From: Lachnospiraceae bacterium
GTDB lineage: Bacteria; Bacillota; Clostridia; Lachnospirales; Lachnospiraceae
Direction: 5' to 3'
Assembly (NCBI GenBank): GCA_016282595.1
Contig: JAEEKV010000154.1
Coordinates: 1 to 49,538, forward strand
DNA: 49,538 nucleotides
Shown here piece after piece: positions 1 to 49,538 of this stretch. The translations under genes were made by a program, and so were the position numbers. How positions within the stretch are numbered: the first letter of the stretch is position 1; each line of letters opens with the position of its first letter. A model generated the notes under the pieces. It was not told the origin of the DNA. It worked only from the letters and a program-made list of their open reading frames with translations, and did not search any database.

Positions 1-3000
1 GAGGGGCTTATGATGAAACTCCGCATCCAGGATACCCGCTGTTAACGTGTAATTGTTTGCTTCTATGGCCTGCACATCGGAAACCACATCCGTATTAAAG
101 TCATCGTTCCCCAGGGTGATGGAAAAGGTTCCTCCTCTTTGTATAAAGGTATCAGTTCTAAAACCACGGACCAGACTCGGGTGCTGGGAATCATCCTTTG
201 AGATGGCATCGGAGGTGATGTTGATCTCACCGGATTCTACCACCAGCTTCGTAACATCCATTCCGTAAATATATGCTCCCTTATTGGATACATAGGCTTT
301 CACATCCAATTTACCACTGCCCTTAATGGTATAGCCCCCCTGCTCAATGGTGGAATAGTAGGGATTTGTATAGCCGGGATCATAGGCAGTGACGTAGTTT
401 GGGTCTGCCTTGGAGCTTGCCGCGCCGATGAGGGAATTGTAGCCCTCTATATAAATGATGGCATTCTGGGTATATTCCTTGGAAAAGATGGCTGCCGTCA
501 GCTTTTTGTCCTCCTGAGAGGGATTGTATTTGCCGGATTCATAAGCCGTACCCTCTACAACGATATTACTTCTGTCGATGATAACACCGTTTAATGTAAT
601 CTTCGGAACAAAGCCCGTGGTTGCCCCATTACAAATCCGGTCATGAGAAACACTGACATCATCCCGCATGGAAATGGTGATGGGCTTTTCCGAGAGGATG
701 GTCAAAAGGCCTGAGCCGTCGATTTTCTGATCTTCAGCATCGTACTCCTCTGTGTAGGTGTAGTCTGAATCCTCACTTAAAATACCGCCGTCGGTCCTTG
801 ACAGGACAAAATCACCCACCTCATAGGAGATGTTTTCCAAAACCGTAGCCGAAATACTGAGACCGGCGGGACGATAGCTTTCGTCTCCTGCAAATTCCGC
901 GGTAAGGGTATAGCTTCCTACAGGAAGATCCGGGATGCTGATTGTTGTCTCGCCAAATGAATCCGTTTCAATGGTATAACTCTTTTCAGCAAAGGCAGGA
1001 TCCGCATTGGCCCGCAGGGTTACCGTTATCGTTTTGTCGGTTATCGCCAGGCCTGTTTTTGTCTTCAGGGAAAAAGATGCCTGCAGTTCTTCTCCGGATT
1101 TTACGGAAATATCTCTGCTTGCTGCGTCCAGCTTCGAGGACATCCTGCTGCCGCTTTGGAAGACGGCAGAGATCTGCGAATTTGCCGAAACAGCATCAAA
1201 ATCCGCATAGAAGTTTCCTTCCTCTGTTTCGATCCCATCCTTTTGTGTCTCGCCAAGGGAGATGGTGGTAACGGATTTTCCTTCTGCAGGATATACCCAG
1301 ACTCTCACCGGAGATCCGGAGACAAGAGACAGGCTGCCTATGGCAAAGGCGCCGTCAGAACTCTCTCCCGATGTTAGAGTTATCGTGTTGGTTGGGGCTC
1401 CCAAACTGCTTGCTGCAGATGTGGGAAGCCGGTAGCCCATATTGTCTTCATGAGGCTCATGAGAAGTCCCGTTAAAGTCCGTAGCGTTTTTCATAAAATT
1501 CGTAAAGACGGCCGTATCGCCTTGACAATCCCAGGTAGGATCGCAGTAGTAATAAGAGCCGTCTATGGATACAATGACCCAGCCGTGCATACCACCGTTT
1601 TCGCTGCCTACCGGAGTTCCCCAGCCTTCCACATAGCTGGCCGGGATGCCCTGTCTTTGCAGCAGAAGAATATAGGCCTTTGCGAAACCGTCGCAGACCG
1701 CTTTTTTCTCTAAAAAGGCACTGCCTGAGGACTGATCGATAAAGTTAGCATCGTAGCTGACCCAATTTGCCAAGGCCTGATAAAGTACATAGGCCTTCTG
1801 ATAGTCGGTCATGGAAGCGCAAACGCCGGAGGCCCTTTCCACCATGGTTACCGCCTCCTCAAAGGCCTCACTTCTGGATTGGAATTTGGAGGCATTGTAG
1901 CCGTTTTTCAGGATCAGGGTGGCACCCGTAGCGCCGGGTCCGATTCTGTCGATCCAAAGCCACCAATACTCAGGATGATCATATTGCAGGGCAGTGACGA
2001 TGGCCTGAGACTGGCCCATATCAAATCCGTAATTCATGCCGTAGGAAACCGATACACTGCTGCCTGCGCGAAATGCGTCAAGATCCGTTAGGGCCATATC
2101 GTATGCTGCCGCAAAGTCCTGACCATTTTCCTTTTGGGAAATTGCCTTCCTTGCGATCATGCCCTCCAAAAAGGCTGTTGCATCTGCAGTGTAAGCCACC
2201 TTATAAGGGTAAGTTGTTTGAGTTGCTGCGTCCTGATTGGCGGAAAGCTCCACCAGACGGGCTGCGCCCCGGTTTACGGTGCCGGCATAAACAGGATAGC
2301 CATAAACACTTCCGCTGCTGCCGTTGGCAAAGCAGCCCCCTACGATAGTTGCGTTGGTACAGGATATTTCTCTGCCATTAGAGGACTGTTTTGCAGCTTT
2401 GATACAGCCCCCTGCAATATACAGGTTGCGTTTGACATAGATTCCGTATTCTTGGCCGGCTACATCAAGACTTCCGTTTCCATCGATATCCAGGTTCATG
2501 GCACGGATACCCGCTAGGACATCATCCTTTGAGGGGGTGTAGCCGCTGTAAGTACTCTTTACATTGCTGCTTCCGGCACCCACCAGAGTATTCTCACCCT
2601 TCAAAGTAAGGTGCAGATTTCCCGCATACTCCACGCCGCTGTCATAGTGGACCTCAGTTCCCTGGAAATACACGGCATACATGGCGGCCCTTTGCTCGGG
2701 GTAGAGTCCCGTTACCAGATCGACACCCTGATAAAAGATGTTTTCCCCGGAGCGGTCGATGTGAACGCCGTCCAAAGTAATATGTCTGACCTCTTTTGTA
2801 TTGGTGGGAGAGGACACATAAATATAATCCTTGGTAACCGTCTTTCCATCCTTCATGGAGATGGTCACATTCTTATCGGTATTGATGATCAAAAAGCAGC
2901 CTTCGTCCTCAGAAGCCGCTCCGGAGAAGGTTACGTCTCCCTCCCGGCCCCCTTCTACGGTTGCCACCAGGTCGCAGTACTCTACGGAATACGTTGTCTG

Positions 3001-3144
3001 CTCACTAAGGGTCTCCGCTGCCAGGCTTTCCTTCTCGGCGTATGCGGGCTGCGCTGCCAATCCTGCCACCAATGCCATAGACAAAAGCAGCGTCATCCAT
3101 TTGCTGTTTCTTTTGCTTCTTTCTTTTTGGTTCTTCATAGTCAT
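1..3144 (-). CDS. Secreted transglutaminase-like (Cys-His-Asp core) domain protein. Only the N-terminal 1048 codons are present; the ORF runs off the left edge.
   Basis: Absent from the ORF track because there is no stop in the window. My own translation of the minus strand is open from ATG 3144 (GGAGG 5 nt upstream) to base 1. The N-terminus MTMKNQKERSKRNSKWMTLLLSMALVAGLAAQPAYA is a signal peptide. Around 1510-1700 the translation reads KKAVCDGFAKAYILLLQRQGIPASYVEGW..GGMHGWVIVSIDGSYYYCDPTWD, the transglutaminase-core triad pattern. NLDIDGNGSLDV near 2470-2500 is a Ca-binding-loop-like motif. Confidence 0.8.
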   Translation of the reverse strand, partial: MTMKNQKERSKRNSKWMTLLLSMALVAGLAAQPAYAEKESLAAETLSEQTTYSVEYCDLVATVEGGREGDVTFSGAASEDEGCFLIINTDKNVTISMKDGKTVTKDYIYVSSPTNTKEVRHITLDGVHIDRSGENIFYQGVDLVTGLYPEQRAAMYAVYFQGTEVHYDSGVEYAGNLHLTLKGENTLVGAGSSNVKSTYSGYTPSKDDVLAGIRAMNLDIDGNGSLDVAGQEYGIYVKRNLYIAGGCIKAAKQSSNGREISCTNATIVGGCFANGSSGSVYGYPVYAGTVNRGAARLVELSANQDAATQTTYPYKVAYTADATAFLEGMIARKAISQKENGQDFAAAYDMALTDLDAFRAGSSVSVSYGMNYGFDMGQSQAIVTALQYDHPEYWWLWIDRIGPGATGATLILKNGYNASKFQSRSEAFEEAVTMVERASGVCASMTDYQKAYVLYQALANWVSYDANFIDQSSGSAFLEKKAVCDGFAKAYILLLQRQGIPASYVEGWGTPVGSENGGMHGWVIVSIDGSYYYCDPTWDCQGDTAVFTNFMKNATDFNGTSHEPHEDNMGYRLPTSAASSLGAPTNTITLTSGESSDGAFAIGSLSLVSGSPVRVWVYPAEGKSVTTISLGETQKDGIETEEGNFYADFDAVSANSQISAVFQSGSRMSSKLDAASRDISVKSGEELQASFSLKTKTGLAITDKTITVTLRANADPAFAEKSYTIETDSFGETTISIPDLPVGSYTLTAEFAGDESYRPAGLSISATVLENISYEVGDFVLSRTDGGILSEDSDYTYTEEYDAEDQKIDGSGLLTILSEKPITISMRDDVSVSHDRICNGATTGFVPKITLNGVIIDRSNIVVEGTAYESGKYNPSQEDKKLTAAIFSKEYTQNAIIYIEGYNSLIGAASSKADPNYVTAYDPGYTNPYYSTIEQGGYTIKGSGKLDVKAYVSNKGAYIYGMDVTKLVVESGEINITSDAISKDDSQHPSLVRGFRTDTFIQRGGTFSITLGNDDFNTDVVSDVQAIEANNYTLTAGILDAEFHHKPL

Positions 3145-3211
3145 ATCTGCCTCCTTGCATCCATGCTAAAGTAACTCTATTTTATCACTTTTTGCGCAGT
3201 TTTGCACACTT

Positions 3212-4414
3212 TTATCCCATTTCCCGCCCCTTATAATAGGCGTTGACAAGGGATCTGTATCCGAGGTCTTTCAACGTCTCGTATTTGACGTTGAATCTGG
3301 CCTTGGTATGTCTGCCGCTGAGCAGATACCGCAGGCAATCCTGGGCGTACAGGTCGATCTCGTGCAAGCTTTCAGTGGTATTGATCACCGGAAAAAACCA
3401 GTTACTCCAGGAAAGCTCGTTATCCCGGGGGCTCTCCAGAAGTTTTCTGTTGAAAACTCGGATAAAGGCCGCTGCCGCCTTTTCCCTTGAAATATCATTC
3501 CGTTTGCTCCAGCGCATAAGGGCATCCCGCTTTCGCTTCATTTTCTGCTTCAGCTTCTTTACCGTAGCAGGAGCGATATCGATCTTTTCCCTGCTGCAAT
3601 AAATTCCCAAGAAACTAAATCCCTCCCCGGGCTCATAAAAGCATTCCTTCTCCGGATTGATGGACAATCCATACCGATCCAGATGCCGGTGCAGGTATTC
3701 CGCATGCTCACGAACCTTTTTTTCAGAAGGCGCAAACAATATGATATCGTCGGAATATCTGGCGTACAAAACGCCCTGCTTTGTAAAGTGCTCATCCAGA
3801 TCCGCCAAAAACAGGTTGGCAAAAAAGGAGGATTGGGGCGTTCCCGCCATGATGCCCTTTTTCTCTCGCACAATCCCATTCCGGAAGGAAACCCGCTCCT
3901 CTGTCAAAAGCGACTTCAAAAAGGCATAGAGCTTCGGGTCGTCCGAGAGGGCTTCCTGCAGCATGGGCAAAAGCTCTGTAATAGGGATGGAATTAAAATA
4001 ATCGTGAATGTCTGCCTTGTAGGCATACAGACGGAACAGATCTTTTTCCTTTAAAAGGTACCTCACCGCATCCTTGGCGGTCCGGCCGGGTCTGAAAGAA
4101 AACAGGCCCTGCTGAAACAAGCCATCGTATCGCCTCAGCATCAGATAGGTCAAAAGCTTTAAAACCGTACTTTCCGCCTCCGGGTAGGTATAAACCACCC
4201 GCTTTTTCTCCGATCCCATCTTGCTGATCACGGCTTTTTCAGGTAACGCAAACTCCCCGCCCGATTGAATGGTTTCGCAAACGGGGAGGTACTTTTTTTC
4301 CTCAATAAAAAAACGAAGTTCCTTCGTAAACTGCTTCGGGCAAGCCAGGGAGCACTTATAGTCGTAGAACCTGCTCCAGGCAGCCCTGTCATCCAGTCGG
4401 TCCAGTAGAGACAT
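3212..4414 (-). CDS. Free-standing reverse transcriptase (RNA-directed DNA polymerase), 400 aa, catalytic motif YSDD
   Basis: RT motifs occur in order: FSFRPGRTAKDAV, YKADIHDYFNSIP, GIMAGTPQSSFFANLFLADLDEHF, YARYSDDIILF (YSDD = 3746-3757), LSINPEKE, GFSFLGIY. A helical tail of about 120 aa follows. GAGGA lies 7 nt upstream of ATG 4414. There is no endonuclease or other fused domain. Confidence 0.9.
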   Translation of the reverse strand: MSLLDRLDDRAAWSRFYDYKCSLACPKQFTKELRFFIEEKKYLPVCETIQSGGEFALPEKAVISKMGSEKKRVVYTYPEAESTVLKLLTYLMLRRYDGLFQQGLFSFRPGRTAKDAVRYLLKEKDLFRLYAYKADIHDYFNSIPITELLPMLQEALSDDPKLYAFLKSLLTEERVSFRNGIVREKKGIMAGTPQSSFFANLFLADLDEHFTKQGVLYARYSDDIILFAPSEKKVREHAEYLHRHLDRYGLSINPEKECFYEPGEGFSFLGIYCSREKIDIAPATVKKLKQKMKRKRDALMRWSKRNDISREKAAAAFIRVFNRKLLESPRDNELSWSNWFFPVINTTESLHEIDLYAQDCLRYLLSGRHTKARFNVKYETLKDLGYRSLVNAYYKGREMG

Positions 4415-4426
4415 TTTGTATCCTCA

Positions 4427-4572
4427 TAAGAAAGAAACAGAAGGAGAATCCGTTAAATCCCATAAATTATGGGATGTACCAGACCGTACACGAAGATGTT
4501 GCCTGCGAAACATATGATTCTTCGTGCCTGGCCCGCCGCAGGCGCAAATAGCGTTCTCCTTCTGTTTTCTTA
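4427..4572 (-). ncRNA. Candidate structured non-coding RNA (RT-associated template or guide RNA), closed by a 19-bp inverted repeat. Strand is assigned only by co-orientation with the RT.
   Basis: The arm 4554-4567 ttctccttctgttt is the perfect reverse complement of 4435-4448 aaacagaaggagaa. Pairing extends by 5 bp (4568-4572 with 4427-4431) across a 3-nt bulge. The 105-nt interior contains hairpins at 4526-4543, 4489-4526 (7+5 bp) and 4457-4475 (7 bp). The element ends 12 nt before the RT start codon. Confidence 0.5.
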
Positions 4573-4606
4573 CATCTTATTGTGTGCCGGATCCCCCGGC
4601 GAAAAA

Positions 4607-5098
4607 TTACCTGATGGCTTCTTTCATGCGACGAACGACATAGGAACGGGTATTCCACCATCCGTCATGATCATAGTAAAAGCGCAGGTATGGAACGTTT
4701 TCCTTCCACGCAGTATTACGGATCTTCTGGGCGCTGCTGCCTTCATTCATCAGCTCCAGCATCAGAACCTTGGTGCCTCCTGCATAAAAGGTATAAAAGG
4801 TGCGCTGCGTTCCGGCAATGTCTTCCCTATCATATCGGTATTCCGAAAACTCAGTGTCAAAAATGTTCTCAAAATACTGGATATAGGTTCCGCCGAAGTT
4901 GTACTGGTTTTCTTCCTCCGGCATCATCTCTCCCCAGGAATCCCCGGAAGCATAGGATTGCACCGGGTCAGAAGCATAAGAAGCAGCTTCCCGCTTGGCA
5001 GTTTGCTCCTTGGCATTGTCAATCAGACCATTCACCAGATCTCCTACTGCCTGCGAATCCACACCGAGTCCGTCGAGTAATTTGTTAAATAGTCCCAT
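4607..5098 (-). CDS. Hypothetical 163-aa cytosolic protein with no recognised family
   Basis: ORF with AGGGGG 6 nt upstream of the ATG, starting 10 nt after the stop of the upstream surface-protein gene. Amino-acid composition is normal. The N-terminus MGLFNKLLDGLG looks like an amphipathic helix, and the C-terminus is aromatic-rich (YLRFYYDHDGWWNTRSYVV). Confidence 0.65.
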   Translation of the reverse strand: MGLFNKLLDGLGVDSQAVGDLVNGLIDNAKEQTAKREAASYASDPVQSYASGDSWGEMMPEEENQYNFGGTYIQYFENIFDTEFSEYRYDREDIAGTQRTFYTFYAGGTKVLMLELMNEGSSAQKIRNTAWKENVPYLRFYYDHDGWWNTRSYVVRRMKEAIR

Positions 5099-5108
5099 AG
5101 CTTACCCC

Positions 5109-8100
5109 CTATTTTTTAAGTTTTTTATACTTGATCCCCTTCGGGGCGCCTCCTTTCTTGATGGCAGCCTTCAGGGTCTTCAGCTGTTTGGTGGTTGTAT
5201 TCTTCGGATAGTAAATAACCGCTTTCTTATAGATGTTACCAAAGGCCTTCTTGCCGACTTTCTTCTTGGTGAGCTTGGTGCTGTAAATATAAAGCTTTTT
5301 CAGCTTGCTGCAGCCGGAGAATGCATTTTTACCAACCTTACTTACTTTCTTACCGATGGTAAAGGATCCCAGCTTCTTGCAGCCCTGGAACGCACCATCT
5401 CCGATGGCGGTTACTTCGTCGCCCTTGATGGTAATGGTCTTAATATTATTGCAATCCTTGAAAGCGTTCTTTCCGATGGTTTTAACGCTCTCCGGAATGG
5501 TTACTGCGGTAACGGCTGCATTCTTTTCAAAGGCACTGTCTTCGATCTCGGTTACCTTTGCGTCCGCTCCGTTTGCCAGCTTCGTAGTCTCGGGAATATC
5601 CACCTTACCGGAAGCCTTCTCATCACCTGCATAAGCCAGGGTTGCTACTTCTTTTCCGGTCTCGTCCTTCTCAGTTCCGGTTACCACATAGGTAGCTCCT
5701 GTCTGGTCCTGGACCTCTGTTCCTGCCTTGGGAAGTTCAGCTGTCTGGGTTGTTCCGGGCTGGTCCTGTCCGCCCTGCTGGCCACCTTGCTGACCGGGTT
5801 CGGTGGTTGCAGGTTTTGATTCAAGCCTGGCAATCGTTTTCTTTTCCTGATAACCGCATACACTGCAGGTATAAGTCATCTCGCCTTCAGCGGCCTGTGT
5901 TGCCTCCTTAGTCACCTTTCCGTTATCAAAGGTATGCGCTGCCTTGTCCATCACAAAGCCGTCACCGGCGGTACAGAGATGCCAATGGCCGTCTGCATCA
6001 CTCAGCCACTTTGTGGTATCTGCTGTATGGGTATGGGCCGGCGTTGTGCCTGCCTTTGTCCATTTCGCATACAGGGTAAAGTCAGAATCAACCTTGGAAT
6101 CAAAATCATATGCATTTTTCTGATTCCATTTTTCAGTATACCATCCGTCAAAGGTAAAGCTTGCTCTGGTCGGATCTTCCGGCTTTTGTACCTTCTCTCC
6201 TGCGTTCACCGTCTGAGAAGGAACTGCGCTGCCGACTCCGGTATCGAAGGATACGGTATAGGAAAGGAACAACGGACCCGTTGCATCAGCACCGGTGCGG
6301 CCGATCGCAAGCTCTCTACCGCTTTCGCCATCCCAGGCACCTTTTGTGATAGCACAGTCCTTTAGTGTGATCTTAGAGACAGGTATCGTAGTGGCACCTG
6401 TTATGCCAAGGTTAGCGTCCTCTTTGCACCAGGCCTGCAGATTGGAATTTTCAATCGTCATTGTGGATCCGCTGCCGGCTCTGATCATATCTCTCGGATA
6501 GATCTTGCTGTTCTTGATCTTGATCGTTACATCCTTTTCTCCGCAATCAATACAAACCTGTCCACTATCATCGCCGATCTTACTTTGGGTAATGAACAAG
6601 TTGCTGTCGGTTCCGATCACGGTTTGCTCTATGGGATAATTCGGCCCCTGCCAGAATGTATCCCGGTTGATCAATGAATTTTCTATGCTCAGGCCTTTTG
6701 CTGCCTTGAGAGAGGTACCGTCTATCACCGCATTTTTGATCGTCAGAGTTTCAGGAAGATCCGCATACAGCTTCGTGATCGTGGCACCGTCTATCGCAAC
6801 ATCCCCAAGCACAGTGATTGGCAGGCTATATACGTCATTAAAAGGTACTCCTTCAATTTTATAATTTTCTGCCAGTACGGTTCGTTTCAGGCTTCCCTCA
6901 CCGCAGATCGTAAGATCTCCATATGCCCTGATGGCATCCTCAACGTAGTAATTGTTCCCATCTGCCCTAATCTCGTTCTCTCCCACCAGCACGATTTTCA
7001 GATCAGGAAGACAACTGATAATGGATGCCCTTTTATACTGCTCGTAATTATCCGGATCTTCAGAGATATGAATCTTAGCCGAATGCAATGCGGTATTGCC
7101 CGAAACTGATGCATGATCCAATGTCAGCGTATTGGTTTGAGGATCAAAGGTAGCTGTTCCCTCTCCACACTGAACTGACAGGTTATCATCGGAAATCACC
7201 TGATCCCCGACAGTAAGCGGATATCTGTGATCTGTAGGATCGGTATTAAACAGGTAAGCATAATCCGGGAAGTAATTCTTATAGTACTCTAACTGACCCT
7301 CCGGCACATTGATCGTAAGATCAATATCACATCCGATGAACTGAGATCCGCCTACTGCAAGACTATGAGAATAATGAATCCCGCTTCCTGTTGTATTCAA
7401 ATTGATTGTCTTTAATTTACTACAGTTCCTGAAGGTGTAGTAGCCGTTAACCGCGGTTCCCGTGAAGGTAACTTCCTCCAGCTGCGTGCAGTTTGCAAAA
7501 ACGCCTTCGGCGGAAATATAGTTGGGATTTTCATCCTTATATCCCGTTTTGATAGTTTTTACCTTTCCGGGAAGAGATGTATCTTCCGCCCTGGCCTTTG
7601 CCCACTTTTCAACGCCTTTGTTATTCAAAAGCCAAAGCGTACCATCGTCCGTCAGCTCCCACTCATTCTTTTCCAGATTTTCCTTTGTATCGCTTGCCCA
7701 CTTGGCATAGAGATTATGGATCATGCCTGTAGAATTCGTTGCAAAGAAATAATCATATACATCTTTTCCATTTTCTTTTGTTATAAAGCTGCCGTAAAGC
7801 GCACTTTTCTTATAGCACCAGCCAAGGAAGGTATCACCATCCTTTTTTGTGGGAATAACAGAGTTAAGATCAAAGGTGTAGGACGGATCATCTTTCGTTC
7901 CCACATTCTTTGCTTCCAGCATCCATTTATCGCGGCCATTTATCGATCCGCCATTGGTATGAAAGATCACAGTATGACCGTTGCCAAAGATCGGCTGCAT
8001 CGTTATATGTCCGGTTTTATTAACGGTCTGGTTGGAACAAACTCCCTCCGCATCCGCATCATAAACTACTGTCACATTTGTATAATTGGTCTCTTTCGAG

Positions 8101-8849
8101 CTATACCCAGAAGAGGTGCCATCCCACCCCTCGAACGTACTTTCTGTCTTAGTCGGATTCGGAATGCTGATCGTATAAGGCACATCAGTCAACCAGTAAT
8201 AACGCGGGAAATTCAGATTACTATATGTTCCCGCATCCCAATGATAAGAAGATAACTCATCATTGTTTGAACCTTCATAGTTAATCGCATAATATGGCTT
8301 ATAGTAAGATACATGTAATCCTACTGTCAGATACCATTCCCCCTGTTCGCCCATACTTCCGGAAAATCCAAGAGAAAGAAGCACCGGATAATCAGAGTTG
8401 TTGATATACTGCACCGGAACCTCATATTGGCTTCCGCCTGCTTTTGTGATCGATTCGCTGCCTTTTACACTAACACACTTTGTCGATGTTACATTAAAGC
8501 CAGTTCCAGCCGAATTCGAGGTACTGCCCTCAAAATCATAGGTATATGCATGTTCATCTGAAGCAGTTCCCCAATAACCAAGGGATAAGTAAGAATTTTT
8601 TCCATTTTCATTCTTAAACTCATATACCTTAAACTCAAAGGTATCCCCGGGCATAATTAGCTCACCTTCCGGATGATAACTGATATCTCCGTTTGAATCT
8701 TTTGTTGCCTCAAACACATGATGCTGCGACTTCCTGTTTTCCAGTACCGTCGGCTTCTCCACGTCCTCTGCAAACACCGCCATGGGCAGAAGTAAAGCAA
8801 ACACACATACCATCCATGACTGAAGTAAAAACCTTGAAATCCTTTTCAT
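5109..8849 (-). CDS. Large secreted surface protein with Listeria-Bacteroides (Flg_new-type) repeats and BspA-type leucine-rich repeats
   Basis: The start is trimmed to ATG 8849 (AAAGGGAGGAAGAAACAG-ATG), giving MKRISRFLLQSWMVCVFALLLPMAVFA as a signal peptide. Flg_new-type repeats include FEGWDG.., FLGWCY...LYAKW and FDGWYTEKW...FTLYAKW. LRR_5-like units include FANCTQLEEVTF, FRNCSKLKTINL, IGKNAFKDCNNIKTITI, IGDGAFQGCKKLGSFTI and VGKNAFSGCSKLKKLYI. There is no LPXTG motif; the C-terminal tail is basic. Confidence 0.85.
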   Translation of the reverse strand: MKRISRFLLQSWMVCVFALLLPMAVFAEDVEKPTVLENRKSQHHVFEATKDSNGDISYHPEGELIMPGDTFEFKVYEFKNENGKNSYLSLGYWGTASDEHAYTYDFEGSTSNSAGTGFNVTSTKCVSVKGSESITKAGGSQYEVPVQYINNSDYPVLLSLGFSGSMGEQGEWYLTVGLHVSYYKPYYAINYEGSNNDELSSYHWDAGTYSNLNFPRYYWLTDVPYTISIPNPTKTESTFEGWDGTSSGYSSKETNYTNVTVVYDADAEGVCSNQTVNKTGHITMQPIFGNGHTVIFHTNGGSINGRDKWMLEAKNVGTKDDPSYTFDLNSVIPTKKDGDTFLGWCYKKSALYGSFITKENGKDVYDYFFATNSTGMIHNLYAKWASDTKENLEKNEWELTDDGTLWLLNNKGVEKWAKARAEDTSLPGKVKTIKTGYKDENPNYISAEGVFANCTQLEEVTFTGTAVNGYYTFRNCSKLKTINLNTTGSGIHYSHSLAVGGSQFIGCDIDLTINVPEGQLEYYKNYFPDYAYLFNTDPTDHRYPLTVGDQVISDDNLSVQCGEGTATFDPQTNTLTLDHASVSGNTALHSAKIHISEDPDNYEQYKRASIISCLPDLKIVLVGENEIRADGNNYYVEDAIRAYGDLTICGEGSLKRTVLAENYKIEGVPFNDVYSLPITVLGDVAIDGATITKLYADLPETLTIKNAVIDGTSLKAAKGLSIENSLINRDTFWQGPNYPIEQTVIGTDSNLFITQSKIGDDSGQVCIDCGEKDVTIKIKNSKIYPRDMIRAGSGSTMTIENSNLQAWCKEDANLGITGATTIPVSKITLKDCAITKGAWDGESGRELAIGRTGADATGPLFLSYTVSFDTGVGSAVPSQTVNAGEKVQKPEDPTRASFTFDGWYTEKWNQKNAYDFDSKVDSDFTLYAKWTKAGTTPAHTHTADTTKWLSDADGHWHLCTAGDGFVMDKAAHTFDNGKVTKEATQAAEGEMTYTCSVCGYQEKKTIARLESKPATTEPGQQGGQQGGQDQPGTTQTAELPKAGTEVQDQTGATYVVTGTEKDETGKEVATLAYAGDEKASGKVDIPETTKLANGADAKVTEIEDSAFEKNAAVTAVTIPESVKTIGKNAFKDCNNIKTITIKGDEVTAIGDGAFQGCKKLGSFTIGKKVSKVGKNAFSGCSKLKKLYIYSTKLTKKKVGKKAFGNIYKKAVIYYPKNTTTKQLKTLKAAIKKGGAPKGIKYKKLKK

Positions 8850-9049
8850 CTGTTTCTTCCTCCCTTTACATATTACTGATTCCGTACGGCAAATCATTAT
8901 TGACTGAAACAATGGCCGCACCTGCTACAAGTATCTATATTCTACACAGTTTCGCTTCTATTTTCAATCAATTTGCTTAATCCGGGGGTTTCTTATGGGA
9001 ATATTAAGAATATCAAACGTTTAAGATACGTCGTAAGCAAAAGATGGGA

Positions 9050-9081
9050 GAAAAAAGGCGCCATCCTTTCGGATCGCGCCT
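9050..9081 (-). terminator. Rho-independent terminator downstream of the SleB-like gene
   Basis: On the minus strand: aggcgcgatcc-gaaa-ggatggcgcct (10 bp with one mismatch) followed by tttttt. Confidence 0.7.
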
Positions 9082-9104
9082 GAATCGTCTTATTTTGTTT
9101 GATC

Positions 9105-10337
9105 TTACCAGAAGGTGTGGTTTCCGATGGTGATGCCGCTGCCGCCTCTTCCGAAGTGGGTAGCACCGCCTACGTTGCTCTGTCCTGCGATGGCTGCCTC
9201 CGCTGCCTGGATGCAGGATGCGCTGGGACCGGATGCCAGAACCGCTGCCACACGACCGTTGGTTGCGGGAGGGAACTGAGAAGGCTGGGTAATAACTCCG
9301 CTGATGCTGCCGGGATAGGATCCGCTGCGTACACGGTTCATAACTACCGCACCTACTGCAAGCTGTCCTTCGTAGCCCTCACGACCTGCTTCACACTGGA
9401 TCAGTGCTGCAAGAAGTGTTACATCGGAAGCACCTGTTTCAACCGCACCGCGGTTGGTGGTGGACTTGCCACCCTTCTTAGCCTTCTTGGCCTGCTCAGC
9501 TTTCTTAGCTTCTTCCTTGGCCTTTTCCTCAGCCATGATCTGCTCCATGGTCTTACCGGAAGGAACGGAAAACTCAACATCTACATATTCACTGGCTACA
9601 TAGCCGATTTCGCCGTCATACTTTACGGAAACCCACTCACCAAGCTCTTCTACTGCACGAAGCTCCTGTCCGTCTCCTACCAGGTCGATAACGCCTGCGT
9701 CCTCGCTGGTCTCCTTACGGATTCTCAGGGTCTCTGTATTAACAGTTGCGGTAAGGGTACCTGCTTCCTTGGAAGCTGCCTCAGCCTCCTCACCGAAGAA
9801 TAAGAACTCATCCTTGGTCCAGCCTTCAAGCTCGCCGCTCTTTAACTTGGTCCAGCCGTCTCTTCTCTCAAGGAGCTCACCGCCGCAGCCTGCAAACAGC
9901 TTACCTGCGATCTCAGCGTCCTCAGAAGGCTCTACTCTGACATTTACTGCATCTTCTACATTGGCCATTACAATGACGGGCTCCTCTTCGATCTGTGCCA
10001 GATCAGCGGGTACTTCCACGTCGGTAACGATCATCTCAAGGTCTGTGGTATCTTCCTGCAGCTCGGATACGATCACTTCTTCGGAATCCTCTACAGGCTC
10101 AGCTACTTCTTCGATCTCATTGATCTGTGCTTCCTGCATTACAGTGCTTACACCTGCACTTGCTTCGAAGTCATCATCCTTTATGCTGTTAACGGAAGAA
10201 CCCATGAGAATGCATCCAACTCCCGCATGCAGACCGATCTCATCGTCTGCAACCGCCGTGATAGGCAGTAAAGCAAGAGCAGCTATCAGCATCCATGCAA
10301 TCCCTGTTCTTTTAATCTTTGTCAGCATCATTTTCAT
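9105..10337 (-). CDS. Secreted cell-wall hydrolase (SleB/CwlJ Hydrolase_2 domain) with SH3b domains
   Basis: Signal peptide MKMMLTKIKRTGIAWMLIAALALLPITAVA, followed by an acidic linker. Two SH3_3-like segments are present (VNVRVEPSEDAEIAGKL..GWTKL; LRIRKETSEDAGVIDLV..EWVSV). The C-terminus LLAALIQCEAGREGYEGQLAVGAVVMNRVRSGSYPGSISGVITQPSQF is the SleB-type hydrolase signature. Confidence 0.85.
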   Translation of the reverse strand: MKMMLTKIKRTGIAWMLIAALALLPITAVADDEIGLHAGVGCILMGSSVNSIKDDDFEASAGVSTVMQEAQINEIEEVAEPVEDSEEVIVSELQEDTTDLEMIVTDVEVPADLAQIEEEPVIVMANVEDAVNVRVEPSEDAEIAGKLFAGCGGELLERRDGWTKLKSGELEGWTKDEFLFFGEEAEAASKEAGTLTATVNTETLRIRKETSEDAGVIDLVGDGQELRAVEELGEWVSVKYDGEIGYVASEYVDVEFSVPSGKTMEQIMAEEKAKEEAKKAEQAKKAKKGGKSTTNRGAVETGASDVTLLAALIQCEAGREGYEGQLAVGAVVMNRVRSGSYPGSISGVITQPSQFPPATNGRVAAVLASGPSASCIQAAEAAIAGQSNVGGATHFGRGGSGITIGNHTFW

Positions 10338-10394
10338 CCAGTTTTTAACCCTTTTGTTGCAAAATGTTACGCATTTGTTACAAACATTAAGTGT

Positions 10395-10423
10395 ATCTTA
10401 ACAGACAAGATGAAAATTGTCAA
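10395..10423 (-). promoter_or_regulatory. Sigma-A type promoter for the SleB-like gene
   Basis: On the minus strand: TTGACA (10423-10418), a 17-nt spacer, then TAAGAT (10400-10395). This lies about 55 nt upstream of ATG 10337. Confidence 0.45.
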
Positions 10424-10477
10424 ATTTTCGACATAAAAAAAATGGGATTGTACTGCAAAAGAAACAATTTCACAGGG

Positions 10478-11281
10478 TCAGATCCCGGAATGTTGACGTT
10501 TTACTTCATATAAAAAGAGTGCGCCGCTGACAGATGCATTCAAAGACTCCACCTGACCCTCCATGGGAATGCGTACCCTAAACCGGGAGCCCTCTTTTGC
10601 GGCCTTCGACAGCCCTGCTCCCTCATTTCCGATGAGAATGGCGCATTTTTCCCCATAGGAGACCTTTGTATATTCCTCAGATCCCTCCAGACAGGCGGCG
10701 TAGGTAGAGATGCCGTGGGCATCCAGTTTTACTAAAAAAGATCGGATCTCTTCATAATAGAAGAAAGGCACTCGGAAAATAGCTCCCATGGTGGAGCGAA
10801 CCGTCTTGGGATTGAACAGATCGGCGCAGCCTGCAGATAAGAAGAGGGCGTCTGCCCCCGCTGCTTCTGAAGTGCGAAGCAGGGTACCTACATTGCCGGG
10901 ATCCTGCACGTTTTCAAGGACCAGATAGGTGTTGCCTGTCAGCAGATCTTCTATATTATAAGAAGGCTGGGTTGCCACCGCCAGAATCCCCTGGGGATGC
11001 ATGGTATCGCTCATCTTGGCAAACACGGTATCGGAAACCAAAACAGGCTCCAAGCCGGGACGGCCCTTAGTGGGGGCAGTCAGCTTTTCTATGATAGGAA
11101 GATTCTCCTTTTTTTTCGCAAAGCTTTCCGACAGATAGAGCTCCTGCAAAAGGGCTGCAGGCACCTCGGAAACCATACGGCTTCCCTCTACCACAAAGAG
11201 TCCCTTTTGTTTCCGCATCTTGCTTTGTTTGATCAAAGCCGAAACCGCCTTGATCCTGTCATTTGAAAGTGAAGTCAGCAT
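10478..11281 (-). CDS. TrmH/SpoU-family RNA 2'-O-methyltransferase (RlmB-like)
   Basis: 267 aa. SpoU motifs are LVLENVQDPGNVGTLLRTSEAAG, ILIGNEGAGLS and IPMEGQVESLNASVSGALFLYE. Confidence 0.85.
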   Translation of the reverse strand: MLTSLSNDRIKAVSALIKQSKMRKQKGLFVVEGSRMVSEVPAALLQELYLSESFAKKKENLPIIEKLTAPTKGRPGLEPVLVSDTVFAKMSDTMHPQGILAVATQPSYNIEDLLTGNTYLVLENVQDPGNVGTLLRTSEAAGADALFLSAGCADLFNPKTVRSTMGAIFRVPFFYYEEIRSFLVKLDAHGISTYAACLEGSEEYTKVSYGEKCAILIGNEGAGLSKAAKEGSRFRVRIPMEGQVESLNASVSGALFLYEVKRQHSGI

Positions 11282-11353
11282 CTATCCTTCTCCTTAAGCT
11301 CCTATCCAAGAAAACAGCCTGCCGTCAGGCAGGCCGTTGAAATCACAAAGTCC

Positions 11354-12331
11354 TTATCTGGAAAGCAGTCGGCTGATCTCGTATTCGTACTCGTCGATCT
11401 CCTTGTGCATTGCCAGTGCTTCATCAATATCGAAATCCAAAAATTTGCCGCCCTTATAGCCGATGACGCGGTTGGTCTTTCCCTCGCAGAGAATGTCCGC
11501 TGCCATCGCCCCCATGATAGAGGCGTAGAAGCGATCCTTACAGGTGGGGTTACCGCCGCGCTGCATATAGCCCAGAATGGTCGCTCTTGTCTCCACTCCT
11601 GTGGCAGCCTCGATCCGTCTTGCCATGGAGGTAGAGTGGCCGATACCCTCTGCATTGATGATGATATGATGGCTCTTTCCTTTTTTCCGGTTATCGATGA
11701 TATTGTTGATGATGGCCTGCTCGTTGTAGTCATATTTTTCCGGAAGCAGGATGTCCTCCGCGCCGTTAGCCACGCCGCACCAAAGTGCAATGTAGCCTGC
11801 GTTTCGTCCCATAACCTCAATGATGGAGCACCTCTCATGGGAGGAAGAGGTATCACGCACCTTATCAATGGCCTGCATGGCTGTGTTGATGGCTGTATCA
11901 AAGCCGATGGTATAATCGGTACAGGCGATATCCAGGTCGATGGTTCCGGGAATGCCGATGGTGTTGATGCCCTGCTTGGAAAGCGCCTGCGCGCCTCTGT
12001 AGGAGCCGTCACCGCCGATGACCACGATCCCGTCGATGCCATGCTTTCTGCAAATCTCCGCACCCTTCTTCTGTCCTTCCAAAGTACGGAACTCGCTGCA
12101 TCTTGCCGTTCCCAAAATGGTACCGCCCCGCTGGATGGTATCGGAAACGTCCTTTTTCTCCATATCTATGATCTCTTCATTTAAGAGACCCTGGTATCCC
12201 TTTTTGATCCCCTTGACCTTTACCCCGTTGCCGAGGGCCTTTCTGGCTACCGCACGGATGGCCGCGTTCATACCCGGCGCATCACCGCCGCTGGTCAGGA
12301 TTCCGATGGTCTTAATCTTTTTCTCAGCCAA
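11354..12331 (-). CDS. pfkA: ATP-dependent 6-phosphofructokinase
   Basis: IGILTSGGDAPGMNAAIRAV, VVIGGDGSYRGA and MGRNAGYIAL. The start is moved to TTG 12331 (AAGGAGGATAAAGCA-TTG, giving MAEKKIKTIG); the track ATG at 12385 has no RBS. Confidence 0.9.
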   Translation of the reverse strand: MAEKKIKTIGILTSGGDAPGMNAAIRAVARKALGNGVKVKGIKKGYQGLLNEEIIDMEKKDVSDTIQRGGTILGTARCSEFRTLEGQKKGAEICRKHGIDGIVVIGGDGSYRGAQALSKQGINTIGIPGTIDLDIACTDYTIGFDTAINTAMQAIDKVRDTSSSHERCSIIEVMGRNAGYIALWCGVANGAEDILLPEKYDYNEQAIINNIIDNRKKGKSHHIIINAEGIGHSTSMARRIEAATGVETRATILGYMQRGGNPTCKDRFYASIMGAMAADILCEGKTNRVIGYKGGKFLDFDIDEALAMHKEIDEYEYEISRLLSR

Positions 12332-12415
12332 TGCTTTATCCTCCTTGCCACAAGCAAGCCCTGCCTGCTCATTTAACAATAGCACAATCGCGCTCAGACA
12401 GTCAATTTTTTCTTT

Positions 12416-15400
12416 CTATCCCACCCTGACTGCGTCCTGTCCGAACAGGGCTCTGAGGCTTTCCAAAAGCTGGGGTGTGATCTGTACATTATAATTAGCC
12501 CCCATCTGCAGATAGGCATGCTCCGCCTCGCAGATGATCATGACCACATCCCGGCCCTCCGAGTACTTGATGGCCTCCAAAAGCTCCTGCTTTCTCTGCA
12601 CATAGGTCTGTTTATCGGGAAAGATGATCTTCAGCTGTTTTGGCATATCGGAAAAGGGAATGATCTCGGAGGCAATGAGCCTGCCGTCCTTTCCTTCCTC
12701 GATCTGCACCCGGCCCTTGATAAAGAGCTTCGGATCCCCGGAAAGGGCCTCTTTATACTTTTCAAATTCCCTGGGGAATACGATGACCTCGATACTGCCG
12801 AAAAGATCCTCCACGGTAATAAAGGCCATGACCTTGTCATTCTTGGTATATTTTACGGTCTTATCTACCAAAAGACCGCCAACTACCACATCCTGCCCGT
12901 CTTTTACGCCTCGCTGTTCCTCCTGGGTGGCCGTCGCCCCTTCTTCCTCTTCCGGGGCATAAAAATCGGTGGTCTTTGCAGAGATCCTGCGAAGCAGAAA
13001 GTCCCTTTCTTCATCCAAAGGATGGCCGCTTACATAGAAGCCCACCACTTCCTTTTCTCCTGCCAAAAGCTCGGCCTTGTCATACTCCTCTACCTTGGGC
13101 ATGGTGACGGTAAAGCTCTTTTTATCCTCCTCCGCTGCCAGATCAAAGAGGGTCATCTGACCTGCCATGGCGGATTTTTTATCCTTGGCAATCTGATCCA
13201 TGAGATCGGAATAGACGATCATAAACTGCTTGCGGTTGCCTTCAAAACAGTCAAAAGCCCCTGCCTTGATGAGATTTTCAACCACCCGCTTATTGATACC
13301 AATCTGAGAGGTCCGCATCAAAAAGTCCTGAAGATCCTTGTATTTTCCCTCCTGATCCCTAAGGGCAACAATGCCCTCAATAACAGGACGCCCTACGGAC
13401 TTAAGGGCCGTCAGGGCAAAGCGGATCTTGCCGTCCTGTACGGAAAAGCCTGCATAGGAATAGTTGACATCCGGGGGAAGGATCTCGATGCCCATCTGCT
13501 TACAGCTCTGGATGTACTCCGTTACCTTGGCGTTGTTGGTAATGACGCTGCTCATGAGAGCCGCCATAAACTCTACGGGATAGTAGTATTTCAAAAAGGC
13601 GGTCTGCATAGCCACTACGGCATAGCAGGCTGCATGGGATTTGTTAAAGGCGTATTTGGCAAAATCCATCATGTTGTCGTAGATGGTATTGGCTGCCAGC
13701 TCAGGAATCCCCTTGGATAAACAACCGGGAACTCCTTCCTCGGGATTACCGTAAACGAAGTTGGCACGCTCTTTTTCCATGACGGCCTGCTTCTTCTTAC
13801 TCATGGCTCTTCGCACCAGATCGCTTCGGCCCAGGGTATAGCCTCCCAGATCCCGCACGATCTGCATAACCTGTTCCTGATACACGATACAGCCGTAGGT
13901 AGGCTTCAAAATAGGCTCCAGCTGGGGTGTCATATAGCGCACGCTCTCAGGGTTGTTCTTTCCTTTGATATATTGGGGAATGAAATCCATGGGCCCGGGA
14001 CGATACAGTGAAATACCTGCGATAACATCCTCCAGGGACTTGGGACGAAGCTCCTTCATAAAGCTCTTCATTCCCGCACTTTCCAGCTGGAAAACGCCGT
14101 CGGTTTTTCCGGTACTGATATAAGCAAGAACCTTGGGATCATCGTAGTCGATCTTTTCCAGATCGATATCGATGCCCCGGCTTTCTTTAATAAGATTTAC
14201 GGTATCCCGGATCACGGTGAGATTCCGAAGCCCCAGAAAGTCCATCTTCAAAAGCCCCAGCTCCTCGATGGTAGTCATGGTAAACTGGGTGGTAATGCTG
14301 CCGTCTGCGCCACGGGATAAGGGAACAAACTCATCCGCACTGTCGGGACAGATCACTACACCTGCCGCATGCATGGAGCTGTGACGAGGAAGGCCCTCTA
14401 AGCGCATACACATATCCAGCACTTCGTGGGTGGTTTCGTCCGTATCGTAAAGCTGCTTCAGATCCGGATTCATGGAAAGGGCTTTCTCCAGAGTGATATT
14501 CAGCTCGTTGGGTACCATCTTCGCCAGCATATCCGCCTGGGCATAGGGAATGTCCATGGCCCGGCCCACATCCCGGATCACGCCCTTTGCAGCCATGGTA
14601 CCGAAGGTGACGATCTGGACCACCTTTTCATGGCCGTATTTATTCCTTACATAATCAATGACATCCTGGCGGCCTTCGGGACAAAAATCCACGTCAATAT
14701 CCGGCATGGTAACACGCTCGGGATTCAAAAACCGCTCGAACAGCAGGTTGTAGCGGATGGGATCGATGTCGGTGATCCGCAGGCAGTAGGAAACAATGGC
14801 TCCCGCAGCGGATCCTCTTCCGGGTCCCACGGGAATGCCATGTTGTTTTGCATAGTTGATAAAATCCCAGACAATGAGGAAGTAATCCACAAAGCCCATG
14901 TTTTTGATGGTGGAAAGCTCAAAGTCCAGCCTCTTTTTCAGGGTTCCGTCATCATTGGGATAGCGCTGCCGAAGGCCCTCGTCGCAGAGCTTGTTCAGAT
15001 AACTCCAGGAGGTTTCACCCTCAGGCACTTCAAAATGAGGGAGCTTTTGCTCGCCGAAGACGATCTCCACGTTGCAGCGCTCCGCGATCTTGGCCGTATT
15101 GTCAATGGCTTCCTGAGCGTAAGGGAAAAGAGCACGCATCTGCTCTTCGCTTTTGATAAAATACTGTCCGCCGTCGTAGCGCATACGATCCGTATCCTGG
15201 ACCTTTTTAGCCGTCTGGATGCAAAGAAGCACGTCATGGGCTTTGGCATCCTCGGCGTAGGTATAGTGAACGTCATTGGTGGCAACCAGAGGGATCCCCA
15301 GCTCCCGGCTGAAGGTAAGCAGCACGCTGTTCACCGTCTGCTGGGCGGAAATACCATGATCCTGCAGCTCCAGGAAATAGTTGCCTTCCCCGAAGATATC

Positions 15401-15886
15401 CCGATAGGTTTTGGTCATTTCCTTAGCTTCCTCAATGAGTCCCTTTTCAATGAGTCTGGGAACCTCACCTGCAAGGCAGGCCGACAGAGCGATGATACCC
15501 TTGTGGTATTTCCGAAGGATCTCCTTATCCACTCTGGGCTTATAATAATAGCCTTCCGTAAAGCCGATGGAGACGATCTTCATGAGGTTGGCATAGCCCT
15601 CCCGGTTTTCCGCCAGCAGCACCAGATGGTGATAACGCTCCTCTCCCCCGGGCTCCTTGTCAAAGCGGGAGCCGGGTGCCACATAGATCTCGCAGCCCAG
15701 GATAGGCTTGATCCCGGCTTCTTTGGCTGCCCTGTAAAAGTCAATGACACCGTACATGACACCATGATCCGTGATGGCACAGGCATCCATGCCCAGTTCC
15801 TTTACCCGGTTGACGCATTCCTTGATCTTATTGGAGCCGTCCAGGAGGCTGTATTCCGTATGTACGTGTAAGTGTGTGAACGCCAT
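12416..15886 (-). CDS. dnaE: DNA polymerase III alpha subunit (DnaE type)
   Basis: PHP domain MAFTHLHVHTEYSLLDGS, plus the polymerase core and an OB fold. The start is trimmed to ATG 15886 (GAGGATAAATTAT-ATG). Confidence 0.95.
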   Translation of the reverse strand: MAFTHLHVHTEYSLLDGSNKIKECVNRVKELGMDACAITDHGVMYGVIDFYRAAKEAGIKPILGCEIYVAPGSRFDKEPGGEERYHHLVLLAENREGYANLMKIVSIGFTEGYYYKPRVDKEILRKYHKGIIALSACLAGEVPRLIEKGLIEEAKEMTKTYRDIFGEGNYFLELQDHGISAQQTVNSVLLTFSRELGIPLVATNDVHYTYAEDAKAHDVLLCIQTAKKVQDTDRMRYDGGQYFIKSEEQMRALFPYAQEAIDNTAKIAERCNVEIVFGEQKLPHFEVPEGETSWSYLNKLCDEGLRQRYPNDDGTLKKRLDFELSTIKNMGFVDYFLIVWDFINYAKQHGIPVGPGRGSAAGAIVSYCLRITDIDPIRYNLLFERFLNPERVTMPDIDVDFCPEGRQDVIDYVRNKYGHEKVVQIVTFGTMAAKGVIRDVGRAMDIPYAQADMLAKMVPNELNITLEKALSMNPDLKQLYDTDETTHEVLDMCMRLEGLPRHSSMHAAGVVICPDSADEFVPLSRGADGSITTQFTMTTIEELGLLKMDFLGLRNLTVIRDTVNLIKESRGIDIDLEKIDYDDPKVLAYISTGKTDGVFQLESAGMKSFMKELRPKSLEDVIAGISLYRPGPMDFIPQYIKGKNNPESVRYMTPQLEPILKPTYGCIVYQEQVMQIVRDLGGYTLGRSDLVRRAMSKKKQAVMEKERANFVYGNPEEGVPGCLSKGIPELAANTIYDNMMDFAKYAFNKSHAACYAVVAMQTAFLKYYYPVEFMAALMSSVITNNAKVTEYIQSCKQMGIEILPPDVNYSYAGFSVQDGKIRFALTALKSVGRPVIEGIVALRDQEGKYKDLQDFLMRTSQIGINKRVVENLIKAGAFDCFEGNRKQFMIVYSDLMDQIAKDKKSAMAGQMTLFDLAAEEDKKSFTVTMPKVEEYDKAELLAGEKEVVGFYVSGHPLDEERDFLLRRISAKTTDFYAPEEEEGATATQEEQRGVKDGQDVVVGGLLVDKTVKYTKNDKVMAFITVEDLFGSIEVIVFPREFEKYKEALSGDPKLFIKGRVQIEEGKDGRLIASEIIPFSDMPKQLKIIFPDKQTYVQRKQELLEAIKYSEGRDVVMIICEAEHAYLQMGANYNVQITPQLLESLRALFGQDAVRVG

Positions 15887-15904
15887 ATAATTTATCCTCA
15901 ATAC

Positions 15905-15940
15905 AAAAAAGAGTGCCACCGATACTTCGGCGACACTCTC
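15905..15940 (-). terminator. Rho-independent terminator of metK
   Basis: The minus-sense RNA GAGUGUCGCCGA-AGUA-UCGGUGGCACUC forms a 12-bp stem that includes G-U pairs possible only in this sense. It is followed by UUUUUU. Confidence 0.75.
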
Positions 15941-15980
15941 AGTGTATCATAATCTGTATGTCATTTCAACGAAGGTCAAC

Positions 15981-17174
15981 TCAGATTCCGGCAGCTGCCT
16001 TCAGTGCTTCTGCCTTGTCGGTCTTCTCCCAGGGAAGGTCAATATCCAATCTGCCGAAGTGACCGTAAGCTGCGGTCTGACGATAGATAGGTCTTCTTAA
16101 ATCCAGCATCTTAATGATGCCTGCGGGTCTGAAGTCAAACTCTGCACGCAGGATTTCAGCCAGCTTCTGATCGGATAAAACGCCGGTTCCGAAGGTATCC
16201 ACCATAACGGAGGTAGGCTGAGCCACACCGATGGCGTAGGATAACTGGATCTCGCACTTTTTCGCAAGTCCTGCAGCTACCACGTTCTTAGCAGCATATC
16301 TGGCTGCATAAGCTGCGCTTCGATCCACCTTGGTGCAATCCTTTCCGGAAAAAGCGCCGCCGCCGTGACGAGCGTAGCCGCCGTAGGTATCTACGATGAT
16401 CTTACGTCCGGTAAGACCTGCATCTCCGTGAGGTCCGCCGATGACGAAACGCCCGGTAGGATTGATGAAGAACTTGGTATCTGCATCGATCATTTCCTTG
16501 GGAAGTACGGGATCAAATACGTACTTTTTGATATCCTCATGAATCTGCTCCTGGGTTACATCCGGTGCATGCTGGGTGGAAAGTACCACTGCCTCTAAAC
16601 GGATGGGCTTGCCCTCCTCATCGTATTCTACGGAAACCTGGGTCTTGCCGTCGGGACGAAGGTAAGACAGGGTGCCGTTTTTTCTGACCTCGGAAAGCTT
16701 TAAGGAAAGCTTATGTGCCAGGGAAATGGGATAGGGCATCAGCTCCGGTGTTTCATCGGTGGCATAGCCGAACATCATACCCTGATCGCCTGCGCCGATG
16801 GCTTCCAGCTCCTCGTCACTCATCTTGTTCTCTTTGGCTTCCAGCGCCTTATCAACGCCCATGGCGATATCAGCAGACTGCTGATCCAGGGCTACCAGAA
16901 CGGCACTGCTGTTGGCATCAAAGCCCATATCGCCGCCTACATAGCCGATCTCGGTGATGGTCTTCTTTACGATGGCCGGAACGTCCAGTCTTGCTTTGGT
17001 GGTGATCTCGCCGGTTACCAGAGTAAATCCGGTACATACTGTGGTCTCGCAGGCCACACGGCTCATGGGATCCTCAGCGATGCAGGCATCGAGGATGGCA
17101 TCGGAAATGGCGTCGCAGACTTTGTCGGGATGCCCTTCGGTTACGGATTCGGAAGTGAATAATCTTTTTTCCAT
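15981..17174 (-). CDS. metK: S-adenosylmethionine synthetase
   Basis: [28 protein letters not shown] and GGGAFSGKD. Confidence 0.95.
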
Positions 17175-17193
17175 GGAATTCTCCTTTATACAT

Positions 17194-17347
17194 TAAAAAA
17201 GGTCCGCCATAAGCGGACCGAGTTACCATTGTGACTAAGTCCCCTTATTGTTCAACGCCGTAGCATTGCTCAGGTTGGCACCTTCCCTTGCGGGGGTTGC
17301 CGTGGCTTCACAGATCCTATGTATCTCCACCACTCTGAATAAGAGAA
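17194..17347 (-). promoter_or_regulatory. SAM-I (S-box) riboswitch with terminator expression platform, controlling metK
   Basis: The minus sense reads CTCTTATTCAGAGTGGTGGAGATACATAGGATCTGTGAAGCCACGGCAACC..GGTGCCAACCTGAGCAA..GAACAATAAGGGG, matching S-box conserved blocks and the P1 pairing. A terminator follows: GGTCCGC-TTATG-GCGGACC plus TTTTTT (17195-17219). Confidence 0.85.
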
Positions 17348-17364
17348 ATTCTATTCCAACCACG

Positions 17365-17393
17365 AATATACTGCATTTCCCTTCCTGCGTCAA
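17365..17393 (-). promoter_or_regulatory. Sigma-A type promoter of the SAM riboswitch-metK unit
   Basis: On the minus strand: TTGACG (17393-17388), a 17-nt spacer, then TATATT (17370-17365), about 15 nt upstream of riboswitch P1. Confidence 0.5.
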
Positions 17394-17487
17394 GCCCTTT
17401 TATTTTTATCTTTTCACAAAAACCTTTTCGTGCTATTATTATTGTGTATAACTACGTAATAAAAGGAACTCGACAAAGGATACTGGT

Positions 17488-18672
17488 ATGAAAAACTATG
17501 TAGTCAAACAAGCGGATCCCCGCATGAAGCGAGTACCGTTGTCAAAACTGACGCCCGGCATGGTTACCAGCGAGGATGTCTATACCTCCAACAACCAGCT
17601 GATCGTTCCCAAGAGAACCACACTGACGGATAAGCTCATCACCAAGCTGGAGCTCTATGACATATTAAACGTCAGGATCGATGAGATCGAGACGGAGGCC
17701 CGGAAAAAGAAGGCCGAGTCCGGCGATCCCACCGCCGCCCTGGTGTCCGCTGCGGAAGCAGCTGCGGGAGTAGAGGATCAGGAGCCGGAGGGACAGTCCT
17801 ATTCCGAGATCATCCGTTCTTCACCGGAGTTTATCGAATTCCAGGCGAATTTTGATGAAGCCATTGGCGGATTCAAAAACTCCATGAACGCCATCTTAGA
17901 GCAGGGTGAGCCCATCGACGTCAACGAGGTGTTCCACTCCACCATCGATACCTTCGATATGGAATCTACCACCTCCTTCGGTTTCTTCCACTTTTTGCAG
18001 AACATGCGCCAATATGACGATCTGACCTATGCACATTCCCTGAATGTGTCCCTGATCACCTCTCTCTTGGCCGGCTGGCTGCACTTTTCACCGGAAGAGC
18101 AAAAACTGGCAACCCTTTGCGGACTGTTTCACGACATCGGCAAGCTTACCATCCCGGATTCCATCACCAAAAAGCCTGACAAGCTGACGGATGAAGAATA
18201 CAAGATCATGAAAAATCACACGATCTCCGGCTTCCAGCTCTTACAAAAACAGGATCTGGATGACCATATTAAAAATGCGGCCCTGATGCATCACGAAAAA
18301 TGCGACGGCAGCGGCTATCCCTTAGGACTTACGGGAGATAAGATCGATAAATTCGCCAAGATCGTAGCCATCGCAGATGTGTATGACGCCATGACCGCCG
18401 CCAGAGTCTATCGTGGTCCACTGTGCCCCTTCACCGTAATCGAGATCTTCGAAAAGGAAGGACTGCAGCGCTACGAGACGGAATACATTCTCTGCTTTTT
18501 GGAAAACGTGGTACAGACCTTCATCAACAACCGTGTGAAGCTTACCAACGGACTCATCGGCGATATCGTCTATATCAACAAGCAGCATCTTTCCAAGCCC
18601 ATGGTAAAATGCGGCAGCCAGTTCATCGATCTGGCCAACGAAAAGGATGTCTCCATTGAATGCTTTGTATAA
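17488..18672 (+). CDS. HD-GYP domain protein (putative c-di-GMP phosphodiesterase)
   Basis: [11 protein letters not shown] and [14 protein letters not shown] are HD and GYP signatures. AAAGGATACTGGT-ATG supplies the RBS. Confidence 0.85.
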
Positions 18673-18712
18673 GGTCTGAAAAAAAGACATAAAAAACAAG
18701 ACATAAAAATCG

Positions 18713-18742
18713 AACCGCAGGATTTGTTTCCTGCGGTTTTTC
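18713..18742. terminator. Bidirectional terminator between the convergent HD-GYP gene and murA
   Basis: aaccgcagga-tttgtt-tcctgcggtt is flanked by an A-run on one side and a T-run on the other. Confidence 0.7.
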
Positions 18743-18749
18743 TTCTGTA

Positions 18750-20042
18750 TCAGCCTGTCTTTAACTGGAATTTCTGGATCTCTTTTTCCGTTGCCACCTT
18801 TTCGATCATGGCCCCCAGTCCTCTGAGCTTCACATCGAAATCTTCATAGCCACGCTCCACATAGTAGATATCATCCACCACGGTAATGCCCTCTGCTGCC
18901 AGTCCTGCGATCACAAGGGCTGCGCCTGCACGAAGGTCCGGTGCCGAGATCCTGGCACCCGTGTATTTGGTTACGCCGTCAATGATGGCGGTATTGCCTT
19001 CTACCTTGATATTGGCTCCCATCTTGGCAAGCTCATCCACGTACTTAAAGCGGTTTTCAAAAATGCTCTCCGTTACGATGCTGGTACCATCGGAAAGAGC
19101 CAGGGTCGTGGTGATCTGCGGCTGCATATCCGTAGGGAAACCGGGATAAGCCAAGGTCTTTACATGGGTATGGGTCAGGGGGCCGGATGCCACTACTCTG
19201 ACCTCGTCATCGGATTCCCTGACCTCACAGCCAAGCTCGATAAGCTTTGCGGTGATGGACTCCAAATGCTTGGGGATCACGTTTCTGACGGTTACATCTC
19301 CCTTGGTAGCCGCTGCCGCAAACATAAAGGTTCCGGCCTCGATCTGATCGGGAATAACGGAATATTCGGTTTTATGGAGCTTCTCAACGCCGCGGATCCT
19401 GATGACATCGGTTCCGGCGCCCTTGATGTTGGCTCCCATACTGTTCAAAAAGTTGGCAAGATCAACGACATGGGGCTCTTTTGCCGCATTCTCGATGATG
19501 GTTCTGCCCTCAGCCAGGGCTGCAGCCATCATGACGTTGATGGTGGCTCCTACGGTAACCACGTCCATATAGATGTGGCGTCCCGTCAGCTTTTCCGCCT
19601 CTGCGATAACTCTGCCGTGAGCGATCCGGACATTGGCGCCAAGAGCACGGAAGCCCTTGATATGCTGGTCGATGGGTCTGGAGCCGATGTTACAGCCGCC
19701 CGGAAGGGCAACCTCTGCTCTTTTGTATTTACCAAGGAGCGCTCCTAACAAATAGTAGGAAGCCCTGATCTTTTTGATATATTCATTATCCACCAGCAGA
19801 TCCTGAATCCCTGCTGCATTGATAATGACTGTGTGACGGTCTGTTCTCTGAACGGAGACACCGATCTCTTCCATGGCCTGGATCAAAACATTGATATCCC
19901 GCACATCCGGAAGGTTATCGATCCTCACCGTCTCATCCGTCATAACGGATGCGGCTAAAATGGCAAGCGCAGCATTCTTGGCTCCGCCGATATCCACTTC
20001 ACCCACCAGAGGATTCCCGCCTCTTATCACATACTGTTCCAT
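18750..20042 (-). CDS. murA: UDP-N-acetylglucosamine 1-carboxyvinyltransferase
   Basis: Full-length similarity pattern: VRGGNPLVGEVDIGGAKNAAL, LPGGCNIGSRPID and FPGFPTDMQPQ. Confidence 0.95.
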   Translation of the reverse strand: MEQYVIRGGNPLVGEVDIGGAKNAALAILAASVMTDETVRIDNLPDVRDINVLIQAMEEIGVSVQRTDRHTVIINAAGIQDLLVDNEYIKKIRASYYLLGALLGKYKRAEVALPGGCNIGSRPIDQHIKGFRALGANVRIAHGRVIAEAEKLTGRHIYMDVVTVGATINVMMAAALAEGRTIIENAAKEPHVVDLANFLNSMGANIKGAGTDVIRIRGVEKLHKTEYSVIPDQIEAGTFMFAAAATKGDVTVRNVIPKHLESITAKLIELGCEVRESDDEVRVVASGPLTHTHVKTLAYPGFPTDMQPQITTTLALSDGTSIVTESIFENRFKYVDELAKMGANIKVEGNTAIIDGVTKYTGARISAPDLRAGAALVIAGLAAEGITVVDDIYYVERGYEDFDVKLRGLGAMIEKVATEKEIQKFQLKTG

Positions 20043-20109
20043 GATTTACCTCTTAGGAAGTTTTCATAACTTTTTCAATTATATACCCAAATCTTTGTTT
20101 TTGTAAAGC

Positions 20110-21678
20110 CTAGTTAATCACATTCAGCGGATTTACCGCTACACCGTTAACCAAAATCTCAAAGTGGATGTGGGGTCCGGTGCTTCGTCCCGTATTTCCG
20201 GAAAGGGCGATCTTCTGACCCTGGGATACCCTCTCACCCGGTTTTACAAGAATCTTGGAAAGGTGTCCGTACCTTGTCTGTTTGCCGCCTTCATGGTTGA
20301 TATAAACCACATAGCCGTAGCCGCTACCCCAGCCTGCACGCTCCACAACGCCGCCGCTGGAGGCCACAACCGTAGTTCCCACAGGAGTTGCCCAGTCAAT
20401 TCCCTTATGATAGGTGGAAGCTCCCTTCTTGGGCGCTTTTCTTCTGCCGAAGGGCGAGGAGATCCGTCCGCCGGAAATGGGCTTGATATAGGTAGGCGGT
20501 ACTTTGGTCCCCACCTCCACGATCTTGGGCACTGCGGGATAGGTGACTTCCTCCATCAAAATCTCGGTGTCTGTCTCCTTGTCGTTCCAGTAGGTCTTCC
20601 TGGCCGCTACCTTCCGGTGTCCAGCCGAAGGGGCCTGGCGCACCTCTTTATCCGTGGTGTACCAGTTATCATTATAAATATATTCAATCTCGGCCTCGTA
20701 GTTTTCCTCGTAGTAAAGCTCCTCCTGCCTTCCTATGGAAAGAGGCGGAACGGGGGAGGTGATGATGAGCTCCTGACCCACGCGGATGGTGGAATTTTCA
20801 TCCTCCAGGGTTTCATTCAGTGCAATCAGGGTATCCAGGGGCGTTTCCGTGGAAAGAGCAATTTCCGAAAGGGTATCCCCGGACTGTACCTCATAGATCT
20901 TCTGCTCCTGGGCCGGATTGGTTAAGATCTGCGTAGCCTGGGCAGGATCCGTTAATTCTGCGTCTGACAGATAGGATTCCACCACCTCTACCTGATCGGC
21001 AAAATACAGATTTTTCAGCCCGTAGTCAAAGCCTGCAAAGCCTTCTCCTGCGGCCTTCAGCCCGGCCCTGGGCGCTTCCAGCACATCCGAATCTCCGGCC
21101 TCGGCGGATACCTTATCCAGCTCAGTGGCCGTATCCTGGTCAATGGTCTGTGCCTTGAGCACGTTGATCTGGCGGTCCTCATCATTGGTAAGCGCCACCA
21201 CAAAATCCTGTTTTTCCTGATAGCCGTCAATGGCTGTCTGCAGCAGCTCTCTTACCTGATCCAGACTTCTGACGTTTACAAGGGTGGTGCCTACCTTCAC
21301 GGAGTAAGCGGGCTGATCCACTGCGATCTCCCCGCTTCTGAGTACCTCTTCCATCCTGTCTGTCATCTCTTCGTCGGAGGAAAAATGGGCGAAGTTGTCT
21401 TCTCTGGGCTCCACATACAGATCCGCCTGGGCATAAAAAATATCGCCCTTTTCTTCAGCGATCCTACGCCTTGCCTGCATCAACAGACTTTCCGGATCCT
21501 GGCCGCTGCGAAGACGTCCAACGATCTGCCCGTTCACCATGACCTCAAATACGTTGTTGCCCTCGGGATGATACATGGTGAAATTCGGCAACAAAAACAG
21601 GGCTATGACAAAGGTCAAAGCCGCTGTTTTTAATCTGCATATTCGCATTCTTCTGTGATAACGTGTAAAATAACTCAT
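20110..21678 (-). CDS. M23-family peptidoglycan metalloendopeptidase with a LysM domain
   Basis: N-terminal TM segment. LysM domain: YEVQSGDTLSEIALSTETPLDTLIALN. LytM/M23 domain: HKGIDWATPVGTTVVASSGGVV...GHLSKILV..GNTGRSTGPHIHFEI. Confidence 0.85.
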   Translation of the reverse strand: MSYFTRYHRRMRICRLKTAALTFVIALFLLPNFTMYHPEGNNVFEVMVNGQIVGRLRSGQDPESLLMQARRRIAEEKGDIFYAQADLYVEPREDNFAHFSSDEEMTDRMEEVLRSGEIAVDQPAYSVKVGTTLVNVRSLDQVRELLQTAIDGYQEKQDFVVALTNDEDRQINVLKAQTIDQDTATELDKVSAEAGDSDVLEAPRAGLKAAGEGFAGFDYGLKNLYFADQVEVVESYLSDAELTDPAQATQILTNPAQEQKIYEVQSGDTLSEIALSTETPLDTLIALNETLEDENSTIRVGQELIITSPVPPLSIGRQEELYYEENYEAEIEYIYNDNWYTTDKEVRQAPSAGHRKVAARKTYWNDKETDTEILMEEVTYPAVPKIVEVGTKVPPTYIKPISGGRISSPFGRRKAPKKGASTYHKGIDWATPVGTTVVASSGGVVERAGWGSGYGYVVYINHEGGKQTRYGHLSKILVKPGERVSQGQKIALSGNTGRSTGPHIHFEILVNGVAVNPLNVIN

Positions 21679-21679
21679 C

Positions 21680-22819
21680 TTATAAAATGCCCAGCATCTG
21701 CAATACGGTGATCGCCAGCGAGGCGAGGGAGAACAGGCAGGTAAATACCATAAGTGCCTTCAATCCCTTTTGTTTATCCGTTCTCTTTTCTATATGATCC
21801 AATCGTTCCAAAACGTCTCTGTTTCTGGCGCTGACGGTTTCCATCACTGCAGCCTGAACGTTCCGATATACCTTTACGTCTTCCTTATGGACAAAGTCCT
21901 CTACCTTCTTCTCTACCTCATCCAGATATACCCGAAGACCTACTACAAGCTCTTTGATCTGAGACAAGGTTTCGGCGGTCTGTTTTCCGTCCTCTTTTAA
22001 AAGCTCGGACATTTCCGCTACGATCTTATCGGTGCTGCCTTCGGACAGTGCATCCCGAAGCTGGTCCATCTTGGTCCAGGTCTCCTGCCTTCCCCGCACG
22101 GCGCTGTTTTCGATCTCGCTCAAAGAGGCTTCAATCTCATATACAAAGTTGGGCTTTACATCCTTGCCCAGATTGGTGTCCATTTTTTCGGAGATGGCGG
22201 CATACCGATCCTCCATCTTCCGGGTGAACTCCACATAGGTGGATTGCATCTGCTCCTGTACGCTCATCTGAGAGCCTGCGCTCTGCTCTAAGTTCTGGAG
22301 CTGCTGCTGCATCATGGACATGCTCTGCCAAACCTCAGTCTGCCAACTGGTAGGCTTGTTCTGGTTATCCAAAAATTCCTGCATGAGCGCTGCCAACTTG
22401 GCATTGTGCTCCGACTGGTTTTCCTGGAAGGACAAAAGAGAGCTCTCCAGGGATTCCACATTCTGCAGCTCGGTATGCAGCTGGCTCATGCCCTGATACA
22501 TCTCCAGCTCCCATCCGGTTCCGCCGTCTAAAGCGTTTTCCGCATTCAGGTTCTTCTCCTGCTCAGCGGCGGCGGCAGCATTCTTTAAGACATCCTCAAA
22601 CTCTTCGAGACGTTCAATGGAAAGTGCAGCCATCTGGGATACCTGCTCGGAGATCTCCACAGTCTTTAAATTCAGGCGGCGGATCTCGGAAAGTACCTGT
22701 GTCTGCTCATCATTTTGCTCCTTGAGCTTTTGCATTTGTCTGGCTTCTGCTTCCCTGTTGGCCTGAATCAGTTCCCCTGCATGAAATCTTCCTGAAAGTC
22801 TGTCCATAAAATTGTCCAT
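21680..22819 (-). CDS. Tail-anchored Q/E-rich coiled-coil membrane protein, unknown function
   Basis: The start is trimmed to ATG 22819 (GAGGGAGGTTTGGA-ATG). The sequence is long heptad-like and Q/E/L/M-rich. A single C-terminal TM segment is present (LKALMVFTCLFSLASLAITVLQMLGIL). The stop lies 1 nt before the M23 peptidase start. Confidence 0.6.
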   Translation of the reverse strand: MDNFMDRLSGRFHAGELIQANREAEARQMQKLKEQNDEQTQVLSEIRRLNLKTVEISEQVSQMAALSIERLEEFEDVLKNAAAAAEQEKNLNAENALDGGTGWELEMYQGMSQLHTELQNVESLESSLLSFQENQSEHNAKLAALMQEFLDNQNKPTSWQTEVWQSMSMMQQQLQNLEQSAGSQMSVQEQMQSTYVEFTRKMEDRYAAISEKMDTNLGKDVKPNFVYEIEASLSEIENSAVRGRQETWTKMDQLRDALSEGSTDKIVAEMSELLKEDGKQTAETLSQIKELVVGLRVYLDEVEKKVEDFVHKEDVKVYRNVQAAVMETVSARNRDVLERLDHIEKRTDKQKGLKALMVFTCLFSLASLAITVLQMLGIL

Positions 22820-23118
22820 TCCAAACCTCCCTCGTCTCCGTTTGACTCCTAATCTGTTCATTTCGACTCTCTGTTTTTGTGCAATTTGTACAAAAAATCT
22901 ACTTAAACGTTTTAGAATTTGTCTATATTAACTAAACCTTTACATCGTGTTCATATTTTATTCATATCTGGATGATACTATAAATACAAGTTAAACAACA
23001 GTTTAAACAAGTCCTCTTTTTAGAAATACTCAAAGATATTTTTTCATAATAGCCGCGGGGCCGAAAGGCTTCGCGGCACTCCTCATTTTATGGGGAGTTT
23101 TTTCTTTTTCATCCACTT

Positions 23119-23754
23119 TTAATCAACCTTCAGGCTTTGGATCTCTTCATTCAGGGACAGCATCTTAGCGTCCAGATCCGATACCATCATGGCGCACTCC
23201 ACCAGCTCTCTTTTGATATGCTCCGGTGCGTTGCCTTCAAATTTATAATGGATCTTATGCTCTAAGGACGCCCAAAAGTCCATGGCTACGGTTCTGATCT
23301 GGATCTCCACCTTCACATCCAGGATCCTGTCAGACAAAAAGACGGGCACCGTTACAATGAGATGATAACTCTTATAACCGCTGTCCTTGGGATTTAAGAT
23401 ATAGTCCTTGACGGAAACCACCTTCAGATCGCTCTGGTTGATGAGCATTTCCGCGATACGGTAGATATCCGAGGTAAAGGAGCAGATGACCCTGATCCCG
23501 GCAATGTCATTGACATACTTTACCATGTTGGGGATGGTGGTCTCATATCCGTTTTTCTTCAGTTTTTTCACAATGCTTTCGGAAGTCTTGATCCTGGCCT
23601 TGATGTGCTCAATGGGATTGTACTGATGCACATGCTGAAACTCATCATTTAAGATCTCCAGCTTGGTATTGACTTCCTTCAGCGCCGAGCTATAGACAAG
23701 CTGCACTTCCTGCCAGCTATCTACCTCGTCCTTCATTTCGGGTATGTATTCCAT
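23119..23754 (-). CDS. relQ: Small alarmone synthetase (RelQ/RelP-type GTP pyrophosphokinase)
   Basis: 211 aa. DIAGIRVICSF, SGYKSYHLIV and VEIQIRTVAMDFWASLEHKIHYK are colinear with Bacillus YjbM/YwaC. Confidence 0.85.
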   Translation of the reverse strand: MEYIPEMKDEVDSWQEVQLVYSSALKEVNTKLEILNDEFQHVHQYNPIEHIKARIKTSESIVKKLKKNGYETTIPNMVKYVNDIAGIRVICSFTSDIYRIAEMLINQSDLKVVSVKDYILNPKDSGYKSYHLIVTVPVFLSDRILDVKVEIQIRTVAMDFWASLEHKIHYKFEGNAPEHIKRELVECAMMVSDLDAKMLSLNEEIQSLKVD

Positions 23755-23817
23755 ATTTCTTTTCCTATGCTGCTACTTCGGTTAACCGTTTTTGCAAAAT
23801 AGCCCAGTTTCCGTTAT

Positions 23818-23846
23818 ATTGTACCATATTTCCCTGCCGGATACAA
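23818..23846 (-). promoter_or_regulatory. Sigma-A promoter with extended -10 for relQ
   Basis: On the minus strand: TTGTAT (23846-23841), a 17-nt spacer ending in TGG, then TACAAT (23823-23818). Confidence 0.5.
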
Positions 23847-23860
23847 TCTCAGGGGCAGGA

Positions 23861-24127
23861 TTACTCATCCTCTATGACTTCAATCTCCAGATAATCAAAG
23901 GGGATCTCTTCGATGAAATGATCCTGGTAAAAGCGTGTTTTGGAATGCAGCTGGAACTCCTTGATGGTCTTGTCCAGCCAGATGGGCTTGGCCAGGTCGA
24001 ACTGTTTGCAGGCAGACTCAAGCGCAGAAAACACCTTCTGTGTCCTGCGCTTGTCTGAATCGTCACAGATCACCGTATCTTCGATCAGGTGACTGTCCTT
24101 TATTTTTTTCACCCACATACGAAACAT
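23861..24127 (-). CDS. Hypothetical 88-aa acidic protein, translationally coupled to galE
   Basis: The ATG lies 2 nt after the galE stop, with GAGGA 7 nt upstream inside the end of galE. No family recognised. Confidence 0.55.
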   Translation of the reverse strand: MFRMWVKKIKDSHLIEDTVICDDSDKRRTQKVFSALESACKQFDLAKPIWLDKTIKEFQLHSKTRFYQDHFIEEIPFDYLEIEVIEDE

Positions 24128-24129
24128 GA

Positions 24130-25146
24130 TCAGTCCTCAAAGCCGTTGGGATTTTGGCTCTGCCATCTCCAGGCATCCTCGCACATCTTCCTGATGTCCC
24201 GCTCTGCCTGCCAGCCCAGCTCTTTTTTCGCAAGAGAGGGATCCGCATAGTTGGTGGCAATATCCCCCGCTCTTCTGGGTGCGATCTCATAGGGGATGGT
24301 AACCCCTGTTGCCTCTTCAAAATTCTTGATGATATCCAGCACGCTGTAACCGATTCCGGTTCCCAGGTTGTAGATCTTAAGCCCCGGATTCTCGGACAGC
24401 TTGGCTACGCTCTTAACGTGTCCCAGTGCTAGATCCACCACATGGATATAATCTCTGACTCCGGTACCGTCCGGCGTATCATAATCGTTTCCGAAGACTC
24501 TCAGTTTTTCCAGTTTGCCTACGGCAACCTGGGTGATATACGGCATCAGGTTGTTGGGGATGCCGTTGGGATTCTCTCCGATGAGGCCGCTTTCATGGGC
24601 ACCGATGGGATTGAAATACCGAAGCAGGATCACGTTCCACTCGGGATCCGCCTTCTGAATATCAGACAAAATCTGCTCTAACATACTCTTGGTCTGTCCG
24701 TAAGGATTGGTGATCTCTCCCTTGGGGCAGTTTTCGGTAATGGGGATCTCTGCAGGCAAACCGTAAACTGTAGCGGAAGAGGAAAAGATGATATTCTTGC
24801 AGCCGTTTTTACGCATCACGTCAAAGAGTACAAGGGAACCTGCAATGTTGTTCTGATAGTACTCCCAGGGCTTTTCCACTGACTCGCCCACTGCCTTGAG
24901 GCCTGCAAAATGGATCACACTTTCGATCTTGTTTTCATCAAAGATCTTCTGCAATCCTTCCCGATCCAAAATGTCTGTCTGATAGAAGGGGATCTCTTTT
25001 CCGGTGATCTGTTTCACACGGGCAAGGGATTTTTCACTGGAGTTAGACAGATTATCCACGATCACTACATCATAACCTGCACTGATCAATTCTACGGTTG
25101 TATGACTGCCGATAAATCCGGCTCCGCCTGTTACCAAAATTGCCAT
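24130..25146 (-). CDS. galE: UDP-glucose 4-epimerase
   Basis: [23 protein letters not shown] and YGQTKSMLE (YxxxK). Confidence 0.92.
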
Positions 25147-25210
25147 AGCTTTGTCCTCCCGGTTTTAAAAGTTAGCCTATGCTTACTTTTTTCTATAAAT
25201 CCTATCGATT

Positions 25211-26221
25211 TTACAGCAGCATTACGCCGTGCTCTTTTGCGTACTTAACATCCTTTTCGGGCCAGATAGAAGCCTGTACTTCTCCGATATGAGCCTTACG
25301 CAGGAAGAACATACAGATTCTGGACTGGCCGATACCGCCACCGATGGTGTAGGGAAGTTCCCTGTTCAAAAGGGCCTTCTGGAAGGGAAGTTTGGCTCTT
25401 TCCGGGCAGCCTGCCTTATCCAGCTGCTCCTTCAGAGAATCCTCATCCACACGGATCCCCATGGAGGAGATCTCAAAGGAGATGTCCAGTACAGGGTAAT
25501 AAACGATGATATCACCGTTCAGCTTCCAGTCATCATAGTCCGGTGCACGGCCGTCATGAGGCTCGCCGTTTGACAGCTTATCTCCGATCTGCATCAAAAA
25601 GACTGCGCCGTACTCCTTAGCGGCTTCTCTTTCCCTTTCCTTTGCACTCAGATCAGGATATCTGTCCAAAAGCTCCTGGGTGGTGATAAAGGTGATCTCC
25701 TCAGGTAAAAAGCACTCTACATAGTTGTACTCGTTTGCCACATATTTTTCGGTAACGCGAAGAGCCTCGTAAACGGATTTGACTACGTCCTTTAAGGTCT
25801 CTTCGTTTCTCTGCTCTTTTTCGATGACCTTTTCCCAGTCCCACTGATCCACATAGATGGAATGAATGTTGTCCGTATCCTCATCTCTGCGGATGGCGTT
25901 CATATCGGTGTAAAGACCTTCTCCTACGGAGAAGCCGTATTTGCCAAGGGCCATACGTTTCCACTTTGCCAGGGAATGTACGATCTCGCAGGGCTTTTCT
26001 CCCTGCTCCTTAATGCCGAAGGAAACGGGACGCTCAACGCCGTTTAAGTTATCATTCAATCCGGACTCCGGCTCCACAAAAAGGGGCGCGGAAACACGGG
26101 ATAAGTTCAGCTGGGTAATGAGTTCTCTCTGGAAAAAGTCCTTCACACGTTTGATGGCTTTTTCGGTATCTTTGATTCCCAGTGCGGGCGCGTAGCCCTC
26201 CGGGATGGTGATAGTGCTCAT
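25211..26221 (-). CDS. asnA: Aspartate--ammonia ligase (asparagine synthetase A)
   Basis: Colinear with E. coli AsnA: [28 protein letters not shown] and GGGIGQSR. Confidence 0.92.
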
Positions 26222-26233
26222 TGGTTTATCCTC

Positions 26234-27625
<1,392 letters not shown>

Positions 27626-27668
27626 GATCGTGTTTCCTTTCTGTTTTATCTAAAACAATCAAATAATT

Positions 27669-27697
27669 AGTATAGCGCAATCGCTGCTTTCTTTCAA
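27669..27697 (-). promoter_or_regulatory. Sigma-A type promoter for asnS
   Basis: On the minus strand: TTGAAA (27697-27692), a 17-nt spacer, then TATACT (27674-27669). The leader is only about 35 nt. Confidence 0.5.
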
Positions 27698-27734
27698 GAA
27701 GCAGGCCCGGCTCCTTTGCCGATCCGTCTCCTTA

Positions 27735-28706
27735 CTATTTTGCCGCCCCGATGAAGGCATTAAAGGCAGGAAGCGCCAACTTATAATACCTATTTCCGAT
27801 CTCCTGGGTAAACGCGTGTACCAAAGCGGTATTGAAGGTTGCCTTATCCTTACTTTCCAGCATGCATGCATAGAGCTTGCGGTAAGCACCCGGGGTCAGA
27901 CCCTCCTCCTTGAAGGCTGCACGGATCTTTTTCTTGACCGCCTCGGAGATCTTGTTGTTACTCTGTCCGTTATTATTCTGTTGATTGTTATTCTGCTGAT
28001 TCTGATTCTGTTTGTTGTTATTCTGTTGGTTGTTATTTTGGGAAGCTGCTTTCTGATTCTGCTTGGCCGTATCCTGTTGTTCCTTTTTCCGGGCATTCTT
28101 CCCTTTGCCGGAGTTTTCCTTTCCTTCCTTTGCAACAGTATCTGCATCGGCCTTATCGTTCTTTTGGGCTTTCGTCTTTTTCTCTGTATTCTTTGCAGCC
28201 GCTGCCTTTGCTTTCTCATCTGCAGTCTTTTTCTCGGCAGAGCCTGTGGCCTTCTTTGTGGTCTTCTTGGTCTCTGCGGAAGCTGTCGATTTGGTCCTGG
28301 TCTTTTTCTCATCCGGCAGGATCTGCCTTGCCAGATTGTGGAAGCGGCTGATCGAAATTCCCTTTTCGGACCAGAAATCCACAACGGCATCAAAGCCCGC
28401 ATCGCGGCTGATGATCATCACTTCATTGGATGCATCAGCCCCCTCCTGTGAAAGCTCCACTGCCTTTGCCACCAGGTAACCTAAGTAGGTTGTCAGCTGG
28501 AAGTCCAGGTAATTCTTCGCCGTTTTCGTGGTACGGATAAATTCCAGCTTAGCTCTTGTGGAGGTGATCTTTACCAGATCCTCAAAAGGGACGGACCCTG
28601 TTCTGGGTCCGTAAAAGATGATCAGGCGATCCTCCTGTAAAAGCTCCTCCACTCCGGTGATCCCCCGAATCCCTGTATTCTCATAATCTACTAAATAAAA
28701 AACCAT
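27735..28706 (-). CDS. NYN/LabA-like (PIN-fold) domain protein with a Lys/Ala-rich and a Gln/Asn-rich disordered linker and a small C-terminal helical domain
   Basis: The start is trimmed to ATG 28706 (GAGAGGA upstream). The N-terminal pattern YLVDYEN ... KNYLDFQL ... VMIISRDAGFDAVVDFW matches the D-x-E-N / KN-x-x-D / S-x-D-x-x-F layout of NYN/LabA domains. Residues 141-232 are K/A/T-rich. Residues 233-262 read QNNNQQNNNKQNQNQQNNNQQNNNGQSNNK. Confidence 0.7.
   Translation of the reverse strand: MVFYLVDYENTGIRGITGVEELLQEDRLIIFYGPRTGSVPFEDLVKITSTRAKLEFIRTTKTAKNYLDFQLTTYLGYLVAKAVELSQEGADASNEVMIISRDAGFDAVVDFWSEKGISISRFHNLARQILPDEKKTRTKSTASAETKKTTKKATGSAEKKTADEKAKAAAAKNTEKKTKAQKNDKADADTVAKEGKENSGKGKNARKKEQQDTAKQNQKAASQNNNQQNNNKQNQNQQNNNQQNNNGQSNNKISEAVKKKIRAAFKEEGLTPGAYRKLYACMLESKDKATFNTALVHAFTQEIGNRYYKLALPAFNAFIGAAK
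27951..28040 (-). repeat. Low-complexity coding repeat (AAT/AAC/CAG/CAA codons) encoding the Q/N tract
   Basis: The plus strand shows reiterated ttgttattctg / ttgattctg units, encoding 16 Asn in 30 residues. Confidence 0.8.
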
Positions 28707-28784
28707 ATATGCATTATCCTCTCTTTGTTTGATCAAACCATCCGGATTGAAATCATTCCGGCAAGTATATGTCCTTTGATCCTC

Positions 28785-28815
28785 CTTCGTTCAGATCATT
28801 CTTCGTTCAGATCAT
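28785..28815. repeat. Tandem duplication (15-nt unit, 16-nt period) spanning the stop codon of the CarD-like gene
   Basis: cttcgttcagatcat occurs at 28785-28799 and again at 28801-28815. Confidence 0.85.
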
Positions 28816-29319
28816 CCCGGCCTGCTCGTATTTTTTCTTGACCAGCTCCATGACCTCGTCCGTCGTGATCTCCAACACAAAGGCCATCTCACTGTGCAGA
28901 TTCTTCTCTGCGATCCTGAAATACCGCTCATCTACCGTCGTCACCTTTTTCCCTTCCGCGGCCCGCTTGTTGCCCCGCAGGTACATAGTCCGAAGGATGC
29001 TCACAAGGCGCCTGGGATCACAGGAGAAAATGGCCTCCTTGTAGATCTGCTCTCTCATTTTATCGCTCTCGATCCAGGTCTCCTCGATCATGACCATCTC
29101 ATCCAGAAGCTGATCCACCTCTTCTCTGGTCATGATGGGACGCACCTGGTGTTTATCACTGTCCACGGGAATATAGAGCTTTCCGCCCTTCTGTCCTTCG
29201 GGTACGATCACGTAGCATTTTTTTCCATCCCGTCTTCCGGGCATGGCCATCGTCACGATATCCGTTACTTTGCAAACCCCTTCGTTAGCGCTTACAACAT
29301 AATCACCGATCTCATACAT
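28807..29319 (-). CDS. CarD/CdnL-family RNA-polymerase-binding transcription regulator
   Basis: The start is trimmed to ATG 29319 (AAGGAGACAGCT-ATG). MYEIGDYVVSANEGVCKVTDI is the CarD_CdnL_TRCF N-terminal domain pattern. About 170 aa. Confidence 0.8.
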   Translation of the reverse strand: MYEIGDYVVSANEGVCKVTDIVTMAMPGRRDGKKCYVIVPEGQKGGKLYIPVDSDKHQVRPIMTREEVDQLLDEMVMIEETWIESDKMREQIYKEAIFSCDPRRLVSILRTMYLRGNKRAAEGKKVTTVDERYFRIAEKNLHSEMAFVLEITTDEVMELVKKKYEQAGMI

Positions 29320-29410
29320 AGCTGTCTCCTTCTTCTGCACTTGGCACTATAAGGCCACAGGCGTGGACCGTCCCCCGGGACGGCAGATCAACCGGTTCCG
29401 TAAAACACCC

Positions 29411-30907
29411 TCAGTTTTTTATCCCCTGCTTTTTTCCCTTGCCATCTTCCCGCTCCTGCTTTTTGGAAAAGAACTCTCTCCAGATCTCAGGATGGAACAG
29501 GATCAGGATCGGGAACAGCTCCAGTCTTCCCGCCAGCATATCGATCATCAGAAGGATCTTAGCCGGAATGGAGAAAAATGCGAAGTTCCCGGTGGGTCCC
29601 ACCATGGAAAGGCCGGGACCGATGTTATTAAAGGTTGCCGCTACTGCGGTAAAATTGGTTACCAGATCGTACTCATCCAGCGAGAGCAACAGCACCGACA
29701 TGCTGAAGATGATCACGTAGGTAATGATATACACATTCAGTGAGCGAAGGACGTCATGCTCCAGGGGCTTGTCCTCGTACTGAATCTTCTTGACGCTCTT
29801 GGGATGGATGTAGGATAACAGCTCCTTTTTCAGCGTCCTTACGGCAATGATGCCGCGGGAAACCTTCATACCGCCTCCGGTACTTCCGGCGCAGGCACCG
29901 ATGAACATCAAAAGCACCAGAATGGATCTGGAAAAACCGGGCCACAGATCAAAGTCCGTGGTGCAAAATCCGGTGGTGGTAATGATGGAGCCTACCTGAA
30001 AGGCCGCATCCGTCAGAGCCTTGAAGCCCGATTCGTACAGGTGTCTGATATTGAGCCAGATGCCGGCAATGGCAGTCAGGATGATGATCAGATACCAGCG
30101 AACCTCCTCCATGGAAAAGCCCTTCTTGATCTGCTTGTACAACAGGAAGTAGTAAAAGTTAAAATTCACGCCGAAGAGGATCATAAACACGGTAATGATC
30201 CATTGCTGCAGCACACTGTAGCTGGCGATGGAATCTCCCCTGATACCGAAGCCTCCGGTACCAGCCGTTCCGAAGGAAAGGGTCAGGCTGTCAAACAAAG
30301 GCATGCCGCTGAAAAGCAGCAGGATCACCTCGATGAGTGTCATAGCCAGATAGATCACGTAAAGGATCCGGGCTGTGGTTTTGATCTTGGGTACCAGCTT
30401 GCCCACAGAGGGCCCGGGGCTTTCCGCCCGCATAAGGTTCATGCTGCCGCCGCCGCTCATGGGCACTACCGCCAGCAAAAACACCAGCACACCCATACCG
30501 CCGATCCAGTGGGTCAGGGACCTCCAGAACAGGGAGCAATGGGACATGGCCTCCACATCCAAAAGGATGGATGCTCCGGTGGTGGTAAAACCGGAGATGG
30601 TCTCAAACAGTGCATCCGCATAAGAAGGAATCTCTCCCGTTGCAAAAAATGGAACGGCACCGAACATGGATAAAATAATCCAGGAAAGGGCTGTGGTCAG
30701 ACATCCTTCCTTCATGTAAAACACGTTGCTGGACGGTCTTTTGTAAGTCATCAGAAGGCCGAAGAGCCCGCAGAGACTGGCAACCGCCACATAGTAAACT
30801 GCCTGTGTTTCCCGATAGATCATTCCCACCAGCCAGGGCAGCATCAAAAGCAGTGCTTCGATCTTTAAAACGCTCCCAAGGACATAGCGGATCATTGGTC
30901 GATTCAT
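29411..30907 (-). CDS. trkH: TrkH/KtrB-family potassium uptake membrane subunit
   Basis: 498 aa and polytopic. Repeated pore-loop motifs are TTTGAS, GTAGTGGF, TTTGFCT and NNIGPG. Confidence 0.9.
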   Translation of the reverse strand: MNRPMIRYVLGSVLKIEALLLMLPWLVGMIYRETQAVYYVAVASLCGLFGLLMTYKRPSSNVFYMKEGCLTTALSWIILSMFGAVPFFATGEIPSYADALFETISGFTTTGASILLDVEAMSHCSLFWRSLTHWIGGMGVLVFLLAVVPMSGGGSMNLMRAESPGPSVGKLVPKIKTTARILYVIYLAMTLIEVILLLFSGMPLFDSLTLSFGTAGTGGFGIRGDSIASYSVLQQWIITVFMILFGVNFNFYYFLLYKQIKKGFSMEEVRWYLIIILTAIAGIWLNIRHLYESGFKALTDAAFQVGSIITTTGFCTTDFDLWPGFSRSILVLLMFIGACAGSTGGGMKVSRGIIAVRTLKKELLSYIHPKSVKKIQYEDKPLEHDVLRSLNVYIITYVIIFSMSVLLLSLDEYDLVTNFTAVAATFNNIGPGLSMVGPTGNFAFFSIPAKILLMIDMLAGRLELFPILILFHPEIWREFFSKKQEREDGKGKKQGIKN

Positions 30908-30950
30908 GGTGATTTCTCTTTTCTTCTCTTATCTTCAGTTTCCCGGTATG

Positions 30951-32357
30951 CTATGCCAGGATATCCAGAATATCATTAAAGCCGGTATGAACCGTTACGA
31001 TGATAACGGTATCTCCTACCCGGATCTCGTCGGTACCTTTGGGGATCAAAATCTTTCCGCCGCGGTTGATACAGGTCACCAGAAGACTGGGCTTTAAGGA
31101 AAGGTTCATAAGAGGAACCCCTGTTACCGCCGACTCCTCCTCGATCTCAAACTCAATGGCCTCGGCCTTTCGATCCACCAGGTAGTACAGGGTACGGATG
31201 TTGTTTCGACCGATGGTGTTGGACATAGCACGCACATAGGCGATAATGGCCTCGGAGGTAATGTATTTCGGAAACAGGATGGATCCTAAATCCAGCTTGT
31301 CAATAACGCTCTTAAAGCCGATGCGGTTGATCTTGGTAATGACCTTGGCATTGGAAAACTGTCTGGCAAACAGGGTGAGGATGATGTTCTCCTCATCGAT
31401 TCCCGTCAGGGGGATAAAGGCTTCCACGCTGTCTACGCCCTCTTCCCGAAGGAGCTCTTCGTCCGAGCCGTCTCCGTTGATGATGATGGCCTTGGGAAGC
31501 AAAATGCTAAGCTCCTCGCAGCGCTTTTTGTCCTGCTCGATGATCCGCACCTCGATGCCGTTTTTCAAAAGCTGTGTTGCCAGATAGTAGGCTGCCCTTC
31601 CGCCGCCGACGATCATGGCGGATCTGGCCTGCCGGATATTGAATCCGATCTTGGACAAAAAGGATCTGGCGATCTTGGGGGTGGAAACAAAGCTGATGAC
31701 ATCATCCTTCTGCAGCACAAATGCACCGGAGGGAATGATGACCTTTTCCTCTCTCTCCACCACGCAGACCAGAAGATTGGATTCCACGTTCCGGTGAAGC
31801 TCCATCAGTGTTTTGCCGTCCAGGATATTGCCTTCCGGGATCTTAAACTTTACCATCTCCGCCTGACCGTGAGCAAAGGAGCCCACCTCAAGGGCCGAGG
31901 GCAAAAGCAAAATGCGGCAGGCCTCCAGGGCTGTTTCCAGCTCCGGATTGATGATCATGGCAAGTCCCAGTTTTTCACGAAGGTAAGCCGACTCCTTACT
32001 GTAATCAGGCGTACGGACTCTGGCGATGGCCGCGCAGTCACCGACCTGTTTTGCCACGGTACAGCACAGAAGATTCAGCTCATCCGAGCCGGTCACGGCA
32101 ATGAACAGATCCGTATCGGCAATGCCCGCCTCGATCTGGACACTGTAGCTGGCGCCGTTTCCCACCATACCCATGATGTCGTAGGTATTGGTCACATTTT
32201 GCACCAGGGCCCCGTCGATATCGATGACGGTGATATCATGTCCTTCCTTGCCAAGCTGCTCTACCAGCGTAACGCCCACTTTTCCGCAGCCGACGATCAT
32301 AATGTGGAGACCCTTGTTCTCCGGCTGGATCGCCTGACTGAATTTCGATAAAAACAT
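30951..32357 (-). CDS. trkA: Trk system NAD-binding peripheral subunit
   Basis: Two RCK/TrkA-N domains: IMIVGCGKVG and AMIVGGGRAAYYLA. The start is uncertain within the first 20 codons. Confidence 0.9.
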   Translation of the reverse strand: MFLSKFSQAIQPENKGLHIMIVGCGKVGVTLVEQLGKEGHDITVIDIDGALVQNVTNTYDIMGMVGNGASYSVQIEAGIADTDLFIAVTGSDELNLLCCTVAKQVGDCAAIARVRTPDYSKESAYLREKLGLAMIINPELETALEACRILLLPSALEVGSFAHGQAEMVKFKIPEGNILDGKTLMELHRNVESNLLVCVVEREEKVIIPSGAFVLQKDDVISFVSTPKIARSFLSKIGFNIRQARSAMIVGGGRAAYYLATQLLKNGIEVRIIEQDKKRCEELSILLPKAIIINGDGSDEELLREEGVDSVEAFIPLTGIDEENIILTLFARQFSNAKVITKINRIGFKSVIDKLDLGSILFPKYITSEAIIAYVRAMSNTIGRNNIRTLYYLVDRKAEAIEFEIEEESAVTGVPLMNLSLKPSLLVTCINRGGKILIPKGTDEIRVGDTVIIVTVHTGFNDILDILA

Positions 32358-32393
32358 TTCCTGCTCCTTTTAACTGCCTGTTTCTTTCAGATC

Positions 32394-33227
32394 TCAGTGA
32401 TGGCCGCCTCCGCCTCCGTGGGAAAATCCGCCGGAGGAAATGTGACCGCCTCCGCCTCCCGATGAAGAGGAGGTTTCGATCTTTCTCTTATGGACGGTCT
32501 TATTGAGGAACATATCTGCCTGGTGCTCCATCTCGGGTTTTCCGTTTGTGACATAGGTCATGGGGGTTGTGGTATCCTTGGCCTTTTCTCCCAGGGCCTG
32601 GATCAAAAAGTAAATAGCGGTGATCACAAGGCTGATGAGAAGCATCAACGGGATGGGCAGCTTCATCTTTTCCGAGGCAGGCATCATATGCTTTGCCACT
32701 TCATTGACGTAGATCCGATAGGCCTCGTAGGGGTTTTCATTCACCACCTCAAAGATGTCCTCCAAAAGACTGTCGATATCCGAAGAGGAATAGGCCGACA
32801 TTACTTTTCCGGAAGTGGAAAACCAGGTATCTCCGTTATAATCTCCGTAGCTGTGCCAGTTGTCCACCAGCACGCAGCCGTCTCCGTGGGGCTTGTCAAA
32901 GCCGAAGGCGTTCTCATCATAAAAATCATCCGCCCAGTTCATCAGGGCATCCTGGGAATCTCCCACAGGCTCGTTCAAGGTCACCAGCACGATGTCGCAG
33001 CCGCAAAGCTGCTCTTTTTCGGCTATTAGGGCCCGAAGGCTCTGTTCCTGGTCATCCGTTAGAAGCTCACCTCTGTCAAATACCCGCTCCGTGGTGCAAT
33101 CCGCATTGTTGCGCTTAATGGGCTCCTTGGGATTGGCACTTCGATAAACGGCAAAACCGATGGTAGCCACCAAAAGGACGGCCAGCAATATGAAGAAAAT
33201 CTTAAAATGTTTCAGATACAGTTTCAT
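32394..33227 (-). CDS. TPM-domain (YgcG/YdjH-like) membrane protein with a Gly/His-rich tail
   Basis: N-terminal TM segment. TPM pattern VFDRGELLTDDQEQSLRALIAEKEQLCGCDIVLVTL. A second TM segment, then the C-terminus SSSSGGGGGHISSGGFSHGGGGGHH. Confidence 0.8.
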   Translation of the reverse strand: MKLYLKHFKIFFILLAVLLVATIGFAVYRSANPKEPIKRNNADCTTERVFDRGELLTDDQEQSLRALIAEKEQLCGCDIVLVTLNEPVGDSQDALMNWADDFYDENAFGFDKPHGDGCVLVDNWHSYGDYNGDTWFSTSGKVMSAYSSSDIDSLLEDIFEVVNENPYEAYRIYVNEVAKHMMPASEKMKLPIPLMLLISLVITAIYFLIQALGEKAKDTTTPMTYVTNGKPEMEHQADMFLNKTVHKRKIETSSSSGGGGGHISSGGFSHGGGGGHH

Positions 33228-33256
33228 GTTTCACCCATTCTCATCCGCACAAAGGC

Positions 33257-34240
33257 TTACAGCAGTCCCATGATCACGTTCCACATGATAAGGATGCAAA
33301 GGATCCCCGCCATCACGGTTCCGGAATACAGCAGCATCTTGATCTTGGACTGGGGAGGATCCCCTACCAGCTTGCCTGTCTGTCCGTTGATGTAAAAGGG
33401 ATACATCTTATCCATGTACTTGTAAAAGTAGGTCCACACCGGAAACATGGCGTAGGTGGTACTGTTGTGCCTGAAGGACACCGCATCGGCACGGCTCGTC
33501 ATGGAGGAATAGCCACTGATGGTCTGCTCCGTAATGCTCTTGGCATCCTCTCTGGCTTTCCCCTGTACCCTGGGCAGGAGCACCTCGCTTTCCATGTTGT
33601 AGCGCTCTGCCAGAAAGCCGGATAGGTACTTGGGATCAAAGTCCTGCAGCTGGGAATAGTCGTAGGGCTCCATGAGATCCATCACCGGATCCGGTTTCTC
33701 ATAGGAGGCATCCACAGGCATCTTTTCGATGGGCACGATCATGGACCGCTCCACCTTGTAGGTGGAATCCTCGGTATATTGATAGCTGCCGGAGGTCCAG
33801 GTCCTTACCTTATGACCGATGGCGGAAATGGTATAGCGTACATCAAAATCATACAGGAAAAAGGGAACATACATCCCTTCCATACCGGAGAGCTTGGCAT
33901 CGGAAAGAAAATCATCCGGCAAAAATCTGCGCCGTCCGAAGTTATCCTTCAGGATCTGCTCCGCATCCTTGTGTCCCTTGGTAAAGGGCAGCAGCATCTT
34001 CGGCTCATACTGTCCCGTAGTGCGCTCCTCTAAGATCACATAGCTGTCGCAGTATTCGCAGCGCAGGGCCGCGTTGTAATCTCCCACCTTCAGCTCGCCG
34101 CCGCAGGCAGGACACAGGATCGTCTCTTCGGAAGGGATGCACTCCTCATTGTCTGTGCTCTCGCAGTAGGGGCAGTACATCTGCTTTCGTTCCGGTGAAT
34201 AGACGGTGTTTCCGCCGCAACTTTTGCATCGAAAGATCAT
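33257..34240 (-). CDS. Double zinc-ribbon membrane protein (YdjG-like)
   Basis: CKSCGG..CPYCES and CPACGG..CEYCDS give four CxxC pairs. C-terminal TM segment: LLYSGTVMAGILCILIMWNVIMGLL. Confidence 0.7.
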   Translation of the reverse strand: MIFRCKSCGGNTVYSPERKQMYCPYCESTDNEECIPSEETILCPACGGELKVGDYNAALRCEYCDSYVILEERTTGQYEPKMLLPFTKGHKDAEQILKDNFGRRRFLPDDFLSDAKLSGMEGMYVPFFLYDFDVRYTISAIGHKVRTWTSGSYQYTEDSTYKVERSMIVPIEKMPVDASYEKPDPVMDLMEPYDYSQLQDFDPKYLSGFLAERYNMESEVLLPRVQGKAREDAKSITEQTISGYSSMTSRADAVSFRHNSTTYAMFPVWTYFYKYMDKMYPFYINGQTGKLVGDPPQSKIKMLLYSGTVMAGILCILIMWNVIMGLL

Positions 34241-34321
34241 GGTCTCTCTCCCTGTATCATACGCAAAAAATAAACGTCATAATCGGATTTATTATACTAC
34301 ATTTCAGGGTAAAAAATCAAA

Positions 34322-37300
34322 TCACATCCCAAGGGTTTTGGCGGGTTTTTGCAACATGGCATCATACTGCTGCTTCAGTTGTGAAGCCGTGCAGGTGCTG
34401 GCCAGTTTTTCAAATCCCGGCCTCTCCGCTATGGGCACGGCTGCGATCTCCATCAGTCTGTGGTCCGCCAGCTTTGCCAGCACGCCCTTTGCATTGGCGT
34501 ATCCGTTTTGCGCCTCCGCATCCCGGATCGTCTCCAGAAAGACCAGCTTGGCAGCGGACAGGGACAGATCGTTTCTTCCAAGGGCCGGTTTTTTCCCGGC
34601 AGCCCCCTGCCTCTTCAGTGCATCAAAACGTCTCTTTTCATTTCGGATGGCTTCCTCCACCCGCTCCTTGGCCTGCTGTTTTTCATCCGGCTCTTTTCCG
34701 CCGTTTTTGATCACGCTCTCCAGATGTTCGATCTTTGCCTCCCGCTCGGCGATCCGCTCATTGACGGTAGGGGTCAGATCCCCGAAATATCTGGTGGATT
34801 TATCAAACTCCTTTCCCACCGCTTCTGTGTCTTTGTAAACCGCCTTCGCAATACTGACAAGCCTGATCACTTCCTTCGCATTGGAGGCCCCGTTTGCACG
34901 TATTATCCGATCCGCATAAATCCCCAGATCAAGAAGTGTCTGCCGGACCTCCTGCAAGGACATATCCGGCCCTATTTCAGCTGCTTTATTCTGTTTTTTC
35001 AGAAACTTTCTTTCTTCTTCCGTTTTCTTCGGACCAATTGCCTTATCACACTTCCCCAGCTGGGTCTTAAAGTGCTTCCCCAACTTGGTGAGATAATCTT
35101 TAAGCTGTTTTTCCTGCTCCAGACGCTCCTTTTCTTTTTCCAGCAATCTTTCATTCTTGCCCTCTTTGTTTTTTTGAGAGGCAAGGTCCAGACCTTTGGC
35201 AAAGTAATTGTTCTCTCTCTGTGCAAAGGTCAACAGGTCACAGACCATATCCATCTTCTCGGCTCTGTCTCCCACCGCCGGGATCTTGGTTTTTTTCATA
35301 TAGGCCTTGCAGGCCTCTATGAGCTTTTTGTTCTGGGCTGCTACCTGCCCCTTGGAGGCATTGGACAGCATAAGCTCATCCAGCTTTCTGATCTCGCTCT
35401 GGACCTGACGCAGCCTCTTGGAGGGATTGGCCAGAACCTTTTCCATCTGCATCAGGGCTTTATCCTTTGCCTTTTCGTACTCGCCCTCCGATTTGTAGGA
35501 CATGGTCAGATTGTTATCATAAAACCAGTTCCGGACCATTTTATGAAGGGCCTTCACTCTGCCCTCCTGCTTGGGTTTTCCCGCATAGACACTGTCTACC
35601 AGCTTTCCCAGCTGGCTGTAGCTGGTCAGGCGGACCACATTGTAGCGCTCATCCGTGATATAGACGCCCTCCGGCATCTGGGAGATCCCGCTTTTACGGT
35701 AGTACTCTCCGGTCTCCGCATCATACAGGCCTACCTGATGGGCACTTCCGTCCTCCGTCCGCGTTCTCTGGGACAGATCGATCTCCGCCAGATCCATACT
35801 GTGGGATGTGGTGGAAATGATGATCCTCTGTGCACCCCTTACGTTCTGGAGCGGGAAGGCCATATCCGTATGCTCCTGTGCCATGGAGCAAAAAACCGTT
35901 GCGTTCAGATTCGGGATCTTCCGAAGGTCATTTTTCCCCAGACGAATATTGGTGCCCGCACCGGGAACCGCATCTCTTTGCAGCAGCACCTTCTTGATCC
36001 TCTCTGCGTAGTCCTTGAATTCCGGATGGGTTTTCTTATTTTTTTCCACATAATCATCCAGCCATCTCTGGATATAATGGACGCTCTCACCGGCGGAAAC
36101 GGCACCTCTGGAATGGCCGGAGATCAGGACATAAATATCCCTGGGTTCTTCCTCTTTTCTGCTCCATTTATCAAAGAGATCCATCACGTATTCTTTGGTG
36201 AGATTCTTCACATAGACTCTGGTATTCTCAATGCTGTAATCCCCGATATTGACCAGATTGGGGCCCTGGATGGAAAACCGGGTCTTATTGATGACGGTAC
36301 CGTCCTTTAATTTATAATCCCTGGTTTTGCAGCGGATACCGGAATAGATCTTACCGTTTTTATCCTCGACCACCTCTCCGTAGGTATCCTTCAGGCTGCC
36401 CTGTATCTCTTCCTCCGTCAGCTCCTTGGCACTCTCTTTTCCGTGCTGTCCCTGATGCTCTCTTCTGGGCATCATATATCCGGTTCCGGCCAGATCAAAC
36501 TCCAGCACCTCATGACCGTCCTTGATCAGTTGATTGCCCAGGGCATGATGGATGGGGATCGTTCTTTCCTCTTCTGTGCCCTGATGAACTTCATCGATCT
36601 CATCGAAGACCTCTTCCCCGAAAACCTCCTTGATGGCCTGGCGGTTGGTTTTTCTCAGACTCCGTGTCCTCTGGGCATAGTTCAGGGGCGTGCTCTCGAT
36701 CTCTTCCCCGGACATCTCTTCCATCACATAGGTACCAAGATCCCTGCTCTTCTGCTTTTCATCATCCGAACGCTTCTGACGGTAGCCTGCCTCCAGAAAG
36801 AGACCCTTGCGGATATCCAGACGCCTTCCCTTCTCTACCACCACCCGGGAGTTAAAGGTACCCTCCTGCCTCAGTGTTTTCTCATAGGCCTTATCCTCCG
36901 GATATTCTCCGTAGGTAGGTACCGCTGACATCGCATCGTTCATCAGATCCACAAGCTTCTGCGAATCCTGCATATTCGTCTGCAGGATGGCTACGACATT
37001 TCCTACCTTGTTGAACATGTCATAGCGCTGATCCATGGTGGTGATCTTCGTATTCGTAAGCTCCTCAAGAAGCTCAAGTCCTTTTGGGTCCTTGGGATCC
37101 ATATTGTCCAGGGCTTCATAGAGACCTGCGAAAAATTCCATATCTCCCACGGTCCACCCGTTTTCGCTTAAACGCATCAGGAAACGGCACTCTCTCGTCT
37201 CCTGATCATTCTCCATTTCCTGCGACACCAGGGCGTCTATCCGTGCCTTCAAGATCGTATTGAAGTTGTAATTGAAATCCGCAACCGTATTGGTCATCAT

Positions 37301-37378
37301 TCCGCCTGCCAGGCGGGCATTTCGATATGCCTCCCAAAGAGGGATGAGCAGATCCTTCAGTGCTTTCGATAATCCCAT
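34322..37378 (-). CDS. 1018-aa cytosolic protein with a putative alpha/beta serine-hydrolase core (GHSRG elbow) and a long K/E-rich coiled-coil C-terminal half
   Basis: No signal peptide or TM segment. IYVLISGHSRGAVSAGE places GHSRG at 36104-36118, aa 421-425. Residues from about 600 to 1018 are helical and coiled-coil-like. The RBS at ATG 37378 is poor, so the start is uncertain (an alternative is M27). Confidence 0.75.
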   Translation of the reverse strand: MGLSKALKDLLIPLWEAYRNARLAGGMMTNTVADFNYNFNTILKARIDALVSQEMENDQETRECRFLMRLSENGWTVGDMEFFAGLYEALDNMDPKDPKGLELLEELTNTKITTMDQRYDMFNKVGNVVAILQTNMQDSQKLVDLMNDAMSAVPTYGEYPEDKAYEKTLRQEGTFNSRVVVEKGRRLDIRKGLFLEAGYRQKRSDDEKQKSRDLGTYVMEEMSGEEIESTPLNYAQRTRSLRKTNRQAIKEVFGEEVFDEIDEVHQGTEEERTIPIHHALGNQLIKDGHEVLEFDLAGTGYMMPRREHQGQHGKESAKELTEEEIQGSLKDTYGEVVEDKNGKIYSGIRCKTRDYKLKDGTVINKTRFSIQGPNLVNIGDYSIENTRVYVKNLTKEYVMDLFDKWSRKEEEPRDIYVLISGHSRGAVSAGESVHYIQRWLDDYVEKNKKTHPEFKDYAERIKKVLLQRDAVPGAGTNIRLGKNDLRKIPNLNATVFCSMAQEHTDMAFPLQNVRGAQRIIISTTSHSMDLAEIDLSQRTRTEDGSAHQVGLYDAETGEYYRKSGISQMPEGVYITDERYNVVRLTSYSQLGKLVDSVYAGKPKQEGRVKALHKMVRNWFYDNNLTMSYKSEGEYEKAKDKALMQMEKVLANPSKRLRQVQSEIRKLDELMLSNASKGQVAAQNKKLIEACKAYMKKTKIPAVGDRAEKMDMVCDLLTFAQRENNYFAKGLDLASQKNKEGKNERLLEKEKERLEQEKQLKDYLTKLGKHFKTQLGKCDKAIGPKKTEEERKFLKKQNKAAEIGPDMSLQEVRQTLLDLGIYADRIIRANGASNAKEVIRLVSIAKAVYKDTEAVGKEFDKSTRYFGDLTPTVNERIAEREAKIEHLESVIKNGGKEPDEKQQAKERVEEAIRNEKRRFDALKRQGAAGKKPALGRNDLSLSAAKLVFLETIRDAEAQNGYANAKGVLAKLADHRLMEIAAVPIAERPGFEKLASTCTASQLKQQYDAMLQKPAKTLGM

Positions 37379-37420
37379 ATGTGATTCGTCCGTTCCCAGG
37401 GCTCCTTGGCTCTGTTCTTA

Positions 37421-37458
37421 TGAAACGAAGACAGGGCGCCCACTTGTCGCCCTGTCTT
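37421..37458 (-). terminator. Probable terminator of ppdK
   Basis: Minus-sense aagacagggcg-(9 nt loop)-cgccctgtctt forms an 11-bp stem followed by CGUUUCA, a weak U tract. Confidence 0.5.
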
Positions 37459-37503
37459 TGTATCCTGTTGTAGTCAGTTCATCTTAGATTCTTCGCATCA
37501 ATC

Positions 37504-40305
37504 TTACTTGCCGGCATTGTATGCTTTCTTGGCTTCCTCTATACCTGCCTTCAGTCCTGCAAGTCCTGCCTTTGCAGCTTCCACGCTTGCATCGGCCAGA
37601 TCCTTTGCGATGGCCTGTGCCTTATCGGCTGCATCCTTCAGACCTGCTTTCAGATCTTCGTCGATCACGCTCTTCTTTTCCTTTTTCTCGTTGATGGCTG
37701 CCTGTGCTGCTGCCAGTCTTGCGATGGGTACACGGAAAGGTGAACAGGAAACATAGGTCAGACCCACCTTGTGGCAGAACTCTACGGAAGAAGGATCTCC
37801 GCCGTGCTCGCCGCAGATACCAAGCTTGATGTTCGGACGAACCTTGCGTCCCTTCTTGGCTGCCATTGCAACAAGCTGTCCGACGCCGTTCTGATCCAGT
37901 CTTGCAAAAGGATCGGACTCGTAGATCTTTTTCTTGTAGTACTCCTCCAAAAACTTCCCTGCGTCATCACGGGAGAAGACGAAGGTCATCTGGGTCAGGT
38001 CGTTGGTACCGAAGGAGAAGAACTCAGCCTCCTCTGCGATCTCGTCAGCCAGAAGGGCTGCTCTCGGGATCTCGATCATGGTACCGATGTGATATTCGAT
38101 GTCGGAATTCTTTTCCGCCTTAACCTGCTCAGCAGTCTCAACCACAACGTCCTTTACATATTTCAACTCTTTCTTTTCGCCCACCAGCGGGATCATGATC
38201 TCAGGCTCGATATCATATCCTTTTTCTGCCTTTACTTCGATGGCTGCTTCCATCACAGCTCTGGTCTGCATCTTGGCGATCTCCGGATAGGTCACTGCCA
38301 GACGGCATCCGCGGTGTCCCATCATGGGGTTGAACTCATGGAGGGAATCGCAGATCTCCTGTACCTGCTCAGCGCTCATCATCATCTGTACTGCCAGATC
38401 GTCGATATCGGCAGGATCGCTGGGAACGAACTCATGCAGCGGCGGATCTAAGAAACGGATGGTGACCGGACGGCCTTCCATGGTCTCGTACAGCGCCTTG
38501 AAATCACCCTTCTGGAAGGGGATCAGTGCATTGAGTGCCTTTTCTCTCTGCTCTACGGTCTGAGAAAGGATCATCTGACGGATCTTGGGGATACGATCGG
38601 GATTGAAGAACATATGCTCCGTTCTGCAAAGACCGATACCCTCTGCACCGTAGCGTACTGCATTGGCTGCATCCTCGGGAGTATCCGCATTGGTGCGAAC
38701 CTGCAGTCTTCTGAACTTATCGGCCCACTCCATGATCCGGCCGAAGTTACCGGAAACGGAAGCCTCTACGGTCTTGATATCACCGTAGTAGATCTTACCT
38801 GTGGAACCGTCAAGGGAAATGTAATCGCCCTGGTGGATGGTCTTTCCGCCAAGCTCGAATACCTTGTCATCTTCACTGATGGAAATCTCGCCGCAACCGG
38901 ATACACAGCAGGTACCCATTCCTCTTGCGACTACGGCTGCATGGGAAGTCATTCCGCCGCGAACGGTCAGAACACCTTCGGAAGCGTGCATACCTTCAAT
39001 ATCCTCGGGAGAGGTCTCCAGACGAACCAGGATGGTTCTCTCGCCTCTGCTCTCATGTGCAACCTTGGCATCCTGTGCGGTAAAATAAACCTTACCTGCA
39101 GCAGCTCCCGGAGAAGCGGGAAGGGCCTGGCCGATGCACTCACCATTCTTCAAAGCTTCGGGATCGAAGGTAGGATGCAGCAGCTGATCTAAGGATTTTG
39201 CCTCGATACGAAGTACTGCTTCCTCTTCCGTGATCTTGCCCTCATCTACCAGATCGCAGGCGATCTGCAGGGCTGCCTGAGCGGTTCTCTTACCGCTTCT
39301 GGTCTGCAGGAAGTACAGCTTGCCTTCCTCGATGGTAAACTCCATATCCTGCATATCTCTGTAGTGATCTTCCAGCTTGTTTGCGATCTCTATGAACTTC
39401 GCAAAGCACTCGGGAAGGTCTTCCTCTAACTTGGTGATGGGCTGGGGTGTTCTGATACCTGCAACCACGTCCTCGCCCTGAGCGTTGATGAGGTACTCAC
39501 CAAAGATACCCTTGTCGCCGGTAGCGGGGTTTCTGGTAAATGCCACACCGGTACCGGAGGTGTTACCCATGTTACCGAATACCATAGACTGTACGTTTAC
39601 AGCCGTACCCCAGTCACCGGGGATATCGTTCATACGACGATAAACGATGGCTCTTTCATTGTCCCAGGAACGGAATACTGCTTTTACAGCTTCCATAAGC
39701 TGTACCTTGGGATCCTGAGGGAAATCCTCTCCCATCTTGTCCTTGTAAATGGATTTGAACTTGCCGATAACTTCCTTCAGATCCTCGGCAGTCAGATCCA
39801 TATCATATTTCACACCCTTAGCTTCCTTGATCTCATCAAGGACTCTCTCGAACAGAGACTTGGGAACCTCCATTACCACGTCAGAGAACATCTGGATGAA
39901 TCTGCGGTAGGAGTCATAAGCAAATCTGGGATTCCCGGTCTTTCCTGCAAAGCCTTCTACGGAAACATCATTCAGACCCAGGTTCAGGATGGTGTCCATC
40001 ATACCCGGCATGGATGCCCGTGCTCCGGAACGAACGGAAACCAAAAGGGGATTTTCCGTATCACCGAACTTCTTGCCCTGCTTCTCTTCCAAAACTACCA
40101 GTTCGTCAAAGATCTGCTTCTGGATCTCTTCAGAGATCTTCTTGCCCTGCTTGTAATAATCCGTACAAGCCTGGGTGGTTACGGTAAAGCCCTGGGGGAT
40201 CGGCAGACCGAGATTGGTCATTTCTGCCAGATTGGCTCCTTTTCCTCCGAGAAGCTCCCGCATGTTAGCGTTGCCTTCCTCAAAACGATACACAAATTTA
40301 GACAT
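37504..40305 (-). CDS. ppdK: Pyruvate, phosphate dikinase with a C-terminal Ala/Lys-rich extension of about 59 aa
   Basis: MSKFVYRFEEGNANMRELLGGKGANLAEM, the phospho-His region GGMTSHAAVVARGMG and the PEP/pyruvate domain CGEHGGDP. The canonical end ..PFRVPIARLAAAQAAI is followed by 59 extra residues. Confidence 0.95.
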   Translation of the reverse strand: MSKFVYRFEEGNANMRELLGGKGANLAEMTNLGLPIPQGFTVTTQACTDYYKQGKKISEEIQKQIFDELVVLEEKQGKKFGDTENPLLVSVRSGARASMPGMMDTILNLGLNDVSVEGFAGKTGNPRFAYDSYRRFIQMFSDVVMEVPKSLFERVLDEIKEAKGVKYDMDLTAEDLKEVIGKFKSIYKDKMGEDFPQDPKVQLMEAVKAVFRSWDNERAIVYRRMNDIPGDWGTAVNVQSMVFGNMGNTSGTGVAFTRNPATGDKGIFGEYLINAQGEDVVAGIRTPQPITKLEEDLPECFAKFIEIANKLEDHYRDMQDMEFTIEEGKLYFLQTRSGKRTAQAALQIACDLVDEGKITEEEAVLRIEAKSLDQLLHPTFDPEALKNGECIGQALPASPGAAAGKVYFTAQDAKVAHESRGERTILVRLETSPEDIEGMHASEGVLTVRGGMTSHAAVVARGMGTCCVSGCGEISISEDDKVFELGGKTIHQGDYISLDGSTGKIYYGDIKTVEASVSGNFGRIMEWADKFRRLQVRTNADTPEDAANAVRYGAEGIGLCRTEHMFFNPDRIPKIRQMILSQTVEQREKALNALIPFQKGDFKALYETMEGRPVTIRFLDPPLHEFVPSDPADIDDLAVQMMMSAEQVQEICDSLHEFNPMMGHRGCRLAVTYPEIAKMQTRAVMEAAIEVKAEKGYDIEPEIMIPLVGEKKELKYVKDVVVETAEQVKAEKNSDIEYHIGTMIEIPRAALLADEIAEEAEFFSFGTNDLTQMTFVFSRDDAGKFLEEYYKKKIYESDPFARLDQNGVGQLVAMAAKKGRKVRPNIKLGICGEHGGDPSSVEFCHKVGLTYVSCSPFRVPIARLAAAQAAINEKKEKKSVIDEDLKAGLKDAADKAQAIAKDLADASVEAAKAGLAGLKAGIEEAKKAYNAGK

Positions 40306-40531
40306 AACAATGTCCCCCTTAAATAAAGATTTTAAGGCGCTTAGAAATAAGAACCCAATACTCTATTAGTATAACAGACAAACTGTGTTCGCGCACGCTA
40401 ATAATTTTGGCACAATGCACAAAAATTTTCACCTTTTTTGTGGGTTTTTTCGGCAAGTTAAATGCTATCATAGGAACATCGGCTCCCAATGTATATGGCG
40501 GCCGCAAAACATCTTACAGGAGGACAACGAT

Positions 40532-41053
40532 ATGGCACAAAATCCCATCGTTACCATTACTATGGAAAACGGAAATGTGATAAAGGCAGAGCTCTATCCC
40601 GACATCGCTCCCAATTCCGTAAACAACTTCATCAGTCTCATTCAGAAAAAGTTTTATGACGGACTGATCTTTCACCGGGTGATCCGGGGCTTTATGATCC
40701 AGGGAGGATGTCCCGACGGCATCGGTACCGGAGGACCGGGCTACAGCATTCCCGGAGAGTTTGCCCAGAACGGCTTTGTCAATGAGCTGCGTCACACCGA
40801 GGGTGTTTTATCCATGGCAAGAGCACAGCATCCGGATTCTGCAGGCAGCCAGTTTTTCATTATGCACAAAACCTCTCCTCATCTGGACGGGGCTTATGCT
40901 GCTTTCGGAAAAGTCATTGAAGGAATGGAATTCGTGGATGAGATCGCAGAGACTGCGACGGATTATATGGATCGGCCCTTGGAGGATCAGAAGATCGCTT
41001 CCATGACCGTAGATACCTTCGGGGTAGAATATCCCGAACCTGAGAAGGCATAA
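40532..41053 (+). CDS. ppiB: Cyclophilin-type peptidyl-prolyl cis-trans isomerase
   Basis: The start is trimmed to ATG 40532 (CAGGAGGACAACGAT-ATG). Signature blocks are FHRVIRGFMIQGG, SMARAQHPDSAGSQFFI. Confidence 0.9.
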   Translation: MAQNPIVTITMENGNVIKAELYPDIAPNSVNNFISLIQKKFYDGLIFHRVIRGFMIQGGCPDGIGTGGPGYSIPGEFAQNGFVNELRHTEGVLSMARAQHPDSAGSQFFIMHKTSPHLDGAYAAFGKVIEGMEFVDEIAETATDYMDRPLEDQKIASMTVDTFGVEYPEPEKA

Positions 41054-41247
41054 GTACTGTCGTTCAAAGTTTGTTAACATTTTATTTAACAAAACTTAAT
41101 TCACATAACATGGTTTGTACACGAACCCCTGTTAAAGTGATATACATAGAACGATTTGTACTTTATACTTTTTCATAAAGATGCCGGGTGAAAACCCCTT
41201 TTCACCCGGATCTCCTCCCAAGATAGAGTTTCATTATCTCCTTTCAC

Positions 41248-41281
41248 CGTGAGCAGGGTGACGCCTGCTCACGATTTTTTT
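41248..41281 (+). terminator. Strong plus-strand Rho-independent terminator about 195 nt after the ppiB stop
   Basis: cgtgagcagg-gtgacg-cctgctcacg (10 bp) followed by attttttt. Confidence 0.7.
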
Positions 41282-41289
41282 GTAAAACT

Positions 41290-42201
41290 CTAACTTTCCT
41301 TTTTCTTCTGCGGTACCATAATGGTAACTGCCTGTCTGTTATTTACCACTGTCACCTTGGTATGATCCCCGCCGTATTCTCCGTCCAGAGTCCAGGCCAC
41401 AGGGGTATCGGATTCAAATTCAATGCGTCCCGTCTTAAAGCAATAGATCATATGGGTATCGATCCTGCCGCTGACCAGAGCCACCATGATCTCATTCAGC
41501 TCTATAACGTTGGCGGGCTTTTTGATCAGGGTCACTTCAAAGACGCCGTCATCCAAAAGTACATTGCTCCCGGTGATATTCTGGAAGCCGCCTACGGAAA
41601 CGGAGTTGGTGATCATGCCGTACAAAAACTCATCCTCAATGAGCATGTTGTTGGCCCGGATCCGGAAACGGTAGGAGGGATAGGATCCCACCCGCTTGGC
41701 ACCCTCCAAGATATAAGCCATATGTCCCAGGATATTTTTCATCTGCTGGTCCGTTTCATAGGAGACGTCCGTAAACAGACCGAAAGCGGCGATATACACA
41801 AAGGGATCATTCTGAAAACAGCCGATGTCCGTTTGAAAGGCCTCGCCCTTTACCACGGTCTTTGCCGCCTGCAGCATATTGGCCTGGATCCCCAGACTCT
41901 TTGCAAAATCATTGGTGGAGCCTGCCGGAATGTAGCCGATGGGAATTTTGTGCTTGCGCTTCATCATTCCCGTAACCACTTCATCCAAGGTACCGTCTCC
42001 GCCGCTGCAAACCAGAAGATCATACTCCGGCGCATCCTCCGCCGTCTTCTTGGTGGCATCCTTGGGCTTTTGGGTCGGAAAAACCGTAACCTCATAATGG
42101 GCCTGGGCAAACACATCCAGGATATCCGCCAGGGTCTGCTTGATCATGGCTCTTCCCGCATGGGGATTGTAAATAAACAAAACCTTTTTACTGACTTTCA
42201 C
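41290..42201 (-). CDS. dagK: Diacylglycerol/lipid kinase (DagK/YegS family)
   Basis: LFIYNPHAGR and CSGGDGTLDEV. The start is moved to GTG 42201 (AGAGGAAAAAAC-GTG). Confidence 0.85.
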   Translation of the reverse strand: MKVSKKVLFIYNPHAGRAMIKQTLADILDVFAQAHYEVTVFPTQKPKDATKKTAEDAPEYDLLVCSGGDGTLDEVVTGMMKRKHKIPIGYIPAGSTNDFAKSLGIQANMLQAAKTVVKGEAFQTDIGCFQNDPFVYIAAFGLFTDVSYETDQQMKNILGHMAYILEGAKRVGSYPSYRFRIRANNMLIEDEFLYGMITNSVSVGGFQNITGSNVLLDDGVFEVTLIKKPANVIELNEIMVALVSGRIDTHMIYCFKTGRIEFESDTPVAWTLDGEYGGDHTKVTVVNNRQAVTIMVPQKKKES

Positions 42202-42282
42202 GTTTTTTCCTCTTTTGGAAAGGGCCGCTCCCATCCGGGTGCGGCCCTTCGTTTCGGTGATCTAACCTACTGTTATCGATTT

Positions 42283-42543
42283 TTATGCTTCCTGACCTGA
42301 GAGATACAGCTCCAGCTTTTCCACAGCCTTATCCTCATCGGGACCGTCAGCTTCTACCTTAACCTCTTCTCCCATGTTCAGTCCGAGACTCATCATTCCC
42401 ATGATGCTCTTTGCGTTAACTCTCTTTCCTTCTGAGTGAAGATAGATCGTACTCTCATACATGCTCGCCTTTTGTACCAGCATAGCGACCGGACGGGCTT
42501 CCAGTCCTTTTTCGAGCTGAATGGTAACAGTTTTCTCAGTCAT
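42283..42543 (-). CDS. crh: HPr-like phosphocarrier paralogue (Crh-like), with Ser46 present and His15 replaced by Glu
   Basis: KGLEARPVAMLV replaces the canonical GIHARPA (Glu15 codon = 42499-42501). NAKSIMGMMSLG retains the HprK-targeted serine. Confidence 0.85.
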   Translation of the reverse strand: MTEKTVTIQLEKGLEARPVAMLVQKASMYESTIYLHSEGKRVNAKSIMGMMSLGLNMGEEVKVEADGPDEDKAVEKLELYLSGQEA

Positions 42544-42607
42544 AGCTCCTCCTACATCGTCAAATCATGCTTTCCCAAACCCATTACCCGTTTTGCTATC
42601 GTCTTTG

Positions 42608-43540
42608 CTATCTTAACCGCTCCGCTGCCAAAGAGAGCTTCCGCAATCTATGGTTGACCCCGGATTTCCCCACCGGCGGGTCAGCCAGCTTCCCCAATTC
42701 CTCCAAGGATGCTTCCGGATTCTCCAGTCTGATATAGGCCATCTGCCGAAGTGATGGTGACAGAGATGAAAGTCCCACCGTTTTCTCGATCAGCTGGATA
42801 TCCTCCACCTGTCTTGCTGCAGCCGTTACCGTTTTGGAGATATTGGCTGCTTCACAGTTGACCTTCCGGTTGATACGCCCCCGCATATCCTTATAGATCC
42901 TTGTGTTTTCAAATTCCAAAAGTGCCTTTCCCGCATCCACAACCTTCAGAAAATCCGCGATGCCTTCGCCGTCCTTCAGATAGACAACATCGTGATTCTT
43001 GCGAAGGATCTGCTTGCCTTCCAGATCAAAATCCCCCATGAGGCTTTTAATCTGCTGAGCGGTTTCTTTTGTGGCCACGGCCAGCTCCAGATGATATCCC
43101 TTGGAGGGATCGCTCATGGAACCGCAGGCTAAAAAATAACCCCGTAGTGCTGCCCGCCTGCAACAGCTTGATTTGATCAGTCTTTCATCAACACATCGCT
43201 TCAGGGGATCCTCCAGCTTTAAGACGCCGCATAGCTCCGAAAGCTGTTTTTCACCTGCCACAGTCAGCTGATAAAAAGTGCCGGATCTGCCTTCCTGCTG
43301 CTTTTTATGAATGCTGCGGACTTTCACACCAATCTCTACTTTAAGACTTTTCTCCAGTAATGTAAAGCATTTTCTTGCCACAAATACATTTTCCGTCGAT
43401 AATACAAGGGTTTTTTGCCCTTCCAAAGGCTCCCATCTGGCCAGGGCCGTAAGGAGAGCAGCCAGCTCTGCCAGCTGACAATGCCGCTGTTTCGGGGTAT
43501 GGTCTTTAAGCTCTGATTTGATCTGCGTTGAAAATGACAT
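42608..43540 (-). CDS. whiA: DNA-binding sporulation/cell-division regulator WhiA
   Basis: MSFSTQIKSEL.. is followed by degenerate LAGLIDADG-like halves and a C-terminal HTH (VGKSGVNHRLRKL). Confidence 0.9.
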   Translation of the reverse strand: MSFSTQIKSELKDHTPKQRHCQLAELAALLTALARWEPLEGQKTLVLSTENVFVARKCFTLLEKSLKVEIGVKVRSIHKKQQEGRSGTFYQLTVAGEKQLSELCGVLKLEDPLKRCVDERLIKSSCCRRAALRGYFLACGSMSDPSKGYHLELAVATKETAQQIKSLMGDFDLEGKQILRKNHDVVYLKDGEGIADFLKVVDAGKALLEFENTRIYKDMRGRINRKVNCEAANISKTVTAAARQVEDIQLIEKTVGLSSLSPSLRQMAYIRLENPEASLEELGKLADPPVGKSGVNHRLRKLSLAAERLR

Positions 43541-43549
43541 CCCTATCCC

Positions 43550-44416
43550 TTACCTGCTTCTTTCAATGTCCCTGTGTACCAGGGTAAGACCGTAGTTTGC
43601 CCCGTTTTTCAGGCGCTCATAAAGCTTCCCTGCCAGGGTCACCGAGCGGTGTTTTCCTCCGGTACAGCCAATGCCCACCACCAGACGGTACTTTCCCTCC
43701 TTCACATAGTTGGGGATCAAAAAGGTGAGCATATCCGACAGTTTTTCCAAAAAGGCTTCTGCCTCGGGGAAGGAGAGCACGTAATCCGCCACCTCCTGAT
43801 CCAGTCCCGTTTTATGCTTCAGCTCCTCGATATAGAAGGGATTGGGCAAAAAGCGAACGTCGAAAACCAGATCCGCATCTGTGGGCAGTCCATGTTTAAA
43901 ACCGAAGGATACGATGGAAACCATCAGGGAATTGTAATCCTCGCTCTTGACAAAGATCCGCTCCAGCTCGCTTTTCAGATCCCTTGTCAAAAGGGAAGAG
44001 GTATCAAAGACATAATCCGCGCGCTGGCGGATATCCTTTAAGATCTGTCGCTCCTTATGAATGCTGTCGGCAAGGGCGCCGCTTTCCACCTCGATGGGGT
44101 GCTTACGCCTGGTCTCCTTATACCGGCGGATCAGGGTCTCATCGGAAGCATCCATAAACAACACTTCATAGGAAAGGTTCTGGTCCTCCAGCTCTTTCAA
44201 GACCTTTCGGATATCCCCGAAGGTTTTGACCGAGCGTACATCCAGTCCCACCGCCACCTTCTGGATCTCGTTGCCGGGAGAGGCAAGGAGGGCACCGAAG
44301 GTAGGCATCAGAGGCACGGGCAGATTATCCACACAGTAATAGCCCACATCCTCAAGCATCTTCATGGCGGTGGCTTTTCCGCCGCCGCTCATTCCTGTGA
44401 CTACAATAAAACGCAT
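43550..44416 (-). CDS. rapZ: RNase adapter / nucleotide-binding protein RapZ (YvcJ)
   Basis: VVTGMSGGGKATA is the Walker A motif. FDVRFLPNPFY and GCTGGKHRSV are also present. Confidence 0.9.
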   Translation of the reverse strand: MRFIVVTGMSGGGKATAMKMLEDVGYYCVDNLPVPLMPTFGALLASPGNEIQKVAVGLDVRSVKTFGDIRKVLKELEDQNLSYEVLFMDASDETLIRRYKETRRKHPIEVESGALADSIHKERQILKDIRQRADYVFDTSSLLTRDLKSELERIFVKSEDYNSLMVSIVSFGFKHGLPTDADLVFDVRFLPNPFYIEELKHKTGLDQEVADYVLSFPEAEAFLEKLSDMLTFLIPNYVKEGKYRLVVGIGCTGGKHRSVTLAGKLYERLKNGANYGLTLVHRDIERSR

Positions 44417-44429
44417 CTTGTATATCCTT

Positions 44430-45368
44430 TCAGAATTCGCCGATCCGGATCACTTCCGGCTCCAGGCGAACACCAAGCTGTTTTTTCACTCTGCTTTGGA
44501 TCTCCTCCATCAGCTCCGTCACATCCTCTGCCGTGGCGTTTCCGATGTTGATGATAAAACCGCAATGCTTTTCCGAAACCTGGGCGTCTCCCACCCGAAG
44601 GCCCCGAAGTCCCGCATCCATAATGAGCTTGCCCGCAAAATGTCCCTCGGGCCGTTTGAAGGTGGAGCCTGCGCTGGGATATTCCAAGGGCTGCTTATCC
44701 CTTCTTCGCTGGTTCAGCTCCTCCATTTTGGCAAAGATCTCATCTTTGGGGGCAGGGGTCAAACGCATTTCTGCTTCCACCGCCACAAAGGGACGGTCCT
44801 TGATGATGCTGGTACGGTATCCAAACTCCATGGTATCGTTATCCAGATTCATCTCCTCCCCCATCTGATCCAGCACCTTTACATACCGGATGACCTGCTT
44901 CATCTCTCCGTCATAGGCGCCTGCGTTCATCACGATGGCACCTCCCAGACTGCCGGGAATGCCGGAGGCAAACTCCAGACCGGACAGACCGTTTTCCGCA
45001 GCCACCTTTGCCACCAGCGGCAGAGGCGCCCCTGTCTGTGCAAAGAGGGTATTGCCCTCCACCCGGATGTCTGCCATCTGCTGGGAAAGCTGGAGGATCA
45101 TGCCCCGATAGCCCTTATCTCCCACCAGAAGATTGGTTCCTTTTCCGAGGATGAAATACTCCTGTCCCACCTGGTTACAATACTTCAAAATCTCGGACAG
45201 GGCTTTCTGGGAGGGAACCCTCACAAAGAGATCCGCTTCCCCTCCGATCCGAAAAGAAGTATGTTTACTCATGGGCTCATGTTTTAAAATGTCTTCCGTC
45301 TCAACCCGTTCCTCAAGGAATTCAAGCAGTGCGTGATTCTCTCTCAAGACCGTTTCCTTCCTTCTCAA
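44430..45368 (-). CDS. murB: UDP-N-acetylenolpyruvoylglucosamine reductase
   Basis: HTSFRIGGEADLFV, LGKGTNLLV and GSTFKRP. There is a 4-nt overlap with the glucokinase stop. Confidence 0.9.
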   Translation of the reverse strand: MRRKETVLRENHALLEFLEERVETEDILKHEPMSKHTSFRIGGEADLFVRVPSQKALSEILKYCNQVGQEYFILGKGTNLLVGDKGYRGMILQLSQQMADIRVEGNTLFAQTGAPLPLVAKVAAENGLSGLEFASGIPGSLGGAIVMNAGAYDGEMKQVIRYVKVLDQMGEEMNLDNDTMEFGYRTSIIKDRPFVAVEAEMRLTPAPKDEIFAKMEELNQRRRDKQPLEYPSAGSTFKRPEGHFAGKLIMDAGLRGLRVGDAQVSEKHCGFIINIGNATAEDVTELMEEIQSRVKKQLGVRLEPEVIRIGEF

Positions 45369-46300
45369 TCCAATACCAGTTTTGCCGCACCGAAGATCCC
45401 TGCGTCATTTCCCAGGGTAGCCAGTACGAACTTGGCATCCCGGCTGCCGTGGAACACAACCGGCTTATAGTTTTTCTCGATATAGGAAAGCAGCACGTCT
45501 CCGGCTTTGGAAACGCCGCCTCCGATAACAAAGGCCTGGGGATTTACCACACCTGCAATGGCTGCAAGGCCCTCGCCAAGATACTTACCGAACTGCTCCG
45601 CTACGCGAATGGCTACCTGATCTTTGTCCTTTACCGCATCCCAAACGTCCTTTGCAGTGCATTCTCCGGCCTTTAAAACCGTGGGATCCGTATTCTTTGC
45701 CAGCTCTCTGTTTGCCAGTCTCACAACACCTGTTGCGGAAGCATACTGCTCCAGGCATCCGTGATTGCCGCAGCCGCAGGCCTCAGGCTCACCGTCCTGT
45801 ACATGGATGTGGCCGATCTCACCGCCTGCTCCGGAGCTTCCCGTCAGGATCTGTCCGTCGTTGATGATGCCGCCGCCAACGCCTGTACCCAGGGTTACCA
45901 TTACCAGGGAATCAAAGCCCTTGCCGCCGCCCTGCCACATCTCGCCCAGGGCTGCCACATTGGCATCGTTACCTGCCTTTACCTTCATTCCCGTCATTTC
46001 GGATAAGGTGTCATTGACATTGAAAACATCCCATCCCAGGTTCACGCATCTGTGAACGATACCCTTGCTATCCACAGGGCCCGGAACGCCGATGCCGATG
46101 CCGGCAACATCTTCTTTTGTAATGCTCTTTTCACTGCACTTATCAGCCACTGCCTTTGCAATATCCGGCAGTACGTTCTCGCCGCCGTTTTCCGTTCTTG
46201 TGGGGATCTCCCACTTGTCCAGTACCTGACCGTTTGTATCAAACAGACCCATCTTAATGGTGGTACCACCTACATCTACTCCGAATACAAAGTTTGCCAT
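45365..46300 (-). CDS. glcK: ROK-family glucokinase
   Basis: GVDVGGTTIKMGLF and the ROK Zn motif CGCGNHGCLEQYAS. Confidence 0.85.
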   Translation of the reverse strand: MANFVFGVDVGGTTIKMGLFDTNGQVLDKWEIPTRTENGGENVLPDIAKAVADKCSEKSITKEDVAGIGIGVPGPVDSKGIVHRCVNLGWDVFNVNDTLSEMTGMKVKAGNDANVAALGEMWQGGGKGFDSLVMVTLGTGVGGGIINDGQILTGSSGAGGEIGHIHVQDGEPEACGCGNHGCLEQYASATGVVRLANRELAKNTDPTVLKAGECTAKDVWDAVKDKDQVAIRVAEQFGKYLGEGLAAIAGVVNPQAFVIGGGVSKAGDVLLSYIEKNYKPVVFHGSRDAKFVLATLGNDAGIFGAAKLVLD

Positions 46301-46318
46301 CTTTCTTTTCCTCCTGAT

Positions 46319-47260
46319 TTATTCGTCGTCCTCGTCACGACCCTTTGCAAGTCCCTCCTGGACTCTCTTATACAGCTCCTGGGCAGCGTTGTAGCCCATC
46401 TTCTTCTGACGGTGATTAACGGCTGCGGATTCGCAGATCAGCGCCAGGTTACGTCCGGGACGGATGGGAATGGTGTGGGATGCAACCTTGTTGCCCAGAT
46501 AATCCACATACTCCTCTTCCAGACCCAGTCTGTCATATTCCTTATCCTTGCTCCAGTCCTCGATGCGAATAACAAGATCGATGCTGCTGGTATCCTTAAC
46601 GGCCTGTACACCGAAGAGGGTTTTTACATCCACGATACCGATACCACGAAGCTCGATGAAATGCTTGGTAACGCTGGGTGCCGAACCGATGAGGGTATCG
46701 TCGCTGACCTTTCGGATCTCTACCACGTCATCGGTTACCAGACGGTGGCCTCTTTTAATAAGCTCCAGGGCTGCCTCGGATTTACCGATACCGCTCTCAC
46801 CTGTGATCAGAACGCCCTCACCGAAAACATCCACCAAAACGCCGTGAACGGAAATACAGGGAGCCAGCTTTACATTGAGCCAGCGAATGATCTCCGCGGT
46901 AAAGGTGGAGGTAGCCTTCTTGGTTACCATCAAAGGGATGTTGTGCTCTACGGCTTTTTCCCGAAACAGCGGATCCGGCTGCAGCTCACGGCAGAAAATG
47001 ATCACCGGGATGGGATTGGATAAAAGACGCTCGAAGATCTCTTCCTTTCTCTCTTCGGGAAGACCATTCATATAGGTGTATTCCACGAAGCCGATGATCT
47101 GGACACGGGTTGCCTCATAGTGCTCGAAATAACCTGCCAGCTGCAGCGCCGGACGGTTGATATCGGGCTGGGTAACCTTGATGCCCTTGATGTCGATCTC
47201 AGGCGTTGCGTTTTCCAGTTTGAATTTCTCAATGATACGTGTCAGACTGATACTTGCCAT
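46319..47260 (-). CDS. hprK: HPr kinase/phosphorylase
   Basis: HGVLVDVFGEGVLITGESGIGKSEAALELIKRGHRLVTDD. Confidence 0.92.
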   Translation of the reverse strand: MASISLTRIIEKFKLENATPEIDIKGIKVTQPDINRPALQLAGYFEHYEATRVQIIGFVEYTYMNGLPEERKEEIFERLLSNPIPVIIFCRELQPDPLFREKAVEHNIPLMVTKKATSTFTAEIIRWLNVKLAPCISVHGVLVDVFGEGVLITGESGIGKSEAALELIKRGHRLVTDDVVEIRKVSDDTLIGSAPSVTKHFIELRGIGIVDVKTLFGVQAVKDTSSIDLVIRIEDWSKDKEYDRLGLEEEYVDYLGNKVASHTIPIRPGRNLALICESAAVNHRQKKMGYNAAQELYKRVQEGLAKGRDEDDE

Positions 47261-47343
47261 GGCTGTTCTCCTTTATGCCCATTGGGTATTTACAGTATTT
47301 ACGCTTGTTATGATAACACATTTAAAACCTACCCGCAAATGCC

Positions 47344-48846
47344 TTACTTTCTGCGGTCGATCCCCTTTTCCCTGTAGTAGCGGTCTTTTTCCTTATACAT
47401 CTCCGCATCTGCCAGCTGCTCCAGCTTATCCACACTCTCTCCCGGATGATCTGCCACGGAGGCGTAGCCGATGGACATGGTCAGATTTTCGATGTTCTCT
47501 CCCCGCCATGCGGCAGCCCTTTGCATAATGGATTCCCGGACAGCTTCCGGCGCATCGGTATGGAGGATCATCATAAACTCATCGCCGCCTGTACGATAGA
47601 CCTTTCCGAACTTTTCGGTGACCTCTCTCAGGCACTTGGCAGCGCCGCAGATCAGTTCATCACCCGCTGCATGCCCCATGGTATCGTTGACGGTCTTCAG
47701 ACCGTTGACATCCACGCAGAAGATCACCAGCTTTTTGGACAGGATCCTGCCGCGATAGGAATCCAGATCCTCATCGTAGCTTCTGCGGTTATAGAGCCTT
47801 GTCATCTCATCGGTTTCGGAGATTTTAATAAGCTGCTGCTCTCTTCTCTTTTCCTCTTCCACATTCTGGATGGTATAGATTACCCGGTTGGGGATCCCGT
47901 CGATGGTGGCATCCACCGTAATGAACTGAGCCCTGAACCATCCGCTGACCACATCCACGAAATCAGCGCTGATGCTCTTTTTCTTGGCAAGTCTTCTCCG
48001 GACGGTTTTAATATCCGTAAAGCGCATGAACTCGTCGTACTGCTCCGGCTCCACACGGCCTTTTAACTTCTGATCCATAATGGTATGGCGCTGGGCGTCC
48101 AGATCGATGTTGTATTTCGTACTGTTGGAATCCCGCAGGGACATTTCGGTACTGTCCTGAAAATCCACCAGATTTACGTGGTCGTAGATCTGAGACATGG
48201 AATCCAGAAGCTCCATCTTTTCCTCCATGTTCTTCTCATGGGCATGGATGAGGGCATTCTGGGTGAAGATCTCCTTAAAGTAAGACCGGATGAGACGCAG
48301 CATGGTAAAGGTCGCCAAAAACAGAATGATGGTCTCAATGGTATATCCGGCGATAACGTCCTTAAAATACGCACCCGCATGTTCAAAGTCGTTACGCACG
48401 GAGGCATCATAGGCCGCTGTCATCAAAAGGGATGCAAACATCACCAGATAGTTGACGATGATGGCGTAAAAATAGATGCCCGTATCACAGAACAAAAGAC
48501 TCAGCACCGGAACGATACACCAGCTAAGGCTGATATTGACATGGGTATAGGACATATACACCAGTAAAATATCCAGTGCGATCAAAGAAAACAACGCGGT
48601 GCGCCGCTCCTTCGGATAGAGCTTATAAAAAATAAAATGCAGTAGCGCAAGACCCAGGCAAAGCCCGGTGATGATGGCGCAGGATCTGTAGGTGATGTCC
48701 TGGAAAAATCCTGCCTTTACACCCACCGCAAGTGCCGGCCCCATAATGGCAAACAGCCACAGCGCCGTATTCAGGGACCTGTTGACCCTGCCGCGATTTT
48801 CTGTCAGGAAGTCCTCAAATTCCCTGACAGTCTGTTCCTTTTTCAT
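47344..48846 (-). CDS. Membrane-anchored diguanylate cyclase (GGDEF)
   Basis: The N-terminal region has about 6 TM segments. The C-terminus carries LYNRRSY...[33 protein letters not shown]. Confidence 0.85.
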
Positions 48847-49538
48847 GCGTGTTCTCCTCCCTCGTCTGTTTCCCTCTTATGAAAATACGCATAGATCTCC
48901 TCGGCACAGGCCGGGGTAATCTCCGGAATGTCCGCAAGCTCCTCAATGCTTGCAAGACGGATCTGCTCTAAGGAATCAAAGCGGCGCATCAGCGCCTTCC
49001 TTCTTGCAGGTCCCACGGATCTGATCTCATCGAGAATGGATTTCACCGAGGCCTTCTTGCGAAGGGATCTGTGATACTCGATGGCAAAACGGTGTGCCTC
49101 ATCCTGGATCCGGGTGATAAGTAAAAATCCCTCGGAGTGGGTATCGATGGGCACCTCTTTGTTATTATAATACAAACCTCTGGTTCTGTGGTGATCATCC
49201 TTTACCATGCCGCAAACCGGAATGGAAAGTCCCAGCTCGGAAAGCACCTGGAGACAGATATTCACCTGGCCCCTGCCACCGTCCATGAGCAAAAGATCCG
49301 GGAATCGGGTAAAGCTTCCGTAAGCGTTGTCTAACTTTTTTTCCTCCCGCTGGGCCCGTTCCTCCAGGCCATGCACAAAGCGCCTGGTAAGAACCTCCTT
49401 CATGGAAGCGTAGTCGTTGGGTCCCTCCACGGTTTTGATACGGAACTTCCGGTAGTCGCTCCTTCTGGGTTTGCCATCTACAAACACCACCATGGAACCC
49501 ACGGATTCATAGCCGCTGGTATTGGAAATATCAAAGGC
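48843..49538 (-). CDS. uvrC: Excinuclease ABC subunit C, C-terminal part (gene continues beyond the right edge)
   Basis: The reading frame stays open to base 49538. Endonuclease V-like and (HhH)2 regions are present: [33 protein letters not shown]. The stop overlaps the GGDEF start by 4 nt. Confidence 0.85.

What the first reader, a model, noticed from the sequence alone, without database searches (positions are those of the whole stretch)
3212..4606. Orphan reverse transcriptase (YSDD) with a dedicated upstream structured RNA: a candidate RT-based system that fits no canonical class
Seen in sequence: a 400-aa ORF carries the full set of RT palm and finger motifs and an uncommon catalytic tetrad, Y-S-D-D (3746-3757). 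A helical tail of about 120 aa follows, and no other domain is present. The RT sits alone, with only 190 nt of non-coding DNA upstream and 67 nt downstream. There are no cas genes, no integrase, no fused nuclease, protease or nitrilase, and no second RT. The upstream 190 nt is not a featureless spacer; it folds into an element closed by an inverted repeat (next finding).

Established knowledge: RT plus adjacent ncRNA is the minimal architecture of retrons and of single-gene defence RTs such as DRT2 (UG2) and DRT9 (UG28).

Inference: the RNA has a retron-like closing stem directly abutting the RT start. The protein, however, has FLG after motif 7, as in group II intron-like and unknown-group RTs, rather than the retron VTG motif. 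It may therefore represent an unclassified RT+ncRNA lineage. The gene is wedged between large surface-protein genes in what looks like an accessory island.
Basis: partly seen in the sequence, partly recalled or inferred. Interest (0 to 1): 0.85.

Follow-up and report, generated by a model that had tools for sequence, protein, structure and literature searches.

The report
UG26 reverse transcriptase, RT-5 RNA, partner
The "orphan" reverse transcriptase belongs to a catalogued but unstudied bacterial group (UG26) and always travels with a known structured RNA (Rfam RT-5) and a small partner protein, forming a three-part cassette that probably makes DNA from its own RNA, possibly for phage defence.

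Summary
The sequence facts hold. A 400-aa RT lies on the minus strand at 3212-4414, with YSDD at 3746-3757, a 192-nt structured upstream spacer and 67 nt downstream. The reading "orphan, alone, fits no class" does not hold.

- **RT:** it matches the PADLOC UG26 profile end to end (E 2.8e-175). UG26 is a Class 2 UG/Abi group.
- **RNA:** the spacer is Rfam RF03026, RT-5 RNA (88.5 bits against a cut-off of 45.7).
- **Partner:** the next gene upstream (4607-5098) matches the PADLOC profile RTasCOG2852 (E 1.5e-53).

In related loci the order partner gene, RNA, RT is nearly invariant. The RNA is present in 80 of 80 testable places. Of 120 metagenome contigs found through the RNA alone, 109 of 109 with room carry the RT and 115 of 117 carry the partner.

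The RNA is larger than the Rfam model. It has a 14-18 bp purine/pyrimidine closing stem, a 7-bp pseudoknot with compensatory changes, and two hairpins. 92.5% of cells are paired, against 36-48% in slid controls.

I found no published function for UG26. By analogy with DRT2, DRT9 and DRT10, the RT most likely copies a short part of this RNA into DNA, with the partner protein as effector. Defence is plausible but not shown. This is a new member of a catalogued but uncharacterised kind.

The parts
4607..5098 (-). Partner (accessory) gene, 163 aa. It has a short N-terminal helix (MGLFNKLLDG...), a variable low-complexity linker and a conserved C-terminal domain (aa ~55-163) with alpha-beta-beta-beta-alpha-beta-alpha topology.
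   Evidence: PADLOC RTasCOG2852, E 1.5e-53, residues 1-162 of the protein on positions 1-166 of the 167-position profile. No Pfam or NCBIfam hit. Present upstream of the RT in 77 of 77 testable genome loci. AF2 C-terminal domain has pLDDT above 90.
4429..4574 (-). Whole ncRNA as defined here: closing stem P0, pseudoknot, P1, P2 and a U-rich tail.
   Evidence: My covariance model R1 scores 145.3 bits, E 3.6e-35. Structure counts on 52 MAFFT-aligned homologues give 92.5% paired against 36-48% when slid, and 34 of 46 pairs change on both sides.
4445..4547 (-). Core that matches Rfam RF03026, RT-5 RNA.
   Evidence: 88.5 bits against a gathering score of 45.7, model positions 1-104 of 104, E 2.4e-16.
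4554..4571 (-). P0 5' arm, purine-rich (AAGAAAACAGAAGGAGAA), followed by conserved CGC (4551-4553).
   Evidence: 13 of the 14 P0 pairs show changes on both sides.
4431..4448 (-). P0 3' arm, pyrimidine-rich (UUCUCCUUCUGUUUCUUU), with a U-rich tail.
   Evidence: 69 of 80 homologous RNAs end with at least 4 U after P0.
4537..4543 (-). Pseudoknot 5' strand, GCCUGCG.
   Evidence: Pairs with 4501-4507. 100% of cells are paired. Compensatory changes occur in L070, L045, L067, L064/L069 and L035.
4501..4507 (-). Pseudoknot 3' strand, CGCAGGC, in the apical loop of P1.
4480..4535 (-). P1, a three-part hairpin (P1a/b/c/d) with a variable apical region.
   Evidence: Rfam consensus structure. 10 of 13 P1a-c pairs and 4 of 4 P1d pairs change on both sides.
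4476..4489 (-). GUAC-GGUCUG-GUAC, a direct 4-nt repeat with fixed 10-nt period flanking the 3' strand of P1a/b. It is a candidate template/alignment element only.
   Evidence: Exact GUAC-N6-GUAC in 59 of 77 homologues and GUA in 72 of 77. It is not the only conserved short repeat.
4457..4475 (-). P2 hairpin (AUCCCAUAAUUUAUGGGAU), followed by invariant UUUAA (4453-4457).
4421..4425 (-). GAGGA ribosome-binding site of the RT gene.
   Evidence: Read from the sequence, 6 nt upstream of the ATG at 4412-4414.
3212..4414 (-). UG26 reverse transcriptase gene, 400 aa.
   Evidence: PADLOC RT_UG26, E 2.8e-175, 1-397 on 1-396 of 398. Pfam RVT_1. AF2 pLDDT 91. Foldseek top hits are GsI-IIC group II RT (TM 0.72-0.77), G2L4 and DRT9 (TM 0.61-0.64).
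3746..3757 (-). Catalytic YSDD (aa 220-223).
   Evidence: Y220, S221, D222 and D223 are invariant in 26 homologues.
3233..3238 (-). Y393-Y394 near the C-terminus, a candidate protein-priming site (inference only).
   Evidence: At least one of the two is Tyr in 26 of 26 homologues, followed by a variable tail. DRT9 and DRT10 prime from C-terminal Tyr or Ser (PMC12483538, PMC12632851).

Best explanation
The locus is a three-part UG26 cassette on the minus strand: partner gene (4607-5098), RT-5-type ncRNA (4429-4574), then the RT gene (3212-4414). UG26 is a Class 2 group of UG/Abi reverse transcriptases.

Shown here: the three parts are members of catalogued families. They co-occur almost without exception in rumen and gut Clostridia. 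The RNA has a conserved, covariation-supported fold of closing stem, pseudoknot and two hairpins. The RT keeps an intact, invariant active site.

Inferred: the three parts are transcribed together, because the RNA starts 10-35 nt after the partner's stop codon and no conserved promoter lies between them. The closing stem plus U-tail would then release or attenuate the RNA ahead of the RT gene. The RT binds the RNA as scaffold and copies a short internal segment into DNA, as the characterised Class 2 relatives DRT2, DRT9 and DRT10 do. That synthesis is possibly protein-primed from the conserved C-terminal Tyr pair and possibly repetitive. The partner protein acts as effector or sensor of that DNA. 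The most probable biological role is anti-phage or abortive-infection immunity.
For: Identity: UG26 at 580.8 bits full length, against 104.9 bits for the next model. RT-5 at 88.5 bits against 45.7. RTasCOG2852 at E 1.5e-53. Linkage: the partner is present in 77 of 77 testable genome loci. The RNA is present in the window and in 79 of 82 loci, and the 3 misses are cut by contig ends. Rfam RT-5 scores above threshold in 19 of 20 loci. Reciprocal scan by RNA pattern alone: the RT is present in 109 of 109 contigs with room and the partner in 115 of 117. There is no third conserved gene. RNA structure. Active enzyme: YSDD and many palm and finger residues are invariant. Analogy: Class 2 UG RTs use adjacent ncRNAs as templates and prime from C-terminal Tyr or Ser (PMC12483538, PMC12632851, PMC9226505). 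UG26 keeps a Tyr at 393 or 394 in 26 of 26 homologues. Cassette behaviour: it is inserted at different chromosomal sites, two divergent copies occur in one MAG, and it sometimes sits next to tRNA genes.
Against: There are no experimental data for UG26. Mestre et al. found its defence association 'inconclusive' (PMC9226505). Seven contexts inspected here are mostly housekeeping genes, and only one has restriction-type genes nearby. The nearest sequence relative, UG27, is phage-borne and was predicted to be non-defensive. The template, primer and product are unknown. The GUAC-N6-GUAC element lies partly in a helix, and other conserved short repeats exist. The partner protein has no significant structural or profile match (Foldseek best E 0.039; hhalign against YcjD E 0.37). 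It also lacks the beta-2 Asp of Vsr/DUF559 nucleases, so its activity is unknown.
Confidence: 0.6

Rival explanations
1. Same three-part RT/RNA/partner machine, but not an immune system. It would serve a host or element function such as DNA repair or damage tolerance, an addiction or competition module, or regulation, as suggested for the related phage-borne UG27 and plasmid-borne UG4.
For: Neighbourhoods are mostly housekeeping, with no defence-island signal. Mestre et al. call defence 'inconclusive' for UG26 and 'non-defence' for UG27 and UG4 (PMC9226505). The system is widespread, in 364 species-level genomes, within one ecological group.
Against: Every experimentally characterised UG/Abi system named in the papers read here confers phage defence. 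The cassette sits at different sites in different genomes. Paralogous divergent copies occur in one genome. The system is absent from phage and plasmid collections.
Confidence: 0.2
2. The RNA is only a cis-acting leader or attenuator that controls RT expression, for example by RT autoregulation through the closing stem and U-tract. It would not be a template.
For: The closing stem is followed by a U-run in 69 of 80 RNAs. In the window it ends 5 nt before the RT ribosome-binding site. The RNA lies in the 5' UTR of the RT in most loci.
Against: The distance from the RNA to the RT start varies widely. In L079 it is 575 nt, and in L038 the RNA and partner are on the opposite strand from the RT. 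The RNA carries about 40 invariant unpaired or pseudoknotted bases, far more than an attenuator needs. Known Class 2 ncRNAs are scaffolds and templates.
Confidence: 0.1
3. Retron-like mechanism. The closing stem acts as a1/a2, a conserved G next to it (in the CGC at 4551-4553) provides a 2'-OH primer, and the RT makes a branched msDNA.
For: A long closing inverted repeat lies directly upstream of the RT, with conserved CGC after the 5' arm. Weinberg et al. speculated that many RT motifs act in retrons (PMC5737381).
Against: The RT is not a retron RT. Retron_St85 scores 57.6 bits against a cut-off of 235, and the motif is FLG rather than VTG. It belongs to UG/Abi Class 2, whose studied members DRT9 and DRT10 prime from protein (PMC12483538, PMC12632851). 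The RNA core is a conserved pseudoknot, not a variable msd stem-loop.
Confidence: 0.07
4. Degenerate group II intron or group II-like (G2L) RT with a leftover piece of intron RNA.
For: The best structural matches are group II intron RTs (GsI-IIC, TM 0.72-0.77) and G2L4. Some database records name homologues 'group II intron reverse transcriptase domain-containing protein'.
Against: TIGR04416 scores 98.9 bits against a cut-off of 300. No group II intron RNA was found by Rfam in the window or in 20 loci. The UG26 profile scores 580 bits. The RNA lies on one side only and is about 150 nt long.
Confidence: 0.02

Closest known systems
UG26 (Class 2 UG/Abi reverse transcriptases; Mestre et al. 2022, PMC9226505; PADLOC model RT_UG26)
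   Same: The RT matches the profile over its full length. It has an RT domain with no other known domain. It is associated with the 'cluster 1531 / COG2852' small protein.
   Different: Nothing differs at the level of membership. The published description had 35 members, reported the partner in only 9 of 35, reported no ncRNA and left the defence call inconclusive. Here the partner and an RNA are almost universal in the clade sampled.
Rfam RF03026, RT-5 RNA (Weinberg et al. 2017, PMC5737381)
   Same: Full-model match well above the gathering score, lying next to an RT gene.
   Different: The functional unit seen here is larger than the 104-position model. It adds a covarying 14-18 bp closing stem with an A-run and a U-run. 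It also has a 7-bp pseudoknot that the model's structure line does not carry. The papers I could search do not link RT-5 to UG26.
[quoted passage not shown]
   Same: Class 2 UG RT of similar size. Tripartite layout of small partner protein, ncRNA and RT. Conserved hydroxyl residue at the RT C-terminus. A short A-B-A'-like direct repeat in the RNA.
   Different: Different RT group (UG17 model only 97.8 bits). The partner is not SLATT and has no transmembrane prediction. The RNA is unrelated in sequence. The candidate template is partly base-paired. No product is known.
DRT9 (UG28): RT + upstream ncRNA, poly-dA synthesis primed by C-terminal tyrosines (PMC12483538)
   Same: The ncRNA lies upstream of a Class 2 RT. 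There is a pair of conserved C-terminal tyrosines. It is the closest solved UG structure (TM 0.61-0.64).
   Different: The Drt9 model scores only 89 bits. There is no internal poly-U template loop. UG26 is about 100 aa shorter. UG26 has a near-obligate partner protein.
UG27 (phage-borne Class 2 RT with a three-stem-loop ncRNA; PMC9226505)
   Same: Second-best profile (104.9 bits). The RNA lies between a small associated gene and the RT.
   Different: UG27 occurs in gut phages. UG26 relatives were not found in IMG/VR, INPHARED or PLSDB.
Retrons
   Same: RT preceded by a structured RNA closed by a long inverted repeat, often with an accessory effector gene.
   Different: The RT lies outside the retron clade, it lacks VTG, and the RNA core is a conserved pseudoknot.

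Membership tests
UG26 (Class 2 UG/Abi RT) | Full-length match to the group's RT profile, clearly better than to any other RT group | tested here: met
   PADLOC RT_UG26, E 2.8e-175, 580.8 bits, 1-397 on 1-396 of 398. The next model, UG27, scores 104.9 bits.
UG26 (Class 2 UG/Abi RT) | RT domain only, with no fused known domain (the Class 2 criterion) | tested here: met
   Pfam finds only RVT_1. The AF2 model is a compact fingers-palm-thumb fold with a helical C-terminus.
UG26 (Class 2 UG/Abi RT) | Co-location with the cluster 1531 / 'COG2852' small protein | tested here: met
   The 163-aa gene at 4607-5098 matches PADLOC RTasCOG2852 at E 1.5e-53. It is conserved in 77 of 77 testable loci.
UG26 (Class 2 UG/Abi RT) | Placement inside the UG26 clade in a curated RT phylogeny | not tested
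   No curated reference tree was available. Profile scores were used as a proxy.
Rfam RF03026 RT-5 RNA | Covariance-model score at or above the gathering threshold over the whole model | tested here: met
   88.5 bits against 45.7, positions 1-104 of 104. Also met in 19 of 20 related loci.
Rfam RF03026 RT-5 RNA | Located next to a reverse transcriptase gene | tested here: met
   30 nt upstream of the RT start codon. The RT lies downstream in 109 of 109 RNA-anchored contigs.
Defence-associated RT (DRT) systems | Experimentally shown protection against phage that depends on the RT active site | not testable with these tools
   No experiment on UG26 was found in the literature searches.
Defence-associated RT (DRT) systems | Enrichment next to known defence genes | tested here: inconclusive
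   Seven neighbourhoods are mostly housekeeping genes. One has an Eco57I-type methylase and a ResIII gene 3-7 kb away. No recurrent third gene was found.
Class 2 UG mechanism (ncRNA-templated DNA synthesis) | RT-dependent cDNA that maps to the ncRNA | not testable with these tools
   This needs cDNA sequencing. Only candidate elements were found.
Retron | RT of the retron clade (profile match above cut-off, VTG motif after motif 7) | tested here: not met
   NF038233 scores 57.6 bits against 235. The motif at aa 268-270 is FLG.
Retron | msr/msd RNA closed by a1/a2 inverted repeats with a branching G | tested here: inconclusive
   A closing stem exists and covaries. A branching G cannot be shown by computation.
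Group II intron / maturase | Maturase profile above cut-off, with intron RNA domains on both sides of the ORF | tested here: not met
   TIGR04416 scores 98.9 bits against 300. No intron RNA was found by Rfam.
Vsr / DUF559 (COG2852) PD-(D/E)XK nucleases (partner protein) | Significant profile or structural match and the catalytic acidic residues | tested here: not met
   No Pfam hit in 38 members. hhalign against E. coli YcjD gives E 0.37. Foldseek best E is 0.039. Only the strand order and the VVELM and PYLRFY register resemble DUF559, and the beta-2 Asp is absent.

The most novel reading that the evidence does not exclude
UG26 is a fourth mechanistic type of Class 2 RT system. The RT, primed by its own C-terminal tyrosine, would repeatedly copy a roughly 10-nt segment bounded by the two invariant GUAC motifs, or the GCAG-GCAG pseudoknot loop. 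It would use the pseudoknot as a template-boundary element, as telomerase does. The resulting tandem-repeat DNA would be read by the partner protein, a new nuclease-like fold carrying interchangeable N-terminal modules (a short N-terminal helix or a zinc ribbon), to stop infected cells.
Probability: 0.12. Interest if true: 0.8.

Novelty: new member of a known kind. Interest (0 to 1): 0.5.

Why it matters
Each Class 2 UG reverse transcriptase studied so far has shown a new way of making DNA. DRT2 assembles a gene, DRT9 makes poly-dA and DRT10 makes telomerase-like repeats. UG26 is still a blank. This locus and its relatives give a compact, well-defined test object of about 2.1 kb. The RNA now has mapped boundaries, a supported pseudoknot and closing stem, and a near-obligate partner protein.

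The link between Rfam RT-5 and UG26, and the near-universal partner, do not appear in the papers I could search. They would help anyone annotating or testing these systems in rumen and gut Clostridia. For the genome scan, the lesson is that the finding is real, but it is catalogued rather than unclassified.

Tried and rejected
- **Group II intron or maturase:** rejected. The profile score is below cut-off and no intron RNA was found.
- **Retron:** rejected as membership.
- **Phage or plasmid origin:** no relatives in IMG/VR. The best INPHARED hit is 22-33% identical and the best PLSDB hit 24-27%.
- **Partner as a Vsr/DUF559 nuclease:** Pfam, the PDB sequence profile, Foldseek and hhalign against YcjD were all non-significant. 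An all-library HMMER profile search gave only 220 representatives, all of the same family.
- **Own promoter for the RNA:** the consensus scan and a positional -10 count over 78 loci found nothing conserved.
- **Third conserved gene:** none. The only other recurrent ORF is an antisense shadow of the partner gene.
- **Unique A-B-A' template signature:** GUAC-N6-GUAC is conserved, but so are GCAG-GCAG and UGCG-N2-UGCG. A 4-nt repeat is also expected by chance in a 146-nt RNA, so this stays a weak lead.
- **N-terminal amphipathic helix as a membrane anchor:** the hydrophobic moment is modest, 0.50 in the window protein and 0.23 in the consensus. No claim is made.
- **Literature:** searches for UG26, RT-5 and DRT11-14 found no functional study of this group.
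Full report
**1. Observation**

The ORF is real and lies on the minus strand at 3212-4414. It encodes 400 aa. YSDD is aa 220-223, window 3746-3757, and FLG is at aa 268-270. Pfam sees only RVT_1.

The upstream spacer is 192 nt (4415-4606). The downstream spacer is 67 nt and ends at a large transglutaminase/Ig-like surface-protein gene. The spacer folds at -69.6 kcal/mol, z = -5.2 against shuffles. It is closed by an 18-nt inverted repeat.

The claim that the RT "sits alone" is wrong. The gene directly upstream on the same strand (4607-5098, 163 aa) is a specific partner, as shown below.

**2. What the parts are**

- **RT.** It matches the PADLOC profile RT_UG26 from end to end (E 2.8e-175, 580.8 bits). 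The next-best profiles are UG27 (104.9 bits), UG4, UG17 and Drt9 (89 bits). NCBIfam profiles for group II maturase, retron and Drt2-5 are all far below their cut-offs. UG26 is one of nine Class 2 groups of UG/Abi RTs in Mestre et al. 2022. That paper had 35 members, found 9 of them next to a "COG2852/YcjD-like" protein (cluster 1531), reported no ncRNA and called defence "inconclusive" (PMC9226505).
- **Partner gene.** The 163-aa gene matches the PADLOC profile for that cluster, RTasCOG2852 (E 1.5e-53, full length).
- **RNA.** The spacer contains a full-length match to Rfam RF03026, RT-5 RNA (88.5 bits, gathering score 45.7). RT-5 is one of the RT-1 to RT-19 motifs that Weinberg et al. 2017 found next to RT genes. 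They left the function open (PMC5737381).

I found no paper that links RT-5 to UG26 or that studies UG26 experimentally.

**3. Do the parts travel together?**

A genome scan found relatives of the RT in 364 species-level genomes. The best 80 loci are all from rumen or gut Clostridia: Lachnospiraceae, Ruminococcus and Oscillospiraceae.

- The partner gene is present in 77 of the 80 loci. The three exceptions have fewer than 180 nt of contig upstream of the RT.
- A covariance model built from 52 aligned spacers finds the RNA in the window and in 79 of 82 loci. The same three truncated loci are the misses.
- Rfam's own model scores above threshold in 19 of 20 loci tested. The 20th has masked bases in the RNA.
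- I also ran the reverse test. The RT lies downstream in 109 of 109 contigs with room. The partner lies upstream in 115 of 117.
- One clear exception, L175, has an unrelated gene in the partner's place.
- No third gene recurs.

The unit is therefore partner gene, RNA, RT, about 2.1 kb in total. In the rare rearranged loci the RNA stays next to the partner gene. In L038 the partner and RNA are convergent with the RT, and in L079 a 575-nt gap separates the RNA from the RT.

**4. The RNA**

The alignment of 52 homologues was made with MAFFT and was not fitted to any structure. It shows this layout:

- an A-run, then a purine-rich arm (consensus GCAGAAAGAGAA) and conserved CGC;
- GCGCCUGCGG, the 5' strand of the pseudoknot;
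- P1, a three-part hairpin whose apical loop reads UUCGCAGGCAG;
- GUAC, six bases, then GUAC;
- P2;
- invariant UUUAA;
- a pyrimidine-rich arm (UUCUCUUUCUGC) and a U-run.

Counting pairs for this structure gives 92.5% of cells paired, against 36-48% when partners are slid by 1-3 columns. Changes on both sides occur in 34 of 46 pairs. No shuffle out of 500 reaches the observed values.

The closing stem lies outside the Rfam model. It varies on both sides in 13 of 14 pairs.

The 7-bp pseudoknot (GCCUGCG with CGCAGGC) is paired in every sequence. It shows independent compensatory changes at three positions:

- C-G to G-C in L070.
- U-A to C-G in L045, L067 and L064/L069.
- C-G to U-A in L035.
- Wobble intermediates in several other loci.

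The RNA starts 10-35 nt after the partner's stop codon, and no conserved promoter lies between them. Co-transcription is therefore likely. The closing stem is followed by at least four U in 69 of 80 RNAs, which looks like a terminator or attenuator ahead of the RT gene.

**5. The proteins**

*RT.* The AlphaFold2 model has pLDDT 91. Its closest solved structures are group II intron RTs (GsI-IIC, TM 0.72-0.77), then G2L4, then DRT9 (TM 0.61-0.64). YSDD is invariant in 26 homologues. Near the C-terminus the motif AYY (Y393, Y394) keeps at least one Tyr in 26 of 26 sequences and is followed by a variable tail. DRT9 primes DNA synthesis from two C-terminal tyrosines. DRT10 primes from a C-terminal Ser or Tyr. 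The resemblance is a lead, not a test.

*Partner protein.* The family is small and closed. A word-indexed search found 312 proteins, and HMMER found only 220 representatives among 1.84 billion. None has a Pfam domain. The C-terminal domain is predicted with pLDDT above 90 and has alpha-beta-beta-beta-alpha-beta-alpha topology. Nothing significant comes from Foldseek (best E 0.039, a restriction enzyme), from a PDB sequence profile, or from hhalign against E. coli YcjD (E 0.37).

The non-significant YcjD alignment is in the register expected for DUF559: VVELM aligns with VVELDG, and PYLRFY with TVLRFW. The acidic residue on beta-2 and the DG..H motif are missing. "Nuclease-like, probably not a canonical nuclease" is therefore the most that can be said.

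The domain also occurs in other arrangements. It is found duplicated in tandem, and behind zinc ribbons with very long linkers. This suggests that the C-terminal domain is the working part and the N-terminal module is exchangeable.

**6. Context**

The window is ordinary chromosome: DnaE, phosphofructokinase, MetK with its SAM riboswitch, and MurA. The cassette sits between two large surface-protein genes.

In six other genomes the cassette sits between unrelated housekeeping genes. Only one has restriction-type genes within 7 kb. About 9 of 60 loci have a tRNA gene within 300 nt of the cassette. One MAG carries two divergent copies. No relatives were found in viral or plasmid collections.

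The picture is of a small, independently inserted cassette. It gives no statistical evidence for or against defence.

**7. How it most likely works**

*Shown:* an intact polymerase, a dedicated and elaborately folded RNA, a dedicated partner protein, and their tight linkage.

*Inferred from the studied Class 2 relatives* (PMC12483538, PMC12632851, PMC9226505): the RT binds the RNA and copies a short internal segment into DNA. That synthesis is probably primed by the protein itself and may be repetitive. The partner acts on or senses the product. The outcome is abortive infection.

Candidate template elements:

- GUAC-N6-GUAC is exact in 59 of 77 RNAs with a fixed period of 10. Its middle six bases form the 3' strand of a covarying helix.
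- GCAG-GCAG lies in the pseudoknot loop.

Short repeats of this kind are expected by chance in a 146-nt RNA. I rate any specific template at about 0.1-0.2.

I put the overall model at 0.6. Identity of the three parts stands at about 0.95. Defence as the biological role stands at about 0.5.

**8. Rivals**

- The same machine with a non-defence role: 0.2.
- The RNA as a leader or attenuator only: 0.1. This is contradicted by the variable distance and orientation relative to the RT, and by the many invariant unpaired bases.
- Retron-like branched msDNA: 0.07.
- A group II intron remnant: 0.02.

**9. Novelty and verdict**

All three parts are already in public model libraries, so the locus is a new member of a known but uncharacterised kind. 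It is not an unclassified lineage.

Three things appear to be new relative to the papers I could search:

- the identification of RT-5 as the UG26 RNA;
- its extension by a closing stem and a pseudoknot;
- the near-universal presence of the partner, against 9 of 35 in the original survey.

Interest is moderate (0.5).

Noticed in passing
window 17242-17345 (-): SAM riboswitch (RF00162, 76.2 bits) directly upstream of the S-adenosylmethionine synthetase gene at 15981-17174 (-). This is an ordinary, known arrangement.
   Followed up: partly
window 4469-5080 (+): A 203-aa ORF antisense to the partner gene. The same shadow ORF recurs in 18 related loci, so it is a by-product of the conserved gene on the other strand and not a gene.
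   Followed up: yes
L038 6001-8441: Rearranged cassette. The partner gene and the RNA lie downstream of the RT on the opposite strand (convergent), and the RT has a foreign terminator upstream. The RNA stays with the partner gene, not with the RT. This could be a real inversion or a MAG assembly error.
   Followed up: partly
L175 6043-7769; L128: Two RNA+RT loci with no detectable partner gene. In L175 an MGMT-like 102-aa gene sits in its place.
   Followed up: partly
L008 and L067 (both from MAG RGIG5989): Two divergent copies of the whole cassette in one genome bin. They are 67% and 58% identical to the window RT.
   Followed up: no
L026, L028, L062, L046, L053, L031, L036, L042, L043: A tRNA gene lies within about 300 nt of the cassette in roughly 9 of 60 loci, with different tRNAs in different genomes. 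No integrase was seen.
   Followed up: partly
P0241, P0244 (about 380-430 aa); P0361 (854 aa), P0325, P0344, P0352: The partner's C-terminal domain also occurs duplicated in tandem. It also occurs behind an N-terminal zinc ribbon with very long P/Q/E-rich repeats, and once with a weak bacterial PH-domain hit. Whether these variants also sit next to UG26 RTs was not checked.
   Followed up: partly
L003, L004, L083, L021, L042, L043, L076 (RNA P1 apical region): The apical part of P1 tolerates insertions of up to about 60 nt, while the pseudoknot loop sequence stays fixed.
   Followed up: no
window 4586-4600 (-): A small GC hairpin (GCCGGGGGAUCCGGC) lies between the partner's stop codon and the RNA. 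It is preceded, not followed, by a U-run. Its role is unknown.
   Followed up: no
window 1-3144 (-) and 5109-8921 (-): The cassette is flanked by two very large secreted or surface proteins. One has a transglutaminase core and an Ig-like domain. The other has BspA-type LRR and Listeria-Bacteroides repeats. A cell-wall hydrolase gene lies at 9105-10337.
   Followed up: partly
L061, L063, L074, L080 (upstream of the RNA): In this subclade the 5' arm of the closing stem is preceded by a GC hairpin plus a U-run, which looks like a terminator, instead of the usual A-run. The RNA may have its own promoter in these loci.
   Followed up: no

Follow-up and report, generated by a model that had tools for sequence, protein, structure and literature searches.

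The RT-5 RNA motif is a regular partner of UG26-type reverse transcriptases in the rumen and gut genomes surveyed

Class 2 UG/Abi reverse transcriptases (RTs) use linked non-coding RNA (ncRNA) templates (10.1101/2025.10.16.682844; 10.64898/2026.09.22.753630; PMC9226505), and the systems studied are DRT2, DRT9, DRT10, the UG8 enzyme of DRT3, and UG27. DRT2 carries out rolling-circle synthesis with the RNA 3′ end as primer, DRT9 makes tyrosine-primed poly-dA from a U-tract, DRT10 produces tandem repeats that are primed from a C-terminal Ser or Tyr (10.1101/2025.10.16.682844), and UG27 yields short hairpin cDNAs (10.64898/2026.09.22.753630). In the enzymes studied so far, priming starts from either a protein or an RNA 3′ end (10.1101/2025.10.16.682844). 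Each of them turns a small RNA of its own into DNA of an unusual kind; the majority of groups in the class are unstudied. UG26 is one of the class 2 groups; the survey that includes it lists no ncRNA for UG26, reports a COG2852-labelled partner in 9 of 35 members, and rates the defence prediction and association of the group as inconclusive (Mestre et al. 2022, PMC9226505). RT-5, in turn, is among the motifs RT-1 to RT-19 found near RT genes, for which its discoverers only speculated on a role in retrons or DGRs and named no RT class (Weinberg et al. 2017, PMC5737381). Our literature search returned no paper on RT-5 itself (RF03026), none linking RT-5 to UG26, and a single relevant one on UG26.

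The DNA examined here, referred to as the window, is a 49,538-nt stretch of contig JAEEKV010000154.1 in assembly GCA_016282595.1 of a Lachnospiraceae bacterium. The window is chromosomal, and the neighbours of the module are genes of housekeeping and surface type, among them those for phosphofructokinase, a SpoU methyltransferase, a cell-wall hydrolase and a large surface protein of BspA type. Its RT matched the PADLOC profile RT_UG26 over residues 1–397 (profile length 398) with an E-value of 2.8e-175. Among the PADLOC profiles the runner-up RT group was UG27 (E 1.1e-30), a generic RT profile reached 1.5e-31, and UG17 was also among the next-best matches, while the Drt2 match (E 9.3e-19) was confined to residues 178–314 and that of the retron-type profile RT_I-B (2.5e-14) was partial. 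The YSDD active site is intact in the window enzyme (RYSDDIILF), and across 55 RT sequences the RY-DD core is at least 90% conserved. LGYRSLVxxYY is a conserved C-terminal motif; for Y393 the conservation is at least 90%. On the basis of the profile matches the window RT is assigned to UG26, that is, to the class 2 UG/Abi enzymes.

A 146-nt multi-hairpin element closed by an inverted repeat had been delimited directly 5′ of the RT start codon in a first-pass annotation made from the sequence (Table 1). When positions 3000–5500 were scanned with Rfam at a permissive threshold (E up to 10), the single real match was RF03026 (RT-5 RNA), on the minus strand at 4445–4547, with 88.5 bits against a gathering score of 45.7 bits, an E-value of 1.2e-17 and coverage of model positions 1–104 of 104. 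This match stops 30 nt before the RT start codon. An extended covariance model (R1), which was built from the closing helix P0, the small hairpin P1 and the Rfam helices and from which the pseudoknot was left out, matched the window over its full length (1–154, at 4425–4576) with 139.4 bits and an E-value of about 1e-25. By these matches the element is identified as a predicted gene for RT-5 RNA, a member of a known Rfam family. That an existing family covers the core went unrecognised in the first-pass annotation.

By scanning one genome per species, 61 loci with RT relatives at 37–78% identity were collected, all of them in rumen or gut metagenome-assembled genomes and spanning Lachnospiraceae, Ruminococcus, Erysipelotrichaceae, Bacteroidales, Coriobacteriales and Methanomassiliicoccales archaea. 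A viral contig collection returned no RT relatives. RT-5 scored above the Rfam threshold beside the RT gene in 52 of the 61 loci, and the extended model located the RNA in 56 of the 58 loci having flanking DNA (55 at E below 0.001, and L056 with filters off). The remaining two, L029 and L041, contain the RT with no RNA detectable by the extended model. One RNA copy was found per locus, the window included, and the module order is accessory protein gene, RNA, RT gene. The RNA accompanies the RT in several phyla of bacteria and also in archaea, and in this data set RT-5 is the regular, dedicated ncRNA partner of UG26-type RT modules.

Table 1. Features of the UG26 and RT-5 module in the window (positions on the forward strand; RNA motifs are written in RT sense).
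Feature	Position	Strand	Description or basis
UG26 reverse transcriptase	3212–4414	−	400 aa; PADLOC RT_UG26, Pfam RVT_1
Accessory protein, RTasCOG2852 family	4607–5098	−	163 aa; PADLOC E 1.5e-53
Whole RNA element as delimited in the first-pass annotation	4427–4572	−	Extended covariance model match 4425–4576
P0 closing helix, 5′ arm AAACAGAAGGAGAA, polypurine	4554–4567	−	Covariation
P0 closing helix, 3′ arm UUCUCCUUCUGUUU, polypyrimidine, then U/C-rich tail	4435–4448	−	Covariation
P0 5-bp extension, 5′ side UAAGA, window-specific	4568–4572	−	Pairs with 4427–4431; within MFE fold
P0 5-bp extension, 3′ side UCUUA, window-specific	4427–4431	−	Sequence; MFE fold
P1 small hairpin CGC-UAUUU-GCG	4543–4553	−	Covariation
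Pseudoknot, 5′ strand CCUGCG	4537–4542	−	Pairs with 4502–4507
Pseudoknot, 3′ strand CGCAGG	4502–4507	−	Inside apical loop UCGCAGGC (4501–4508)
Long bent hairpin P2-P3-P3b	4480–4535	−	Rfam consensus
P2	4530–4535 with 4480–4485	−	Rfam consensus
P3	4520–4527 with 4488–4495	−	Rfam consensus
P3b	4509–4512 with 4497–4500	−	Rfam consensus
One-sided internal loop AAUCAUA	4513–4519	−	Between P3 and P3b
P4 hairpin CCCAUA-AUU-UAUGGG	4459–4473	−	96.7% paired, 6/6 pairs with two-sided changes
J3 unpaired joining segment AUUUAACGGA, conserved UUYAA motif	4449–4458	−	Directly 5′ of P0 3′ arm
Possible −10 box TAAGAT (weak)	4574–4579	−	Sequence; RNA 5′ end would then lie near 4567–4570

The closing helix P0 is located almost wholly outside the Rfam model: in the flanks of every Rfam hit, an upstream purine-rich stretch pairs with a pyrimidine-rich stretch that begins in the last few positions of the model. 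Re-reading of the sequence confirmed the first-pass observation that the arm 4554–4567 (ttctccttctgttt) is the exact reverse complement of 4435–4448 (aaacagaaggagaa), and that 12 nt separate the end of the 3′ arm from the RT ATG (4414–4412), with the sequence GAGGA (4425–4421) in the interval. Five further pairs had been added to this helix, tctta at 4568–4572 with taaga at 4427–4431 across a bulge at 4432–4434; these can be formed in the window, but the conserved helix consists of the 14-bp core only, and homologues lengthen it by A-run/U-run pairs and not by the extra five. The 5′ side of the extension is not a conserved model position and, should TAAGAT be the −10 box, might precede the transcription start.

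In the alignment of 56 rows, two-sided changes were observed at 13 of the 14 P0 pairs, with 87.6% of cells paired. A plain MAFFT alignment, which was not fitted to the structure, gave 82.6% paired cells and changes on both sides at 11 of the 14 pairs. The helix sequences differ by lineage, e.g. AAACAGAAGGAGAA, AAAGCGGAGGGGGAA, AGAAAAAGGGGA and GGCGGGGAGGGCGG, each with its complement. P0 is strand-asymmetric: its purine fraction is 0.90 for the 5′ strand but 0.09 for the 3′ strand, compared with 0.41 to 0.58 in the other helices. In most loci at least five U occur in the 8 nt following the 3′ arm. The 5′ arm is followed by a nearly invariant A-N-G-C (A in 55/55, G in 55/56, C in 51/56). The branch context of retrons is AGC, which A-N-G-C resembles, yet its G-C dinucleotide is the base of P1, and the conserved G, found two nt after the 5′ arm in 55 of 56 RNAs, is paired within that hairpin.

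Two readings of P0 were rejected. A role as terminator only is at odds with loci L039 and L034, which possess dedicated terminators and still retain the closing helix (judged by eye), and P0 is therefore regarded as structural as well. Pairing of the arms as Shine-Dalgarno (SD) and anti-SD sequences does not fit the homologues, most of which have GAAAGAGAA, which is not SD-like, and in which the RNA can be far from the RT gene or located after it. P0 with its 105-nt structured interior is not a canonical terminator.

The region 4415–4610 folds far more stably than its dinucleotide shuffles on both strands. The minus strand reaches −70.7 kcal/mol (z −5.5) and the plus strand −69.2 kcal/mol (z −7.3), with 0 of 200 shuffles as stable in either case. 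P0 encloses P1, the long hairpin P2-P3-P3b and P4. In the long hairpin the apical loop pairs, as a pseudoknot, with the strand immediately 5′ of the hairpin's base. For the structure as a whole, 92.1% of the cells in the 56-row alignment are paired, as against 73.8% when columns are shuffled (0 of 500 shuffles reach the observed value) and about 46% when the partners are slid. Two-sided changes occur at 39 of 46 pairs, and this result holds on the MAFFT-only alignment. The counts for nested helices come partly from an alignment fitted to the model; the count for the pseudoknot is independent of the covariance model, because the pseudoknot was left out of it.

The helices of the RF03026 consensus are kept by compensatory changes, with two-sided changes at 10 of 13 pairs in P2 and P3 together, at 4 of 4 in P3b and at 6 of 6 in P4. 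P1 is paired in 94.6% of cells with two-sided changes at all three pairs, its basal G-C/C-G being nearly invariant, and longer covarying forms are found in homologues (GUGAC/GUCAC, GCGGCC/GGCCGC). In the Rfam consensus line, GCG, the 3′ half of P1, belongs to the unpaired 5′ flank, and the other half lies outside the match. The 6-bp pseudoknot is paired in 99.7% of cells, and three of its six pairs change on both sides, as in CCCGCG/CGCGGG, UCUGCG/CGCAGA and CCUGUG/UACAGG. Its strands, CCUGCG and CGCAGG, are the two most conserved blocks of the RNA, and they are complementary.

Of three interior hairpins drawn in the first-pass annotation, the second (4489–4526) and the third (4457–4475) correspond to Rfam helices, namely P3/P3b and P4 respectively, and covary. 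The first (GCCUG/CAGGC, 4526–4543) is not part of the conserved fold: it can be drawn in the window, but among 56 homologues it is paired in 62.2% of cells, which is the shuffle level, and shows no two-sided change. Its 5′ half is one strand of the conserved pseudoknot, which replaces this hairpin. The sequence of the one-sided internal loop is variable. The loop is mostly 7–9 nt long and faces 0–2 nt (usually 1) on the opposite side. It measures 6–19 nt in the 49 RNAs analysed for repeats, and in a few homologues it carries inserts of about 60–90 nt with hairpins. Within J3, positions T121, A124 and A125 of alignment A1 are invariant and T122 is at least 90% conserved.

One invariant G-U pair and many other G-U pairs exist in the RT sense only, and hits of the extended model on the opposite strand score far lower, which argues that the RNA is read on the RT strand. 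In locus L039 a promoter, TTGCAA-17-TATAAT having a TG upstream, is followed by the RNA, then a 10-bp terminator and its T-run, a second promoter and finally the RT gene. Terminators lie between RNA and RT also in L034 and L044, and L034 has, like L039, a clear promoter at the place equivalent to the TAAGAT of the window. In the archaeal loci L038 and L046 the RNA is found 3′ of the RT gene, and across the loci the RNA and the RT start are 17 to 240 nt apart. The presence of an own promoter and terminator in some loci, and of the RNA after the RT in the two archaeal ones, indicates a discrete RNA, which can form a transcription unit of its own, and not only a leader. Together with the conserved covarying fold on the RT strand, this agrees with the earlier proposal of a discrete structured RNA tied to the RT.

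In the window itself, the weak promoter candidate named in the first-pass annotation is present, TTCGCC (4603–4598) and TAAGAT (4579–4574) with 18 nt between them, and a scan for consensus sigma-70 promoters called none ahead of the RNA. When 56 loci were scored position by position for a −10 box, the score rose only slightly, and the region is A-rich. A conserved upstream motif in Erysipelotrichaceae-type loci was discarded as a promoter, being the end of the accessory gene coding sequence. The stop codon of the accessory gene precedes P0 by a median of 13 nt in 47 loci and by 39 nt in the window. From this short gap and the U-rich run we infer that the RNA is made on the accessory-gene transcript in most loci, the window included, and that P0 with the U-run would act in attenuation. 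The read-through origin suggested earlier thus appears probable.

The accessory gene is the sole conserved neighbour and lies directly upstream of the RNA in 47 of the 61 loci. Neither a Pfam scan nor a PDB sequence search gave a match for its product, and its 312 homologues are all unnamed and without Pfam domains. An AlphaFold2 model of the protein is confident at residues 55–163 (overall mean pLDDT 81), and a Foldseek search of the model against PDB gave nothing significant (best E 0.04). A few of the weak Foldseek matches have restriction-endonuclease-like folds. Invariant residues are E62, N64, Q65, E115, Y137, R139, Y141, GWWNT at 146–150, Y153 and R157, among which a D...ExK motif is absent. 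Identity as a PD-(D/E)XK nuclease was consequently set aside: with no D...ExK, no Pfam or PDB sequence match and weak fold matches of which none is significant, the nuclease label is unconfirmed.

The explanation that best accounts for these observations, and which we consider probable, is that RT-5 RNA is the partner of UG26, made with the accessory transcript and serving the RT as scaffold and template. A role as scaffold and template for cDNA synthesis by UG26 is the most likely one, since the class 2 UG systems studied all use a linked ncRNA template. In most loci the RNA would be produced on the transcript of the accessory gene, and P0 with the following U-rich run would be a leaky terminator, giving abundant RNA, with the RT expressed from read-through. 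The one-sided internal loop may be a hinge that lets the apical loop fold back into the pseudoknot, a reading suggested by the topology, as the apical loop must reach a strand at the base of its own hairpin. The folded RNA would then bind the RT, perhaps together with the accessory protein, and would act as scaffold and template; priming might, as for DRT10, rely on the tyrosine conserved at the C-terminus. The biological output is presumably anti-phage. The conserved C-terminal motif with Y393 is compatible with DRT10-like protein priming, of which it is no proof.

Alternatively, the RNA might be a purely cis-acting leader that controls RT expression by P0/U-run attenuation or by occlusion of the ribosome-binding site, with no role as cofactor or template. 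The structure does stop 12 nt before the RT start codon beside the ribosome-binding site, P0 and the U-rich run are terminator-like in most loci, and the pyrimidine arm could pair with the purine-rich ribosome-binding sequence. Against a leader stand the variable gap to the RT start, the terminator and fresh promoter between RNA and RT in L039, the placement of the RNA downstream of the RT in L038 and L046, and a complex, pseudoknotted fold that is conserved across phyla and domains beyond what an attenuator needs, and we consider this reading quite unlikely. The first-pass annotation had also raised a retron-like msr-msd, in which P0 would represent a1/a2, the conserved G would prime from its 2′-OH to give a branched RNA-DNA product, and the template would begin in the segment just 5′ of the P0 3′ arm. 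This has become very improbable: the RT is a UG26 enzyme by profile, retron-type RT models matching it only partially at about 1e-14, no retron msr family was hit at E up to 10 in the Rfam scan of 3000–5500, a long msd-like stem is lacking, and the G-C that would carry the branch is the base of the covarying P1. These points outweigh the conserved closing helix, the A-N-G-C that recalls the branch context, the unpaired conserved segment opposite to it, and the position of the RNA directly upstream of the RT; the class 2 UG enzymes studied, moreover, prime from protein or RNA 3′ ends (10.1101/2025.10.16.682844).

Two further readings borrow from described class 2 systems. In a rolling-circle template of DRT2 type, likewise considered in the first-pass annotation, P0 would join the template ends and the interior would be copied into concatemeric cDNA encoding a hidden gene. 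A closing stem that juxtaposes the ends is indeed present and DRT2 is a class 2 relative (Drt2 profile E 9e-19), but the interior is almost fully paired, conserved and pseudoknotted, which suggests a scaffold and not coding sequence, and its length varies through hairpin insertions. A stop-free frame persists in no more than 11 of the 55 RNA concatemers in sense orientation and 8 of the 55 in antisense and is not conserved, and the whole-RNA concatemer of the window has none; the reading is extremely unlikely. Repeat synthesis like that of DRT10 or telomerase would place a short template in the internal loop, between the boundary formed by P3 and the pseudoknot. The core of telomerase RNA combines a boundary helix, a single-stranded loop and a pseudoknot, and the same layout is met here as closing helix, boundary helix, single-stranded variable loop and pseudoknot. 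It also parallels SL5 and the template loop of DRT10 (10.1101/2025.10.16.682844), the RT has a conserved C-terminal Tyr comparable to the DRT10 priming residue, and the UG17 profile is among its next-best matches. However, in a search for A-B-A′ templates restricted to the internal loop, repeats of at least 3 nt occurred in 37% of the loops and in 49% of shuffles, the loop tolerates the insertions of about 60–90 nt with hairpins, there is no SLATT partner, and the hinge explains the loop equally well, which leaves repeat synthesis with a very low probability.

It is unlikely, though worth naming, that UG26 and RT-5 constitute an undescribed mode of bacterial reverse transcription with P0 and A-N-G-C as a platform for priming or product handling. 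The forms such a platform might take are 2′-OH priming by a non-retron RT, a polypurine-tract-like primer, and a telomerase-like triple helix around the pseudoknot. The small probability left to a retron-like, polypurine-tract-like or triple-helix role derives from the strand asymmetry of P0 and from A-N-G-C. If true, a platform of this sort would mean that bacteria of the gut and rumen, and archaea, make a cDNA product of a new kind.

In summary of what is added here, an orphan Rfam motif (RT-5, 2017) is tied to an orphan RT group (UG26, 2022), and the RNA gains a closing helix, P1 and a pseudoknot. Accessory protein, RNA and RT recur together as a constant module of three parts, which is present in Firmicutes, Bacteroidales, Coriobacteriales and methanogenic archaea of the rumen and gut. 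Taken alone, the analysis does not bring out a new principle; for experimenters, positions 3212–5098 make a compact construct of about 1.9 kb.

Compared with described systems, the likeness to retrons lies in the inverted repeat that closes the RNA, in a conserved G placed just interior to the 5′ arm, and in the position of the RNA directly ahead of the RT; the differences are an RT outside the retron clade, an RNA matched by no msr model, a G that is base-paired, and no long stem of msd type. The window RT is likewise outside UG2, the group of DRT2, the Drt2 match being limited to part of the protein. The module resembles DRT10 (UG17) in that a class 2 RT goes with a linked ncRNA and a third protein, a helix precedes a single-stranded loop (10.1101/2025.10.16.682844), and the RT has a conserved C-terminal hydroxyl residue, whereas its RT belongs to another group and it has neither the A-B-A′ pattern nor a SLATT protein.

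UG27 is the next-closest RT family, and its RNA, which is reverse transcribed, is composed of units, each about 150 nt long, that comprise a basal hairpin, a pseudoknot, and a main hairpin interrupted by an asymmetric internal loop (10.64898/2026.09.22.753630). Accessory proteins without known domains are a further similarity, although UG27 has two of them and the present module one. UG27 units form arrays of diverse sequence in phage genomes, in contrast to the single, highly conserved copy in cellular genomes here, and the UG27 start motif AUCN7UANAG is missing, with no match within 4415–4606. To UG26 as described, the window RT corresponds end to end, and its neighbour matches the COG2852-labelled cluster associated with that group; where no ncRNA and a partner in 9 of 35 members were listed (PMC9226505), here 56 of 58 loci carry the RNA and 47 of 61 the accessory gene. 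The window element shares with RF03026 RT-5 its central and 3′ hairpins, the GCGCCUGCG and UUGCAGGC blocks, both conserved, and an adjacent RT gene. The RF03026 consensus line has 12 unpaired positions at each end, whereas in the window these flanks, with the DNA beyond them, form the conserved 14-bp closing helix and the small hairpin, and the two conserved blocks pair with each other as a pseudoknot.

The closing helix of the RT-5 RNA (Rfam RF03026), formed in the window by nucleotides 4554–4567 and 4435–4448, was strongly asymmetric in composition, with purine fractions of 0.90 in its 5′ strand and 0.09 in its 3′ strand over the window and the same helix at 56 loci. This strand bias, which was absent from all other helices of the RNA, is unexplained by base pairing alone. 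Three of the homologous loci (designated by L-numbers) had RNAs with inserts of ca. 60–90 nt, containing extra hairpins, in the internal-loop and apical region of the central hairpin, and in L003 the GCAGGCAGC block occurred a second time, within the insert. At two loci, L029 and L041, each encoding a full-length UG26 RT, the RNA was not detected within 3 kb on either side of the RT gene, searches with filters off included.

The UG26 RT with RT-5 RNA was also carried by Methanomassiliicoccales archaea of gut and rumen. The RNA was located 3′ of the RT gene in two of these three loci, and in L046 it overlapped the end of the RT ORF. These findings suggest that the module was transferred between domains.

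Coordinates of RT-5 RNAs and tRNA genes at homologous loci
Locus	Feature	Position
L003	RNA with insert	2785-2992
L004	RNA with insert	2786-2985
L042	RNA with insert	2757-2945
L038	RNA, archaeal	1288-1440
L046	RNA, archaeal	3782-3954
L056	RNA, archaeal	2814-2987
L059	tRNA gene	2103-2186
L032	tRNA gene	791-864
L032	tRNA gene	1873-1946
L030	tRNA gene	758-828

At several loci, tRNA genes were identified at most 1–2 kb upstream of the module, and may be integration hot spots of a mobile island. Downstream of the RT gene, no conserved gene was found among the 61 loci; in the window, positions 1–3200 held only short ORFs (87–187 aa), which returned no Pfam matches. A cobalamin riboswitch downstream of one homologous locus (L027:6686-6877) is unrelated to the module. 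Directly upstream of the module in the window, on the same strand, is the gene for a secreted 1270-aa protein (5109–8921), which contains a Listeria-Bacteroides repeat as well as leucine-rich repeats of the BspA type.

The stretch that separates the accessory gene's stop codon from the RNA contains a short hairpin rich in GC (GCCGG-GGGAU-CCGGC, 4586–4600). This hairpin includes a GGATCC site, is followed by no U-run, and could be a processing site, a protein-binding site, or a chance occurrence.

In the window (3212–3250) and in all RT homologues, the C-terminus comprised the conserved motif LGYRSLVxxYY and a short variable tail, and this motif of UG26 RTs recalls the residue near the C-terminus from which DRT10 RTs prime synthesis.
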